A program made the position numbers and the translations under genes. A stretch of 64,000 nt of DNA, from positions 1,696,001-1,760,000 of the forward strand of contig CAXXFF010000002.1 of assembly GCA_963676835.2 (NCBI GenBank). The letters run 5' to 3'. Positions 1 through 64,000 of the stretch are shown piece by piece (position 1 is the first letter of the stretch; the number at the start of each line of letters is the position of its first letter). Origin of the DNA: Marispirochaeta sp. (GTDB taxonomy: Bacteria > Spirochaetota > Spirochaetia > JC444 > Marispirochaetaceae). The notes below the pieces were generated by a model. It saw nothing but the letters and a program-made list of their open reading frames with translations. It made no database searches and was not told the origin of the DNA.

Positions 1-114
1 CCTGGTTGCAGGCGTTATTCGGGCCTTTATGCAGAGATCTCGCGACACCCGGGAACAGTGAAATCAAGTCGACATTGACAAGTAAAGCCACATGTAGGAA
101 TATATATATCAGGA

Positions 115-870
115 ATGAGTATGGAAACGAAGACGAAAATTCTTATAGTAGATGACGAGCCTATCAACCGCGATTTCTTCGACGTAATGTTGAGCAAACT
201 GGGGTTTGAAGTAAATAAAGCCGAAGACGGTGAAGATGCCCTTGAGAAGATCCCCGTTGAACGGCCTGATCTTATTATTCTCGATAATATAATGCCCAAG
301 ATGTCGGGATGGAAGCTGACACGGATTCTGAAAAAGAGCGAAGAGTATGCCGAGTTCCGGGATATTCCCATTATAATGTTTTCCGCCATGGATGATGTGA
401 AGGATAAGATTGAGGGATTTGAACTTGGTGTAGAAGATTATATTACCAAGCCTTTCAATTTTTCTGAAGTTCTTGCACGGATTCGTGCAGTACTCCGGGG
501 GCGGGAACTGTCTCGTCAGGTTGTGCTGAAACAGCGCAAGATTGCCTCCATAGAATCCCTTAACCAGTCTCTTATCTATTTTACCGAGCATCTGAAAGCG
601 CCTGTAGAGGCCCTTACGCAGCGGGTTGAAGAGCTTGATGTTGCAAAAACAGATGATGTTGCTGCCTTTGTCGAGGCTGTACGCAGCGAAACAAAGCAGG
701 TCCTGGTAACCCTCCGCGGCCTTGAAGATGAAATTCAGGATCTCAAGTCGAAGACTGATGTTGAGGAAGAGGGCAAACTGGGTGATATTATGGCTGACCT
801 GGAAGACAAGTTTCAGAAACATTTTGCCAGCTGGAAGGAGAATCAGGAGATTTCCGGAGTATCCCAGTGA
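115..870 (+). CDS. Response regulator (REC domain plus C-terminal coiled coil/degenerate DHp-like helix)
   Basis: ILIVDD...LIILDNIMPKMSG...FSA...DYITKPF receiver motifs; helical C-terminus with FTEHLKAPV. Confidence 0.85.
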   Translation: MSMETKTKILIVDDEPINRDFFDVMLSKLGFEVNKAEDGEDALEKIPVERPDLIILDNIMPKMSGWKLTRILKKSEEYAEFRDIPIIMFSAMDDVKDKIEGFELGVEDYITKPFNFSEVLARIRAVLRGRELSRQVVLKQRKIASIESLNQSLIYFTEHLKAPVEALTQRVEELDVAKTDDVAAFVEAVRSETKQVLVTLRGLEDEIQDLKSKTDVEEEGKLGDIMADLEDKFQKHFASWKENQEISGVSQ

Positions 871-1088
871 TCAGTGAAGAAAAACAAAAAGTTCTTGATC
901 TCTTTGCAGAAGGACGGCGACATTACAAATTAATGAATTTTGATGATGCCCGGAACTGTTTTGCAAAAGCCCTGGAAATCCTGCCCGATGACGGACCTTC
1001 CAAGGTGTATTACCTGCGCTGTAAACACTACATTGAGAATCCGCCTCCCGAAGATTGGGATGGCGTGTTTGTAATGAAAACAAAATAA
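867..1088 (+). CDS. Small TPR protein resembling the C-terminal tail of class III adenylate cyclases
   Basis: 73 aa; F..AL...P.DGPS..Y..RC..Y...PPPEDWDGV motif; GTGA overlap with upstream stop. Confidence 0.7.
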   Translation: MISEEKQKVLDLFAEGRRHYKLMNFDDARNCFAKALEILPDDGPSKVYYLRCKHYIENPPPEDWDGVFVMKTK

Positions 1089-1104
1089 ACGGAATACTTT
1101 TTAC

Positions 1105-1521
1105 ATGGCAATTCTTGACCCCAACAATCTTGACAGACCAACCACCACCCTTGGACAGACCACCCGCTTTACCGGGGATCTCAAGTTCTCAACTTCACTT
1201 CGCATAGAAGGTAAATATTCGGGGAAAATCGAATCTCCCGGAACCCTGCATATTGCTGCAGGTGCCAGAGTCGAAGCGGATATCGTTGTGCGGTCCGTTG
1301 TCGTTGCGGGGACGGTTGTCGGTAATATACTGGCCCATGAAAGGCTTGAGATAGAGTCCACCGGACAGGTGGTTGGAAATATCAAAACCTCGAGTCTGAA
1401 GGTTGCAGAAGGCGTTTCTTTCAAAGGACGCTGTGATATGCTCCCCGAAGGAGAGAGTGTTGATATCTTTTCTGCAAAACCGGATAAGCTGAAGAAGATA
1501 CTTACCCATACCAATGGCTGA
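1105..1521 (+). CDS. Bactofilin (polymer-forming cytoskeletal protein)
   Basis: Repeating beta-helix pattern TTLGQTTRFTGDL..LRIEG...VVVAGTVVGNI.A..LEI...VVGNI....L.VAEG..F.G. Confidence 0.9.
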   Translation: MAILDPNNLDRPTTTLGQTTRFTGDLKFSTSLRIEGKYSGKIESPGTLHIAAGARVEADIVVRSVVVAGTVVGNILAHERLEIESTGQVVGNIKTSSLKVAEGVSFKGRCDMLPEGESVDIFSAKPDKLKKILTHTNG

Positions 1522-2242
1522 TCAGAAAACCACAGCTCTATCTTCTTTTGTTGTATGCGGTCTTACTCCTGAAGGGGTCAAGGCGCGTGCGGCAGATCTG
1601 GCGATTAATCTGTCGGCAGATATGAATGTTGAGCCATGGGAGTACGGCAGCATATTAAGTTTATCTTCGCAGGACGATGCTGAGCTGGAGAAAGCAGTAA
1701 TAAGCGCTTTTTCTCCGTTTATCTATGAATTTACTTCTGAACCCGGTTCTATCCTGGTTAAGGCAGCGGTTGCTGCTTCAATAACAGTGGTTATGGCGGA
1801 ATCCTGCACCGGCGGTATGGCCGGCGAACTGGTAACTGCTGTTTCCGGCAGTTCCGATATCTTCTGGGGCTCCATGGTGACCTATGCCAACAGCGCCAAA
1901 GAACGTATTCTCGGGGTTGATACCCTGAAAGATTATGGTGCAGTTTCAGAAGAGACTGTACGCAGTATGACTGCAGGTGCATTACGGGTTTCAGGTGCTG
2001 ATGCGGCACTTGCTGTTTCCGGCATCGCCGGGCCTGGAGGCGGTACCCCTGCCAAGCCTGTCGGCACGGTCTGGTTCTCTTTTGAAGCAAAGGGGCAGAG
2101 CACTACTCTCTGCTGCCGTTTTTCCGGAGACCGGGAGAATGTGCGCAAAAAAGCTGCTGCAACTGCTCTTGCGGGTTGTGCAAATCAAATAGGCAGCCCT
2201 TTACTTGACACCTCATGGATAGGTAGGTATACTTTTTATTAA
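1514..2242 (+). CDS. cinA: CinA C-terminal / nicotinamide-nucleotide amidohydrolase (PncC family)
   Basis: AESCTGG, GSS..F.G..VTYANSAK, GAVSEE, SGIAGPGGGT..KPVGTVW. Confidence 0.88.
   Translation: MADQKTTALSSFVVCGLTPEGVKARAADLAINLSADMNVEPWEYGSILSLSSQDDAELEKAVISAFSPFIYEFTSEPGSILVKAAVAASITVVMAESCTGGMAGELVTAVSGSSDIFWGSMVTYANSAKERILGVDTLKDYGAVSEETVRSMTAGALRVSGADAALAVSGIAGPGGGTPAKPVGTVWFSFEAKGQSTTLCCRFSGDRENVRKKAAATALAGCANQIGSPLLDTSWIGRYTFY
2205..2233 (+). promoter_or_regulatory. sigma70 promoter for rho inside the cinA 3' end
   Basis: TTGACA-N17-TATACT, about 190 nt upstream of the rho GTG. Confidence 0.7.
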
Positions 2243-2423
2243 CGCATCACGCATTTATTGTCTGCGTTCTTTTCCTGAACCAGACCTCCTAATATTAAAC
2301 GGAAATCCAAATCATGATTGCCTTCCAAGGTAGAAGTGTTGTTTATCCCATACGTTATGGATTACATACAAACTCCTGTGCTGAACGCACACTCCCGGGA
2401 GCAATGAACATGAGGAGACAATA

Positions 2424-4088
2424 GTGGAAACCTCCGAAATGGCCCAGAATGAACTGAGTCTTGAGGACAATGAAACAGCAAATACTGCGGCAGAAAATCC
2501 AGCAGGCATCCAGGATGATGCCCCGAAAAAGCGCAAAATCCGGCGAAAAGCTGTAGAAGCCGGTGATCCTGGAGAATCCGACAACGGTTCATCAGATGTA
2601 ACCGCTGTCCCCAGGAAGCGGCCGAAAAAGAAGAAAATACGGGTTGAACTTATTAAGGATTCATCCATGGAGGATGAAATCCCTTCTGAAACAGCTTCCG
2701 CGCCGGAAACCGGCAGTTCTGCCTCAGAGTCGGCAGCAGCGGAAAACTTCTACCCCGAACAGGCCTCATCTGCGCCTTCAAACCGGAATAACGGAAACTC
2801 CGGCAAAGAGCGGGATAAGCTGAGTATCAACGAACTTACCAGAATGAATATGGGAGATCTCAGAGCCTTTGCCATTGATAAAGGCGTTTCTCCCGATAAT
2901 CTGGGATCCATGAAGAAGCAGGAAGTTATTTTTGCTATCCTCAAGGCGCATACTTCAGTGGGCGGTGCCATTACGGCATATGGCTCACTGGAAATTCTCC
3001 CCGACGGATACGGATTTCTCCGTTCTCCCCAGAACAGTTATCTTCCCGGGCAGGATGATATTTACATTTCGCCCTCCCAGATCCGTCTGTTCAACCTGAG
3101 AACCGGTGATACTGTCTCCGGACATATTCGTCCTCCCAAAGAGGGTGAGCGCTTCTTTGCAATGCTCAGGGTTGATTCCGTCAACTTCCGTGATCCTTCC
3201 GAGGCACAGACGAGAATCCCCTTTGATAACCTTACTCCCCTGTATCCGGATGAACGGATTAACATGGAGGGTGAAAAGGGTGAAATATCCACCAGGATGA
3301 TAAACCTTTTCTGTCCTATCGGAAAGGGCCAGCGGGGACTGATTGTTTCTCCGCCGAGAACAGGTAAAACCATCCTGCTTCAGCGGGTAGCCAATGCTAT
3401 TACCACCAATCATCCCGAGGTTTACCTCATTGTTCTTCTGATCGATGAACGTCCTGAAGAGGTAACGGACATGCGCCGGAATGTTAAAGGTGAGGTTATA
3501 GCTTCCACCTTTGACGAGCAGGCAACACGGCACGTTCAGGTAGCCGAAATGGTGCTTGAGAAGGCAAAGAGACTGGTTGAGCATGGCAACGATGTGGTTA
3601 TTCTGCTTGATTCAATCACCAGACTTGCCCGGGCATATAACCAGACTGTGCCTACCTCCGGTAAGATTCTCTCCGGTGGTGTTGACTCCAATGCCCTGCA
3701 CAAGCCGAAACGCTTCTTCGGCGCCGCCCGTAATATTGAGAACGGAGGCAGCCTGACCATTGTTGCTACTGCTCTTATCGAGACCGGCAGCCGTATGGAC
3801 GAGGTTATTTTTGAGGAGTTCAAAGGTACGGGTAACATGGAGATCAATCTTGACCGCCGTATGTCCGACCGTCGGCTTTTCCCTGCCATCAATATCAAGA
3901 AGTCCGGAACCCGGAAGGAAGAGCTTCTGCTCACCGAGACGGAACTTCAGAAAATGTGGGTTCTGCGCAAGGTTATCAACCCCATGGATGATACGGAGAT
4001 CACCGAACTGATGATTGACAGAATGCGTAAAACCAAGAATAATGAGGCCTTCCTCCGGTCAATGAATACCTCAAGTGTTACCGATTAG
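2424..4088 (+). CDS. rho: Transcription termination factor Rho with long low-complexity N-terminal extension
   Basis: [56 protein letters not shown]. Confidence 0.98.
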
Positions 4089-4186
4089 TCCGGGACAGGA
4101 AGCCTGAATTAGAAATTTTTAGCCCTGTGACGTATTCCCCCTTTTTAGGGTGAGGGTAATCACCGGGTAGCTATAGGAGAAATACA

Positions 4187-4393
4187 ATGAAGAGCGATAT
4201 TCATCCGAATTATGAATTCACTACCATCAAGTGCGCTTGCGGAAACGAGATTAAAACCCGTTCCACCGCAAAGGATCTTGAGGTGGAAATCTGCTCCGCC
4301 TGCCACCCCTTCTTCACCGGTAAGCAGAAGCTTGTAGACACCGCAGGACGGGTCGAACGCTTCAAGAAGAAGTACGGTATCAAAGACGAGTAG
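4187..4393 (+). CDS. rpmE: 50S ribosomal protein L31 (Zn-binding type)
   Basis: [36 protein letters not shown]. Confidence 0.98.
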
Positions 4394-4403
4394 AATCATT
4401 CGG

Positions 4404-4431
4404 GAGCGGCCTCAAGGGGCCGCTCTTTTTT
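4404..4431 (+). terminator. Intrinsic terminator after rpmE
   Basis: GAGCGGCC-TCAAGG-GGCCGCTC followed by T6. Confidence 0.9.
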
Positions 4432-4565
4432 GCTAAATCCTTACTATTCCCTCACATACGACGCTCTCCAGGGGATTCTTGTTGCATTGGCACAGGTTTT
4501 CCAGTAAGATGGGGTAGTGTATTTTCGTAATACGCAGCCGTATGGTTGTCAGTGAAGGAAGTTGA

Positions 4566-5735
4566 ATGAAAAAGCTGCACGCCCAGCACCAGGAGGAGTA
4601 CGGAAGGGCTCCGGACTTCATTGCCTGTGCTCCCGGGGTGGTTAATCTCATGGGTGAACATACCGATTACAGTGACGGTTTTGTCCTTCAGGCAGCTCTT
4701 CCCATGTATGCCAATGTGGCCGTGTCCCTCCGCGACGATGTTTCCCTGCGCTTTTTTACCGCCGATGCAGGGGAACGAAAAAAGACTTCCGTACCCAATC
4801 TGAAATATAAACGCGAAGACCGCTGGGCAAACTACATAAAAGGTGTCCTTGCGGAGCTTGAGGAGCGGGGAGTTCGGCTACCCGGGCTTGAGTTCTCCAT
4901 TTCTTCAAATATTCCCCAGAATATCGGTCTGGGCAGTTCTGATGCCCTCTGTGCTGCAGCGGCTATAGCTGTCTGCCGGGTGCTGGATGTTAAGCTTGAT
5001 ACCCAGGAACTCATTGATGTTGCCTATGGAGCAGAAGCACGGTTTATCGGGCTGATAAAAGAGCCCACCGATGTTGCCACAAGTCTGCTGGCGGAAAAAG
5101 GAAAAGCTCTCTATTTAGATATGCGCAGCCTGGAGTACCGGCAGATTGATATTAATCTGAAGGATGCAACTCTTGTACTTACCAACTCCCATGTGCCCCA
5201 TATCAGCGCAGATGACTATATCGCCGAGAGACGGGATGAGTGCCGTGAGTGTGTGGAACACCTGCAGTCCAGGCACGCTGGAGATTCCCTGCGGGACTAC
5301 TCCTCTGAAGACCTGAAGAGCGGTATTGGACTGCTTCCTGAATCCCTGCGCAGGTTATGCCTGCATGTGGTTGAAGAAAATGTGCGGGTTCAGGAAGCGG
5401 TAGAGCTGCTTCCCCGGGGTGATCTGGATACTCTCGGCCGCCTGATGGGGCGTTCTCATGAGTCTCTGAGGGATTCTTATGAGGTTTCCTGTCCCGAACT
5501 CGACTGGCTGGTAAAACGGGCCGGAGAGATTGAGGGTGTTTACGGCTCCCGTCTGACCGGTCCAGGTTTCGGCGGCTGTACCCTGAGCTTGATTAAAGGT
5601 GATGCTTTGGGGGATTATACAGAGAAACTCGGGGAGTATGAGCGTATATTCGGTTTTGCCGCCGAGGCTATTCCCTTTGAGGTATGTGACGGAGCCGGAG
5701 TATTAAATCATGAAAATTCTGCTGACAAACGATGA
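4566..5735 (+). CDS. galK: Galactokinase-family GHMP kinase (divergent)
   Basis: APG.VNLMGEHTDY, IP..IGLGSS, SH.SLRD.YEVSCPELD, GSRLTGPGFGGC. Confidence 0.8.
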   Translation: MKKLHAQHQEEYGRAPDFIACAPGVVNLMGEHTDYSDGFVLQAALPMYANVAVSLRDDVSLRFFTADAGERKKTSVPNLKYKREDRWANYIKGVLAELEERGVRLPGLEFSISSNIPQNIGLGSSDALCAAAAIAVCRVLDVKLDTQELIDVAYGAEARFIGLIKEPTDVATSLLAEKGKALYLDMRSLEYRQIDINLKDATLVLTNSHVPHISADDYIAERRDECRECVEHLQSRHAGDSLRDYSSEDLKSGIGLLPESLRRLCLHVVEENVRVQEAVELLPRGDLDTLGRLMGRSHESLRDSYEVSCPELDWLVKRAGEIEGVYGSRLTGPGFGGCTLSLIKGDALGDYTEKLGEYERIFGFAAEAIPFEVCDGAGVLNHENSADKR

Positions 5736-6456
5736 CGGTATTGATAGTCCCGGGCTGATTGCCCTTAAAAAGGCCCTTTCGGGGCATGAAGTCTGTGTAG
5801 TTGCACCGGACGGTGAACGTTCCGGTAATTCCCATCATATAACCCTTAAGCAACCCGTAAAAATGGAAGAGACCGCTGAGCTTTCCTATGCCTGCAGCGG
5901 TACGCCGGCGGATTGTGTTCTCTATTCTGTCCGCGGGGCTATTGATTTTAAGCCCGATGTGGTGGTTTCCGGAATAAACATCGGGCCAAATCTTGGTACC
6001 GATCTTATCTATTCCGGAACAGCCGCAGCTGCCAGACAGGCGGCCTTTATGGGCATTCCCGGTATTGCCATGTCCCAGATGCTTAAAGGCAACGAGATTG
6101 ACTATTCCGCGGCGGCGGCTTTTATTAAAGTGAATATTGAAAAACTTGTTGCTGCCTGTGATAAAGAACACTTTATTAATATAAACTGCCCCTTTCCGGA
6201 AGGAGAGGATATGGAGGTTGTTATTACCAATCCTTCAAGAAGGATTTATCAGGATAATGTTGCCTCCTACACTTCTCCCGACGGGCATACCTATCATTTT
6301 CTCCATGGACCCTGGCCGGGTGCGGAGCCCGAGGAGGGCACCGACTGGGATGCTGTAAGTAAGGGAAATATTTCTGTTTCACCAATTTATCTTTATCCGG
6401 TTGGCGGTCCCGATCTGGATTCTTTCGGCAGAAACCTGAAGGCAGCTGTTAAGTAA
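5710..6456 (+). CDS. surE: 5'/3'-nucleotidase SurE
   Basis: ILLTNDDG, SGTPADC, VVSGIN.G.NLG....YSGT.AAA. Confidence 0.95.
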   Translation: MKILLTNDDGIDSPGLIALKKALSGHEVCVVAPDGERSGNSHHITLKQPVKMEETAELSYACSGTPADCVLYSVRGAIDFKPDVVVSGINIGPNLGTDLIYSGTAAAARQAAFMGIPGIAMSQMLKGNEIDYSAAAAFIKVNIEKLVAACDKEHFININCPFPEGEDMEVVITNPSRRIYQDNVASYTSPDGHTYHFLHGPWPGAEPEEGTDWDAVSKGNISVSPIYLYPVGGPDLDSFGRNLKAAVK

Positions 6457-6477
6457 ACAGTTTTATTAAGGAATAGA

Positions 6478-7152
6478 ATGGCGGATTTACAGGAAATTGA
6501 ACGGCTGTACAGGAGTAAACGCTACGATAAAGCCTTGAGGGCGCTCCTTGCCATGGATGCAGATCCGGCGGAGAATGTGGAAGTGAGTTACTATCTGGGC
6601 CTCTGCTATACCCAGCTCAAGCAGTATGATGAAGCACTGCTCTTTCTTGAGCAGGTTGTTACCAATCATGCCAATCTTCTGCAGATTTATCAGAGCCGCA
6701 TGATCCTCAGCCTGATTTATGCTACAACCAGGCGCTACAGGCTGGCCAGATTCGAGCTGGACCAGCTACTGGCCGGCGGATACGAGTCAACCCAGGTGTA
6801 TGCCGTCTACGGCTACGTACTGAATGAACTTGGTGAAACCGACGAAAGTCTCAATATGCTGCAGAAAGCGCTGACCCTTGATCCTGATAATGCCAACGCC
6901 CTCAATTCGCTGGGGTATATTATGGCGGAAAAAGAGCTCGACCCGGCTACTGCAATCAACTACTGCCGGGAGGCGGTAAAGCTGAAACCACGAAGTTACG
7001 CTTATATGGACTCCCTGGGATGGGCCTGTCTTAAAGCAGGAAAGCTTGAGGAAGCACGTATCCTGCTGCGTCAGGCTATGGATCTTTCCGGGGGAAACTC
7101 GGTGATTGCCGGGCACATGCGTACCGTTCTTGATGAAATTGATGCTAATTAA
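6478..7152 (+). CDS. TPR repeat protein
   Basis: Multiple TPR helices (YYLGLCY..L.QYDEAL; ALNSLGY; YMDSLGW). Confidence 0.85.
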   Translation: MADLQEIERLYRSKRYDKALRALLAMDADPAENVEVSYYLGLCYTQLKQYDEALLFLEQVVTNHANLLQIYQSRMILSLIYATTRRYRLARFELDQLLAGGYESTQVYAVYGYVLNELGETDESLNMLQKALTLDPDNANALNSLGYIMAEKELDPATAINYCREAVKLKPRSYAYMDSLGWACLKAGKLEEARILLRQAMDLSGGNSVIAGHMRTVLDEIDAN

Positions 7153-7194
7153 GCTGCTGCAAACAGCCGATACTGTAAGTGGAGGAGGATAACG

Positions 7195-7356
7195 ATGAGT
7201 GTTGATTCAATGCTGACCATTCAGCCCAACCCCGTAACGCCCTCCAGCGAACCGGCTATTATGGATATGCAGGATATGAAGCGTATTCTTATGCTGGGTA
7301 TACGGGGAGAAATATCGCTGCCCGGAGAAGAACATGAGGTAGATGTATACGCCTGA
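7195..7356 (+). CDS. Small 53-aa protein missed by the ORF track
   Basis: Strong SD GGAGGAGG at 7181-7188; MSVDSMLTIQPNPVTPSSEPAIMDMQDMKRILMLGIRGEISLPGEEHEVDVYA; fills the intergenic gap. Confidence 0.7.
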   Translation: MSVDSMLTIQPNPVTPSSEPAIMDMQDMKRILMLGIRGEISLPGEEHEVDVYA

Positions 7357-7376
7357 GTCGGGGTATACTTTTACAG

Positions 7377-9434
7377 ATGAAGCACCAAAAAGCTGTATTC
7401 TTCATTGCCTTTCTACTGCTCCTGTCTCTGACTGTTCTTACCGGGCAGGAGCTTGACTGGGATTCATACCGGGGAAGCGAAGAGTTTCGATTCGGTGTTC
7501 AAGCCTATCACAACGGATTATTTGACAACGCACTTCTCTCATTTGAGCGGGCCCTCGGGTTTTCTCCCGATGACGCTGTATTCAAGGAGTGGCTCGGGCG
7601 GACCTATCACCGTCTTGGAAGCGACGCTTCTGCCCTGGCTTTATGGCGGGAGGTTCTTGATGCAGGTTATGGTTCCGCACTGCTGCAGCAGCGTATTGAT
7701 GTTATTTCTGCACAGAGAAGCCTTGAGAAGGAAAAGGCTTCTGCCGGAAGATATATTCTGGGAGAGACCCTTCAGGGCATCTTTTCCGAGTACACCCTTT
7801 TCAGCCGGCCAACCGGGATTGAAGCCTGGCGTGACGGCAGCTATTACCTTGCATCGTTTGCCCAGAACGAGGTGTATCAGTTCAATTTGAACGGAGCCCT
7901 TCAGAAAACCCTTCAGGGTGGTATCCTCGGTTTTGACAAGCCTTTTGATGTGCTGGCTTACAGCAGTGACCGGCTGTTTGTTTCCGAGTTCGGCTCCGAC
8001 CGTATATCATCCTGCAGTCCCGATGGAACTTCCCTTGAACGCTTCGGCAGCTCCGGAGGGGGCGCCGGTGAACTTTCGGGACCACAGTATCTTGCCCGGG
8101 ATGATTCCGGATATATCTATGTAACCGAAGCGGGAAACCGGCGGGTAAGTAAATTTTCACCCGACGGGGAATTTGTTCTCAGCTTCGGCAGGAGGGGGGA
8201 CGGCTTTGCCGGTTTGTCTGCGCCTTCCGGGATTGCAGTGGTTGGCAGCACAGTCTTTATTGCGGATATCCGCAGACAGGCAATCTTCTGTTTTGATCTT
8301 TCCGGTAATTTTCTGTATCAGACAGGTGATGATCTTCTTATACGTCCCGAAGGTATCTCCATTCTCGGACCTGAGCGTCTGCTTATTTCTGATGAAGAGC
8401 GGCTTATGGTCTACCATATTCCCTCCCGGTCTTACGAACTGCTTGCAGATTTTAAGGGTGAACATCGCCGTATTGTGGATGCTGTGAAGGATGTTAACGG
8501 TAATATTCTTATGAGCGATTTCAACCGTAATGAGATCGGCGTTTTAAGCGAACTTTCCGCAATGTATTCCGGCGTCTTTGTAGAAATTGAACGGATTGAT
8601 TCCGACTCCTTTCCGGAAGTGTTCATGGATGTTTCGGTACGGGACAGGTTGGGATCTCCTATTGTGGGGCTGCGGGAAAGCAATTTTATCCTCTCCGAAG
8701 GTCACGGTATGCCCGGCTCGCCCGCCCTGCTTGCCCAGGGGGACGCAATCGACGGTATAGAGGTTGCTGTAATCATCGAGCGTTCAAGCTACACCATGAA
8801 TGAGCAGGAGGAGATTGCCGCCGGGGTGGGGGAGATTTATAAGGCTCTTCCCGCGGGCAGTCGAATGCGCCTTTACTCTGCCGGTGACGTATCCGCTCTG
8901 GAAGTTCCTGCCGGCAAAGAACTGAATGACTATCTGGAGGCTGCAGGACGGGGCAGCAGCGGCGGTACAGATTTTGCCCTGCCGGAAACACTGCGTCAGG
9001 CAGCTCTTGAGCTTGCTCCTTTGAGGGGCCGGAAAATGATTGTGAGTATCGGTTCGGGAAACATGCCTCCGGAAAACGCATCCGGAATCCGACCTTCTGC
9101 GGCGTCCCTTGGAAGTCTACTGGCTACCAACGGAATCCGCTACCTGAGTATCCAGCTGGGCAGAACGCTTACGGAAACGCCATATAGTGAATCCTTCCGT
9201 TATCTGACCAGTGAGAGCGACGGGGGAATGTACGCACTCCGGCGGGCGGAAGGGATAAGCCTGGTGATTAAAGATTTCGGCACCAGGCCCACCGGACGGT
9301 ATTATCTGAAGCTTGTATCCCAGCGTGATCCGGATTATGGAAAACGCTATCTGCCTGTTGAGGTTGAAGTTTCCTACTATAACCGTACCGGACGGGATGA
9401 ACTTGGCTATTATGCAGCTCCCCCGTACAATTAA
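7377..9434 (+). CDS. Exported TPR + NHL beta-propeller + vWA-like protein; probable homolog of spirochaete flagellar collar protein BB0236/TP0421
   Basis: Signal peptide, N-terminal TPR, NHL repeats (L.GPQYLA.D.SGYIYVTE.GNRRV.KF), PIVGL...NF vWA-linked segment; lies downstream of surE as in Treponema. Confidence 0.7.
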   Translation: MKHQKAVFFIAFLLLLSLTVLTGQELDWDSYRGSEEFRFGVQAYHNGLFDNALLSFERALGFSPDDAVFKEWLGRTYHRLGSDASALALWREVLDAGYGSALLQQRIDVISAQRSLEKEKASAGRYILGETLQGIFSEYTLFSRPTGIEAWRDGSYYLASFAQNEVYQFNLNGALQKTLQGGILGFDKPFDVLAYSSDRLFVSEFGSDRISSCSPDGTSLERFGSSGGGAGELSGPQYLARDDSGYIYVTEAGNRRVSKFSPDGEFVLSFGRRGDGFAGLSAPSGIAVVGSTVFIADIRRQAIFCFDLSGNFLYQTGDDLLIRPEGISILGPERLLISDEERLMVYHIPSRSYELLADFKGEHRRIVDAVKDVNGNILMSDFNRNEIGVLSELSAMYSGVFVEIERIDSDSFPEVFMDVSVRDRLGSPIVGLRESNFILSEGHGMPGSPALLAQGDAIDGIEVAVIIERSSYTMNEQEEIAAGVGEIYKALPAGSRMRLYSAGDVSALEVPAGKELNDYLEAAGRGSSGGTDFALPETLRQAALELAPLRGRKMIVSIGSGNMPPENASGIRPSAASLGSLLATNGIRYLSIQLGRTLTETPYSESFRYLTSESDGGMYALRRAEGISLVIKDFGTRPTGRYYLKLVSQRDPDYGKRYLPVEVEVSYYNRTGRDELGYYAAPPYN

Positions 9435-9744
9435 GAATATTAAAGATTGGTTTTATCGCAGGAGACTCACCTGGGAGAGCCTCTGTAATCAATGCGGTAT
9501 CTGCTGTTATGAAAAAAAAGTAGTACGCGGTAAAGCTGTTGTAGACTATGCCGCACCCTGCCCATATCTGAATACCTCTAAAATGACCTGTGCTGTATAC
9601 TCAAACCGCTTTAAAAAGTGCCGTCAGTGTCGCCCCATGACCTTGTGGCATGCCCTTTTTGCAGAGTACCTGCCCGACAGCTGTGGCTATGTGCAGCGCT
9701 ACCGCTTTTATCAAAACTGGTTTAGAAAAGGCCATTCTTCTTGA
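9412..9744 (+). CDS. YkgJ/YcgN-like CxxCxxCC cysteine cluster protein
   Basis: WESLCNQCGICC, CPYL....CAVYSNRF..C..C, LPDSCGY; start codon uncertain (ATG 9412 chosen). Confidence 0.8.
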   Translation: MQLPRTIKNIKDWFYRRRLTWESLCNQCGICCYEKKVVRGKAVVDYAAPCPYLNTSKMTCAVYSNRFKKCRQCRPMTLWHALFAEYLPDSCGYVQRYRFYQNWFRKGHSS

Positions 9745-9791
9745 TTCTTCCCGCTATTATTTGCATCTTAATTGAGAAACGGAGGGTCTGA

Positions 9792-10091
9792 ATGTTTGAC
9801 TATGTTAATTTTGAGCAGAAAGACGGAAACCGCAGCGCTGGAAGCCTGAAGCTGTTTGCCTTGTCTACCTGCGGTTTTTGTAAAAAGGCCATGGCTTTTC
9901 TGGAGGAAAACAGCATTTCCTACCAGTACATATATGTGGATTCGGTGGCCGCGGAGATAAAATCCAAAATTAAAGACGAGTTTCAGCAGAAGTTCGATAA
10001 GAAAATGCTTTTTCCGTCGCTGGTTATTGATGACAAGGATTTTCTGGTCGGATTTGTCCGTTATCACTGGCAGAAACTGGTGGATGCATGA
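9792..10091 (+). CDS. Glutaredoxin-family protein
   Basis: LSTCGFC active site, FPSLVID..LVGF; RBS GGAGG. Confidence 0.85.
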   Translation: MFDYVNFEQKDGNRSAGSLKLFALSTCGFCKKAMAFLEENSISYQYIYVDSVAAEIKSKIKDEFQQKFDKKMLFPSLVIDDKDFLVGFVRYHWQKLVDA

Positions 10092-10432
10092 GCAGCAGTA
10101 AAACCCCGGGAGATACACAGAAGTTTATTAAGGCGGTTGCAGACCATAAAGGCTGGATACTGAACCGTGACAGTGAGTATATCGAGTTTCTTGTTAACGG
10201 ACTGACGGTTAATCATGAACGTTACGGGTTTTACCAGTGTCCCTGCCGTGATTCCTACGGGGATAAGGTAAAGGATAAGGATATCCATTGTCCCTGTGAG
10301 TATGCCGCTGCGGATATACAGGAGTACGGCCAGTGTTTCTGCGGTCTTTTTCTTGATGCGGATTATTACTCAAGCCATGAGGATGTGGACGGAATCCCTG
10401 AGCGCCGTCCGGATGAGCTCTTTCCGGACTAA
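10088..10432 (+). CDS. Ferredoxin:thioredoxin/disulfide reductase catalytic subunit
   Basis: CPCR, CPC, CFCGLF motifs, C-terminal IPERRP; ATGA coupling to the Grx gene. Confidence 0.88.
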   Translation: MSSSKTPGDTQKFIKAVADHKGWILNRDSEYIEFLVNGLTVNHERYGFYQCPCRDSYGDKVKDKDIHCPCEYAAADIQEYGQCFCGLFLDADYYSSHEDVDGIPERRPDELFPD

Positions 10433-11100
10433 CCGTTTTCGTTGATCAGTTCTATGGTTCCCCGGGAAAGGTTCTTGCGCAGGATTCCTTCATAGAAAAG
10501 ATATCTGCCGTCTCCTGAGCGGAGGAGGTAGAGCCCCTTCCAGAACTTGGCAAGCCAGTTGTTTATGCTTATTTCAACTTCCACGGCTTTTTCCCGTATT
10601 CCGTGAACTGTTATTGTTTTCTCTTCTTTACGAACCGCCCGTAAGGAGCTGAGTTTAAGATTCTGGGGCTGGATGAACCAGAAGGAGCGTTCTGTCTCTT
10701 CCCGGGTAACAAACTCTTCCATACCGAAAGGAAAAATCTGGTGCCAGGGCGAATCATCCTTTATCTGATACTCTTCTGTTTTTGTCCGGCGGCCCTTTTC
10801 CTGTATAAGACTAATCCTGTTTCCGTCTCTTGAGGCTTCTATGTAGAGGTCTTCAGCGTAATTCTGAAAGTACCAGCTTTGAGTATCACCTTCTGCATCC
10901 ACCACAATATGTTCCACACTCAGTACTGTTTCATCCAGGGTCTTTGTGAGGGTGTACTCCTTACGGCCATTGGCTTCGTTAATGGAAAGGGTTAGATCCG
11001 TGCAGTCTCCGTCAAGATTCTCATGGTAGAGAAGGTTGTCCCCGTATAGCAGCGTTCCAAGTGATATAAAAATGAGCAGGATTAAGGAAATCTTAGGCAT
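10429..11100 (-). CDS. Exported hypothetical protein; true start probably ATG at 11100
   Basis: MPKISLILLIFISLG signal peptide; TTGACA-N17-TACTAT-N6-ATG directly upstream. Confidence 0.7.
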   Translation of the reverse strand: MPKISLILLIFISLGTLLYGDNLLYHENLDGDCTDLTLSINEANGRKEYTLTKTLDETVLSVEHIVVDAEGDTQSWYFQNYAEDLYIEASRDGNRISLIQEKGRRTKTEEYQIKDDSPWHQIFPFGMEEFVTREETERSFWFIQPQNLKLSSLRAVRKEEKTITVHGIREKAVEVEISINNWLAKFWKGLYLLRSGDGRYLFYEGILRKNLSRGTIELINENG

Positions 11101-11194
11101 AGGCGTATAGTAAAAGAGGTCCATATAAGTGTCAATTGCAGTCAGCAGGCAGATCTATCTATATGAGTTACGAGGGAGTGAATTAACAGAAAAC

Positions 11195-11890
11195 TCATCG
11201 TTCAAGCTTGAAGGTAAAGTCCTTGATGATTTTTATCGCTTTACCGGGAGGCTCGAAGCTCCAGGATGAGATTACCGTGTCGATAACCGTGCGGTCCAGG
11301 ATGGGATATCCGGAAGAGCGCTGAACCTCCACTGCGGTAATGGACCCGTCTTCCGCAATGGAGATAAGGGCCCGGACGGTGCCTTCGTAGCCGAAGCGCC
11401 TGGCAGCATCCGGATATTGGGGTACATCAAGCACCCGGCCCCGGGTAAGGCCCTGCCACGTGATTGGTGCTGCTGCGGGTGACGCTTCGGATGTGCTGTT
11501 GTTCCCTGCGGATGCCTGCATTGTATCTGTTGATTCTGCTGCCGGAGCTTCTGCTGCAACTTTATTCTGTAGAGAAGCATTTTCCGTCAGAGACTGCTGT
11601 TCTGGTTCCGGGTTCTCGGGTTGTGCTGTCTCTGCCGGGGGAGGCTCCGATACAGGCCTTTTTTCTCTCATCGGCTGCTCCGCCTGTTTCGGAACTGCAG
11701 GTGCAGATACCTCCGGCGGCAGTACTCTGAGTTTTATTTCAGGGAACCGTGGTACTTCTATGGCGTTCTGAGGTGACTGCAGCTGTACCAGGATATAAAG
11801 AGTGATGCCTGCTCCATGGAGGAGCAGGGAGAGCGTCCATGCGGTAAGCGAGGTTCTATTCGACAACAAGGTACGGAGTTTGTGGACCAT
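11195..11890 (-). CDS. tonB: Energy transducer TonB
   Basis: N-terminal TM with SLLLHG, Pro/Ala/Glu-rich linker, YP..ARR.G.EGTV....I..DG.I..V.V..SSG..ILD...W.F.P. Confidence 0.92.
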   Translation of the reverse strand: MVHKLRTLLSNRTSLTAWTLSLLLHGAGITLYILVQLQSPQNAIEVPRFPEIKLRVLPPEVSAPAVPKQAEQPMREKRPVSEPPPAETAQPENPEPEQQSLTENASLQNKVAAEAPAAESTDTMQASAGNNSTSEASPAAAPITWQGLTRGRVLDVPQYPDAARRFGYEGTVRALISIAEDGSITAVEVQRSSGYPILDRTVIDTVISSWSFEPPGKAIKIIKDFTFKLER

Positions 11891-12953
11891 CTGATGCGGA
11901 TAAGTCTACCTGACTGTAGCTGTTTTGTGTATCCAGGAGCATTATGGAATCGCCGCCGAAGTTGGCTACCACTAAAAGCCCTGTACTACTGTCATAAACT
12001 GCACCGGCATAAAGGTCCGTCTGGGGGTTCGAGAGAGATTTCAGATGATGGTCTGCAGGCAGGGACGGTGTTGCCGCATCGTAATAGTCCAGGCCGTAGG
12101 TTCCGGTAAGGTAGACAAAGCCTGTGTCAGAGTTATATGCGCCGGTGTTGTATGCAGGTGAACCGCCCACTGCAAGTCTTGTAATTTCGGATATGGAAGC
12201 CGGAGAAGCCGGAGTGGAAATATCCAGAACCAGGATTTCACCATCATCATCGGACTGGCCGCCGCTGAGATAAACATGCAGCTCGTCCGCAGAAGGGAAT
12301 CCCAGGCATGTCTGGGGGTTGCTTCCTGTACCGGTAGCGTAGGAACCAATATAGCTGTAGGGGGAGACTGCGCTGAAAACGGAAACTGACCCATCGCCGA
12401 TGGTACTGCCGGTATTCGCGCTATTACAGATATAGAGATAATCGCCGACTACGGTTCCGTCCTGGGGCCGGTTAAGACTGAAGGCATCATCCTTGAGTGT
12501 CGCAGTAAGCTCCAGGGTTGCGAGGTTTATAACGGAAATTGAATTGTCCACATAGTTCGGCACAAATGCGGTTGTCGGTTCTGATGCGGAACCGGTAATA
12601 ATGGAGTAGGGGTTTTTCCCTGCACCCAAGTAAATGTTATCGGTGTTTTCAAAGGTTGATTCATTAACAACCTGTATAGTGTTGTCTGTGCTGCAGACAA
12701 TAAAGAGCTGGTCGTTGTAGAACAGCATATCATTGGGAACTGCCCCGGTAAGGAAGACGTTGTTGTAAAGGGTTTGTGTATCCGGATGCAGTACTGAGAC
12801 TGTTTCCGCCAGATTGTTGAGAATAAATATTTCGCGGGATTTATCTTCAAAGCTTCTGCTTCCGTATTCAGTCTCGGGGGTGCAGCTTTGAATAAGCGGA
12901 AAGATGATCAGTAGAAGAAGGCTGAGAACAATAAAAGGATTCTTAAAACGCAT
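11856..12953 (-). CDS. YncE-like beta-propeller lipoprotein, BtuG-like
   Basis: Lipobox LIQSC; repeated blades (NTIQVV, NSISVIN, G.VPNDM, GKNP, GSNPQ, GGSP); coupled to the TBDT gene. Confidence 0.72.
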   Translation of the reverse strand: MRFKNPFIVLSLLLLIIFPLIQSCTPETEYGSRSFEDKSREIFILNNLAETVSVLHPDTQTLYNNVFLTGAVPNDMLFYNDQLFIVCSTDNTIQVVNESTFENTDNIYLGAGKNPYSIITGSASEPTTAFVPNYVDNSISVINLATLELTATLKDDAFSLNRPQDGTVVGDYLYICNSANTGSTIGDGSVSVFSAVSPYSYIGSYATGTGSNPQTCLGFPSADELHVYLSGGQSDDDGEILVLDISTPASPASISEITRLAVGGSPAYNTGAYNSDTGFVYLTGTYGLDYYDAATPSLPADHHLKSLSNPQTDLYAGAVYDSSTGLLVVANFGGDSIMLLDTQNSYSQVDLSASDGPQTPYLVVE

Positions 12954-15057
12954 AACGGAGCTCCATGCTGAGTTCTATTCCGGGAACCGGATACTCCCGT
13001 ATATCCACATAGGCGATATTGAAGAGGTTTGTGCCGCTTAACACGAAATCGAGGTTGTCCCTAACCGCAATTGTTGCCGAGGCATCGGTAATAAAACAGG
13101 GATCGTACCATTTGGTGTTGGCAGCGGTTATGTAGCGGAGGCCTATGTAGCGGCCTTCCAGCCGCAGGGAATGCCCTTTCGTTGTTGTCAGGGTTGCGGT
13201 TGAGTTGGCTGTCCATACCGGTTTTCGGGGGATTATCTTGCCGTAGGTGGCGGTGCCTTCGGTACGGTCTTCTGCGTGGAGCCAGGTGCCGTTGGCGGTG
13301 AGTTCAAGGTAGGAATCAATCGCGGGCAGATCCAAAAGGCTGCGTACTTCGGACTCTATGCCCCAGAAGCGGCTGCTGCCGATATTGATGGGCCGCCATT
13401 TGCCGTTGGGGCCGGGGTTCCACTGAATAAGGTTGGTAACTTGACGGTAAAACCCGGCGGCTTCGATCTTTAAAAAAGGCAGGGGCTGCATCAGCACGCC
13501 GCCGTCTGCATACCAGGACTCTTCCGGTTTCAGATCGGGATTGCCCGTGGCAAAGGAGGTGGATGGCCAGAAGAGGTCGTCGAAGGAGGGGGCACGGTAG
13601 GCGGTTCCTCCGCTTGCTTTCAGGGTATATTTCTCGTCCCTGTCCAGAGGGGACAGGATTCCCATTTTCCAGGTTGCCTGAGTCCCTGAGGAGGATTCTG
13701 CTGTTGTATAGCCGTCGATAGCCCAGCTGTCGACTCTGACTGCGGGAAAGAGGGCCAGCCTGCACACATCTGAATCTGCAAAAGGAAAGAACCGCAGCTC
13801 TCCCCGGCTGAAGCCTGCGTTACGGATCCGGGTAACGCCGGAGTCGGAGAACTCGCTGCCCCCGGTATCGGTAAAGGAGGTGGAGTCCAGGGTATCCAGG
13901 CGAAAGCTGTATCCGCTTAAAAGGGATGCGGCCCAGCGTGTAAAGGAGAACTGCTGTTCGTAGCGGCTTTCTCCTTCAAAGGCCAGGTTCTCGTGCCGGT
14001 CGTCTATGGGGCCGAGATAAAAGTCCGGGTCTTCGTATTCCCGCACCTGCCGGGTAAAGCTGAGAGTCCCGGTGATATCTCCCCAGCTGTTGAGCCAGCT
14101 TGTTTCCACTGATCCGGTTTCCCGTTCGTCCGCCATGCGGGCGGTAACCGAGGGAAACTCCACGGTGCCGGGAACGCCTTTGTCGTCGAAATAGACGGAG
14201 GAATCAACTGCGATGTTCAGGTTCTCCAGAGGGGAAACATGCATAGAGGCTGCTGCACCGCCCTGGAGGACATCGGCGTTCTCTCGTTCCAGGGTGCCGA
14301 AGTTCTCATCCTCAAAGCTGTAGTTGCCGTCACTGGTTAAGCCGTGGATGGATAGGCTGCCTCCGAGGGTTTCATCCTGGTTACTGCTGGAAAGAGAAAC
14401 GGACCCGAAAGCGGTGTTCTGGGATGCGTAACCTCCGCGGGCACTGCCGGAGAAAATATCCGGTTCCGGGGATTTTGTTATCACGTTGATAACGCCCCCC
14501 ACGGCATTTTCGCCGTAAACAGCAGAATCCCCGCCGCGGTAGATTTCGATGCGTTCGATGATATCGGGATTGATGGTGGAGAGGTCCGCGCCGCCTCCCT
14601 GGGCGGTGTTGATGCGTTTGCCGTTAAGGAGAACCAGTACCTGTTCCGCTGAAGATCCACGAATAGAGACTAATGCGGATGAACCGGTGCCGCCGTAGCG
14701 GGTAAGGGATACGCCCAGTGCCGGTTCCAGTACCTCCGTCAGGGTCTTCGGGGCTGAGGCTGCAATTTCCTCTGCGGTTATTACCGTCATCTGCCCGGGC
14801 AGGGAACGGGGATCGGGAGCGTCGATGCGGGCTTTGATGATTATTTCCTGGGGCTGTGACGAATCTTCTTCTTCATCGTTTGCTGAAGGGCTCGTCTCAA
14901 GTGTTTCCGTATCGTCAATGATTATAAAGGCTTCTTCCCCGTCGTCGACGATAATGGTTTCCTGGGCGTAGACGGTGCCGGGGACTATAAAAATAGAGAG
15001 AGTAAGAAGTGTAGAAAAAGCCCGGCAGAATAATGTCATTCTTAAATTAATTTCCAA
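12943..15057 (-). CDS. btuB: TonB-dependent outer membrane transporter, BtuB-like cobalamin receptor
   Basis: Plug motifs SIRG..AEQVLVLLNG and IERIEIYRG..SAVYG..AVGGVINVITK; YRAPSF.DL, GNPDLKPE; terminal Phe; under a B12 riboswitch. Confidence 0.85.
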   Translation of the reverse strand: MEINLRMTLFCRAFSTLLTLSIFIVPGTVYAQETIIVDDGEEAFIIIDDTETLETSPSANDEEEDSSQPQEIIIKARIDAPDPRSLPGQMTVITAEEIAASAPKTLTEVLEPALGVSLTRYGGTGSSALVSIRGSSAEQVLVLLNGKRINTAQGGGADLSTINPDIIERIEIYRGGDSAVYGENAVGGVINVITKSPEPDIFSGSARGGYASQNTAFGSVSLSSSNQDETLGGSLSIHGLTSDGNYSFEDENFGTLERENADVLQGGAAASMHVSPLENLNIAVDSSVYFDDKGVPGTVEFPSVTARMADERETGSVETSWLNSWGDITGTLSFTRQVREYEDPDFYLGPIDDRHENLAFEGESRYEQQFSFTRWAASLLSGYSFRLDTLDSTSFTDTGGSEFSDSGVTRIRNAGFSRGELRFFPFADSDVCRLALFPAVRVDSWAIDGYTTAESSSGTQATWKMGILSPLDRDEKYTLKASGGTAYRAPSFDDLFWPSTSFATGNPDLKPEESWYADGGVLMQPLPFLKIEAAGFYRQVTNLIQWNPGPNGKWRPINIGSSRFWGIESEVRSLLDLPAIDSYLELTANGTWLHAEDRTEGTATYGKIIPRKPVWTANSTATLTTTKGHSLRLEGRYIGLRYITAANTKWYDPCFITDASATIAVRDNLDFVLSGTNLFNIAYVDIREYPVPGIELSMELRYAF

Positions 15058-15961
15058 TCATGCTGAGATCAACAGCACCGCTGATTTCAGGAGATACTTC
15101 GTTGAGCATTCCTGCAATGAGGAATATTCCGCTCTGGATTTTAATAAAACGGATAGAATCAAGGACTACCGGATTCCCTGAGGAATCAACTGCATCATCA
15201 ATATCAAAACGGTTTGCGCTCCGGTAGGAGGATCCGAAGGGGAGTGCGGCATCCAGATCGGTTCCGCTGTAATTCTCTGCATAGCCTTCGGTAAACAGGC
15301 TGTCATAGTCTACCCAGATGTCATCAGCGTTAAGATACTTGCTGTCCGGCAGTTTTACACCGTTAAGGGTTATTTCGGTGGCACTGCCGTAGCCGTCCCA
15401 CCACCATCCGGCGGATACACTGCTTTCGGGGTATCCGGGGACAAGCTCCACTCCTGTATTGCCCTGGTTGTCTGTCCAGGTGATGTTGGAACTGTCATAG
15501 GCGGGTTGTGAATAGGTAACCTGGTAATCCTGTATGTAGCCTGTTTGGCCGGTTTCGCTGCCCGCAAGTTCGTACCACGGTTCTTCCGGGTCGGGATATC
15601 CGTTGCTGTTGGTATCCTGTTTTACGAAGACAGCAGCCGGTTCATTTCCGGTTCCTGGTTGTGTATAGACAGCAAAATCATACCCAGTGACATTGCTTAT
15701 ATCGTGATCGAAGCCGGCTTCTATAAAACCACCCCAACCGCCGAGCATTACATAGGACGAAGATGTGCCGATGAACTTTGCCATCTGTTCTTCTTTTGTT
15801 CCTATTGTTGAAGCATGCTGTCCTGGACCGTAAGTGTAGTCGTAGACGGTGCTTATGTAGGGAGAATCACCAGAGCTGGAAGAGCTTGCATTTTCGCAGG
15901 AACTTATAACGAGGGGGACGAGAAGAAATAACAGCGGGATGGAAAATGTAAATCTTCGCAT
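15047..15961 (-). CDS. Surface lipoprotein, BtuH-like (Bacteroides B12-locus cell surface protein domain)
   Basis: Lipobox ISSC; Y..GPGQH, LGGWGGFI..GFDH.I.N..GYDF.V, EP..V.V.QD.N.NG.PD...WYEL.GSE, FDI..AVD..G..V.L..I.FIK; start re-called at MRRFTF. Confidence 0.68.
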   Translation of the reverse strand: MRRFTFSIPLLFLLVPLVISSCENASSSSSGDSPYISTVYDYTYGPGQHASTIGTKEEQMAKFIGTSSSYVMLGGWGGFIEAGFDHDISNVTGYDFAVYTQPGTGNEPAAVFVKQDTNSNGYPDPEEPWYELAGSETGQTGYIQDYQVTYSQPAYDSSNITWTDNQGNTGVELVPGYPESSVSAGWWWDGYGSATEITLNGVKLPDSKYLNADDIWVDYDSLFTEGYAENYSGTDLDAALPFGSSYRSANRFDIDDAVDSSGNPVVLDSIRFIKIQSGIFLIAGMLNEVSPEISGAVDLSMIGN

Positions 15962-16029
15962 AAAAATACCTTTTAAAGCAGATATCCCGACCACCTGCCA
16001 CGGGTACGGGATACCATACTTTTGGAGAG

Positions 16030-17076
16030 TTATTGCCGTTCCGCTCCGTTGGAGCTGTAATCGAAGTAACCGTCTGCATAGGTTACGCTGCTTTCTGCCT
16101 CAGATGCTGTATCAAAAACAGTATTAGGCCAGGTCCCTGCATCAGCCGGGGTTGCATCTTTATATCCCTGGGTAAAATCCATGGTTAGACTGTCGGTTGC
16201 ATTCTGTACCCAGCGAAAAACCTGGTATTTACCTACTTCTCCTGTACCAGTACTATCGACTTCGGTGAACTGGATTACCGCATATCCGGGATCATTGGTG
16301 GAAGATGACTGTCCTGAAAAAGTTGTTTCTGATGCATTGAGTCCGCTATTGGAATAGCTGACAATATCAGCTTTGAAGACTGTTGCGGCACCTGAACCGT
16401 AGTCTGTGGAGTATTCAATTGTGGAATCGGTAATAACCCAGTACTCAGTGCCGTAAGTTCCTGCCAGTTCCCAGGATCCTTCTGCCCGGATAATTTCTTC
16501 AGCACCTTCAGAAGCTGCCCCGAAAAAGCCGTTGGTGTTTGTTACGTTCTGTATAGCTTCTGCAGCTGTGTCATACACTGTGTTTGGCCAGGTCCCCGCA
16601 TCATCCGGGGTGGCATCTTTGTAGCCCTGGGTGAAGTCCTTGTCGGCTGAATCAGACTGGTTCTCCGCCCAGCGAAAAATTTGGTATTTACCTACTTCCC
16701 CGTCTCCTGTCGTAGCAACTTCAGTAAACTGAATTACTGCATAGCCCAGTCCAGTTGTTGAAGAGCTAACAGACGATGTAATTGATGTATCGCCGGCGTT
16801 AAGCCCGGTGTTTGAAAAACTAATAATGTCTGCTTTGTAATTAGTGCTGAACCCTGATCCCCAATCGGATAGATACTCGATGGTGGATTCGGTTATTACC
16901 CATTTCTCAGTTCCATATGCCCCTGTTAATTCCCATATACCTTCGGCTGCTATGGTTGCTGTTGTTCCGCCACCGCTTCCGGCTCCGGTATCCTGACATC
17001 CGCTCAAGAGCGAGACAAAGGCCACCATGGCCACTAACACTGAGATTTTTAAAAACTTTCCTGTAAGGTTTTTCAT
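16030..17076 (-). CDS. Lipoprotein with two tandem ~155-aa beta-rich domains; first gene of the B12-riboswitch operon
   Basis: Lipobox LLSGC; internal repeat AEG.WEL.G.YGTE.WVIT.STIEY...GYAVIQFTEV...GEVGKYQ.FRW...DFTQGYKDATP.DAGTWPNTV.DTA.EA. Confidence 0.85.
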   Translation of the reverse strand: MKNLTGKFLKISVLVAMVAFVSLLSGCQDTGAGSGGGTTATIAAEGIWELTGAYGTEKWVITESTIEYLSDWGSGFSTNYKADIISFSNTGLNAGDTSITSSVSSSTTGLGYAVIQFTEVATTGDGEVGKYQIFRWAENQSDSADKDFTQGYKDATPDDAGTWPNTVYDTAAEAIQNVTNTNGFFGAASEGAEEIIRAEGSWELAGTYGTEYWVITDSTIEYSTDYGSGAATVFKADIVSYSNSGLNASETTFSGQSSSTNDPGYAVIQFTEVDSTGTGEVGKYQVFRWVQNATDSLTMDFTQGYKDATPADAGTWPNTVFDTASEAESSVTYADGYFDYSSNGAERQ

Positions 17077-17079
17077 GTT

Positions 17080-17104
17080 TCTTCCCCTTGGGGCAGAAGA
17101 AGCG
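17080..17104 (-). promoter_or_regulatory. RBS-sequestering hairpin (riboswitch expression platform)
   Basis: Minus strand TTCTTC-TG-CCCC-AA-GGGG-AAGAA-AC-ATG pairs over the SD. Confidence 0.6.
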
Positions 17105-17199
17105 GGGCTGCGGCGAGCTTGAATTTAACGGCAGGCTGTTCTATTCAGAAGGCATCGCCCATTCCGACTTTTTCCGCGAAGTCTAAAAATGGTTTTGTT

Positions 17200-17336
17200 T
17201 CCGTATCAACGTCTCCTGGCTGACGGATATCATCCGCCGCGCCTTCCCGGGGGTACCCAGTGGCATATGCGGCGGCTTTTCCGATCACAGTGACGGGATC
17301 GCGAAGGATTTGCACCTTCTTCCGTTAAATACAGTA
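17200..17336 (-). promoter_or_regulatory. Cobalamin riboswitch
   Basis: Minus strand AACGGAA-GAAGGTGCAAATCCTTC-GCGATCCCGTCACTGTGA...GCCACTGGG...GGGAAGGC...AGCCAGGAGAC (B12 box); upstream of a TBDT operon. Confidence 0.93.
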
Positions 17337-17340
17337 AGCA

Positions 17341-17369
17341 ATAGTATCATGGTGAAAGACGGGGAGCAA
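17341..17369 (-). promoter_or_regulatory. sigma70 promoter of the B12 operon
   Basis: TTGCTC-N17-TACTAT immediately 5' of the riboswitch. Confidence 0.7.
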
Positions 17370-17431
17370 TATGATCACTGGTATGGTAGGTGTAAGTGGG
17401 TAAGAAAATACCATGGATAGTATAATAGTTG

Positions 17432-17468
17432 TACCCGGATGCATCTGTTACCGGTATGCATCCGGGTA
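17432..17468. terminator. 13-bp inverted repeat after the BspA gene, probable terminator/insulator
   Basis: TACCCGGATGCAT-N11-ATGCATCCGGGTA; no clear U-tract. Confidence 0.55.
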
Positions 17469-17489
17469 TGGGCTAATTTGTGTTTCTGC

Positions 17490-18566
17490 TCAGTTCCAAC
17501 TGGGATAGGGGTGGAATGCTTCCCTCAGGAGTGACCCAGAACTGAATGCTGTATGATCGATAGGGCGTTCGACTGTTCCTGTTTCCGGAACATGTTCGCT
17601 CCAGGAGGAGATATCCTGGTCGAAGGCCTCTGTGCCGTAGAACATCCAGCTCATATCTGTAGCACTGTCGGGGCTCCAACCGCCGATATCCTGACTGAAC
17701 TGTTCATTCTGAAAAAACATCTGTTCAAAATCCTCAACCTTAGAAACATCCCAGCTGCCGATATCATGATCGAAGAGGGTATCAGAGAACATGCAGCGCA
17801 TGGTGGTAACTGCCCCGGTTTTCCAGTTGGAGAGATCCTGATCAAAGGCTGATGCCCCGGCAAACATGGCTTCCATGGAGGTTACCTTCTGTACATCCCA
17901 TGCTGAGATATCTCCATTAAAGGTTGATGCTCCGTAGAACATGAAGTACATGTTTTCCACATTACCTACATTCCAGGTTGAGAGATTCTGGTTGAACCCG
18001 CTTACCCCGTCAAACATGAAACCCATGGTGGTGACATTGCTGACGTCCCAGCCGGATATGTCCTGATTGAAGCTGGTATTGCCGACGCAGAGCTGATGCA
18101 TGTTCGTTATTTCCGAGGTGTCCACCCGGGTGACGTCTTCGTCGTTGTTGATCATGGCTTTCAGCTGGTCGAAGTTGACGGTCATTTTCACAACAACGGT
18201 GTAGTCTGAAGTGTCACCGCTTTCAGCGGTGACGGTGTAGATAACATCCCCGGAGAAATTGTTTTCGGTGATGCCGGATTCCTGGGGTGTGAGGCCTACG
18301 GCTGCGCTTTCTCCTGCCAGAGTGAAGGATGCAATAAGGGCTGTATAGTCTGTGCCGTAGGGAACTCTGAGCAGGATGGTTTCGTCGGTGATTGTTCCAA
18401 TTACATCGCCAGACAGTTCCGATGGGTTGTCGGCAGCGGTAAAAGTGAAGGCTGTTATTGCGGATGAGCTTGATGGACCGGGAGTCGCTCCGGTACCTGC
18501 CTCCTCGCAGCTGGTCACCAGCAATAGTGTTGCTAAAACTGATAGTAGAGATATGATTTTTTTCAT
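17490..18566 (-). CDS. BspA/DUF285 repeat surface lipoprotein with N-terminal Ig-like domain
   Basis: Lipobox VTSC; ITAFTF...I...VPYGTD..L...F...NFS..V.YTVTAE.G....YTV; ~25-aa repeats FNQDIS.WDVSNVT.M..MF. Confidence 0.9.
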   Translation of the reverse strand: MKKIISLLSVLATLLLVTSCEEAGTGATPGPSSSSAITAFTFTAADNPSELSGDVIGTITDETILLRVPYGTDYTALIASFTLAGESAAVGLTPQESGITENNFSGDVIYTVTAESGDTSDYTVVVKMTVNFDQLKAMINNDEDVTRVDTSEITNMHQLCVGNTSFNQDISGWDVSNVTTMGFMFDGVSGFNQNLSTWNVGNVENMYFMFYGASTFNGDISAWDVQKVTSMEAMFAGASAFDQDLSNWKTGAVTTMRCMFSDTLFDHDIGSWDVSKVEDFEQMFFQNEQFSQDIGGWSPDSATDMSWMFYGTEAFDQDISSWSEHVPETGTVERPIDHTAFSSGSLLREAFHPYPSWN

Positions 18567-18631
18567 GCAATTTTCTCCTTGCGTTGATTGATGCTGCAGA
18601 ATGTATCCCGGATCCGGCCTGATTTTTCAGG

Positions 18632-18655
18632 TAAAAAGTCCATATGGACTTTTTA
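18632..18655. promoter_or_regulatory. Perfect 24-bp palindrome, candidate operator
   Basis: TAAAAAGTCCAT-ATGGACTTTTTA flanked by TTTCAGG/CCTGAAA. Confidence 0.5.
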
Positions 18656-18685
18656 TGTTGCCTGAAATGCTTTCTACTGCCTGCC

Positions 18686-18784
18686 GCGTTACGGATTGGA
18701 GGGGCGCCGGCAGGCGGTGCGGAGCACGGGACCCCCGCAAAGCCGGACCGCTGACGCTCCGGAGGGGCGGCAGGGGTAACGCCC
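18686..18784 (-). ncRNA. Flavo-1-like RNA / interspersed structured repeat
   Basis: Minus strand GGGCGTTACCC...GGTCCGGCTTTGCGGGG...GCCCCTCCAATCCGTAACGC matches the Flavo-1 terminal patterns as recalled. Confidence 0.6.
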
Positions 18785-18811
18785 GGAAGATGTTTGAAAA
18801 GCTGTATCCCA

Positions 18812-18840
18812 TTGACAGACGGGTATATAAGGCGTACTCT
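18812..18840 (+). promoter_or_regulatory. sigma70 promoter for prfC
   Basis: TTGACA-N17-TACTCT. Confidence 0.65.
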
Positions 18841-18885
18841 ATGCACTACCTCAGAACCCCATTTTTCCCATAGGTACGTTTAATT

Positions 18886-20520
18886 ATGCCGAATCAGAAT
18901 ACTGCAAGAGAGGGAAGTATCTCTCCGCTACAGCAGGAAATAGATAAACGACTCACGTTCGCCATCATCTCTCACCCGGATGCGGGTAAGACCACCATTA
19001 CCGAGAAGCTGCTGCTTTTTGGAGGGGCTATTCATATGGCCGGGGCGGTTAAGAGCAAGAAGAATGCCCGGCAAACGGTTTCCGACTTTATGAAGATGGA
19101 GCAGGAGAGGGGTATTTCGATTTCCACCTCGGTTATGGGCTTTCATTACCGGGACCGCCTGGTGAATCTGCTGGATACTCCCGGGCACGCCGACTTTTCC
19201 GAGGATACCTACCGGACTTTGACGGCGGTGGACTCGGTGCTGATGGTGATCGACTCGGTGAAGGGTGTGGAGGAACGGACCCGGAAGCTCTGCGAGGTCT
19301 GTAAGATGCGCAGGACGCCGATTATCACTTTCTTAAACAAGTACGACCGGGAAGGCAAGGAGGCCATTGAGCTTCTGGACGAGGTTGAGGCTGAGCTGAA
19401 CATCAAGGCCTGCCCCATGAGCTGGCCGGTGGGACAGGGAAACTCCTTTAAGGGTGTGTACAGCATTTACGAAAAGAAGCTGATTCTCTTTAAGCCCCAC
19501 GATGTGCAGCAGGTTGAGAGTTCCATCGAGATAAAGAGTCTTGATGATCCTCTTCTGGACGAGAAGCTTGGTTCTCTTGCGGACAAGCTGCGTGAGGAGC
19601 TGGATCTGGTTTTAGGGGTGTACCCTGAGTTTAATCTGGATGAGTACCTTGCCGGGACCATTACGCCGACTTTTTTCGGTTCTGCTTTGAACAACTTCGG
19701 TGTCCGGGAGCTTCTGGATGCTTTTATTGATATTGCACCGGCTCCCCGGAGTCAGGAGGCAAAGGAGCGGGTGGTTGCGCCCGGGGAGGAGAAGTTCTCC
19801 GGGCTGATTTTCAAGATTCACGCCAATCTTGATCCCAACCACCGGGACAGGATTGCCTTTATGCGCATCTGTTCCGGTACTTTTGAGCGGAACAAGCTGT
19901 ATCATCATGTACGGTCGGGAAAAAGTTTCCGCTCCGCCAACCCCACGGCCTTTATGGCCCAGGACCGGAGTATTATCGACAATGCCTTTCCCGGCGACAT
20001 TATCGGCCTGCACGATACGGGAACCCTGAAGATCGGCGATACTATTACCGAGGGCGAGAGCCTTGAGTATACCGGGATTCCCAGCTTTGCTCCCCAGATT
20101 TTCCGGCAGGTGATAAATCTTGAGCCCATGCGCAGCAAGCAGCTGAACAAGGGGCTTGAGCAGCTTACCGAAGAGGGGGTTGCCCAGCTCTTTATTAAGG
20201 AGCACACCCAGGACAAGCTGCTGGGGGTTGTGGGTATGCTGCAGTTTGAGGTTATTGCCCACCGCCTGCAGGAGGAGTATAAGGCTTCCGTACGCTTTGA
20301 GCCGGTGGAATACGGCGGGGCGGCCTGGATAGACGCGGATAACGAGAAGGTGCTGAATGATTTCCTGCGCTTTCACGGTAATAATGTGGCCTTTGACCGT
20401 GATGGGGAGCGGGTATTTCTATACCGCAACCAGTGGGCGGCGGCCCGGGCCATGGATGAGAATCCGGGGGTACGCTTCTATTTTACTTCGGATAAAAAAG
20501 AGCTGCTGAAAGCCCATTAG
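18886..20520 (+). CDS. prfC: Peptide chain release factor 3
   Basis: TFAIISHPDAGKTT.TEKLLL.GGAI, ERGIS..TSVM, LLDTPGH.DFSEDTYRTL. Confidence 0.98.
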   Translation: MPNQNTAREGSISPLQQEIDKRLTFAIISHPDAGKTTITEKLLLFGGAIHMAGAVKSKKNARQTVSDFMKMEQERGISISTSVMGFHYRDRLVNLLDTPGHADFSEDTYRTLTAVDSVLMVIDSVKGVEERTRKLCEVCKMRRTPIITFLNKYDREGKEAIELLDEVEAELNIKACPMSWPVGQGNSFKGVYSIYEKKLILFKPHDVQQVESSIEIKSLDDPLLDEKLGSLADKLREELDLVLGVYPEFNLDEYLAGTITPTFFGSALNNFGVRELLDAFIDIAPAPRSQEAKERVVAPGEEKFSGLIFKIHANLDPNHRDRIAFMRICSGTFERNKLYHHVRSGKSFRSANPTAFMAQDRSIIDNAFPGDIIGLHDTGTLKIGDTITEGESLEYTGIPSFAPQIFRQVINLEPMRSKQLNKGLEQLTEEGVAQLFIKEHTQDKLLGVVGMLQFEVIAHRLQEEYKASVRFEPVEYGGAAWIDADNEKVLNDFLRFHGNNVAFDRDGERVFLYRNQWAAARAMDENPGVRFYFTSDKKELLKAH

Positions 20521-20671
20521 ACCGGGGGTTAGCAGTATCTTTATTATAAAGATACTTTCTATAGATACTTCAGGGGCGCGGTAAAATGCGGTTTGAATGA
20601 GTGTCTTGTAGAGATATAGAAAAAGTTTACCTGTTTTAACGAAGGGAAAGGGAAATTTTAGGAGGAATCCA

Positions 20672-20995
20672 ATGAAACATACAGACATTATGCGCATGGA
20701 GCGCGAGAAGAGGCGGGCAGAAAAAAAATCCGACCGCCTGATGAAGGGCGGGGCAGATGCCCGTTCGGTAAAGGATTTTATCGACGAACTGCACGATCTG
20801 TTTTTCTTTGATGAGAACAAGATCTACAACATTAAGGATAATGTTGAGATTATGGAACTCTTTGAAGATATGATGGAAGAGATTTCCGATAAGCAGTGGG
20901 ATAATGTTCTTCGCAAAGCGATCCGAAAGGCAAAGGTTGCCCAGAAGGACGAGGCCTACAACGAGCTGAAGGCTATTTTCGACGAGCTGAGCTGA
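20672..20995 (+). CDS. Conserved hypothetical helical protein
   Basis: 107 aa, strong RBS AGGAGG, charged helical composition. Confidence 0.75.
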   Translation: MKHTDIMRMEREKRRAEKKSDRLMKGGADARSVKDFIDELHDLFFFDENKIYNIKDNVEIMELFEDMMEEISDKQWDNVLRKAIRKAKVAQKDEAYNELKAIFDELS

Positions 20996-21040
20996 TATTA
21001 TCGGTAGAAAGCAGAGAGCTGAAAGTATTGGTAGATAGTA

Positions 21041-22234
21041 TCACCGTATCTGCAAGAGCAGACCTTTCAGGTATTCACCTTCCGGCTGAAAGATATTGAT
21101 TGGATGATCAGCCGGCTGGGTGAGTCTTCCCAGCACCCGGATGCTGCGGCCCGCTTCGATGGCCGCGGCCCGGACTGCTCCTTCAAAAAGTTCCTGACCG
21201 ACAACCTGACTGCAGGAGAAGGTAAGCACCAGTCCTCCTGCCGGAATAACCCCGAAAGCGGCCTGATTGAGCCGTTTGTACCCCTGCACCGCCTGGTGTC
21301 GGGCGCTTTTATGTTTGGCGAAGGCCGGCGGATCAAGAATTATAAGATCAAACTCACTGCCTCTGTCTCTAAGTACGGGATACACCTCGCTGCGTGCGCT
21401 TTCGTGGCGTTCCGCTCCGCTGTTGAGCTTGAGGTTCTCTTCCAGCATGTCCATGGCGTGGGCTGAGGAGTCTACGGAGAGTACTTTCTCTGCACCTGAT
21501 TTCAGAGCGTAGATGGAAAAGCCTCCGGAGTAGCTGAAGGCGTTGAGCACCTTCTTTCCTTCCGCAAGACTGCCTAAAAGGGCCCTGTTGTCCCGCTGAT
21601 CCAGAAAGAAGCCGGTTTTCTGGCCCTCTTCCCAGTTTACCCGGAAGGTATGGCCGTTTTCCTGTATGTCTGCGGCGGGGAAGGGTTCTCCTTCGGTATA
21701 GAGGTAGCGGTTTTCAATTTCCCCCAGTTTCCGTCCTCCCAGGGTTCCGGCAGATTTGTCGTACACCTGTTTTAACCCCTCACCGATTACCTCTTTCAGG
21801 CTGTCGGCGATAAGTTCCGCATTGCGGTAGATGCCGTAACTGTGGGCCTGGATAACGGCGGTGCCCTTGTACCAGTCGACTATTAAACCGGGGATGCCGT
21901 CGCCGTCGCCGTGAACCAGGCGGAAGGCGTTTGTCTTATCTGAGCCGGTGAGCCTTAGGGATGAGCGCAGTTTCCAGGCTTCGCTCAGCTTTTTTATAAA
22001 CAGCTCCCGCCCGATGGCTTCGCCCTTGAAGCTGAGAATACGTACGGCGATGCTGCCCCCTTCATAGAAGCCTGTGCCCAGGAGGTCGCCGTTGGCGGCA
22101 TGTACCGCGATGGTGTCGCCGGGTTGGGGATCACCTTCTGTGCGGCTGACTGCTCCGGAAAATATCCAGGGGTGAAAGCGGCGGACTGATGCGTCCTTGC
22201 CTTTTTTTAAGATGAGTTTACAATTCTCGCTCAT
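21041..22234 (-). CDS. rlmI: RlmI-family SAM-dependent rRNA methyltransferase
   Basis: HPWIFSGAV PUA domain, GDG.PGLIVD, GQKTGFFLDQR.NR, FSYSGGFS, ILDPPAF, TFSCS. Confidence 0.9.
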   Translation of the reverse strand: MSENCKLILKKGKDASVRRFHPWIFSGAVSRTEGDPQPGDTIAVHAANGDLLGTGFYEGGSIAVRILSFKGEAIGRELFIKKLSEAWKLRSSLRLTGSDKTNAFRLVHGDGDGIPGLIVDWYKGTAVIQAHSYGIYRNAELIADSLKEVIGEGLKQVYDKSAGTLGGRKLGEIENRYLYTEGEPFPAADIQENGHTFRVNWEEGQKTGFFLDQRDNRALLGSLAEGKKVLNAFSYSGGFSIYALKSGAEKVLSVDSSAHAMDMLEENLKLNSGAERHESARSEVYPVLRDRGSEFDLIILDPPAFAKHKSARHQAVQGYKRLNQAAFGVIPAGGLVLTFSCSQVVGQELFEGAVRAAAIEAGRSIRVLGRLTQPADHPINIFQPEGEYLKGLLLQIR

Positions 22235-22270
22235 GGCAAAATCCTTGTGTATACAGCTGATGTCTGGCAG

Positions 22271-24286
22271 CTACTGAATATTCATTACCGAGGGAATGGT
22301 GCGGATGCTTTTAAGAACGGTTTTAAAGTCCTCTTTTCTGTCCAGCTCCATGGTGAAGAATCCGGTAAGGTTGCCCCGGTCGTTTTCTTCAACCTTTCCT
22401 TCTATGAGGTGTCCTTTGTATTTGCGTACCGCCCCTTCGATTTCGGAAAAGAGGTCCGAGGTCATTCTGGCGGTAATCTGAAAGCGCCGTGTTGCCCTTG
22501 GGGTGGAGGCTTCCCATTCCACCTCAACACTGCGCACGTCGAACTCGTTTATGCCTGCCAGGTTCGGGCAGTCTTTGCGGTGAACTATAATGCCGCGCCC
22601 CCGGGATATATAGCCGATAATCTCGTCCCCGGTGGTGGGCATGCAGCACTTGGCCATGGTGATCATCATGTTGCGCTCGCCGCCGATTTTGAAGGCTACT
22701 TTGGACTGGTCGACAATCTGCTTGATAACTGCTTCGGTTGTCTCTTCCGCCTTTTCCTCTTCCGGCGGTCCCGGTACTTCCGGCTCCTGACGCTTTTTGG
22801 CGATGATGTTCTTGTCAATGATCAGGCTGTCATCGTGGGCATTGAGCCAGTGCCGTATTTTTCCCTTGGCCCGGGAGGTTTTTACAAACTTCAGCCAGTT
22901 TACATGGGGATGGGCGGTGTTGTTGGTCATTATGTCCACCACCTGGGTATTCTTCAGCTCCGTGTTGAGGGAGATGATTGAGCCGTCAGCCTTGGCTCCC
23001 AGGCAGTGATTGCCCACTTCGGTGTGGATGTGATAGGCAAAATCCAGGGCGGTTGCCCCCTTGGGCATTTCGATAATGTCGCCCCGGGGGGTAAACACAT
23101 AGATGGTGTCCCGGAGGAGTTCGCTCTTGATTTCTGTAAGAAATTCCGAGGAGGTATAGCCCTTGCCGTTGAGGCTTTTCAGTTTGCTTATTATAGCCAG
23201 ATCGGCATGCTGGATGCGGTCCTTGTTCTGTCCTCTTTTATAGGCCCAGTGGGCGGCGATTCCCATTTCCGCTGTGGCATGCATGGCGTGGGTACGGATC
23301 TGGATCTCCAGCTGTTTGCCTCCCCAGCACATTACCGTTGTATGCAGGCTCTGATACTGGTTTGATTTGGGCATGGCTATATAGTCTTTAAAGCGTCCTT
23401 CGATGGGGGGCCAGAGTTTATGCACAAGCCCTAAGAGGGTGTAGCACTCACTGGTTGTATCGCAGAGAATCCTCAGGCCGAGAAGGTCGTGGATTTCGTT
23501 AAAGCTTTTCTGCCGGCGGCGCATTTTGTTGTAGATGGAATAGAAGTGCTTGGCCCGGCTGTAGACGTCTATTTTAATGCCCTCTTTGCTGGCCTGCTGC
23601 TGGATGGTGCGTTCCACCTTTTTGAGGTAGTCAGCCCGTTTCCGCTTCTTCTCGGTCATGGCTTCTTTTATCTGGGTATAGACCTGGGGGTGCAGGTGTT
23701 TGAGGGCAAGGTCTTCCAGTTCGATTTTCATCCAGGAGATACCGAGCCGGTCCGCCAGGGGTGCGTAGATATCCAGACACTCCTGGGCTATGCGTTTGCG
23801 CTTTTCTTCCGGCAGGTACTCCAGGGTGCTCATGTTGTGGAGCTTATCGGCGAGTTTTATCAGGATAACCCGGATGTCCTTGGTCATGGCAAAGAGCATT
23901 TTGCGGATGGTTTCCGCTCCCTGAACGCTCTTGCTCTTTGCACGCAGGATAGAGATCTTGGTTACGCCGTTAACCAGAGAGACAACTTCCTTGCCGAAAC
24001 GGCGCTGCATCTCTTTTTTCGAGCCTTCTGTATCTTCCAGAACATCATGGAGCAGGGCGGCGATAATAGCTTCGCAGTCCATTTCAAGCTGAATGAGAAT
24101 TTCCGCTACATGCAGGGGGTGGACATAGTAGGGCTCGCCGGAGGCTCGCTTCTGGTCGCCGTGGAGTTCATGACCCCACTCGACAGCTTCAATTATTTTG
24201 TCCTGTTCTTTTTCTGAGTAGCGTTCGAGTTTTTGTCGAAACTGCTGAATCTGTGCTTCCATGGTCCCTTGTGCTGTAATCTCCAT
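22271..24286 (-). CDS. rel: Bifunctional (p)ppGpp synthetase/hydrolase Rel
   Basis: R.SGEPY..HP, LLHDVLED, KLADKLHN, RFKDYI, YQSLHTT, TGS (VFTP.G...DFAY.IHTEVG), CC, ACT. Confidence 0.95.
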   Translation of the reverse strand: MEITAQGTMEAQIQQFRQKLERYSEKEQDKIIEAVEWGHELHGDQKRASGEPYYVHPLHVAEILIQLEMDCEAIIAALLHDVLEDTEGSKKEMQRRFGKEVVSLVNGVTKISILRAKSKSVQGAETIRKMLFAMTKDIRVILIKLADKLHNMSTLEYLPEEKRKRIAQECLDIYAPLADRLGISWMKIELEDLALKHLHPQVYTQIKEAMTEKKRKRADYLKKVERTIQQQASKEGIKIDVYSRAKHFYSIYNKMRRRQKSFNEIHDLLGLRILCDTTSECYTLLGLVHKLWPPIEGRFKDYIAMPKSNQYQSLHTTVMCWGGKQLEIQIRTHAMHATAEMGIAAHWAYKRGQNKDRIQHADLAIISKLKSLNGKGYTSSEFLTEIKSELLRDTIYVFTPRGDIIEMPKGATALDFAYHIHTEVGNHCLGAKADGSIISLNTELKNTQVVDIMTNNTAHPHVNWLKFVKTSRAKGKIRHWLNAHDDSLIIDKNIIAKKRQEPEVPGPPEEEKAEETTEAVIKQIVDQSKVAFKIGGERNMMITMAKCCMPTTGDEIIGYISRGRGIIVHRKDCPNLAGINEFDVRSVEVEWEASTPRATRRFQITARMTSDLFSEIEGAVRKYKGHLIEGKVEENDRGNLTGFFTMELDRKEDFKTVLKSIRTIPSVMNIQ

Positions 24287-24320
24287 GCTCTCTTATCGGC
24301 TTCCTTTTACAGGAAAACGC

Positions 24321-25151
24321 TTATCTGCAGCCCCGGGCATCCCGCGGCCGGCCGCTCAAGTCTTTAATTATGTCGACATCCCGGTAGCCGTACTTGACCA
24401 TGGTATCCGCAATCCGCGGTACCAGAGCGGGGGAAGCCTCTACTATAAGATAACCATTCTCGACAAGACGATCCATACTCTCTGTCAAAAGTCGGGGGAT
24501 GAGGGCGAAGCCGTCTTCTCCGCCGTCCAGAGCCAGTACCGGTTCCGGCCAGCCACGGCTGACCATTCCTTCAACGTAATCATGCTCAACGTAGGGCGGA
24601 TTACAGGTTATCAGATCGAAGGGGCCTTCCACGGCATAGAGCAGGTCGCTCACTTGTGCCGGGAGGGGCATTTTAAGGAGGGAGCGGAAGTTGAAGTCCG
24701 CAACCTCCAGGGCTTCCGGTGATATGTCGGAAACGGAAATTTCCAGCCCGGGGATTTCCGACTTGAGTGCTGCAGCAATGCAGCCGCTGCCGGTGCAGCT
24801 GTCGTGGACCCGGCTGAAGCGGGGGGTTGCCCGCAGTATACGCAGAGCCTCCTCCACCAGCACCTCAGTATCCGGCCGGGGGACCAGTACCCGGGAGTCC
24901 ACGTAGAACTCCATGTCCCAGAACTCCTTGCGGTTGCGGATGTAGGATACAGGTTCTCCCTTAAGACGCCGCTTGAGAAGTTCCCGGAAAAAACCTTCGG
25001 TCACCATGGGGACTTCGTCGGGAAGACTTGCCAGAAGCCGTTCCTTTGATACCCCGGAGGCGTGGCACAGCAGTACCAGGGCATCCAGATAGGGAGAGTC
25101 CGTTGATTCCAGCTCCCTGCTGGCGGATTGAAGAAGATCGCGGAATGTCAT
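24321..25151 (-). CDS. prmC: Release factor glutamine methyltransferase
   Basis: GEP.SYI, VLVPRPDTE.LVE, CTGSGCI, NPPY, LDGG.DG; follows prfA. Confidence 0.95.
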   Translation of the reverse strand: MTFRDLLQSASRELESTDSPYLDALVLLCHASGVSKERLLASLPDEVPMVTEGFFRELLKRRLKGEPVSYIRNRKEFWDMEFYVDSRVLVPRPDTEVLVEEALRILRATPRFSRVHDSCTGSGCIAAALKSEIPGLEISVSDISPEALEVADFNFRSLLKMPLPAQVSDLLYAVEGPFDLITCNPPYVEHDYVEGMVSRGWPEPVLALDGGEDGFALIPRLLTESMDRLVENGYLIVEASPALVPRIADTMVKYGYRDVDIIKDLSGRPRDARGCR

Positions 25152-25160
25152 GTAAACAGA

Positions 25161-26231
25161 TCAGGAGGAAATGCTTTTAAGCATCTCTTCTCGTACGCTC
25201 ACCTTCAGGGATTCCAGCAGCTCTTCCATGGAGCCTTCTATAATGGAATCCAGCTTGTAGAGGGTAAGGTTGATGCGATGATCGGTTACCCGGTTCTGGG
25301 GGAAGTTGTAGGTTCGGATCCGCTCGGAGCGGTCTCCGGAGCCGATCTGGCTTTTTCTGGCTTCCGAGCGCTCCGCCTGTTTTCTGCTCTCTTCCGCTTC
25401 GAAAAGGCGGGCCCGCAATACCTTGAGTGCCTTTGCCTTGTTCTTGTGCTGGGACTTCTCATCCTGACAGGAGACAACCAGCCCGGTGGGAAGGTGGGTT
25501 ATACGGATAGCCGAATCGGTGGTGTTAACATGCTGTCCTCCAGCTCCCTGGGCGCGGAAGGTATCTATTCTCAGCTCGCTCTCGTTTACTTCGATATCCG
25601 TCTCTTCCGCTTCGGGAAGTACCGCCACGGTTACCGCGGAGGTATGGATACGTCCACCGGACTCGGTGGCGGGAACCCGCTGTACCCGGTGAACACCGCT
25701 CTCGTAGCGGAGGTTTTCATAGACGTTCTTCCCGCTGACGGTATAGACAATCTCCTTGAAGCCCCCCAGTTCCATCTGGTTGGATTCCATTATCTCGATT
25801 TTCCAGCCTTTGCCTTCGGCGAAGCGGGTGTACATCCGGTAGAGGTCGGCAGCGAAGAGGGCTGCTTCGTCTCCGCCGGTACCGGCCCGGATTTCCATGA
25901 TAATGTTCTTTGCATCCAGGGGATCTTTGGGGATAATCAGGAATTTGAGTTCCTGTTCCAGTTCTTCCAGCTGTTTTTCGAGGTCCGACAGCTCTTCTTT
26001 GGCCATCTCTTTCATTTCCGGATCGGTCTCGCTCTCGGCAAGCTCTTTGGCATCGGAGAATTCGCTTTTCAGCTCTTTATATCTGGTATATACACTAACG
26101 ATTTCGTTAACCTGGGAGTGCTCCTGCATCAGGTCCCGATACCGCTTTATATCTTTCATAATATCCGGATCGGAGATCAGGGTTTCCAGTTCTTTATGTC
26201 GCAGGACATACTCTTCCAGTTTATCAAACAT
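25161..26231 (-). CDS. prfA: Peptide chain release factor 1
   Basis: [19 protein letters not shown] (PxT), [18 protein letters not shown]; start re-called at MFDKLEE. Confidence 0.97.
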
Positions 26232-26406
26232 AGGGCTTTCGCTCTCTCCTCTCACCGGCGGGCCGGAATGGGTACCGGATACATAGTGCGTTTATGAAGG
26301 TATAGAATAGCAGATCTTGAGGCCTGTATAAAGAGGTCTGGATATTCTCATATGGATGGTGGTATATTGAGCTTAAGTTAATCTTGTAAAACAGTAAGGA
26401 GATAAT

Positions 26407-27390
26407 ATGAAAAAGATTATTAACCTTTCCATGGCCGTGCTTGCGGCTCTAATTTTCCTTGCCGGTTGTGCCGGCGGCGGTACTTCATCTTCCGGTTCCG
26501 GCAGTGGAATTTCTCTTTCCAACCCTGTAACAACAGCAGATTTTTCTTCTACCGATTATTCCGGTGGAGCTATCGCCCTGCCTGAGGATGCGGAAGACTC
26601 CCTCGAGCTTGCCGGATATCTGCTTGAACCGGTTGTGCTGAACAGCTTTACCTATCTTGCAGGGTTGTATGCTACCAGTACTCTGGATGACTGGTTGAAC
26701 GCAAACTTCGCTTTGACAACACCGACTGAAGATCTTGAAGCACTGTTTTCAGCTCTTATGAACAAACACGCATTTCCGAGCACGATTCTTGGTGTTGAAG
26801 CCAACGATGCTCCTTTCGGCACATTTGCTCAGCTTGGCGGAGAAGTCACCGGTACTATCGATACAGTTTTTTATGACGATGAAGAAACCAAGGCAGCCTC
26901 GGAAGTGTTTTCCCTGAGCCTGGATAATATTGATTACGATATTATTGCACCCCTTGCGTCAACCACCACCAGCGTTGAAGAGGGCCGATTGACCTTTTCT
27001 CTCAATCTCAACGCAACACTGGATTACACCTATGATGATTCGGGTGTTTTAACATCCGCTGATTGTGAGTACAGCATTTCTCTCCGGGGAATGCTTGCGT
27101 TAAGCGGCAGCTATAATCTTGACAATGATCTTAAGACAACCGGAGACCAGATGCAGGGACATGTTCTTGCTGATTTTGCCTTTGATGACAGCGACTCAAT
27201 TATCCTGACAGCTGCTATGCTGGTTGATCACTCTCTTATTGGAGCTGTTATCGGACCAGATAATTTCTCTTTCTCAATTCAGGCATACGGTGATCCTGCC
27301 GGTGATGCGGTTGTAGATGATAGCCTTTCACTTGAAGACCTGTTTTCCCTTATTGAAGATATGATTCCTACTGTACCGGCTGTTCCCTGA
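26407..27390 (+). CDS. Uncharacterised acidic lipoprotein
   Basis: RBS AAGGAG, lipobox LAGC, Ser/Gly tether. Confidence 0.75.
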   Translation: MKKIINLSMAVLAALIFLAGCAGGGTSSSGSGSGISLSNPVTTADFSSTDYSGGAIALPEDAEDSLELAGYLLEPVVLNSFTYLAGLYATSTLDDWLNANFALTTPTEDLEALFSALMNKHAFPSTILGVEANDAPFGTFAQLGGEVTGTIDTVFYDDEETKAASEVFSLSLDNIDYDIIAPLASTTTSVEEGRLTFSLNLNATLDYTYDDSGVLTSADCEYSISLRGMLALSGSYNLDNDLKTTGDQMQGHVLADFAFDDSDSIILTAAMLVDHSLIGAVIGPDNFSFSIQAYGDPAGDAVVDDSLSLEDLFSLIEDMIPTVPAVP

Positions 27391-27414
27391 TTATAACTGG
27401 TTTATAATTTCAGT

Positions 27415-28020
27415 TTATTCACCCTCCGGCTCAATCCGGGGGGTATTTTTTTGCTCTTTTTTCTGTCTGTCTTTGCTGTTGAACCCGAAAAGTGATCCGC
27501 AGATACCTCCCAGAATATGTGCGGTCTGGGATATCTCGTCGCTGCCGGTGATCATAATAAACTCTTTCAGCAGGTAGAGCACTACAATAAGAATAAAGGT
27601 TAAGGGAATGTCCCCGTTTCTGACATTGGTAAAGGATGCCAGGAGGATCATCATAAAGACGATTCCCGATGCTCCAAGAAGGGCGGTGTGAAAGAAGATG
27701 GTGTTTACTACTCCCGTTACCAGGGCGGTAAAAAAAATCATCCACAGAAGCCGCGGGGAGCCGTATTTCTCTTCAAGAATCGGCCCTATAAGCAGAATAA
27801 TGGCATAGTTGCTTAAGAGGTGCTCCCAGTTGGCATGGCCGATTACATGACTGACCAGCCGCACCCAGGCAAAGGGGTTTGAGAAGGAGAAGTAGCCCTG
27901 GGGCAGGGCGGTAAACAGCTTGAGCGTCAGATTGGCTCCGGTAGTACTGTCTATGAGCAGTACGGCTGCTGCAGCGAGGGTAAAGGTAAGGGTAACCGGG
28001 GCGTTGTAGCGGATGCGCAT
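27415..28020 (-). CDS. Rhomboid intramembrane serine protease
   Basis: H..W.HL..N, G..LEE..G, GASG, AH.LG...G. Confidence 0.9.
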   Translation of the reverse strand: MRIRYNAPVTLTFTLAAAAVLLIDSTTGANLTLKLFTALPQGYFSFSNPFAWVRLVSHVIGHANWEHLLSNYAIILLIGPILEEKYGSPRLLWMIFFTALVTGVVNTIFFHTALLGASGIVFMMILLASFTNVRNGDIPLTFILIVVLYLLKEFIMITGSDEISQTAHILGGICGSLFGFNSKDRQKKEQKNTPRIEPEGE

Positions 28021-28141
28021 GGGTGTTTCTCCATATTCCAGCAGATTGCTTCGGACAGTGTAGCATGGAAAAAATTTTTGTTCAGCTGATGCATTTTCGG
28101 CAATAATTGCTTACATTTATTACGGAAGGAGGAGCGGCGTT

Positions 28142-28714
28142 GTGACCCCCACTAATCAGAAAGGTATCAATCTTCTGCAGAATGGCAAGTACACCGAAGC
28201 CATTGATGTGTTTCTGGAGGTACTCTACGACGATCCTCTCGACCAGGAAGCCATGCGCAATATCGGCATCGCATATACCGAAGCCGGCATGAATAATGAA
28301 TCCATCAAGGCCCTGAATTCCTACCTGAATATGTGGCCCGACGACGCGGAAGCCCTGGAAGGACTGGGCTGCGCCTACTACCGGCAGAAAGCTTTTTTCA
28401 AATCCCAGGAGATTTTCAGGAAATCCCTTGAAATCCACCCCGACAACTCCTCGGTCTACCGGAATCTCGGTCTGTCACAGCTTGCTCTGAACCAGAAGGA
28501 AGAGGGATATGAGAACCTGAAGAGGGCCCATATGCTCAACCTTTTTGACTACAAAACCGCCTATGCCTTTGCAGCGGCCTGTCAGAAAACAGGACGGACC
28601 GATGAAGCTATGGAAATACTTACCGAGCTGCTTCAGGATCACATACCCAAGGATCTTGAAGAGAGTGTGCGCAGAGAACTGGAAGCTTTAAGGAAGTCCT
28701 CCAGGTTACGTTAA
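28142..28714 (+). CDS. TPR protein
   Basis: TPR helices; RBS GGAGGAG before GTG. Confidence 0.8.
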   Translation: MTPTNQKGINLLQNGKYTEAIDVFLEVLYDDPLDQEAMRNIGIAYTEAGMNNESIKALNSYLNMWPDDAEALEGLGCAYYRQKAFFKSQEIFRKSLEIHPDNSSVYRNLGLSQLALNQKEEGYENLKRAHMLNLFDYKTAYAFAAACQKTGRTDEAMEILTELLQDHIPKDLEESVRRELEALRKSSRLR

Positions 28715-28823
28715 CCTTTATCTCTTTCATTATTAAGCCGCCTTTGTCCTTGTGTTCACCTTTGAGTAGGCTGCAATGTCTTCGTTGACCATAGACCTCA
28801 GGCCCTGATACACTCATTTATAT

Positions 28824-30032
28824 ATGAATATGCGGCGCAAGATCTCGAATGCCTACTCCAGCAAAAGCAGCTCTAATAACGAAAAGGTTGAGAATACTCC
28901 TCAGGAGAATGAAAAAAAACCTGAGGTGCGTTCGATCAGCTGGCGGCAGTTTGAAAAACCGGCTGCGGCAAAGAAGCCTGCAGGCACCGGCTCTGCCAAA
29001 GCTGCCGATGTTCCTCCGGGTCTGCTGAAAACCGGTCGGGAGCCTTCGGATAATGAGGGTGTACAGAAGGCTGCCAAGTTTCTACTGCTTCTGGGGCAGG
29101 AAGAGGCTGCGGAAATTATGCGGCATCTCAACGAAGACGAGCTGTTTGAGATTTCTTCCGCCATGGCTGCAATTAAACAGGTTTCGAAAGGGGAAGCCGA
29201 AGGGATTCTCAAGGAGTTTGGCTTTCTCAAGGTTCCGCCCCATTCCTCTTCCGGCGGCGTGGATGTGGCCAAATCTTTTCTTACCACAGCCTTCGGTACG
29301 GAAAAAGCCGGGGCGGTACTGAAAAAGGTTCTGCCCTTCGGCGATGAAAAACCCTTTGCCTTTCTTGAGGATTATGAGGCCCATCAGATAAGTGCGCTCC
29401 TGAAAAAAGAGCCCTCCCGTGTGGTTGCCATTGTAATGCGCTTTCTTGACGCAAAAAAAGCTTCCGCTATTCTTCAGGCACTGCCTACCTCTCTTCGTGT
29501 GGATGTAATGAAAAGCCTCGGTCATATGGATCGCCTGGATACCAATGCTCTTGAGCGTATGCAGGATGTACTGAGGGAGAAAATCCGGTCACAGGGAAAA
29601 GTTGTAACCCAGGAAGTTGATGGAGCCTCTGCACTGGCAAACATTCTAAAACATATGTCCCTGGAACAGGAGGAGCGTCTTCTCGGTGTTATCGATGAAG
29701 CTAATCCTGAGCTTGGCAGGGAAATAAAGGAAAAAGTCTATACCCTGGATCTTATTCTCAATCTTGAAGACCGGGAGCTTCAGATGGTTCTGCGCACCCA
29801 TCCCGATGAAGATATAGCCCGGATGCTCAAGGGCCGGGATATGCGGGTAAAGGAAAAGATTATGCAGAACCTTTCCGAACGCCGGCGCCAGCTGATAGAG
29901 GAAGAAATCGGGTACATGGGGGCAATTCCCCGGCGTGAGGCCGATGAAGCTGCCAAGGAGTTTCTTGATTACCTGATTAAGCTTTCAGATCAGGGAGAGA
30001 TTCACTTTCTGGACAGGGAAGAACTGATTTAA
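28824..30032 (+). CDS. fliG: Flagellar motor switch FliG-like protein (FliG1 type)
   Basis: KAAKFLLLLG.E.AA.I, GGVD.AK..L, PF.FL, E.P..VA.V, G....A.IL; outside any flagellar operon. Confidence 0.85.
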   Translation: MNMRRKISNAYSSKSSSNNEKVENTPQENEKKPEVRSISWRQFEKPAAAKKPAGTGSAKAADVPPGLLKTGREPSDNEGVQKAAKFLLLLGQEEAAEIMRHLNEDELFEISSAMAAIKQVSKGEAEGILKEFGFLKVPPHSSSGGVDVAKSFLTTAFGTEKAGAVLKKVLPFGDEKPFAFLEDYEAHQISALLKKEPSRVVAIVMRFLDAKKASAILQALPTSLRVDVMKSLGHMDRLDTNALERMQDVLREKIRSQGKVVTQEVDGASALANILKHMSLEQEERLLGVIDEANPELGREIKEKVYTLDLILNLEDRELQMVLRTHPDEDIARMLKGRDMRVKEKIMQNLSERRRQLIEEEIGYMGAIPRREADEAAKEFLDYLIKLSDQGEIHFLDREELI

Positions 30033-30061
30033 TTCACATTTTGTATGAAATTCAGGCAGCT

Positions 30062-30481
30062 CTATTTAAAGTCTGAAAAATGATACTCGATTCCGCCGTT
30101 TGCACGTATTTCCATACTGGCGTACCCTCGCTGGGCCATGCTTTCAAGAATTTTGGAAGCAGTGGTTATGGTGAGTTCAGTCTCAACTGCAGCTAAGGCA
30201 GGGGTAAGAACGCCGCCGTTTTCTTTTGCACATTTGAGAATAAGCCGTTCCTGTTCATCTCCGCTGAGGGGCTTAGGCTGAGTTTCTCTGCGTGGTTTAT
30301 CTATTCTCTGTGTAGGCCGGGAACTGATACGCCGGTCTATGCCCTTCATGATCGGCAGGATTCCCGCAAAAAAGAGAGGAATGGCAATAAAAGGGTTATG
30401 CAGCCAGATTGCGAGGAACCCGAAAAATGCGGTGAAGCCTATGCCGGTAAATATCTGACTGTTTCCTGAATGTCTACCCAT
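30062..30481 (-). CDS. Two-TM membrane protein with C-terminal winged-helix domain
   Basis: Two hydrophobic helices; E..ILK.A..NGG..TP....E.........L.....G.......G...Y.F; leaderless promoter. Confidence 0.75.
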   Translation of the reverse strand: MGRHSGNSQIFTGIGFTAFFGFLAIWLHNPFIAIPLFFAGILPIMKGIDRRISSRPTQRIDKPRRETQPKPLSGDEQERLILKCAKENGGVLTPALAAVETELTITTASKILESMAQRGYASMEIRANGGIEYHFSDFK

Positions 30482-30525
30482 GGGTGTATAGTAGCCGAAG
30501 CCTGCCTGTCTTGCAATGATCCGTA

Positions 30526-30861
30526 TTAAAGATCGTCCCGGGGGGGAGAAAAAATATCCAGCAGTACAGAAGGCTCTTCAAAGGTTCTCGCACTATGTTC
30601 TACCCCGACCGGAGCATGATACCAGTCGCCGGGAAGAAGCTCCTGTACCTTTCCTCCGATGGTCATTCCCATTCTGCCGGAGACAAGATAGCCCATCTGT
30701 TCGTTTGCGCTGTGTGAATGAGGGGGAAACTCCTTATGGGCGGGAAAGTGATATTCCACCACCTGAAGGTTGTCCCCGGTGTAGATAAAGCGTTCTACAT
30801 CCCCTTCAACAATTTCTTTTTTCATTGTTCCGGAATTGAAAAAATTAAGAATCTCTTTCAT
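30526..30861 (-). CDS. Cupin domain protein
   Basis: HSH...EQ.GY..SG and L.PGD....P.G.EH motifs; start re-called at 30861. Confidence 0.88.
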   Translation of the reverse strand: MKEILNFFNSGTMKKEIVEGDVERFIYTGDNLQVVEYHFPAHKEFPPHSHSANEQMGYLVSGRMGMTIGGKVQELLPGDWYHAPVGVEHSARTFEEPSVLLDIFSPPRDDL

Positions 30862-30965
30862 GGTGAAACTATACAACAGCTTTCTCCGGAAGTCATCCGG
30901 GGCTTTTCGGCTTTTCTTGAGCCGGGAGAAAAAAAACAGTACTATATGAGGCAGGGAGTAGAAAA

Positions 30966-31499
30966 GTGTATTCAGTTGGTCTGGCGTATCTGTTATGGCT
31001 TATCTCCGGATTCGGCGCACTCGGCTTACACCGGTTTTATATGGGAAAAATCGGGACCGGAATTCTGTATGTTCTTACCGGCGGGCTTGGCGGGCTCGGT
31101 GGCCTCTACGATCTTATTACCCTGCCTATGCAGGTTCGGGAACGAAATCTGCAGCTTTCCTACGAGGCCGCCCTTAATCCCGGCAGGCGGCGTAATAGTA
31201 CAGGCAGCCGTTTCCGGGATGATTTTCGGGAAGAGGTTAACAAGGAGTTCGGCAGCAGAGGAAAGAAGGAGCCCCTTGAGCTGGTTATTCTTAAGACAGC
31301 CCGCCGTAACGGAGGAAGGGTTACCCCTGCGGTAATTTCCCTGGAGGCGGATGTTAGTCTTGATGCTGCGGGAAAGGCCCTGGATGCCCTTGTTGCCGGC
31401 GGTTTTGCCCAGCTGCGGACTACAAAAAGCGGCAGCCTGGTTTATCTTTTCACCGAGTTTGCCGACCATGAAGACGAGATTGATCTGGAGGATATTTAG
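30966..31499 (+). CDS. TM2/NINE domain protein with C-terminal winged-helix domain
   Basis: AYLLW...G..GLHRFY.GK..TG.LY..TGG..G...YDL; C-terminus paralogous to 30062-30481. Confidence 0.85.
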   Translation: MYSVGLAYLLWLISGFGALGLHRFYMGKIGTGILYVLTGGLGGLGGLYDLITLPMQVRERNLQLSYEAALNPGRRRNSTGSRFRDDFREEVNKEFGSRGKKEPLELVILKTARRNGGRVTPAVISLEADVSLDAAGKALDALVAGGFAQLRTTKSGSLVYLFTEFADHEDEIDLEDI

Positions 31500-31502
31500 A
31501 CT

Positions 31503-31712
31503 ATGAGTTCCGGCGGTTTTATTTCAGTACCCATAGGAGAAGCCCTGGTCAGGCAGGAAGAGCTGACCGTGGACCAGGTGGATCAGGTTCTCAAAATGCA
31601 GAAAGACGGAGACAAGCGGTTGTTCGGAGAGATTGCCATCGACCTCGGCTATATAGATCTGTTGACAGTTATCCGCTTTCTCGAGTCCGAAGACCGGGGT
31701 GATTACGAGTGA
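31503..31712 (+). CDS. Stand-alone MshEN-like protein (candidate c-di-GMP binder)
   Basis: IGEALV....LT..QV..VL..Q-KDGDK-RLFGEI.I.LGYI tandem motif. Confidence 0.65.
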   Translation: MSSGGFISVPIGEALVRQEELTVDQVDQVLKMQKDGDKRLFGEIAIDLGYIDLLTVIRFLESEDRGDYE

Positions 31713-31763
31713 GTTGTCAAAATCTTGACAGCATGACTTTTTCGCCTGTACTATTCAAGGCCT

Positions 31764-33560
31764 ATGACAGGCAACGAACTACGCAGCAAATATTTAGAGT
31801 TTTTCAAGCGCAATAACCACGCGGTTATCTCAGGCGCGAGTCTCATACCCGAAAATGATCCCACCGTTCTCTTTACCACGGCGGGAATGCACCCTCTTGT
31901 TCCCTACATTCTGGGCGAACCCCACCCGGCGGGCAACCGGCTGACGGATGTACAGAAGTGTATCCGTACCGGTGATATCGATGCTGTCGGCGACCCGAGT
32001 CACCTGACATTTTTTGAAATGCTTGGTAACTGGTCTCTCGGAGACTATTTCAAGGAAGAAGCAATCCGGATGAGCTATGAGTTCCTCACCTCTGGTGAGT
32101 GGCTGGGTATAAGCCCCGATAAGCTTTCGGTTACCGTTTTCGCCGGTGATGATGATTCTCCCCGGGATGACGAGTCTGCAGAAGTCTGGCGTTCCCTTGG
32201 TATCCCCGAGGAAAGAATCTACTTCCTTCCCAAAGAGGATAACTGGTGGGGTCCTGCGGGCCAGACAGGTCCCTGCGGCCCCGACAGTGAGATGTTCATG
32301 GATACCGGCCGTGAAGCCTGCGGTCCGGACTGCCGGCCCGGCTGTTCCTGCGGCAAGTACTTTGAGGTGTGGAACGACGTTTTCATGCAGTATAACAAGC
32401 AGGCCGACGGCAGTTTTAAAATGATGGACCGCAAGTGTGTCGATACCGGCATGGGAATTGAGCGGACCATTACCATTATGCAGAAGAAATCCTCGGTTTA
32501 TGAAACCGAGCTTTTTACTCCCATAATCGGAAAGATCACCGAGGTCTCCGGTATTGCCTATGGCGGCGGTGATGATGCTGATACTTCAATCAGGATTATC
32601 TCGGATCATGTAAAAACTTCCACTTTTATTATCGGTGATCCCCGGGGGGTGACTCCTTCTAATTTAGGGCAGGGGTATATTCTTCGCAGACTGATCCGCC
32701 GTGCCAGCCGGCATGGACGGAAGTTAGGTATTCAGGGCGCATTTCTTGCTCAGCCTGCCCGGGTTGTCATTGATATGTATGCCGAGGTTTACCCGGAGCT
32801 GAAGGAGAAGGCTGATTTCATTCTTGGCGAGATTACCGCCGAGGAGGAGAAGTTCCTTAAGACTCTTCAGAAGGGTGAGCATGAATTTGAGAAGATTCTG
32901 CCTAATCTTGAGAAAAACCCGAAAAAGCAGATTCCCGGACGGCTTGCATTCAAGCTTTACGATACCTACGGCTTTCCCGTTGAGATTACCGAGGAACTGG
33001 CCGCGGAGCACGGTTTTACCGTGGACCGGGAAGGCTTTGATGCCGCGTATGCCAAGCACCAGGAAGCCTCAAAGAAGGGCGCTGACAAGACTTTCAAGGG
33101 CGGTCTGGCTGACCAGTCAGAGCTCACCACCCGGCTGCACACGGCAACCCACCTGCTGCATAAGGCTCTGAGGACAGTTCTCGGCGACCATGTCAGCCAG
33201 AAGGGCTCAAATATTACCCCCGAAAGACTTCGCTTCGACTTTTCCCATCCCCAGAAGATGACTCCCGAAGAGATCAAGTCTGTGGAAGATATGGTCAATG
33301 ATGCCATTAAAAAAGATCTGAAGGTTTCCATGGAGGTTATGAGTCTCGAAGAGGCAAAGACCGCGGGAGCCCTGGCCTTCTTTGGTGACAAGTATGAAGA
33401 GAAGGTAAAAGTCTATTCAATGGGTGATTTTTCCAAAGAGGTCTGCGGAGGCCCCCATGTGGAGAGCCTTGGCGAGCTCGGCAGCTTCCAGATTCAGAAG
33501 GAGCAGTCTTCCAGCTCCGGTGTACGTCGGATACGGGCGGTGCTCAAGCCTGCTGAATAG
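31764..33560 (+). CDS. alaS: Alanine--tRNA ligase (short spirochaete form, no C-Ala domain)
   Basis: DPTVLFTTAGM, QKCIR, HLTFFEMLGNWS.GDYFK, DTGMG.ER, HTATHLLH, EVCGGPHV. Confidence 0.97.
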   Translation: MTGNELRSKYLEFFKRNNHAVISGASLIPENDPTVLFTTAGMHPLVPYILGEPHPAGNRLTDVQKCIRTGDIDAVGDPSHLTFFEMLGNWSLGDYFKEEAIRMSYEFLTSGEWLGISPDKLSVTVFAGDDDSPRDDESAEVWRSLGIPEERIYFLPKEDNWWGPAGQTGPCGPDSEMFMDTGREACGPDCRPGCSCGKYFEVWNDVFMQYNKQADGSFKMMDRKCVDTGMGIERTITIMQKKSSVYETELFTPIIGKITEVSGIAYGGGDDADTSIRIISDHVKTSTFIIGDPRGVTPSNLGQGYILRRLIRRASRHGRKLGIQGAFLAQPARVVIDMYAEVYPELKEKADFILGEITAEEEKFLKTLQKGEHEFEKILPNLEKNPKKQIPGRLAFKLYDTYGFPVEITEELAAEHGFTVDREGFDAAYAKHQEASKKGADKTFKGGLADQSELTTRLHTATHLLHKALRTVLGDHVSQKGSNITPERLRFDFSHPQKMTPEEIKSVEDMVNDAIKKDLKVSMEVMSLEEAKTAGALAFFGDKYEEKVKVYSMGDFSKEVCGGPHVESLGELGSFQIQKEQSSSSGVRRIRAVLKPAE

Positions 33561-33578
33561 TAAGTAACTGCTTAGCTT

Positions 33579-34634
33579 TTAAAGCCGGGGTTTTGTCGCC
33601 AGTTGTCCGCAGGCGGCACTGACACCCCGGCCTTTTTTATACCTCAGTACTACAGTAATTCCCGATTTCTCAAGCTCGGCGGCAAAATGCCTTACCGTTG
33701 CTTCGTCGGGTTCTGCAAGCTCGACTGCTCTGCCGTCAACGAGCTCTACCGGAGGAATACCGTCGGCTGGGTTCCAGGGAATAAGGTTGATATTGCACTT
33801 AAGATCACGGGTGAACTCCCGTACTGTCCGGAGGTCTTCGGAGGTGTGGTTTATCCCTTTTAAAAGAACGTATTCGAGGGTAACCCTCCGGCCACCTCGC
33901 TCCTGGTACTCAAGTAATGCCTGTTTTAAAGAGGGCAGGGGGGCTGATTTCTCCACCGGCATAAGGGCGAGCCGGGTTTCATGCCGGGCGGTAACCAGGC
34001 TTACAGCCAGACGCACCTGAGGATGATCTTCTCCCAGCCGTTTAATGCCCTCCACCACACCGCTTGTGGAAACAGTAAAACGCCGCGGGCTCATGCTGCG
34101 TCCTTCCGGGTCTCTTAATATGCGGATACTTTTTGAGAGGTTTTCATAGTTGCGGAAAGGTTCTCCCATTCCCATAAAGACAACTGAATCAATGCTGCCT
34201 GCTCCGCCTGCAAGATGTTCAAGCAGGTAGAACTGCTCGATTATCTCAGCGGCGCTCAGATTGCGGATAAAGCCCATGGTGGCTGTTTTACAGAACCTGC
34301 AGCCCATGGCGCAGCCGACTTGAGTGGAGAGACAGGCTGTATAGCGGTCAGAACCGTCTTTTAACAGAACGGCTTCAACGAGGTTTCCGTCTTCCAGGGC
34401 TATACGGAGTTTTTTTGTGCCGTCTTCGGCGGTTTCGGAAATGTCCTCTGCCGAGGAGTAAACCGGCCCGGTTTCTGCAAGCTTCTGACGCATTGCCTGG
34501 GGAATGTTATTCATCTCATCCCAGGAGGAGACTCTCTGTACATGAAGCCAGCGGAAAATCTGACGGCCCCGGAATGCGGGGCCGTTGATTAGAAGTTCGG
34601 TTATTTCTGCGGACGTTTTATCGAGGATGCTCAC
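33579..34634 (-). CDS. rlmN: Dual-specificity RNA methyltransferase RlmN
   Basis: CLSTQVGC.MGC.FC.T, VFMGMGEP, TVSTSG, AACGQL. Confidence 0.95.
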   Translation of the reverse strand: MSILDKTSAEITELLINGPAFRGRQIFRWLHVQRVSSWDEMNNIPQAMRQKLAETGPVYSSAEDISETAEDGTKKLRIALEDGNLVEAVLLKDGSDRYTACLSTQVGCAMGCRFCKTATMGFIRNLSAAEIIEQFYLLEHLAGGAGSIDSVVFMGMGEPFRNYENLSKSIRILRDPEGRSMSPRRFTVSTSGVVEGIKRLGEDHPQVRLAVSLVTARHETRLALMPVEKSAPLPSLKQALLEYQERGGRRVTLEYVLLKGINHTSEDLRTVREFTRDLKCNINLIPWNPADGIPPVELVDGRAVELAEPDEATVRHFAAELEKSGITVVLRYKKGRGVSAACGQLATKPRL

Positions 34635-34640
34635 GTCTGA

Positions 34641-35792
34641 TCAGCGGCCGAGGCGCAGATCGTCCAGCATATTGGAGACAAAACTGTTGCGGATTCCCAG
34701 GCGCTGAAAGCTGGAAAGAATTTCAATGGCTTTGTCTTTCTCGTGCAGCTTCAGATGGCAATCTGCAATCTCTGTGTAGAGCCGGTGGTTTTTCGGATCG
34801 TTTTTCAGCAATCCGTGAAGGCTGTCGATGGCATCCTGGTAGTTGCCCCGGGATTTATTGATAAGGGCAAGTCCGAGAATGGCGTAGGCATCAAACTCTA
34901 TGTTCAGTGCTTTGCGGTAGAAATCTTCCGCGTTGTCATAGTCGCCCATGTGGCGGTATGAGTCTCCCGCACGGGTAAGGATAACCTTGTTACGGGGATC
35001 CTTCTGCAGGATTCTCTGCCAGTATTCAAGGGATTCTTCGTGACGGTCCAGACCGCGGTAGCAGTCTGCCATGCCGAAGAGGGCATAAAAGTTATTGGGT
35101 TCCTGTTCCAGGGCTTTGCCGAAATAGATCAAACCCTTTTCGAAGGTTTTCAGTTTACGGTGACAGTTACCCAGGGAGGTGAGAACACGGATATCAACGT
35201 CTTCCTGCTTTACTTCAAGCATGCGCTCCCAGTATCTCAGAGCATCTTCATATTCCCGGAAATCATAATGAAGGTGACCCAGACCGATGAGGGCGTAGGG
35301 GTTGTTCTCTTCCATTTCCAGGACTTTAAGGTATATCTCTTTTGAGCGGCGGAAATCCCGAACCTTACGGTAGGCATCAGCCACTCGGGTAAGCACGGTG
35401 ACGTTGCTGGAATCGTGCTCCAGGTAGCGCTCCCATATATCTATGGCATTGGAGTACTGATGCAGTGCTTTATAGCAGTCGGCAAGACCGAAGAGGGCAT
35501 AGTTATTCCCCGGGTGTGAGGCCAGACAGAGCTGGTAATACTTTATTGCATCACGGTGATGATTCTTTTTGCGGGCAGCATCACCAAGGCCGACCAGGGC
35601 ATAGTTATTATTATCATCCATTTCAAGGATGCGGTTGAAGCATACTATGGCATCTTCGATGAGATTTTCCTTAAGCAGCTGGTAACCGCGCTTTGAAAGT
35701 TCGGAAATTTCATTAAGCCTTTCTTCTTCTGCCTTCTGTTCCGGTGTGAGCTCTCTGATCTCGTCTTTGATCTCTTCTGTATTATCGCTCAT
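34641..35792 (-). CDS. TPR repeat protein
   Basis: Regular TPRs (NNYALFGLADCY repeated). Confidence 0.88.
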   Translation of the reverse strand: MSDNTEEIKDEIRELTPEQKAEEERLNEISELSKRGYQLLKENLIEDAIVCFNRILEMDDNNNYALVGLGDAARKKNHHRDAIKYYQLCLASHPGNNYALFGLADCYKALHQYSNAIDIWERYLEHDSSNVTVLTRVADAYRKVRDFRRSKEIYLKVLEMEENNPYALIGLGHLHYDFREYEDALRYWERMLEVKQEDVDIRVLTSLGNCHRKLKTFEKGLIYFGKALEQEPNNFYALFGMADCYRGLDRHEESLEYWQRILQKDPRNKVILTRAGDSYRHMGDYDNAEDFYRKALNIEFDAYAILGLALINKSRGNYQDAIDSLHGLLKNDPKNHRLYTEIADCHLKLHEKDKAIEILSSFQRLGIRNSFVSNMLDDLRLGR

Positions 35793-35805
35793 ATCTTTTA
35801 CCTCT

Positions 35806-36135
35806 TCATTCTTTTAACCATTTACGTACGATCGATGACATTGTTTCAATCAGCACATCGCGCCTGTCCGGCGCAGGAGCGATCCAGTACATTTGCAGTG
35901 CTTCAATGTGTCGGTTCTTTTTTTCGTAGTACTGGCCGATTCTTATCAGTCCGTCAGTATAGTTGGTTGTTAAAAAGATCCGCTTCGCCTTTTCAACTTC
36001 ACCCCGGTTGTACAGCTCGTTTCCCTTGCGTATCAGGGTGATTCGATCCTGGCTGGACAGCTTGACTTTGTTTTCGGTAGCTACCTTTATAAAGCCGCCG
36101 GCCGGAATCAGCTTTAACGCTTCGTCTCTTTTCAT
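35806..36135 (-). CDS. Conserved hypothetical protein
   Basis: 109 aa, co-oriented with the TPR and rlmN genes. Confidence 0.7.
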   Translation of the reverse strand: MKRDEALKLIPAGGFIKVATENKVKLSSQDRITLIRKGNELYNRGEVEKAKRIFLTTNYTDGLIRIGQYYEKKNRHIEALQMYWIAPAPDRRDVLIETMSSIVRKWLKE

Positions 36136-36254
36136 CTCACGCGAAGTCCGTTCATTTCACTATAGTAAAATCGTATAGTAAAATCAATATTTTGCAAAAA
36201 AAGAATTAGTAAAATAATCAAAATTCTCCAAACAGGGTAATTTGATAATAGTTA

Positions 36255-36845
36255 CTACTTTGTTAGAGTTCCCTTGGTGGATGCAACTGCGCCTTCACGT
36301 TTCCGGAATGCCTGTCCCAGGGCTTTTCCCAGGGCTTTAAAGAGGGCTTCCGCCATGTGGTGACTGTTTTCTCCATAGCGGCATTCCGCATGCAGGGTAA
36401 GTCCTCCCCGGGAGGTGAGGGCAATGAGGAACTCTTTTACCAGGCAGAGGGGAAAGTCTCCGGCGTATTCCTGGGGAAAATCCGCATTCAATACCAGAAA
36501 TGGTCTTCCCGCGGCATCCAGGGTAACTTCGCTCAAAGCTTCATCCATGGGAATAACCGAGTGCCCGAAGCGCTGAATTGGTCCGTACTGCTCGATCTCA
36601 TCCTTGAGTACATCGCCAAGCACAATGCCGGTATCCTCTACAAGATGGTGCGGGTCAACCTCGATATCCCCGGTGGCTGCAACCTTCAGAAAGAAGCCGC
36701 CGTGAAAGGCCATGGAGTTGAGAATGTGGTTAAAGAAAGGCACCGGAGTATCGATTTCCGGAGCAGTACTGCTGTCCAGATCGACCAGGAGTTTTATCTG
36801 AGTCTCTTTGGTGTTCCTTTCTTTTTCAATCCTTCGCGTTTTCAT
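36255..36845 (-). CDS. hisB: Imidazoleglycerol-phosphate dehydratase
   Basis: R.TKETQI, FFNH.L, D.HH.VED.G, PMDEAL, N.HH..EA.FKA, STKG. Confidence 0.96.
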   Translation of the reverse strand: MKTRRIEKERNTKETQIKLLVDLDSSTAPEIDTPVPFFNHILNSMAFHGGFFLKVAATGDIEVDPHHLVEDTGIVLGDVLKDEIEQYGPIQRFGHSVIPMDEALSEVTLDAAGRPFLVLNADFPQEYAGDFPLCLVKEFLIALTSRGGLTLHAECRYGENSHHMAEALFKALGKALGQAFRKREGAVASTKGTLTK

Positions 36846-36914
36846 GCAAACCTCTTGTTTTGTGTGCCCGGGTAAGGCTCAATTTGCGCCTTTATTTATG
36901 TCTTACTTACGTCT

Positions 36915-37526
36915 TTATTTAAGAGTATCGACGAAGCCCCGTATATCCTGAAATCTGAGCTTGAAATAGGCGGGATTGGCAATAAGATGAACATTGATAT
37001 CCGCAAGCTTCTCTATGACCTCAAGGTCATTGGCTACCAGGGTGCTGCCTGTTTCCACAAGGTCGACAATATAAGGTGTAAGACCGAGTACCGAGGCAAG
37101 TTCCACCGAACCGTTGAGTTTTATAACCTCAACCGGGAGTCCCCGGTCGTGAAAATAGTCCCGTGCGAATCTGGTGAACTTGCTGGCAACCTTAACCTGA
37201 CCGTTTACCAGAGAGAACTTATCTCCCTTGCGTCCGGCAAGACACATGGAGGTTGAGCCGAAGTCAAAGGTGTGAAGCTTTACAAAGGGGTAGCTGTATT
37301 CATAGAGCACGTCATCCCCGCAGACCCCGAGGCCGGCGATTCCATGGTGAATATAGACAGGCAGGTCGGCATTTTTCACCAGAAAAATGGTGATCTTTCC
37401 ATCCTTGTCATGGGCGACCAGTTTTCTTTTTTCAAATTCGACCTTCAGGCCAACCGATTCCATCCGTTCCAGAACCTGATCGGTGAGCCGTCCCTTGGGC
37501 AGGGCCATGGTTAAGGGGCTGTTCAT
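36915..37526 (-). CDS. hisG: ATP phosphoribosyltransferase, short form
   Basis: ALPKGRL, D.P.Y...G...LGV.G.D.L.E, L.GSVELA..LGL...IVDLVETG.TL..N.L. Confidence 0.96.
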   Translation of the reverse strand: MNSPLTMALPKGRLTDQVLERMESVGLKVEFEKRKLVAHDKDGKITIFLVKNADLPVYIHHGIAGLGVCGDDVLYEYSYPFVKLHTFDFGSTSMCLAGRKGDKFSLVNGQVKVASKFTRFARDYFHDRGLPVEVIKLNGSVELASVLGLTPYIVDLVETGSTLVANDLEVIEKLADINVHLIANPAYFKLRFQDIRGFVDTLK

Positions 37527-38614
37527 AAGTGTACTATCCTTCCTGATTCTCTTTTTGAGACAGCATCCTGGTATTTTTCCTTCAGACTTTTTCCTTCGGC
37601 ATTCTCGCTTTTCCCTGGAAGGGCAAAGCGTCCTGCATCGCCGATAAGGGGCTCTATTTTCCGCAGCAGCAGCGAGAAGCCGACTGATGGACTTTCAAAG
37701 CCGAAATTCTCAAGCAGTTTATCGTAACGTCCGCCGGAAATAAAGGCGGAATCTATGCCTTCAAGATAGGCCTGAAAAACTATACCCGTATGATAAGCCT
37801 GGCTGCCGGTTTCGGAGAAATCAATTCGAATAGATGACGCCGCGGAACAGCAGTCCAGCAGTTCCGTCAGCTCCTGCAGGTGATTCAGCAGTTCCAGGTA
37901 ATCCTGATTGATTTTCCCTTTCAGGGATGCCATGTAATTTCGGAACTCCTCAGGGCTGCCGATAAATGCGAAAAGATCGAGGAGCACTTCTTTCCGGGAT
38001 GCATCCGTCTCAGTAAGCAGGCCTTCCATGGTCTTTCTGTCCCTCAGGGCCACGGCTTTAAAGAACTCTTCCTTATCTTCTTCGTTCAAGCCTTCAGCGG
38101 CCTTGTGAACGATTGCTGCCGAGCCGATGTGGAGGACTGCATCCACTTTAAGAAAAGAGAGGATCTCGGCAACCATGAGCAGGATTTCGCCGTCTCCGGC
38201 GGTTCCGGGAACACCGACAAGTTCGGCGCCTACCTGGTAGAACTCATTCTTGGATATATCATTGCTCTGCTGGTGCCGCAGGATGGAATCCGCATACCAT
38301 ACCCGTACAGGCAGGTCTTCCGCAGTAAGGGCCATGCCTAACTGTTTTGCGAGAAAAAGGGTTACATCCGAGCGCAGAAGCAGCAGGTCGCCGTCACGGT
38401 CCATAAGCCGATAAGCCTTGCCGGTGCCGCTTTCGCCCAGGAGAGGTTGATAGATATCGTAAAAATCGAAAACCGGGGTTTCCGCCGGCAGGTATCCCCA
38501 GCCGGTAAAGATTTTGTCAATTTTGGCCAGAATCCTGCGGTGCCGGAATGCCTCTTCCAGAAAAAAGGCTTCAGTCCCCGGGGGAATCTGCAGCAGCCGT
38601 CGTTTAGGGGTCAT
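37523..38614 (-). CDS. hisZ: ATP phosphoribosyltransferase regulatory subunit
   Basis: HisRS-like fold (LR.D.T, EF.Q.GAEL.G, Y.TGIVF, SGGRYD.L..FG); coupled to short hisG. Confidence 0.92.
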   Translation of the reverse strand: MTPKRRLLQIPPGTEAFFLEEAFRHRRILAKIDKIFTGWGYLPAETPVFDFYDIYQPLLGESGTGKAYRLMDRDGDLLLLRSDVTLFLAKQLGMALTAEDLPVRVWYADSILRHQQSNDISKNEFYQVGAELVGVPGTAGDGEILLMVAEILSFLKVDAVLHIGSAAIVHKAAEGLNEEDKEEFFKAVALRDRKTMEGLLTETDASRKEVLLDLFAFIGSPEEFRNYMASLKGKINQDYLELLNHLQELTELLDCCSAASSIRIDFSETGSQAYHTGIVFQAYLEGIDSAFISGGRYDKLLENFGFESPSVGFSLLLRKIEPLIGDAGRFALPGKSENAEGKSLKEKYQDAVSKRESGRIVHL

Positions 38615-38921
38615 GGTGAATACTCCTTATGTAAAGCTCTGAAAACTTTTTTAAGCCTTCTTTTCGTCAAACGCTGTTTTCAGAGGTTCCCTCTTGCAAG
38701 GTAATGACGACTATATCAGAAGGGGGCGCCTTAACCAAGGGAGGTGAGGGGGCTTAGGGGGCTTAGGGGGATGATAAGGATATATAAGGATATGAAATGA
38801 AAGGTTAAAGATATAAGACCAGGTGAAAACAGGGTGGACGCCGGTCCCGGTAGATACCGGGGGGCAAGTCAGCTTTTTGTTAAAAAAAGGGAGTTTTTTT
38901 ACCTGAAAAGGGGAAGGCTGC

Positions 38922-39125
38922 GTGGTACAATCTCAAGTAGAAGGAAGGAAACAGATGCGGGACTATCCCTTACCAGATCACGGGCTGTATTTAGATAAAG
39001 AGCTTCATGCACATTCGGGCTTTGCAGATGAGTATGAGCAGGAAATACCTGAAGCTGTAGATGAGCCTGCCGCAGATAATCTTTCCCGCAGACTTGAGCA
39101 GTGGCTCGGTCTTATGAACCGCTGA
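38922..39125 (+). CDS. Small hypothetical protein (start may be ATG 38955)
   Basis: Acidic 56-67 aa ORF with purine-rich SD-like sequence before both candidate starts. Confidence 0.5.
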   Translation: MVQSQVEGRKQMRDYPLPDHGLYLDKELHAHSGFADEYEQEIPEAVDEPAADNLSRRLEQWLGLMNR

Positions 39126-39147
39126 GTTTTATTCCCGGTACTATTTG

Positions 39148-39188
39148 TCTTCTCTTATTCTTCTCTTATTCTTCTCTTAGTCTTCTCT
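39148..39188. repeat. 11-bp tandem repeat (~3.7 copies) over the rsmD stop
   Basis: TCTTCTCTTAT x2, TCTTCTCTTAG, TCTTCTCT. Confidence 0.85.
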
Positions 39189-39707
39189 GAAACGGTAGAA
39201 TCCAAGTCTGGACCTGCCGAATACCCGCAAATCAAAGCGCTCCAGGGGCCCGACATTCTCTCCCGGATCATCCTCCACGGGAAAGTGGATCATCAGCAGG
39301 CCGTCGTCTTCAAGCCGATCTGAGGCTTTCTGGACGAAGTCGCTTTTTCCCCCAAGAGGGAAAGGGGGATCAAGGTAGATATAGTCGAACTTTTCTCCTG
39401 GCAGGGCAAGATACCTTTCGGCGCTCATTATGTGCGCCCTGATACTGCTCTCCACTATGGAGATATTTTTCATCAGTACCGGCTTTTTGACCCGGTCTTT
39501 CTCCACCAGTACAACCGGTTCTGCGCCCCGGGAAGCTGCTTCTATTCCAACCACCCCGGAGCCGGAGAAGACATCCAGGAATGATTCACCGGCAATATTT
39601 CCCAGTATGTTGAAAAGGGACTCCCTCATTCTATCCATTGCGGGTCGGATTACCCCTTTGGGGCACTGTATTGTTCTGCCGCGGTAGCGGCCTCCGGTAA
39701 TTCTCAT
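39177..39707 (-). CDS. rsmD: 16S rRNA m2G966 methyltransferase RsmD
   Basis: MRITGG.YRGR.I, RP..DR.RESLFN, LD.FSGSG..GIEA.SRGA, DPPF. Confidence 0.93.
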   Translation of the reverse strand: MRITGGRYRGRTIQCPKGVIRPAMDRMRESLFNILGNIAGESFLDVFSGSGVVGIEAASRGAEPVVLVEKDRVKKPVLMKNISIVESSIRAHIMSAERYLALPGEKFDYIYLDPPFPLGGKSDFVQKASDRLEDDGLLMIHFPVEDDPGENVGPLERFDLRVFGRSRLGFYRFRED

Positions 39708-39717
39708 GGTTTAATCC

Positions 39718-41775
39718 TTAATCTTCTTCGTATGCTGCAGTCCGCTGAATTACCCTGCGGAGCAGGCTGTTTTCCGGCTGCAGCAGCCCCGGGTCTTCTG
39801 CCAGAATCGCTGCAGCTTTGTCGCGGGCTGTTAGCATAATATCCGTATCCCGGACCAGATCGGCAAAGCGGAGCTTGAGGAAGCCCGTCTGTTCTACTCC
39901 GCTGATGTTGCCGGGGCCGCGGATCTTCAAATCTTCCTCTGCCACCAGGAAGCCATCGCTGTGTTCCTTCATTACCTTGAGACGCTGCTTGCCTTCGTCT
40001 GCCAGGTCCGGAGAGTATACCAGAAACATATAGCTCTGGTATCGCCCCCGGCCCACCCGGCCCCGCAGCTGATGCAGAGCGGAAAGGCCGAAGCGTTCCG
40101 CATGCTCCACCACCATACAGGTCGCATTGGGAACATCAACTCCCACCTCAACCACGCTGGTTGAGACCAGAATCTGTATGGCCCCGGCAGAGAAGTCGTG
40201 CATGGTCTCTATTTTCTGTTCCTCCCGCAGCCGTGAGTGGATCAGTCCTATGCTGCAGCCGGGAAAGCGTTTTCTGAGAGCTTCATACATGCCTTCGGCA
40301 TCCTTCAGATCCAGTTTGCTGCTTTCCTGAATTAGGGGATAGACGCAGTAGGCCTGACGCCCGGCTTCCACCTCCTTTTCCAGCCAGTGGTATACCTTCT
40401 CTTCTTTTCCCATGGCGGCAAGGTGGGTAATTACCGGTTTCCTTCCCGGGGGCATGGTATGAATCCGGGAGACTGCGAGGTCGCCGAATACAGTCATGGC
40501 CAGGGTTCTGGGAATAGGCGTGGCGGTCATTACGAGCATATCCGGCTGGTCACCTTTACCGGTCAGTGCCAGACGCTGAAGTACGCCGAAGCGCTGCTGT
40601 TCGTCGATTATTGCCAGCCCCAACTGTCTGAACTCCACCTCTTCTGAGAAGAGTGCATGGGTGCCTATAATAAGATCTATATGGCCGGATTTAAGCTCTT
40701 CCAGGAGCAGTCTGCGGGCATCTCCTGTTACAGATCCCGTAAAGAGAGCCAGCCGTATACCCGCCGGTTCCAGCAGTTTTGCTGCATTTTCCGCATGCTG
40801 CCGGGCAAGCAGCTCCGTGGGGGCCATGAAGGCTGCCTGCTCTCCCGCCTCAATGGTTTCACAGGCGGCCAGAAAGGCTGTGAGGGTTTTTCCTGAACCA
40901 ACATCGCCCTGAATAAGCCGGGCCATGGCTCTGGAAGAGGATAAATCCTGGCGTATATCCTCAAGTACCCCTTCCTGGTCCGGTGTAAGGGAAAAGGGAA
41001 GGTTGTCGATTACTGCAGCTGCAAGTTTTCCGGCGGAAGGCCTTCTTTTGCGGCTGGTATTCCTCTGCGCAAGGCCCCGGCGGGTAATGCCGAGCTGCAG
41101 GAAGAACAGCTCCTCCCAGGCAAGTTTTCTGCGGGCCTCCAGTGCCTCATCCATGGAGGAGGGAAAGTGCAGACTGTTTAACAGCTGTGCTTTCTGCTGC
41201 GGCTCTCCGCCGCTGCAGGAGGGGGGGAGTTCATCCTCTATGGCGGAAGAAAATCTGTTCAGGGCCTGATGCAGGGCGCTGCGTATTGCTTTCTGACTGA
41301 GGTCGGCTGTTGCAGGATAGACCGGCAGCAGGCCGGTGAAATCCTCCGGTATAGTATCTCCGGGGTCGTCGATTGGGGTAAAATCAAAGACTGAAGCCTG
41401 GATCTCACCGAAGCGGTAGGAAAACTGTCCGTACAGCCGAACCCTCCGGCCTTCGGGCAGCTTCTGTTCCAGAAAGTTCCGGCCGAAGCAGTTAAGTGCC
41501 GCTCGGCCGGACTGATCTTCCGCCCATACCTTAAGAGTGCGTTTTCTGCCGAAGCCGAACCAGTCGTGGGCTATTACCGTACATTCTGTATTCACCGTAC
41601 GGCCGGACAGTCCTTCGGCAAAGCTGACCGGGGTAGAGCGGTCTTCATAGCTCCTGGGTGCATGGAGAAGCAGATCTGCAACGGTGCGTATATCCAGCAC
41701 GGCGAATGCTTTTGCTGTTGCAGGTCCGACTCCCTTGAGGTCTGTTACAGGTGTTGTAATTGTGCGGAGAAACAC
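39718..41775 (-). CDS. recG: ATP-dependent DNA helicase RecG (start re-called at GTG 41775)
   Basis: LKGVGP, QGDVGSGKT, MAPTELLA.QH, IIDEQQRFGV, MTATPIPRTLA, ERFGLS.LHQLRGRVGRG. Confidence 0.96.
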   Translation of the reverse strand: MFLRTITTPVTDLKGVGPATAKAFAVLDIRTVADLLLHAPRSYEDRSTPVSFAEGLSGRTVNTECTVIAHDWFGFGRKRTLKVWAEDQSGRAALNCFGRNFLEQKLPEGRRVRLYGQFSYRFGEIQASVFDFTPIDDPGDTIPEDFTGLLPVYPATADLSQKAIRSALHQALNRFSSAIEDELPPSCSGGEPQQKAQLLNSLHFPSSMDEALEARRKLAWEELFFLQLGITRRGLAQRNTSRKRRPSAGKLAAAVIDNLPFSLTPDQEGVLEDIRQDLSSSRAMARLIQGDVGSGKTLTAFLAACETIEAGEQAAFMAPTELLARQHAENAAKLLEPAGIRLALFTGSVTGDARRLLLEELKSGHIDLIIGTHALFSEEVEFRQLGLAIIDEQQRFGVLQRLALTGKGDQPDMLVMTATPIPRTLAMTVFGDLAVSRIHTMPPGRKPVITHLAAMGKEEKVYHWLEKEVEAGRQAYCVYPLIQESSKLDLKDAEGMYEALRKRFPGCSIGLIHSRLREEQKIETMHDFSAGAIQILVSTSVVEVGVDVPNATCMVVEHAERFGLSALHQLRGRVGRGRYQSYMFLVYSPDLADEGKQRLKVMKEHSDGFLVAEEDLKIRGPGNISGVEQTGFLKLRFADLVRDTDIMLTARDKAAAILAEDPGLLQPENSLLRRVIQRTAAYEED

Positions 41776-41786
41776 TCCTCTCTGAA

Positions 41787-42374
41787 TTAGAAAGGCAGCC
41801 TTGCCAGCATGGTCTGCACCTGAATAAATAACAGATTGCCCATTAGCCGCAATAGAAGCAGTACAGCTGCGCTGAGAGCAAGACTTGTCTGGTAGGTTAC
41901 CGATCGTCCCCGAAGAATAAGGCCGGAGATCTTTCTCAGAACCGGTGCGAGAAGAATATCGAGGGTCTGGATAAAAGGCGAGACGGTGCTGGTTCGCAAA
42001 AACAGCGTTATCAGCCGGATAATTGACAGTATGAAAAAGAAGGTTAGAATCCAGCCAACCGCGTTCCACAGAGCTGCAACAATTATTGCAAGAACTATCC
42101 CCAGGGAGATGTTTCCGGTTCTGGCGATCATGCTGGCAATATTCATAACCACCACCAGCACCATAAGTGCCGCCAGGGGAGAAAAGTCCATGGAGCTCAT
42201 TCTCAAGAAGGAGAAGCGCCGGAACCAGTTCAGGTAGGGATCTGTTATGGAGCAGAGCATCTGATATGCTCTGCCGTAGCTTACTCCCTGGAACCAGGTC
42301 ATGAGAACCCGGATAAAAATGAGTATCATGTACACCGACAGCACACCGCTGACGAACTGCATTACCTGCTGCAT
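41787..42374 (-). CDS. YggT family membrane protein
   Basis: Y..LIFIR....W, L..ITDPYL..FRR, DFSP. Confidence 0.85.
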   Translation of the reverse strand: MQQVMQFVSGVLSVYMILIFIRVLMTWFQGVSYGRAYQMLCSITDPYLNWFRRFSFLRMSSMDFSPLAALMVLVVVMNIASMIARTGNISLGIVLAIIVAALWNAVGWILTFFFILSIIRLITLFLRTSTVSPFIQTLDILLAPVLRKISGLILRGRSVTYQTSLALSAAVLLLLRLMGNLLFIQVQTMLARLPF

Positions 42375-42428
42375 GGTAGCCTCCGTCTATACAGTGTACC
42401 GAAAGATCTTCCCGTTGAGAAGGGAAAC

Positions 42429-45400
42429 TTACTCTTTCCAGACCTCTTCTATTAATGGATGGGAGCCGATTTCGGGAATAACCTCGGGACTTGTGGTCAG
42501 CTGGGCATTTGCCCGGATAATTATCTCCCTGTTGGTATTGTCATTCTTGAGGTGGAGGAAGACTGCGCAGTCGCCCCGGTACTCAATGAGGGTGGAGCGG
42601 AAATCGTAGAGAAGGTTCTCGTCCTTTGCATCCCGGGATATACGGATGTGAATCTCCGAGGTGGATGCCTCTTTCAACTCTTCCGGATTGATTATCCTGT
42701 CCACCAGGAATTTGGGGTCTTCCTTTGCCCGGTCAACCTTGCCTTCAATTCCCAGGACGGCGTCGACTTCAACCAGATCCCGCACCTGGGCCCAGGTTTT
42801 GGGGAAAAATATCAGCTCCATGGTACCGTTGAAGTCTTCGTACACCACAAAGGCCATCTGGTCGCCTTTCTTGGTGATGATGGTTCTTAAGGACTTGATT
42901 ATTCCCAGCAGGGTATAGGTTTTCTCTGTTGAGGCGTTTTCCGCTCTGGTCACATCCAGGTTAACGCACTTTTTAAACACCTCTTTGTGCTTGTCCAGAG
43001 GATGGCCGGAGAAGTAGTTTCCCAGGTTCTCTTTTTCCATCCGCAAGAGTTCCATAACCTCAAATTCTTCCTGGGGTTCGAACTCAAACTGCGATATGGC
43101 GGTCTCTTCGGCGGGATCGAAAAGGGATGTCTGGCCGAACTCCCGGCTCTCTTTCATGCGGACCGTCCATTCCAGCACCTGCTCCAGGTTGCTCAGAAGG
43201 GTGGCGCGGTTAAGGCCGAAGCGGTCGAAGAGTCCAGCCTGAATAAGGGTTTCTATAACCCTTCGGTTTACGGTCTTCAGGTCTATGCGGTCGAGAAAGT
43301 CAAGAAAGGACTCATAGGGTCCTTCCTCTTCCCGTACACGGATAATCTCCTCCACCGCGGAGGAGCCGACATTCTTGATTCCCTGGAGACCGTAGAAGAT
43401 CTTTCCGTCTACAACATTGAAGGTCTGAACCGACATGTTGATATCCGGGGGCAGAATTTCAATGCCCATCTCTTTGGTTGCAGTGAGGTAGTCGGAGAAA
43501 GCGTCGGGGCTGTTTATCTCATTGGTGAGGTTGGCAGCCATAAACTCCGCTGGATAGTTGGCTTTCAGGTAAGCCGTTTTATATGCCACCACCGAATAAG
43601 CCGCAGCATGGGATTTGTTGAATCCGTATCCGGCGAAGGGCTTCAGCATTTCGAAGATATCATCGGCGAGTTTCTTGTCGTAGCCTTTCCGGACTGCCCC
43701 TTCAAGGAACTCGACCTTCATCTTCTCCATCTCTTTTTCTTTTTTCTTACCCATGGCCCGGCGGAGAATATCCGCTTTACCCAGGGAGAAGCCGCCGATT
43801 ATCTGGGCAACCTGCATTACCTGTTCCTGGTAGACAATTACCCCGTAGGTGGGCTCCAGAATCTCCTGCAGGTCCGTATGGGGGTACTTGATGGGGGACC
43901 TGCCCATTTTCGAGTCGATATACTGGGGAATAAACTGCATCGGGCCCGGACGGTAGAGGGCGTTCAATGCTATCAGTTCTTCTATGGTGGTTGGCTTAGC
44001 CTGTTTGAGAATCCCCTGCATTCCGGAGCTTTCAAACTGGAATACGGCGGTACTCTTTCCCTCTCCCAGCATCTTGAAAGTGGCTTCATCGTGCTCGGAT
44101 ACCGTTTCTATATCAAAGTCCGGGTCGACCTTGTGGATCAGCTTTTCCGTGTTCTTTATAAGGGTAAGGGTCTTGAGGCCCAGAAAGTCCATCTTTACCA
44201 GACCGCACTCTTCCAGCTGGTCCATGGTGAACTCGGTGGAAATCTGTCCGGTCTTGGAGTCCTTGTAAAGGGGAACGTAATCGGTGAGCTTGCTGCGTCC
44301 GATAACCATTCCGCAGGCATGGGTGGAGGAGTGGCGGTTCATCCCCTCCAGAACCAGGGCTGTATCAATAAGTCTCCGGTAGGTTCCGCCTTTTTCCCGG
44401 TACTCTTTAAGCCGGGGCTCCATATCCAGAGCCTTTTCGAGGTTGATCTTGGGCCCGTCGGGTACAAGTTTGCTTATTTCATTGGACTCATTAAAAGGAA
44501 TATCCAGAACCCGGGCAACATCCTTGAGCACCGCTTTTGTTTTGAGGGTTCCGAAGGTACAGATGGCTCCGACTTTTTCGGCTCCGTACTTGGCGGTTAC
44601 ATAGTCGATAACTTCATTGCGCCGTTCGAAGCAGAAGTCCACGTCGAAGTCGGGCATGGAGACACGCTCGGGGTTGAGGAAACGCTCAAAGAGCAGGCTG
44701 TACTTCAGGGGGTCTATGTCGGTTATGCGCATGGCATATGCGACAATACTGCCCGCTCCGGACCCGCGTCCGGGGCCTACGGGGATGCCGTTTTCCCTTG
44801 CGAAGTGTATAAAGTCCCAGACAATGAGAAAGTAACCGGTAAATCCCATACCCTGGATAATATCCAGTTCGAATTCAGTTCGGGCGCGGATCTCCTCGTT
44901 TACTTCTGGGTAGAGTTTTTCCAGCCCTTCATAGACCAGATGGCGCATGTAGGCATCCGGATTCTCAAACCCTTCGGGTATGTCATAGTCCGGCAGCAGG
45001 GGACCCGGGAGGGGGATTTCCAGATTGCACATTTCTGCGATTTTTACGGTGTTGGAGATTGCCTCCGGTGTATCTTTAAAGATCTCCGCCATCTCTTCGC
45101 CGCTTTTGAAGTAGAACTCCTGACTGTCGAAGCGCATCCGTTTTTCGTCCGCCGCTTTTTTGCCGGTGCCGATGCAGATGAGGATATCCTGGGCTTCAGC
45201 GTGGTCCCGCTCAAGGTAGTGGATGTCGTTGGTGGCTATCAGGGGAATTCCCGTCTCTCTGCTCAGCTCTATGAGCATGGGGTTTACCTGTTTCTGCTCA
45301 GGGATTCCATGATCCTGCAGCTCCAGGTAGAAATGGTCCTTCCCGAAGAGATTGTTGTAGTATTCTGCCGCTTTTCTGGCATCATCCCGCTGTCCGTTCA

Positions 45401-45845
45401 AAAGATGACTGGGGATCTCTCCTGCAAGACAGGCCGAACTGCAGATGAGTCCTTCCGCATGCTTTTCAAGCAGCTCGTTGTCTATCCTTGGCTTGTAGTA
45501 AAAGCCGTCGAGATATCCCTGGGAAACCAGGACCAGCAGGTTCTGGTAGCCTGTCTGGTTTTTTGCCAGAAGTACCAGGTGATGGTATTTATTCTGTGTC
45601 TCGGCGCCGCTTTTAACCAGTCGTGATTTCGGTGCAATGTAAAACTCGCAGCCGATTATAGGATTGATATTCTTTGCTTTGCAGGCTTTATAGAAGCGCA
45701 GCACGCCGAACATGTTCCCATGGTCCGTAAGGGCCAGGTGCTTCATGCCGAAGCTTTCAGCTTTTGCTACCAGTTTGTTTATACTTGCCGCTCCGTCCAG
45801 GAGCGAATAGTCGGAATGGTTGTGGAGATGGACAAATTCCGGCAT
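42429..45845 (-). CDS. dnaE: DNA polymerase III alpha subunit
   Basis: FVHLH.HS.YSLLDGA, GPGRGSGAGS, ERVSMPDFDVDF, KMDFLGL, YGFNKSHAAAY. Confidence 0.98.
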   Translation of the reverse strand: MPEFVHLHNHSDYSLLDGAASINKLVAKAESFGMKHLALTDHGNMFGVLRFYKACKAKNINPIIGCEFYIAPKSRLVKSGAETQNKYHHLVLLAKNQTGYQNLLVLVSQGYLDGFYYKPRIDNELLEKHAEGLICSSACLAGEIPSHLLNGQRDDARKAAEYYNNLFGKDHFYLELQDHGIPEQKQVNPMLIELSRETGIPLIATNDIHYLERDHAEAQDILICIGTGKKAADEKRMRFDSQEFYFKSGEEMAEIFKDTPEAISNTVKIAEMCNLEIPLPGPLLPDYDIPEGFENPDAYMRHLVYEGLEKLYPEVNEEIRARTEFELDIIQGMGFTGYFLIVWDFIHFARENGIPVGPGRGSGAGSIVAYAMRITDIDPLKYSLLFERFLNPERVSMPDFDVDFCFERRNEVIDYVTAKYGAEKVGAICTFGTLKTKAVLKDVARVLDIPFNESNEISKLVPDGPKINLEKALDMEPRLKEYREKGGTYRRLIDTALVLEGMNRHSSTHACGMVIGRSKLTDYVPLYKDSKTGQISTEFTMDQLEECGLVKMDFLGLKTLTLIKNTEKLIHKVDPDFDIETVSEHDEATFKMLGEGKSTAVFQFESSGMQGILKQAKPTTIEELIALNALYRPGPMQFIPQYIDSKMGRSPIKYPHTDLQEILEPTYGVIVYQEQVMQVAQIIGGFSLGKADILRRAMGKKKEKEMEKMKVEFLEGAVRKGYDKKLADDIFEMLKPFAGYGFNKSHAAAYSVVAYKTAYLKANYPAEFMAANLTNEINSPDAFSDYLTATKEMGIEILPPDINMSVQTFNVVDGKIFYGLQGIKNVGSSAVEEIIRVREEEGPYESFLDFLDRIDLKTVNRRVIETLIQAGLFDRFGLNRATLLSNLEQVLEWTVRMKESREFGQTSLFDPAEETAISQFEFEPQEEFEVMELLRMEKENLGNYFSGHPLDKHKEVFKKCVNLDVTRAENASTEKTYTLLGIIKSLRTIITKKGDQMAFVVYEDFNGTMELIFFPKTWAQVRDLVEVDAVLGIEGKVDRAKEDPKFLVDRIINPEELKEASTSEIHIRISRDAKDENLLYDFRSTLIEYRGDCAVFLHLKNDNTNREIIIRANAQLTTSPEVIPEIGSHPLIEEVWKE

Positions 45846-46012
45846 AGTTCCCCTCTCGTTTCAGTAACTATACCGCTACTGATGGGGTGGTGTAAAGCTG
45901 ATTCACCGTATACCGGCGCAATATCTGCGGTTATTTTTCATCGAATTTCCCGGCAGTCCCAAAGCTGTTTTCCAATTAGACTTTTTTCGTTTAAAAGTGC
46001 ATACTATTAGCA

Positions 46013-46288
46013 ATGGTTGAAGCAGAAGCCACAGTACAAAACTTTGCCGGAATTCACGTCCGGCCATCGGGTGTGATCATTCAGGCCGTTCAGGGCTATG
46101 AAGGCACCATTTCGGTAGAAGCAAAAGGGATGACCACTGACCTTAAGAATGTTATGGGAATGATTGCCATGGGGCTCTGTCAGGGAGATGTGGTCAGGAT
46201 TACCGTTGACGGTCCCGACGAAAAGGAGACCCTCGACAAACTGACCGAGTTATTCAGTCACAACTTTGACTTCCCTCCCCGGGGGTAA
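46013..46288 (+). CDS. ptsH: HPr-family phosphocarrier (His15 present, Ser46 replaced by Asn)
   Basis: N.AGIHVRPS; DLKNVMGMIAMG; G.DE. Confidence 0.85.
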   Translation: MVEAEATVQNFAGIHVRPSGVIIQAVQGYEGTISVEAKGMTTDLKNVMGMIAMGLCQGDVVRITVDGPDEKETLDKLTELFSHNFDFPPRG

Positions 46289-46315
46289 TTCCGGGGAGCA
46301 TCACGGGAGGCTCGT

Positions 46316-46825
46316 ATGGGCGAAAGCCGCCATGTACTGCTGAACAGGGGTGCAGACCTGCTTTCTCTGGGGAATGCAGAGGAGGCGGAGCGCTGTTTCT
46401 CCCGGATCCTTGAAACTGAACCCGATCACCTTCCCGCTCTATTCAACAGTGCCATAGCTCTGGGAAAACTTGACCGTTTCCGCCATGCGGAAGAACGGAT
46501 GAAGCATTATCTTCAGTTCAAGCCGGATGACGGAGAAGCCTGGAATCAGCTTGGATATCTCTATTTTTCCTCCGGCAGCTACGGTGAGGCCTCCAAGGCC
46601 TACACCCGGGCAGAGGAGCTTGATCCGGAGAATGCAACCCTGCAGAACAATATCGGTGCCCTGCAGTTTGTTCAGGGACGGCCGGAACAGGCACTCTCAA
46701 GGTTTGAGAAAGCCCTTGAAATTGATAACACCCATAAAGATGCGCTGTTTAATATAGCCGATACTCTGGATGTTCTGGGACGGGGTGATGAAGCTAAAAA
46801 ATTTCGACGCAGATTAAAGGGATGA
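46316..46825 (+). CDS. TPR protein
   Basis: Four TPR motifs; RBS GGGAGG. Confidence 0.82.
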   Translation: MGESRHVLLNRGADLLSLGNAEEAERCFSRILETEPDHLPALFNSAIALGKLDRFRHAEERMKHYLQFKPDDGEAWNQLGYLYFSSGSYGEASKAYTRAEELDPENATLQNNIGALQFVQGRPEQALSRFEKALEIDNTHKDALFNIADTLDVLGRGDEAKKFRRRLKG

Positions 46826-46881
46826 TGAAGCAAGAGGCCTGATTTGCGGTTTCCTTAAGTAAAAATTGGTATATTCAGGAG

Positions 46882-47238
46882 ATGGAAATGAGTTCTTTGG
46901 CTGATATTCTTGAGCATGAGCTGGAAGAAGCCTTCGAAGTAAAGGATAAACGGTCTCTGCACCGGTATATTTCCGTATTAACGGAGAACCTGATTCGTCA
47001 TGATCAGAATCAGAAGGAACACCAGGAGTTCCGTGAGGCTATTATCCGGATCGATACCCGTCTGGAAGAGGGCTTTAAGACAATGAACGAGCGGTTTATA
47101 TCCGTAGAAAAAAGATTTGAATCCGTAGACAAGCGTTTTGAGTCTGTGGACAAGCGCTTCGATATGATGTTCCGTTTTATCAGCCTGGGGTTTGTTACCC
47201 TGGCTGCCATGATGTCGTTATATCAGTTTCTGGGGTAG
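46882..47238 (+). CDS. Coiled-coil protein with heptad repeats and C-terminal TM (Bdr/DUF1640-like)
   Basis: RF.SV.K heptads x3 (21-bp repeat, 47092-47160), hydrophobic C-terminus. Confidence 0.7.
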   Translation: MEMSSLADILEHELEEAFEVKDKRSLHRYISVLTENLIRHDQNQKEHQEFREAIIRIDTRLEEGFKTMNERFISVEKRFESVDKRFESVDKRFDMMFRFISLGFVTLAAMMSLYQFLG

Positions 47239-47247
47239 GGTGTGGGG

Positions 47248-47427
47248 TAAAAAAAAGACCGCCTCTTCGAGGCGATCTGTTTTTACCGGCGATCGGACTA
47301 ACTCCGGCCCTTGCGGGCCTCCGCCCCGCGTTTGCTTTGCAAACGCTCGGACTGCGTTCAAGTCCGCCTATTTATAAAAAAAAGACCGCCTCTTCGAGAC
47401 GATCTTTTTTTTACCGGCGATCGGACT
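47248..47427 (-). repeat. Direct repeat of tRNA-Leu 3' end plus terminator flanking a ~75-bp structured insert
   Basis: 47248-47299 nearly identical to 47375-47427. Confidence 0.9.
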
Positions 47428-47495
47428 TGAACCGATACTCCCTTGCGGGAACCAGATTTTGAGTCTAGCGCGTCTACCAATTTCGCCACGCCGGC
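47412..47495 (-). tRNA. tRNA-Leu (anticodon CAA), CCA not encoded
   Basis: GCCGGCG-TGGCGAAATTGGTAGACGCG-CTAGA-CTCAAAA-TCTGG, long variable arm TCCCGCAAGGGA, ATCGG-TTCAAGT-CCGAT, CGCCGGT-A. Confidence 0.97.
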
Positions 47496-47594
47496 GGGTG
47501 TGAAACGTGGAATTGAGAATACTCCGGCCGTAAGTGTCCTGTCAAGGTTGGGCTTTTCCGGCTTCGGGTTTTTGTGTAGTATCCTCGTAAAATC

Positions 47595-48554
47595 ATGGTT
47601 TCAGATCTTCAGTCACTCTATAAAGCCTGTAATCTCTGTCCCCGAAGCTGCGGTGTCGACCGTAAAGCGGGAAATGCCGGTTTTTGCGGCGAGACGGATC
47701 GGATGCGTCTTGCCTGCGCTACGCTGCATAAAGGGGAGGAGCCGCCCCTGGTAACCGGAGAAGGTTCAGGGGCTGTTTTCTTTACCGGCTGTACCCTTGG
47801 ATGCCGGGACTGCCAGAACTGTCAGATCAGCCGTGACGGGATGGGCGGCGAAGTAAGTGTGGAGCTTTTTGCGGAGATAATGCTGAGACTTCAGGCTGAA
47901 GGGGCTGCCAATATTAACCTGGTAACAGGCACCCAGTTTGTTCCCTCTATTATCATGTCTCTTGGTGCAGCTAAGAAAAGGGGACTTTCTCTTCCGGTGG
48001 TATGGAATACATCGGGGTTTGAATCACCGGAAACTCTGGAGATGCTCGGTGCCTATATTGATATCTATCTTACGGACATAAAAACGTTTTCCTCATCCCT
48101 TGCTTCAGAACTTTCGGGACGGCGGGATTATCCTTCCCTTATAAAAGAAGGGATTACAGCAATGCTAACAGACCGGCCCCTTAAGTTTGAGGGTGATACA
48201 ATGGTTCGCGGAGTAGTTGTCCGCCATCTGGTTGTACCTGGGTGTATAGAGGAGAGTCTCGAGTTGATTCGCTGGTATGGAAAAAATATCGGAGAGAAGG
48301 CTCTGTTTTCGCTGATGACCCAGTTTATCGATCCTGCCGCCGGGCCTTCCGGTGGGCGTTCAATTACTGCCTGGGAGTATGATCTCCTGCGGGATGCCCT
48401 GGCAGAAGCAGATATAAGTCTGGGATTTCTTCAGGAAATGGAGGATGAGAGCAGCTGGCTGCCGGATTTTTCCCGGGATAACCCCTTTCCGGATGAGTTT
48501 TCCCGGGTGGTCTGGCACTTTAACAAGGGCTTTATGGATCAACCCCCGTTTTAA
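47595..48554 (+). CDS. Radical SAM protein, PflX-like
   Basis: C.LCPR.C.V.R, H.GEEP, GSG.VFFTGC.LGC..CQN..IS, NINLVT, VRHLV.PG. Confidence 0.9.
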   Translation: MVSDLQSLYKACNLCPRSCGVDRKAGNAGFCGETDRMRLACATLHKGEEPPLVTGEGSGAVFFTGCTLGCRDCQNCQISRDGMGGEVSVELFAEIMLRLQAEGAANINLVTGTQFVPSIIMSLGAAKKRGLSLPVVWNTSGFESPETLEMLGAYIDIYLTDIKTFSSSLASELSGRRDYPSLIKEGITAMLTDRPLKFEGDTMVRGVVVRHLVVPGCIEESLELIRWYGKNIGEKALFSLMTQFIDPAAGPSGGRSITAWEYDLLRDALAEADISLGFLQEMEDESSWLPDFSRDNPFPDEFSRVVWHFNKGFMDQPPF

Positions 48555-48563
48555 CCGCCGGGG

Positions 48564-49247
48564 TTAACCGATAACGGTGCCTTCGAACTCTTCGCCCCTG
48601 AGGAGTCGGCCGATGTTGTCGATGTCTTTGCCGGCGGCGGTTATTACCTTCAGACCAAGGCCTGCGGCCTTTGCAGTGGCAATAGGATCGAAGGGTACAT
48701 TTTTCCCGGGAACCCATTCGTCTCCCACCATGGCCCTGAAATCATCCCACGAAATTGTATCAAGCGGGACTGCCTCCGGGTTTGTACGGGGGTCGTCGGT
48801 ATATACCTTTGATATGTTTGACAGGTTGATTACCCGGTCTGCACCGAACTGTTCCGCCAGGTAAACCGCATCGGTATCGGTGGAAAAGCCGGGTTTCCAG
48901 CCGGCGGCTACCAGGATCTTCCCATTCATACTGTTTACAGCAGTCGGATCGGTAACCACTTCATCCGGACACAGGTCAGAGAACACAGCTTTTACCAGCT
49001 GTGCATTCAGTCTGGTTGCCATTATGCCAATCCAGTCCTGCTGGTTTGTATCCGCAGCGGGATTTATCTCCCTGCAGGCCTTCTGGTAGGCCCGGGCGGG
49101 ACCGCCGCCGCCGACAATAAGAATCAGCTGACGTTTGGAGTCCTCCTGCAGATAGCTGCGTACAAGTTCTGCAAAGGAGCTTATAAAATCTGTATCCGGT
49201 GAGTCCGGTGCCACGATTGATCCGCCGAGGGATATTACTGTTACCAT
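48564..49247 (-). CDS. pyrH: UMP kinase (archaeal-type)
   Basis: VISLGGS, VGGGG.AR.Y, DWIGI.ATRLNA, PGFSTD, VY..DP, PFDP.A. Confidence 0.93.
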   Translation of the reverse strand: MVTVISLGGSIVAPDSPDTDFISSFAELVRSYLQEDSKRQLILIVGGGGPARAYQKACREINPAADTNQQDWIGIMATRLNAQLVKAVFSDLCPDEVVTDPTAVNSMNGKILVAAGWKPGFSTDTDAVYLAEQFGADRVINLSNISKVYTDDPRTNPEAVPLDTISWDDFRAMVGDEWVPGKNVPFDPIATAKAAGLGLKVITAAGKDIDNIGRLLRGEEFEGTVIG

Positions 49248-49310
49248 GGCCCTACTATACTCATGCCTCTATGGCGTGACAAGCATCCCCTCGCTGCGTA
49301 TACTGTCCCC

Positions 49311-51755
49311 ATGCTGAGCTGGCTGAGGAAAAAGCGTCAACATGACTACGATGACCTGGTGCAGGAACGCTGGGAAACTTCGTTTACCCGCAAAGATGAT
49401 CGCCGCTTTCCCCCTGAGGAAGAGGGGATGGGGTACGTTGCCGGGGAGGAAAAACAGGGCTATCGTCTCTCACTTGAAAAGAAACAGATCTTTGCCTGGG
49501 TGGAAGACCCTGTCTACCGCTATGAAGATCTGCTGCTGGAAGCGGATGTCCATTTTGACTCGGGCAACGGATACTCTGCGGCGGGCTTCCTGTTTCGTTA
49601 TATTGAGGAGGGTGGGTACTATTCTTTTCTTGTCTCCAACCGGGGACATTTCCGCCTCGACCTGGTATTTAATGGTAAACCCCGAACCCTGATTCCCTGG
49701 ACCCCCGCGCCGGAACCCGAGGATGACCATATCTATCTGCGAATCATTGTCCGGGATTCAGGGATTGTCTGCACGGTTAATGAGCAGTGGGTGGCGGAGC
49801 TTGAAGATGAAAACCTGAAAGGCGGGCGAATTGCTTTTGCCGGCCAGAATTATGATGAAAAGGAAACTGCCGGGTTTACTCTTGAGAAACTGAGGGTTGA
49901 TTCCATTCCTGTGGATATCGAAGCTTCATGGTATCGCTGGAACAAGGCGGTCAAGCCGGAACGCCCCAGGCGGATCCTTCTTGCCGAAAGCCTTTACAGC
50001 GGAGGTTCCTACCCTGCGGCAGCGGTGCAGCTGAAGAAAGCATTTACCCAGGCGGATCCCTCCGCACCGGAGTACTTTCTGTTAGCTGAATGCTGTATGC
50101 GTCTCGGACTTTATGACGAAGCACTTGCCGCGGTGGATAATACCCTGAAAATTGATCCTGCCTACTCTGATGCAATAAAGGAGCGGGGGAACCTGCTTTA
50201 TATACTTAATCATTTCCTTGAACTCCGGGATTATATCGCTGCCCGCCCGCAATCCCTGGCTGATGATCCCATGCTGCTGAATCTGCTGGGTCATGGGGAA
50301 TTCGGTGTGGGCAACTGGGCAGCCGCGGCGGATGCCTACGCCGCTGCAGCAGCGGCGGATCCCTCCATGCCTCTCTATCTGGTGAATGCTGCCAGGGCTA
50401 AAGAGCGCTGCGGCAGAAAGGATGAAGCGGTGGCTGATTACCTGCAGGCTGCACGCCTCTATTTCCGCCAGGAGGCCTATTATGATCTCGAGGGAATTAT
50501 TCCTGCCCTTCAGGAGCTGGTTCCGGATAATCCTGAAGTCAGAGGTCTTGAAGGGAAGGTTCTTTTCGGCCGGGGAGACTACTCCGGGGCGGATGAAATT
50601 TTCCGGGAGCAGCTTGAAGCCGGCAGCGGCGACAGCTCCATCTGCTTTCTTCACGGCATGGTGCAGATCCTTACGGGACGCCGGGATGTTGCTGCGGAAT
50701 ATCTTCTCCGGGCCACCGAGCTTGAGCCGGAATACTACCTTTACTGGCTGCGTCTTGCGGACAACCTTCACGCCATGGGCCTCGATGCGGGGGATGAGAT
50801 TCAGCGGGCTATCGATCTGGCCCCGGATGATCCCTGGGTTCTGAACCTTGCGGGTCTTATTCGGGCCGAGGAAGGGGACTTTTCTGTTTCCAGGCAGTAT
50901 TTGTCCCGGGCGGCGGAAAAAGCACCGGAGGAAGAGGAAATTCAGGCCAACATGGCCTATCTTATCAGCCGTGAAGAGGGGCTTGAAGCCGGAATTGCCT
51001 ATATCGACGGTCTTGGAGATACCTTCCCGGAATCTCATATCCTGCTTAATCAGCGGGCCAATTTTCTTGTGGAGCTTGATCTGCTGGAAGAAGCGGTTAT
51101 GCTCTATGAAAAAGCTGTGCGCATGGCTCCGGAAAACAGGGACTACAGAATGAACTGTGCCTCTGCCTGTCTTAAAGGAGATATGATCAGCCGGGCTGAA
51201 GAGCTGTATCAGGAGCTCCTGGAAGATCAGCCGGAAGATCCTGCATCCATGACGGGTATCGGCAACTGCGCCTGGGTAAAGAGCGAGTTTATCCGGGCGG
51301 AGGCCGCCTACAGGGAAGCTGTGCGGATTAAGCCTGAAGCAGAGGATGCATGGAGTAATCTGGTTGAACTGCTGTATACCATGCGCCGTTTTCCCGAGGC
51401 GAAAAAAGCTGTTGCAGATGCCCGCGAGGTACTGGGAGATGAACTTCCCCCAAGGCTTGCCTGGCTTGCCGAAAGGATTACCGGGGCCACTGAAGACAGG
51501 TATTCCTGTGCCGACTGCGGTCTTTCCTGGGCAATTGAAAAAAGCGATGATCCTGTGCCGCCATTAAGGCTCCATGGGGAGCCTCCGGGAAATGCTCCAG
51601 CCGGAAAGTGCAGTGAGTGCGGAAAGGTTTTCTGTGTTACCTGTGCTTCTTCCCGGGTGCAGGATTCCAGGCTGATCTGTGAATGCGGTGCTCCCCTCAA
51701 GTTGAATGAAGCTCCCCTGAGGCGTATCCTGCTTCGGGAAATTGAGCGTTCTTGA
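49311..51755 (+). CDS. Large TPR protein with N-terminal LamG/DUF1080-like domain and C-terminal Cys-rich Zn-binding region
   Basis: AGF.FRY...YY.F..S..G.F.L beta-sandwich; many TPRs; CADC...CSEC...CVTC...CECG; start re-called at 49311. Confidence 0.75.
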   Translation: MLSWLRKKRQHDYDDLVQERWETSFTRKDDRRFPPEEEGMGYVAGEEKQGYRLSLEKKQIFAWVEDPVYRYEDLLLEADVHFDSGNGYSAAGFLFRYIEEGGYYSFLVSNRGHFRLDLVFNGKPRTLIPWTPAPEPEDDHIYLRIIVRDSGIVCTVNEQWVAELEDENLKGGRIAFAGQNYDEKETAGFTLEKLRVDSIPVDIEASWYRWNKAVKPERPRRILLAESLYSGGSYPAAAVQLKKAFTQADPSAPEYFLLAECCMRLGLYDEALAAVDNTLKIDPAYSDAIKERGNLLYILNHFLELRDYIAARPQSLADDPMLLNLLGHGEFGVGNWAAAADAYAAAAAADPSMPLYLVNAARAKERCGRKDEAVADYLQAARLYFRQEAYYDLEGIIPALQELVPDNPEVRGLEGKVLFGRGDYSGADEIFREQLEAGSGDSSICFLHGMVQILTGRRDVAAEYLLRATELEPEYYLYWLRLADNLHAMGLDAGDEIQRAIDLAPDDPWVLNLAGLIRAEEGDFSVSRQYLSRAAEKAPEEEEIQANMAYLISREEGLEAGIAYIDGLGDTFPESHILLNQRANFLVELDLLEEAVMLYEKAVRMAPENRDYRMNCASACLKGDMISRAEELYQELLEDQPEDPASMTGIGNCAWVKSEFIRAEAAYREAVRIKPEAEDAWSNLVELLYTMRRFPEAKKAVADAREVLGDELPPRLAWLAERITGATEDRYSCADCGLSWAIEKSDDPVPPLRLHGEPPGNAPAGKCSECGKVFCVTCASSRVQDSRLICECGAPLKLNEAPLRRILLREIERS

Positions 51756-51806
51756 CAAACCGCCGGACTTGAGTAAGATGGTTCTAACGCTCAGTGAGGA
51801 CGTAAC

Positions 51807-52469
51807 GTGAAACGACCCTTTTTATCTTTTTTCTTTCTGGTTTTCTGCTGCTTTTTTCCCGGTTTCCTCATAGCCCAGGAGATTCAGACTGCAGTTCAGT
51901 TTTTTGACCAGGTTTCAGAGAAATATGAATACATTCAGGATTACGAAGCTGACATCGTAATCACCCAGCCCGAAAATGTGCTGGAAGGAATTATCTACTA
52001 TAAAAACCCCAACCGCATCAGGATTAATTTCAGTGATCCCGAGGACCAGGTTATTGTCTCCGACGGCAGACTTTTAACAGTTTATCTGCCCGGTCAGAGT
52101 GTAACCCTTACCCAGAATCTGGCCAGAGGCAGCTCTGAAGCTGCCGGACTGCGTCTGTTCAAACAGGGATACAGCATTGCATACCAGGAGAGCCCCGATT
52201 ATGTTCCTCTCGACGAGGGATCCCGGGAAGAGGTTGTAAAACTCAATCTGGTGTGGAAGACCACCGATGAAGGGTTTCGTCAGATAGAAATGGCCATAGG
52301 CAGAAACGGAATGATCCGCCGGATCAAGGGTATAACCAAGGATTTTGATGAGATTCAGATAGATCTGATGAATATCAAGGTTAACCAGAATATTCCCGAT
52401 GCCAGGTTTGATTACGACAGTCCCCCGTCGTCCTATGTCATAAACAATTTTATTTTTCCCGATGAATAA
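51807..52469 (+). CDS. lolA: Outer-membrane lipoprotein carrier LolA
   Basis: Signal peptide; G..YYK.P.R.RI.F..P..QVIVSDG..L..Y.P; C-terminal F....P. Confidence 0.82.
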   Translation: MKRPFLSFFFLVFCCFFPGFLIAQEIQTAVQFFDQVSEKYEYIQDYEADIVITQPENVLEGIIYYKNPNRIRINFSDPEDQVIVSDGRLLTVYLPGQSVTLTQNLARGSSEAAGLRLFKQGYSIAYQESPDYVPLDEGSREEVVKLNLVWKTTDEGFRQIEMAIGRNGMIRRIKGITKDFDEIQIDLMNIKVNQNIPDARFDYDSPPSSYVINNFIFPDE

Positions 52470-52484
52470 GGTAAGTAGGTAATA

Positions 52485-53591
52485 ATGGAGTCTATTGGAG
52501 AAAAGCTGCGCAGCCGCCGCACAGAAGAGGGTTACAGCATTAATCAGGTAAGCAGGGATACAAATATCGCCAAAGCCTACCTGGAAGCTCTGGAGAGTGA
52601 AGATTTTCTTGCTTTTCCCGGAGAGCCCTACCTGATCGGATTTCTGCGCAACTACAGTGAGTATCTTGGTCTTGATGTTGATGAGATGATCTCTCTCTAC
52701 CGGAACTTCAAGATACAGGAACAGCCTGTTCCAATGGATGAGCTGATAATGCGCCGGGGGCCTTCTCCGGTTCTGATAATACTTGTTATCCTGCTTTCCG
52801 CCGGGGCTCTCGGAGCAGCCGGGTTCTTCCTCTATCCGAAGATCATCTCTTCCGGAGGGAGTGTTGAGAAGCCCGTTGAGACAGCCCCTGAGCCTGTTGC
52901 TGCGGAGGAGCCGGCTGTTGAAAGCGGCGGTCCGGTGTTCTCTTTTACCGATGAGATTGTCGAGCAGCGCTTTGAAGCTGAAACGGCTGTTGAGTTTTCC
53001 CAGGGAAGTGAATCCCGCCGTTTTGTTATCCTCCTTGAGGATGATGCTGTAATACTTGCGGCGGCAGCGGATAATATTTCCTTTAAACTCGGGGAAGAAA
53101 AGGATATAGATCTCAACGGAGACGGAAATATGGACCTGAAGGTCCTTGTCCGTGATATCGATACCTCCGCCGGCACTGCGGTTTTGCGTCTCGACAAGTC
53201 TGTATATGTCCCCCGTCAGCCACGGGTTGAAGCTGTTGATCTTCCGACAGGATCAACTCAGGTCGCCTCAAGAACTCTGGAACCCCGCGTTCTCTACAGT
53301 GCAAATTCTCCCGAGGTAATCACCATGACCATCGGCTTTCGCGGGAATACTCTTTTCCGCTATGCCGTTGATAACGATCCCCGGGAGGAACGCTTTTTTC
53401 AGAAAGGTGAAGCCCTGAGGTTGAGTTTTTCAAACTCCCTGAGGATCTGGGCCTCCAATGGCGGTGTTGTTCAGGGCAGGCTCAAGGGTGAAGATGTCCC
53501 TCTTGGCAGATCCGGTCAGATTGTTGTCTGGCTCCTCAAGTGGCGTATTACCGATGGTAAGTACGAATTAATGCTCAACCCCGTCTACTGA
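52485..53591 (+). CDS. rodZ: RodZ-like HTH membrane protein
   Basis: IGE.L...R...G.SI..V...TNI...YL.ALE...F...PG..Y..GFLRNY..YLGL; single TM; lolA-rodZ-rimO context. Confidence 0.8.
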   Translation: MESIGEKLRSRRTEEGYSINQVSRDTNIAKAYLEALESEDFLAFPGEPYLIGFLRNYSEYLGLDVDEMISLYRNFKIQEQPVPMDELIMRRGPSPVLIILVILLSAGALGAAGFFLYPKIISSGGSVEKPVETAPEPVAAEEPAVESGGPVFSFTDEIVEQRFEAETAVEFSQGSESRRFVILLEDDAVILAAAADNISFKLGEEKDIDLNGDGNMDLKVLVRDIDTSAGTAVLRLDKSVYVPRQPRVEAVDLPTGSTQVASRTLEPRVLYSANSPEVITMTIGFRGNTLFRYAVDNDPREERFFQKGEALRLSFSNSLRIWASNGGVVQGRLKGEDVPLGRSGQIVVWLLKWRITDGKYELMLNPVY

Positions 53592-54907
53592 TGCTGCAAA
53601 AGGTTGCCATAGCCAGTCTGGGCTGTGCGAAAAATCAGGTTGATACAGAATATCTCATTTCCCTGCTGCATGCGGCGGGTTACACCTATACCGGCGATTA
53701 CTCAACTGCCGATGCCATAATTGTAAACAGCTGCGGTTTTATTAATCCCGCCAAGGAAGAGTCAATCTCGGTGACAATGGAGCTGAAAAGGCAGTATCCG
53801 GAGGCAAAAATTGTCCTTGCCGGATGTCTCGCCCAGCGCTACGGCCGTGAGATGAATCTGCCTGAAGCTGATGCTTTGGCGGGAAACCGTAATCTTGATT
53901 CCGTTATTGAGGCCCTGAGGGCCCTGGATTCTGAAAACCGTCCGGTGGTTATGCTTGAAGGCGATACCGGAGAGATCGAACGGGTAAGGCTGCTCTCGGA
54001 AGAGGGCACTGCTTTTGTAAAGATTGCCGAGGGCTGCGATAATAACTGCACCTACTGTGCCATTCCGCTTATCCGGGGGCCCGTGGTCAGCCGTTCCATG
54101 GATGCCGTAGTTGAAGAAGTTAAGACCCTGATAGAGCAGGGGATATTTGAAATCAGCCTGGTGGCCCAGGATCTGGCCTCATACGGCAAGGACCGGGGGA
54201 GCCGGGAACTTCCCGAACTTCTTCGGAGAATCAGCGCTCTTTCCGGAGATTTCTGGATCCGTCTCCTCTATATTCATCCCGACCGTTTTCCCGAAGAGAT
54301 TCTTCCTGTAATGCAGAAGGATCCGAGGATTCTTCCCTATTTTGACATACCCTTCCAGCATGCTTCATCACGGGTTCTCCGCAGAATGGGGCGCCATGGA
54401 TCTGCCTCATCCTACCTGGAGCTTATGGGCCGTATCCGGCAGGCACTTCCCGATGCGGTATTCCGGACAACCATGCTGCTTGGTTTTCCCGGAGAAGGAG
54501 AGTCTGACCGCAGAGAGGTCGAAAAGTTCCTTAAGGACGGCAAATTCCTCTGGGCCGGATTTTTCATCTACTCCCCCGAAGAGGGTACTCCGGCTTACCG
54601 GTTCCGGGAGATTCTTCCCGGACTGACCGCCATGAGGGCCAGACGCTGGCAGAAGAGACTGCAGGAAGCCCAGACGGAGATCAGCAGAGAGGTTCTGTCC
54701 GGTTTTATCGGCCGTGAATTGCTCCTGCTGGTTGAAGAGCCGGTACAGGAGGAGGACCTGGCCATAGCCAGAAGTTATCTTCAGGCTCCCGAGGTGGACG
54801 GATCGGTTGTACTTCATGGGGAAGATCTTAAAGCCGGCCAGCGGATCACTGCCGGAATCGTGGCGGTAAACGGGATCGACCTTGAGGCTAAACCGGTTTT
54901 ACGGTAA
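53591..54907 (+). CDS. rimO: Ribosomal protein S12 methylthiotransferase
   Basis: SLGCAKNQVD.E, VNSCGFI..AK.ES, KIAEGCDN.C.YCAIP.IRG, APEVDG. Confidence 0.93.
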   Translation: MLQKVAIASLGCAKNQVDTEYLISLLHAAGYTYTGDYSTADAIIVNSCGFINPAKEESISVTMELKRQYPEAKIVLAGCLAQRYGREMNLPEADALAGNRNLDSVIEALRALDSENRPVVMLEGDTGEIERVRLLSEEGTAFVKIAEGCDNNCTYCAIPLIRGPVVSRSMDAVVEEVKTLIEQGIFEISLVAQDLASYGKDRGSRELPELLRRISALSGDFWIRLLYIHPDRFPEEILPVMQKDPRILPYFDIPFQHASSRVLRRMGRHGSASSYLELMGRIRQALPDAVFRTTMLLGFPGEGESDRREVEKFLKDGKFLWAGFFIYSPEEGTPAYRFREILPGLTAMRARRWQKRLQEAQTEISREVLSGFIGRELLLLVEEPVQEEDLAIARSYLQAPEVDGSVVLHGEDLKAGQRITAGIVAVNGIDLEAKPVLR

Positions 54908-54918
54908 AGTCCTTTCAG

Positions 54919-57000
54919 ATGGACCGCCCTCAGTACCTTGAAACCCTTAATCCCAGGCAGCATGAGGCTGTTACCCACTTCGGTTCACCCCTTCTTATCC
55001 TTGCCGGCGCAGGCTCAGGGAAAACCAGGGTTATTACCACCCGTATTGCCTATCTGGTGGATCATGTAGGGGTTGATCCCCGTTCTATTCTGGCAGTTAC
55101 CTTTACCAACAAGGCAGCCCGGGAAATGCTCGACCGTGCCAGGTCGCTTACCACCAATGCCGATGGCGTAATGATCCGTACATTTCACTCCTTCGGCGCC
55201 TGGATGCTGCGCAGAAATGCCGCTCTTGCCGGGTTGAACTCAGGTTTTACCATCTACGACGACGATGATGCCCTTACTCTGCTCCATTCCATCGAACCGG
55301 GGCGTAAAAAGAATGACCTCAAACGCTATGCCCGCATGATAAGCCGTGCCAAGGATTACGCCCTTTCCCCTGAAGATGATCTGAGCATAATTTCTTCAGA
55401 GCCCGAACTTCCCAGGCTCTACAAGCGCTATCAGGAGCGGCTCAACCAGATGGGTAATGTCGATTTCGGTGATCTCATTATGAAGCCCATGACCCTGCTG
55501 CGGGATGATCCGGTGCTTGCCGGCCGCTTTCATCAGCGCTACTCAGTGGTTATGGTGGATGAGTATCAGGACTCCAACGTTGCCCAGTATCGTATGCTTA
55601 AATCACTGGCCGGGCCGGCAACGGATGTCTGTGTTGTAGGCGATGAAGACCAGTCCATTTACCGGTTCCGGGGCGCCGAAGTCCGCAATATCATTAATTT
55701 TCCCGAAGAATTTCCCGGTACGAAGATTATCCGCCTGGAGGAGAATTACCGCTCCACCGGTACCATACTCTCGGTTGCTACACAGGTTATTGCCAATAAT
55801 TCCGAACGTCTTGGAAAAACCCTCTGGACAAGCAATCCTGAGGGAGACAAAGCGCGAATTGTGTATCTGAACGACCATGAAGAGGAAGCAGAGTACTGCG
55901 CCCGCCTTCTGGGTGACCGACGCTACAGCGATACGGCTATACTGTACCGTACCAACGCCCAGTCTCTTTCCTTTGAATCGGTGTTCCTGCGCAAGGGCAT
56001 CCCCTATCGTATAATAGGCTCTCTCCGGTTCTACGAAAGGGAGGAGGTGAAGGATGTACTTGCCTTTCTGGCATTCCTTTCGAATCCTCTTGATGAAGTC
56101 GCTTTCCGCAGGATTATCAACAAACCTGCCCGGGGTATCGGAAAAACCAGCCTGCAGAAGATTCTCGACATCTCCGGAGGGGGCAATCTGCATGAGGCAT
56201 GCCGGGAAGCCGCAAAAAATGCCGGAGCCAGAAGCCGCGACGGATTGCTGAGCTTCACCGGTCTTGTCTCCACCCTTGGCGAGATGCTTGCCGAAGCACC
56301 GCTGTCGGAGGTGGTGGAATTGCTGATCCGGGACTCCGGCCTGTACGAATACCACCGGCAGCAGGATGAGGTGGCGGGATCGCAGAAAATCGCCAACCTT
56401 GAAGAGATGGTCAACGCAGCTGCCGACTACGGCAGGGGGGCTGAGGCTCTTGCCTCTTTCCTTGAAGATATAGAACTCGACCGCAGCCGGATGACCGGAG
56501 AAGAAGAGACCGGCGATTTTGTTACCCTGATAACCATGCATAATACCAAGGGGCTTGAGTTTCCCCGGGTGATCATAACCGGTATGGAAGAGGAGCTTTT
56601 TCCCGGTTCCGCCGGTTTCCGTGAAGTTGATTACGAGGAAGAGCGGCGGATTTTCTATGTAAGCCTTACCCGGGCGGAAAAAGAGCTGATCCTTACCAGC
56701 TGCCGCAGCCGATATATATGGGGCAGGCGGAATCTGCAGAGTCCTTCCTGTTTTCTGCGGGAGATACCGGAAGATTGCATAGAAGTCGAAGGTGGAGATT
56801 CTCCTGATGCAGGCTCTGGTCTCAGCTATAATCCCGGCGACGGGGTGTATCATGACGCCTATGGTACCGGGGTAGTGGTTAAATCCTGGCTTAACGGGGA
56901 GCGGGAGCTTATTATTGTACAGTTTGAGACCGGCAGAAGCGCAACCTTTTATCCCGAGTTTGAAAGTCACCTCGAAAGGGTAAGTATAGATGAGTTTTAA
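54919..57000 (+). CDS. pcrA: UvrD/PcrA ATP-dependent DNA helicase
   Basis: LAGAGSGKTR, VTFTNKAA.EM, VDEYQD.N..Q, VGD.DQSIY.FRGA, LEENYRST, T.H..KGLEF, EERR.FYV..TRA. Confidence 0.95.
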   Translation: MDRPQYLETLNPRQHEAVTHFGSPLLILAGAGSGKTRVITTRIAYLVDHVGVDPRSILAVTFTNKAAREMLDRARSLTTNADGVMIRTFHSFGAWMLRRNAALAGLNSGFTIYDDDDALTLLHSIEPGRKKNDLKRYARMISRAKDYALSPEDDLSIISSEPELPRLYKRYQERLNQMGNVDFGDLIMKPMTLLRDDPVLAGRFHQRYSVVMVDEYQDSNVAQYRMLKSLAGPATDVCVVGDEDQSIYRFRGAEVRNIINFPEEFPGTKIIRLEENYRSTGTILSVATQVIANNSERLGKTLWTSNPEGDKARIVYLNDHEEEAEYCARLLGDRRYSDTAILYRTNAQSLSFESVFLRKGIPYRIIGSLRFYEREEVKDVLAFLAFLSNPLDEVAFRRIINKPARGIGKTSLQKILDISGGGNLHEACREAAKNAGARSRDGLLSFTGLVSTLGEMLAEAPLSEVVELLIRDSGLYEYHRQQDEVAGSQKIANLEEMVNAAADYGRGAEALASFLEDIELDRSRMTGEEETGDFVTLITMHNTKGLEFPRVIITGMEEELFPGSAGFREVDYEEERRIFYVSLTRAEKELILTSCRSRYIWGRRNLQSPSCFLREIPEDCIEVEGGDSPDAGSGLSYNPGDGVYHDAYGTGVVVKSWLNGERELIIVQFETGRSATFYPEFESHLERVSIDEF

Positions 57001-57793
57001 TCTTCCCGGGGCTTCCCGGTTCTCCCATTTTCCGGAAATACGCAGGGCCCGGGGATTTCATCTCTACGGGGCTGACGGCCGTCGCTATCTGAATATGTAT
57101 CTGGATGGGGGCAGAGAACTTTCGGGCAGCCGTCCCGCCGGAATGGGGCAGCGCTTCAAGGCAAGCCTCGATAAGCTGGGGGTAATTTCCTGCGGTACCG
57201 CCTGGCCGCGAAGGTTTGAAAAGCTGCTTCTGAAGCAGTTTCCCCGCTACAGCCATGCCGCGCTTCTTTCTCCGCTGGATTTTTACCGCTTTACAGCGTC
57301 TGCCTCCGGGGAAGTCTGGGATCCCTGGGATGTGGGCTACGGATTGTCCGCACCTGCCCGTGCCGCGGTTTCTCTCTGGCGTCCCTGGCTTGATTCTCCC
57401 GAGGCGGATATTCTTGTGCCTGTAATCCCCGGGGCAGGCACCTGGGGCGCTGTCCCGGTACTTTCCGCAAAGCCGCTGGATTTTGATTCAGCACCGGTTG
57501 CGCCGTTTTTGCTTGCGCCCCAGCTCTTTGCAGCAGGTATGCTTTTTGAGGAAGTTAAAGAGAGAGAATCCTCAGGCTTCGAGAGGATCACCGGTCCCTG
57601 GCGTCAGCTCGGCCCCTATCTCTATCCACTGGGAGAGGAGAAGAGGTATCATCAGGTGACTGTTGAGCTGTTAAGCTGCGGCATATACCCTTCGCCGGAT
57701 TTTTATACCCCGTCGATTGTGCCGGGAGAGTTCAGTGAGGGTGAACTGCGGAGTCTTAAGAAAAAGGAGAACGTATGGGACAGGATCTGCTGA
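56990..57793 (+). CDS. Degenerate class III aminotransferase-like protein
   Basis: IRRARGFHLY..DGRRYL...L.GG N-terminus; short, no recognisable PLP-lysine motif. Confidence 0.6.
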   Translation: MSFNLPGASRFSHFPEIRRARGFHLYGADGRRYLNMYLDGGRELSGSRPAGMGQRFKASLDKLGVISCGTAWPRRFEKLLLKQFPRYSHAALLSPLDFYRFTASASGEVWDPWDVGYGLSAPARAAVSLWRPWLDSPEADILVPVIPGAGTWGAVPVLSAKPLDFDSAPVAPFLLAPQLFAAGMLFEEVKERESSGFERITGPWRQLGPYLYPLGEEKRYHQVTVELLSCGIYPSPDFYTPSIVPGEFSEGELRSLKKKENVWDRIC

Positions 57794-58074
57794 TTCTGCA
57801 TGTCGGCCGCCTGGTTTTTGGAGGTATAACCGCCTTTCTGGCCATCTATCTCTGGTCCCAGACGCGGGATACCCCATGGATGCTGGTTGTCATGGGAGTG
57901 ATACTCCGCTACCTCGAGATTGCCTATTCCACCCTTACGTTCTTCGGGATTATCGATGATTCAGGACTTCTGTTCTCTTCCATTCCGCTGGCACGGCTGA
58001 TCCTCGAAAATATTCCCTATCTGCTCTTTTCGGCTGCCTTTTTTATTGTTATCCGGCGTCAGCGCTTTCATTGA
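57775..58074 (+). CDS. Small membrane protein (3 TM)
   Basis: Hydrophobic 99 aa; RBS AAGGAG. Confidence 0.75.
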   Translation: MGQDLLILHVGRLVFGGITAFLAIYLWSQTRDTPWMLVVMGVILRYLEIAYSTLTFFGIIDDSGLLFSSIPLARLILENIPYLLFSAAFFIVIRRQRFH

Positions 58075-58258
58075 ACTCGATTTCAATAGCTTCAGCGGGA
58101 CAGTCTTCCGCCGCCTGACGGGTTTGCAATTTTTCCTCATCTGTCAGGGGTAGACGCTTGACCCGGGCCCTCTGGTTCTGCATAATGAACGTCTCCGGCA
58201 GGAGTTCCTCACAGAGACCGCAGCCGATGCACATATTTTCATGTATTGATACTCGCAT
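58049..58258 (-). CDS. Single-cluster ferredoxin
   Basis: C.GCGLC...P..F and AA..CP.EAI. Confidence 0.88.
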   Translation of the reverse strand: MRVSIHENMCIGCGLCEELLPETFIMQNQRARVKRLPLTDEEKLQTRQAAEDCPAEAIEIEFNESADAG

Positions 58259-58410
58259 GAGAACAATGTACTAACAGGTATGGTTTCCAGGCAATCTGCC
58301 GACTGAGCATATTTACACTCCTGGCTTGTTCAGCCCCGTTACACCGCTTGACATTCAGGGTGAAGTGTGAAAATATGTGCTCCAATTCTCACTAATTTGA
58401 GGCGATCTGA

Positions 58411-58836
58411 ATGAAGACAATATTCGTAAAACCGGACAAAGTAGAGCGGAAGTGGTTCCTGATCGATGCCGCCGGCAAGCGCCTCGGTCGGGTGGCGACC
58501 GACGTTGTCCGCCTTCTCAGGGGAAAGCACAGGCCTTATTATACTCCCCATCAGGAGATCGGGGATTTCGTAGTTGTTATCAATGCCGATAAGATCGAGG
58601 TAACCGGTAATAAAGCCCAGCGCAAACTGTACTACCGTCACTCCGGATATCCCGGTGGACTGAAGGTAGAGACTTTCAGCGATCTGCTTGCCCGTAAACC
58701 CGAGGCTCCCCTTGAAAAAGCTGTTAAGGGTATGCTCCCAAAAGGACCCCTTGGACGCAAGCTGTTCAAGAATGTGAAAGTTTACGCAGGGGCGGAACAT
58801 CCCCACGGCGCACAGAAGCCCGAAGTTATCGCTTAA
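58411..58836 (+). CDS. rplM: 50S ribosomal protein L13
   Basis: W..IDA....LGR.A, LRGKH.P.YTPH...[27 protein letters not shown]. Confidence 0.98.
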
Positions 58837-58867
58837 AAGCGGGCAGTAGAACTAAAGGAGTAAAAGC

Positions 58868-59260
58868 GTGGTTAAAAACTTAGCACTTGGTACCGGACGG
58901 CGTAAAACTTCCGTTGCCCGCATATATCTTCGCGAAGGCAACGGTAAAATTACTGTTAACGGCAAAAACGTTGACGAGTACTTTGCCAACCCCAGTCTGG
59001 TTTTCATGGTAAAACAGCCCCTGGATGTTACTGACTCCCTGACCAAATTTGACCTTGTTATCAATGTTAAAGGCGGCGGAATCAGCGGACAGGCGGGTGC
59101 CTGCAGACACGGAATTGCCCGTGCTCTGACATCCTATGATGATACCAACATCAGACCCCTTCGGGCCAACGGATTTCTTACCCGTGACCCCCGTATGGTG
59201 GAACGGAAAAAGTATGGACAGCCTGGAGCACGGCGGAAATTCCAGTTCTCCAAACGCTGA
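58868..59260 (+). CDS. rpsI: 30S ribosomal protein S9
   Basis: [41 protein letters not shown]...AR...QFSKR. Confidence 0.98.
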
Positions 59261-59861
59261 TATCAGCATACTTTCCGCAACATGGGGAACCGCGGAGTCC
59301 TGCGTCAAGCTGGGACTCTCCGACGGTTCCTCTTTTTTTATTCCCATCTTACGTTACGATTCTCTCCGTTTCGCCGAAGGAACTGTTCTCCGTGAAGAGG
59401 ACTACTCTTTTCTTGAAAATGCTGACAATGAATACCGCGCCTGGCGTAAAGCGCTGGAGCTTGTTGCCCGCAGAGAACATTCTACAGGAGAACTGAAAAT
59501 CAAGCTCATGCAGCGGGGATTTGGTTCTGCCGGGATCGATGCTGTCTGTGAGATTCTGCAGACAGAAGGTCTCCTTGATGATCAGCGTTTTGCCCGCATG
59601 TACGCTGAAAACAGACTGCGCCGGAAACCGGAAGGTCCCCTGCTGCTTGAACAGCGGCTGCGGGCAAAAGGGATTTCCGCCGGCATTGCAAGGTCTGTTC
59701 TCGGCGAAGTCTGCACTCCCGAAGCCATAAACGAGGCTATTGAGCGGCTGGTTGAGCGGATTAAGCGAACCCGGGGAGATGACCCTCAAATGCTGCAGCA
59801 TGAGCTAAAGCGAAAGGGTTTTGCCTATCATCATATTTCCTCCTATTTCAATGATTTTTAA
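59214..59861 (+). CDS. recX: Regulatory protein RecX (start uncertain, overlaps the rpsI end)
   Basis: AL.L.ARREHS..EL..KL..RGF, LLDD.RFA..Y, GP..L...LR.KGI, L.RKGF. Confidence 0.85.
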
Positions 59862-59996
59862 TAAAATCCAAGAAATCTGAATGTAAAATCTAATTTCTCC
59901 AATCTGATAAATTTTTCGTTGACATTTTGGATGTATTTGGTAAACTGAAAAGGTATCTCTGTTATGAAACATCCACGCATCTCACAGGAGAACCAA

Positions 59997-60593
59997 GTGC
60001 CAAAAAATGATAAAAGAATCAGAATCTATTCTGCTCTTGAAGTCGCCAACATCTGCGGTGTTGTAAACCAGACAGCTATAAACTGGATAAAAAACAATCA
60101 CTTAAAGGCTTTTACTACCCCCGGTGGTCAGTACCGTATCTACGCTGAAGACCTTCTCCAGTTTCTTCAGGCCAGAAATATGCGTATTCCTGATGAACTT
60201 CTCGAGCTTACCCGGGACAGTGAAAAACGATCGATTCTGATTATTGATGATGATAAAGACCTCAATGCCATGCTGCGGGAGATAATCACCCGGAAACTTC
60301 CCGAATTTGATGTTGCCCAGGCCTATGACGGCTTTGAAGCCGGAAGGCTTCTTGCGGAGGCGGATCCAGTCTGTGTTATTCTCGATATTGATCTTCCCGG
60401 TATAAACGGTCATAAGCTGTGTACCCGTATGAAGCAGGATCCGGTGCTGAACAAACCGCTGATTATTTCTATCAGCGGACTGGATCCGGGAATCGACGGG
60501 CAGCAGATTCTGGAAGAAGGGGCAGATGCATTCTTTCCCAAGCCCGTTGATTTTGATGCCCTTATTGAAACCATAAAGAGCAAATTGAACTGA
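59997..60593 (+). CDS. Response regulator with N-terminal excisionase-type HTH
   Basis: S..EVA.ICGV...T..NWI....LKA..TPGGQYRI; REC ILIIDD...LDI.LPG.NG...KP; RBS CAGGAG before GTG 59997. Confidence 0.88.
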   Translation: MPKNDKRIRIYSALEVANICGVVNQTAINWIKNNHLKAFTTPGGQYRIYAEDLLQFLQARNMRIPDELLELTRDSEKRSILIIDDDKDLNAMLREIITRKLPEFDVAQAYDGFEAGRLLAEADPVCVILDIDLPGINGHKLCTRMKQDPVLNKPLIISISGLDPGIDGQQILEEGADAFFPKPVDFDALIETIKSKLN

Positions 60594-60612
60594 AAGCAGC
60601 ATGGAGGCTGGA

Positions 60613-60975
60613 ATGAATACGATTCTGATAGTGGAAGATGAGGATGCCATTCGGCTTACCCTGAGGGACTATCTTAAAAAGAAGGGCTATGAGGTACTGG
60701 TTGCTTCCGATGGAGTAGGTGCCATCAAGCTTATGCTTGATAATGAAGTTGATCTTATTGTTTCTGATTACCGCATGAATGTCCTTGGCGGTGATTACTG
60801 GATCAAGTTCCTTCACCGTTTCTGCTCGGAGAAGAAGATTTTTATTACATCCGGTTTCTTGAGACCCGATTTTTCCATTCCCTTCAAGGTGCTTTACAAA
60901 CCCTTTGATTATGCAAGTCTTGCGGAAATGATCGCTGTTGCTCTTGAAGGCGGTGATCCGGCAAAGGTCGAATAG
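60613..60975 (+). CDS. Single-domain response regulator
   Basis: ILIVEDE, LIVSDYRM, ITSG, KPF; RBS GGAGG before ATG 60613. Confidence 0.85.
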   Translation: MNTILIVEDEDAIRLTLRDYLKKKGYEVLVASDGVGAIKLMLDNEVDLIVSDYRMNVLGGDYWIKFLHRFCSEKKIFITSGFLRPDFSIPFKVLYKPFDYASLAEMIAVALEGGDPAKVE

Positions 60976-61285
60976 CCTGGAATGCGACAGGGCCCTTGAG
61001 TTCCATGTATACGGGAGAGTCCAGGGGGTCGGTTTCCGTTATTCAGCCATTACCAGGGCCCGTGCCCTCGGTCTCCGGGGTTTTGTCCGCAATGTCTCGG
61101 ACGGATCCGTCGAGGGCTATGCTGAAGGGGTTCCCGGGAGTATTGCCGCATTCACAGCCTGGCTTCGGCATGGCCCTCCAGGTGCTGATGTGGACAACCT
61201 TGTTACCCGGTCTGTTGATGTAAAGCGGTCGGGAATATCAGGAAGATCAGAAAGAGATTATAAAGACTTCACCCTCTTATGGTGA
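60938..61285 (+). CDS. acyP: Acylphosphatase
   Basis: V.GRVQGVGFR, L.G.V.N..DGSVE...EG, GPP.A.V; start uncertain. Confidence 0.88.
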   Translation: MLLKAVIRQRSNSLECDRALEFHVYGRVQGVGFRYSAITRARALGLRGFVRNVSDGSVEGYAEGVPGSIAAFTAWLRHGPPGADVDNLVTRSVDVKRSGISGRSERDYKDFTLLW

Positions 61286-61307
61286 CAGGTGATAAACGCC
61301 TATGGAT

Positions 61308-61345
61308 AAAAAAAGCCGCTCCGGAAATCCGGAACGGCTTTTTTT
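61308..61345. terminator. Bidirectional intrinsic terminator between acyP and eno
   Basis: A7-GCCG-CTCCGG-AAAT-CCGGAA-CGGC-T7. Confidence 0.9.
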
Positions 61346-61364
61346 GTTACTTGTATGCTGCGAA

Positions 61365-62678
<1,314 letters not shown>

Positions 62679-62796
62679 CTAAACATAGTAATGGGGATCA
62701 GATAAAGAATTATCCAAATAAGGGGGTAAAGTCAAGGCAAGAGGAAGGTTCTAAAGCTTTCTTGACCCGGCGAAAGGCAACTTATAGAATACTACT

Positions 62797-64000
62797 ATGC
62801 TTTACTCCCGGCTTTTTGGTAAAACACTCCGCGACCGCCCCCAGGAGGGCATTTCAGCCAGTTTCCAGCTTCTTCAGCAGGCCGGATACGTACGTACCCT
62901 TGGGAATGGTCTTGTGTCCCTGCTTCCTCTGGGGATGAAGGTTTTCCGCCGTGTTACGGAGCTTATCCGGGAAGAGATGGAAGGTCTGGGCGGACAGGAG
63001 GTTATGGTTCCTCTGGTCAATCCGCTGGATATCTGGCAGAAAGGCGGACGAACCGAGATGATCGGTGATTCAATGGTCCGTTTCAGCGATCGCCATGGCC
63101 ATGAGCTGGTTCTTTCTCCTACCCATGAGGAAGCCATGGTGGAGCTTCTGCGGATCGGACTCAACTCCTACAGAGATCTGCCGGTACTTTTGTACCAGTT
63201 TCAGACCAAGTTCAGGGATGAGCAGAAGGTAAAAGGCGGGCTTATCCGCTCCAAGGAGTTTGTAATGAAGGATGCCTACTCCTTTCACCGCTCCTTTGCA
63301 GATCTGAACAACTTTTTTCCCCGTATGTTCCAGGCTTATCAGCGTATTTTCTCGCGACTGGGGCTGGATGTGATTCCCGCTGAATCCGGAGTAGGCTATA
63401 TGGGCGGCCACCGGGCTTATGAGTTCCTTCTTCCCTCAAAGGAAGGAGATGATGTGGTGGTAACCTGCGATAACTGCGGCTACCGGGCCAACCGTGAGGT
63501 TGCCATTGCCCATAAGGATTACGCCTCTGAAACTCCTCTGCCCGCAGAGCGCATCCGTACTCCTGAATGTAATTCCATGCACCGTCTGTCAAAGTTTCTC
63601 AAGCTGCCCAAGTCAAAACTGGTAAAATCCATGATGTACCAGTCCCTTCAGGGGCTGGTGCTTGCTGTTGTGCGGGGTGACTACGAGATAAGTGAGGACA
63701 AGCTCGGGCAGATCAGCGGCCGGCAGATTACCGGTCTGGCCCCGGTGGATGTTCTTGAATCACGGGGAATAGCACCGGGCTACCTTTCGCCCATGGGACT
63801 CCCTGATGATATTCTGATTGTTGTGGATGATTCCGTGGTTAACAGCAATAATCTAGCCATGGGAGGAAATGAGGCAGGGCTTCATTATGTGAACATCAAC
63901 TTCGGCCGGGATTTTGAGTCTCCTCTTGTTGGTGATATAGCCAGGATCCACGGCAAGGACAGCTGTTTTCAGTGCGGTACACCCTTGCGGGAGGTCCGTG
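62797..64000 (+). CDS. proS: Proline--tRNA ligase (bacterial type with INS editing domain), divergent; truncated by window end and absent from the ORF track
   Basis: Translated by eye: MLYSRLFGKTLR...LLPLG...IREEM...PTHEE...SYRDLP..LYQFQTKFRDE...GL.R..EF.MKDAYSFH...VRGD. Confidence 0.9.
   Translation, partial: MLYSRLFGKTLRDRPQEGISASFQLLQQAGYVRTLGNGLVSLLPLGMKVFRRVTELIREEMEGLGGQEVMVPLVNPLDIWQKGGRTEMIGDSMVRFSDRHGHELVLSPTHEEAMVELLRIGLNSYRDLPVLLYQFQTKFRDEQKVKGGLIRSKEFVMKDAYSFHRSFADLNNFFPRMFQAYQRIFSRLGLDVIPAESGVGYMGGHRAYEFLLPSKEGDDVVVTCDNCGYRANREVAIAHKDYASETPLPAERIRTPECNSMHRLSKFLKLPKSKLVKSMMYQSLQGLVLAVVRGDYEISEDKLGQISGRQITGLAPVDVLESRGIAPGYLSPMGLPDDILIVVDDSVVNSNNLAMGGNEAGLHYVNINFGRDFESPLVGDIARIHGKDSCFQCGTPLREVR

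Follow-up and report, generated by a model that had tools for sequence, protein, structure and literature searches.

An unnamed spirochaete lipoprotein domain family with a predicted lipocalin-like barrel is tied to vitamin B12 uptake

The window, i.e., the whole stretch of 64,000 nucleotides that was analysed, contains an open reading frame at positions 17076-16030 of the minus strand, which encodes a lipoprotein of 348 amino acids. As the earlier note on this DNA had described, the protein starts with a lipoprotein signal peptide (aa 1-26; 16999..17076, minus strand) that ends in LLSG, followed by Cys27, which is predicted from the motif to be lipidated, and a tether of 14 Gly, Ser and Thr residues (Cys27 and tether, 16954..16998, minus strand). 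The cysteine column is almost invariant across the spirochaete domain family described below. The public protein record for this gene (16030-17028) has 332 amino acids, and its start would fall within the signal peptide; the start of the 348-aa form gives a basic N-region and has a purine-rich stretch just 5' of it.

The tether is followed by two copies of one domain. Copy 1 comprises aa 42-195 (16492..16953, minus strand; GxW motif G46/W48). Copy 2 comprises aa 196-348 and, in the coordinates 16030..16491 (minus strand), also the stop codon (GxW motif G200/W202; coding part without stop codon 16491-16033). With 154 and 153 amino acids, respectively, the copies had the length of about 155 residues that had been claimed from the letters alone, and all four near-identical blocks quoted at that time were found in both of them. 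The alignment revealed 101 identical residues at 151 aligned positions (67%; BLOSUM62 score 530) and, on the DNA level, 296 identical bases at 419 aligned positions. Between the copies pN was 0.235, and pS was saturated (0.83), indicating that the duplication is old and that change at the protein level has been constrained. The mature chain contains 46 Asp and Glu residues versus 12 Lys and Arg residues (pI 4.05), 41 of its 322 residues are aromatic, and His is absent. The description as an acidic protein rich in aromatic residues was, therefore, correct.

A cobalamin riboswitch aptamer is located upstream of the gene (17211..17323, minus strand; RF00174 model positions 47-167, 80.2 bits at a cut-off of 31.5, E 3.9e-18), and 134 bases lie between the aptamer end and the start codon. 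The aptamer shares the strand of the gene, which is, thus, the first to follow the switch, as had been assumed before. The 4.4-Mb genome has only two RF00174 matches, and the second precedes the gene for a BtuF-type binding protein (PF01497). The second gene of the operon (15047..15961, minus strand; likely start ATG 15961, the longest ORF begins at 15994) encodes a lipoprotein homologous to BtuH (7BIZ, E 7.4e-30); 7BIZ is the structure of BtuH2 with cyanocobalamin, according to PMC13616437. Next, a TonB-dependent receptor with plug and barrel domains is encoded (12943..15057, minus strand). Its best NCBIfam model was TIGR01779 (164.5 bits, far below the model cut-off of 599.7), and the receptor is likely BtuB, with a B12 role deduced from the riboswitch. 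It is followed by the gene for a beta-propeller-like lipoprotein (11856..12953, minus strand; YNCE E 1.7e-4, below cut-off; TIGR03866 E 5.6e-9), which found no match at E 0.01 in a PDB sequence search and which, by its position, appears to be BtuG-like, and by the gene for TonB (11195..11890, minus strand; TonB_C E 2.5e-16). A scan for promoters and terminators did not yield more signals than were present in shuffled sequences, and the leader between aptamer and start codon did not fold better than shuffles (z -0.16).

A lipoprotein with DUF285/PARCEL repeats is encoded immediately ahead of the riboswitch (17490-18566, minus strand). On the DNA level it gave no more than weak matches at other places of one relative's genome (G004), and the slot in the other relatives contained no match; it may have arrived together with the B12 module. 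After tonB follows the gene for a 231-aa protein without a family match (10429-11124, minus strand). Its assignment to the B12 module was set aside, because it is present with 57-83% identity in all five same-genus genomes, whose module differs. In these five genomes (G002-G006, loci L109-L113) the slot that corresponds to window positions 11195-17323 is occupied by a simpler set on the opposite strand, i.e., riboswitch, btuB and tonB. The btuB of this slot is distant (24-36% identity in blastp segments), and neither a copy of the domain nor a BtuH match was found in the slot of any of the five. The presence of a different B12 set in the same slot indicates that the importer module was exchanged in one lineage or the other. 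The host genome, which is 97% complete, encodes seven B12-binding domains over the cut-off, whereas cobS was not found and no match to cobQ was over the cut-off. The host, therefore, likely depends on imported complete cobamides, and the results for cobS and cobQ make cobinamide salvage doubtful.

The window protein matched no Pfam family at E 0.1 and had no credible NCBIfam or PDB sequence match, and the same was true for the family profiles and for family members. Weak PDB sequence hits to CEACAM1 (E 0.2) and to an esterase (E 0.04) were taken as chance. When 50 domain-only members were compared with Pfam and NCBIfam, only scattered matches were observed (best E 0.003, at most three members per family), and none of the 50 matched DUF4465, the family of BtuJ. 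The protein and two profiles yielded nothing at E 10 against 7BIZ and 8BLW; in the positive control, the neighbouring BtuH homologue found these structures at 7.4e-30 and 2.5e-26, respectively. The BtuF domain Peripla_BP_2 (PF01497) gave no match in the window protein. BtuG and BtuK are seven-bladed propellers of about 350 residues, in contrast to the repeat unit of 153 amino acids with eight strands and one helix. The earlier note was right to call the protein unrecognised and unlike BtuG, BtuH or BtuF, as it belongs to no Pfam or NCBIfam family and is unrelated in sequence to the solved proteins of these three types. By sequence or predicted architecture, the spirochaete family lies outside of BtuJ, BtuH, BtuG/BtuK and BtuF.

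The first homologue search revealed 18 proteins, of which most were lipoproteins with a single domain (about 190-230 aa), a profile search revealed 110 representatives (50% clustering), and the iterated family set comprises 233 domains in 224 proteins, most of which have about 160-200 aa in full. The iterated profile takes in the signal peptide, and a few weak rows of this set, e.g., the second copy of P0125, may be false. ESM Atlas matches were all below 0.9 and served as leads only. In the sources the members are named 'hypothetical', 'uncharacterized', 'Lipoprotein' and, once, 'Lipocalin-like domain-containing protein'. The organisms named include Spirochaeta, Treponema and Brachyspira, and many members are from genomes titled as free-living Spirochaetaceae. 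A scan of 185,579 species genomes with motifs of the close clade gave 16 matches, all 16 titled as spirochaetes; the wide profile was run within Spirochaetota. Full-text literature searches listed no description of the domain family, for which an entry in a riboswitch regulon table is possible, and the terms 'spirochet', 'spirochaet' and 'lipocalin' have no occurrence in the accessible part of PMC8941943.

AlphaFold2 models were generated for copy 2 (17 alignment rows) and for a distant compact member (41 rows). Both had a pLDDT of 89 and the same order of elements, namely seven strands, a helix between strands G and H, and the eighth strand. The domain is predicted to be an eight-stranded antiparallel up-down barrel of the lipocalin/calycin type, and for copy 1 the barrel is assigned by homology to copy 2. 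The earlier suspicion of a lipocalin-like barrel with GxW near each repeat start agrees with this predicted fold, and in the copy 2 model strand A begins with GxW. Of the 233 domains, 173 have GxW and 211 its tryptophan; GxW of SCR1 on strand A is defined as a calycin or outlier lipocalin feature in PMC5040251. A second such feature is a basic residue on strand H that packs on the SCR1 tryptophan (SCR3). R347 is a candidate for it in copy 2, but copy 1 has Glu in this column, which contains K or R in 103 of 219 filled rows at a poor alignment end.

With Foldseek, as had been suggested, neither model found a match at E 0.001, but another structure comparison had Tp0751 (5JK2) as top match for both, i.e., for copy 2 (Z 9.5, rmsd 2.8, 98 aligned residues) and for the distant member (Z 9.6, rmsd 4.0, 103 aligned residues). 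The second match was the Bacteroides lipocalin 4GZV (Z 8.3 and 8.1). Models without a clear match typically reach Z 7-8 with this tool, and, because 9.5-9.6 is only a little higher, the calycin-like barrel is sound, whereas a kinship to Tp0751 in particular, with an identity of 8-9%, is not established. The BtuJ, BtuH and BtuG chains were absent among the best 50 structural matches listed, an absence that excludes nothing. The spirochaete domain, as modelled, shares the compact eight-stranded barrel with Tp0751 (pallilysin), 4GZV and the calycin superfamily, and Tp0751 is also a spirochaete lipoprotein with GxW on strand A. The domain differs from Tp0751 by its conserved helix-bearing G-H insert and its tie to cobalamin switches, and the ligands given for Tp0751 in the accessible parts of PMC7521688 and PMC5040251 are heme and host proteins, not B12. 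The predicted fold is not among the Btu binders in what was available of PMC12751083, PMC13616437 and PMC8941943.

Glycines and aromatic residues predominate in the conserved columns (W202, G264, Y284, W289, A327, T332, F338). Across the whole family only a small number of positions do not vary, and several of these probably have a structural role. Two conserved elements are the loop G-K-[YFW] between strands E and F and the helix-bearing insert G[YF]...T...A...T...GYF between strands G and H. Loops 1, 3, 5 and 7 form the open end of lipocalins (PMC5040251), and both elements would be located at this end, provided that strand A has the lipocalin direction, from closed to open end.

Enrichment at riboswitch and btuB loci had been proposed as a check, and the genomic context was analyzed in several scans. 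In close relatives a cobalamin riboswitch was found just upstream on the same strand in 14 of 14 loci in one scan and in six of seven in a second scan, and the only miss had just 217 bases ahead of the ORF. Some of these loci recur in the class scan, and the sets are not independent. The class scan matched 61 of 401 genomes and, after two self rows had been dropped, gave 66 rows, i.e., 54 full-domain matches (reaching at least model position 140) and 12 N-terminal matches. The 54 full-domain places are in 53 genomes. RF00174 was found within 1 kb upstream on the same strand in 47 of them (44 over the cut-off), a TonB receptor within 5 kb downstream in 43, and at least one of the two nearby in 53. 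In contrast, none of the 12 matches to the signal peptide alone had a riboswitch or receptor, and a rough chance level is 3 in 10,000 per gene. Among the seven places without RF00174, two have AdoCbl or AdoCbl-II switches over the cut-offs (G129, G312), two have cobalamin switch matches just below the cut-off (G235, G257), and in one (G318) a weak match is located two genes upstream, with a receptor on the downstream side. In the remaining two, the gene is located 74 bases from the contig end (G278), or it is a second copy upstream of a switch, with none found for itself (G077).

The phylum scan with a domain-only profile matched 56 of 401 genomes. Eleven rows (self and genomes already counted) were removed, which left 63 places in 46 further genomes. 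An RF00174 match was present within 1 kb in 39 places, only 13 of them over the cut-off, as weak matches up to E 0.05, mostly in a low-GC genus, were counted. A receptor plug was encoded downstream in 51 places, and a riboswitch match or a plug was found in 58. At least one copy was beside a riboswitch match or a TonB receptor in 45 of the 46 genomes; in the one exception (G389), blastp revealed a BtuB-like gene as the next gene downstream, and an AdoCbl-II match below the cut-off is located one gene upstream. Several large families gave no match in the genomes searched (e.g., f68, 0/80, and f26, 0/11). No test statistic is given, because the counted genomes are kin and cannot be treated as independent trials. 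The refuting outcome named in the earlier note, i.e., homologues that are not associated with B12 loci, was not obtained. The domain defines a genuine lipoprotein family without a name, which extends across the phylum and is linked to B12 uptake.

The window protein fits the class of the Btu accessory lipoproteins in that it is a lipoprotein encoded in a cobalamin-riboswitch btuB operon. The best functional analogy are BtuJ1 and BtuJ2 of Bacteroides thetaiotaomicron (DUF4465, IPR027828), which are also small lipoproteins of riboswitch-controlled btuB operons, and for BtuJ1 a role as an abundant B12 reservoir on the surface is described in bioRxiv 10.1101/2025.07.01.662609 and PMC12751083. BtuJ, which is from another phylum, is a jelly-roll with a tyrosine halo, whereas the spirochaete domain is modelled as an up-down barrel. 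BtuH (BT1956, 7BIZ) and BtuG/BtuK follow the same operon logic, and a BtuH homologue is the direct neighbour in the window. The spirochaete family likely works like BtuJ or BtuH, and we consider it somewhat probable that the protein is a surface lipoprotein that captures cobamides and feeds BtuB. The linkage to riboswitch and receptor, a fusion to BtuH, Ig-like stalks and loci with btuB only all suggest a captor, as do the seven B12-binding domains of a host in which cobS and cobQ were not found. Ten proteins of Bacteroides btu operons bound B12, and BtuL and BtuK2 did not, according to PMC12751083. The predominance of binders, together with heme binding by Tp0751 (a tetrapyrrole, Kd 11.7 uM, with ligand binding predicted at the barrel rim; PMC7521688), provides a prior for cobamide binding. 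The counterweights are that a shared fold shows no function and the structural match is moderate, that BtuL and BtuK2 are non-binding in spite of their location in btu operons, that the location of Tp0751 is disputed, that btuB can do without the domain gene (see below), and that the family has few invariant positions and was counted in genomes that are kin.

The locus architectures bear on the question of whether the protein itself binds. A BtuH-like gene was detected with an iterated profile in 32 of 61 loci, two of which duplicate another locus, and the typical order was that of the window, i.e., riboswitch, domain, btuH, btuB, propeller, tonB. In 25 loci the domain accompanies btuB and no BtuH or BtuG-like gene was found, and the remaining four are short or have no receptor in view. 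In the btuB-only loci the domain gene is often not more than 200 bases from btuB. This is the place of a lid gene, and it would also suit a dedicated B12-uptake accessory that is itself non-binding, i.e., a lid, a scaffold, an assembly partner of BtuB (or BtuH), or a BtuL-like vesicle-release factor. BtuL and BtuK2 are precedents for non-binding lipoproteins of btu operons (PMC12751083), and Tp0751 has no inner pocket according to PMC5040251. We regard such an accessory role as unlikely, since in G602 and G656 the gene follows an AdoCbl-type match and no receptor is encoded in its vicinity, the domain operons of G059, G083 and G149 have their btuB elsewhere, and doubled domains, stalks of Ig-like domains and arrays with as many as four paralogues are easier to reconcile with a captor than with a fixed one-to-one lid. 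A complex prediction for BtuB and the single-domain member of a btuB-only locus (L101; paired 41-row alignments) gave 0.00, 0.66 and 0.16 in three runs; the median of 0.16 is below the mark of 0.32, the controls were not folded, and the result was counted neither for nor against binding. Riboswitch-btuB loci without the domain, i.e., those of the five same-genus genomes and three other checked loci, show that the domain gene is dispensable for btuB.

A BtuF-type gene was present in all four btuB-only loci that were checked, showing that the domain protein does not replace BtuF, and a FecCD permease was present in all three of those checked. A cobamide binder that faces the periplasm, and which hands B12 from BtuB to BtuF or buffers it, would agree with the periplasmic location of many spirochaete lipoproteins and bacterial lipocalins, and the window sequence has no direct sign of surface sorting. 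Tp0751 was argued to be periplasmic in PMC7521688 and to be on the surface in PMC5040251. The presence of BtuF-type proteins in the same operons and, in the window genome, behind the second riboswitch makes this alternative distinctly unlikely, as do the N-terminal Ig-like domains (Big_2, PKD or cadherin-like) in 12 of 16 longer members tested. They match those of the surface proteins BtuH2 and BtuK; PKD domains of the surface binders BtuH2 and BtuK1 are described in PMC13616437. PKD or Ig-like stalks are, thus, common to BtuH/BtuK and the spirochaete family, and in one member (P0034) the domain is fused to a BtuH domain.

The tandem form, which the earlier note had placed at the centre, turned out to be an exception. 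Only nine of the 224 proteins have two copies and most members are single-domain; the family stood, but the duplication was rejected as its defining trait, also because it had several origins. In addition to a FastTree for the wider set, a careful tree was calculated for 38 rows, i.e., 16 tandem domains and the two nearest single-copy neighbours of each, with P0125 left out. The copies of P0004, P0064 and P0104 were starred sisters within each protein in different parts of the tree, the window copies paired with the matching copies of P0003 (100/99), and a single clade of the tandem domains was rejected (p-AU 1.7e-114, model without mixture). The separate sister pairs and the rejection of one clade show that domain doubling happened several times. 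The new part is the domain family, not the duplication.

The proposed surface captor could act as follows. Upon B12 scarcity the switch would be on, and the protein would be exported and lipid-anchored. The two-barrel lipoprotein on the cell surface would bind cobamides and pass them to the neighbouring BtuH homologue and to the likely BtuB importer. A barrel of this compactness probably has no room for B12 in its interior, and we propose that the cobamide is held at the open rim, where the G-K-[YFW] loop (E-F) and the G-H insert would lie in a barrel that is oriented like other lipocalins. By analogy to the descriptions of BtuH and BtuJ, the contacts would be aromatic stacking and hydrogen bonds without cobalt ligation, as no His or Met is conserved. 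A second copy would add a second site, assuming one site per copy, or extra reach; other members might gain reach via Ig-like stalks and copy number via gene arrays.

A small barrel would also suit a smaller ligand than an intact cobamide, e.g., a lower-ligand base, cobalt or another tetrapyrrole; a B12-carrying protein that is stripped by BtuB is a further candidate. Tp0751, the nearest structure, binds heme and host proteins (PMC7521688, PMC5040251), and the paralogue arrays of gut-dwelling members are highly diverged. This reading is nevertheless quite improbable. A free base would be of little use to a host in which no cobS was found, His is missing in the window protein and does not form a conserved column in the 233 domains, and many members are in genomes titled as free-living Spirochaetaceae.

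The capture hypothesis can be extended to the phylum. In the Brachyspira-named genus one to four paralogues per locus are located ahead of the usually single receptor of the genome, and several of them have their own sub-cut-off riboswitch match. A tentative proposal, about which doubt outweighs confidence, is that a lipocalin-fold B12 binder is the core phylum-wide partner of spirochaete BtuB and that, in lineages that include Treponema and Brachyspira, this binder captures cobamides with neither BtuG nor BtuH. Avidity, reach and perhaps lower-ligand selectivity would be tuned by the repeated doubling of the domain, by Ig-like stalks and by arrays of paralogues, several of which have their own riboswitch-like element. 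In Bacteroidota the capture of B12 with the help of lipoproteins has been elucidated and involves propeller, jelly-roll and BtuH folds; if the domain binds cobamides, the lipocalin barrel would be a further fold for this task. Spirochaetes, from free-living Spirochaetaceae to gut Treponema and Brachyspira, would then have their own capture protein, more than 100 clusters of 'hypothetical' lipoproteins would obtain a function, and the compact spirochaete lipocalins of the Tp0751 type a ligand class. The window protein offers a direct comparison of one versus two sites.

Several further observations were made at these loci. BtuH-like lipoproteins occur widely among spirochaetes and have diverged strongly, and they are encoded nearly always right after the domain gene (in the 32 loci mentioned above; examples are 15047-15961 of the window and L003, L004, L007, L012, L069, L070, L085, L086 and L105). 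In one operon subgroup (L006, L009, L014, L015) an extra unannotated gene of about 255-310 aa is located between btuH and btuB. The low-GC genus has another lipoprotein family without a name (about 180-195 aa, motif RYRLIII...WYGGG...WVKY), whose genes are interspersed with those of the domain family in the arrays that precede the receptor (L089:7318-7875, L090:8504-9046, L095:4907-5464, L098:3969-4553, L099:5344-6450 and neighbours). It did not match the domain, three members tested had no Pfam family, and it is a candidate for another B12-uptake lipoprotein. Intergenic regions of L089, L090, L091 and L094 contain short AT-rich elements that resemble cobalamin riboswitches (23-33 bits, below the Rfam cut-offs) and are possibly a diverged subtype. 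In G312 (L119) an apparent member precedes a second TonB receptor, but it was not accepted, because most of its score was contributed by the signal peptide and the domain-only profile gave 5 bits. This region (L119, L120; G312:C78) encodes exbB-exbD-tonB, two Ser/Thr-rich lipoproteins and a TonB receptor, which are not members of the domain family, and the upstream stretch that was searched contained no riboswitch match. Lastly, divergent cobalamin riboswitches are located back-to-back at G289:C6:90203-90611 and G228:C1:92633-93110, and one of them leads a family gene.
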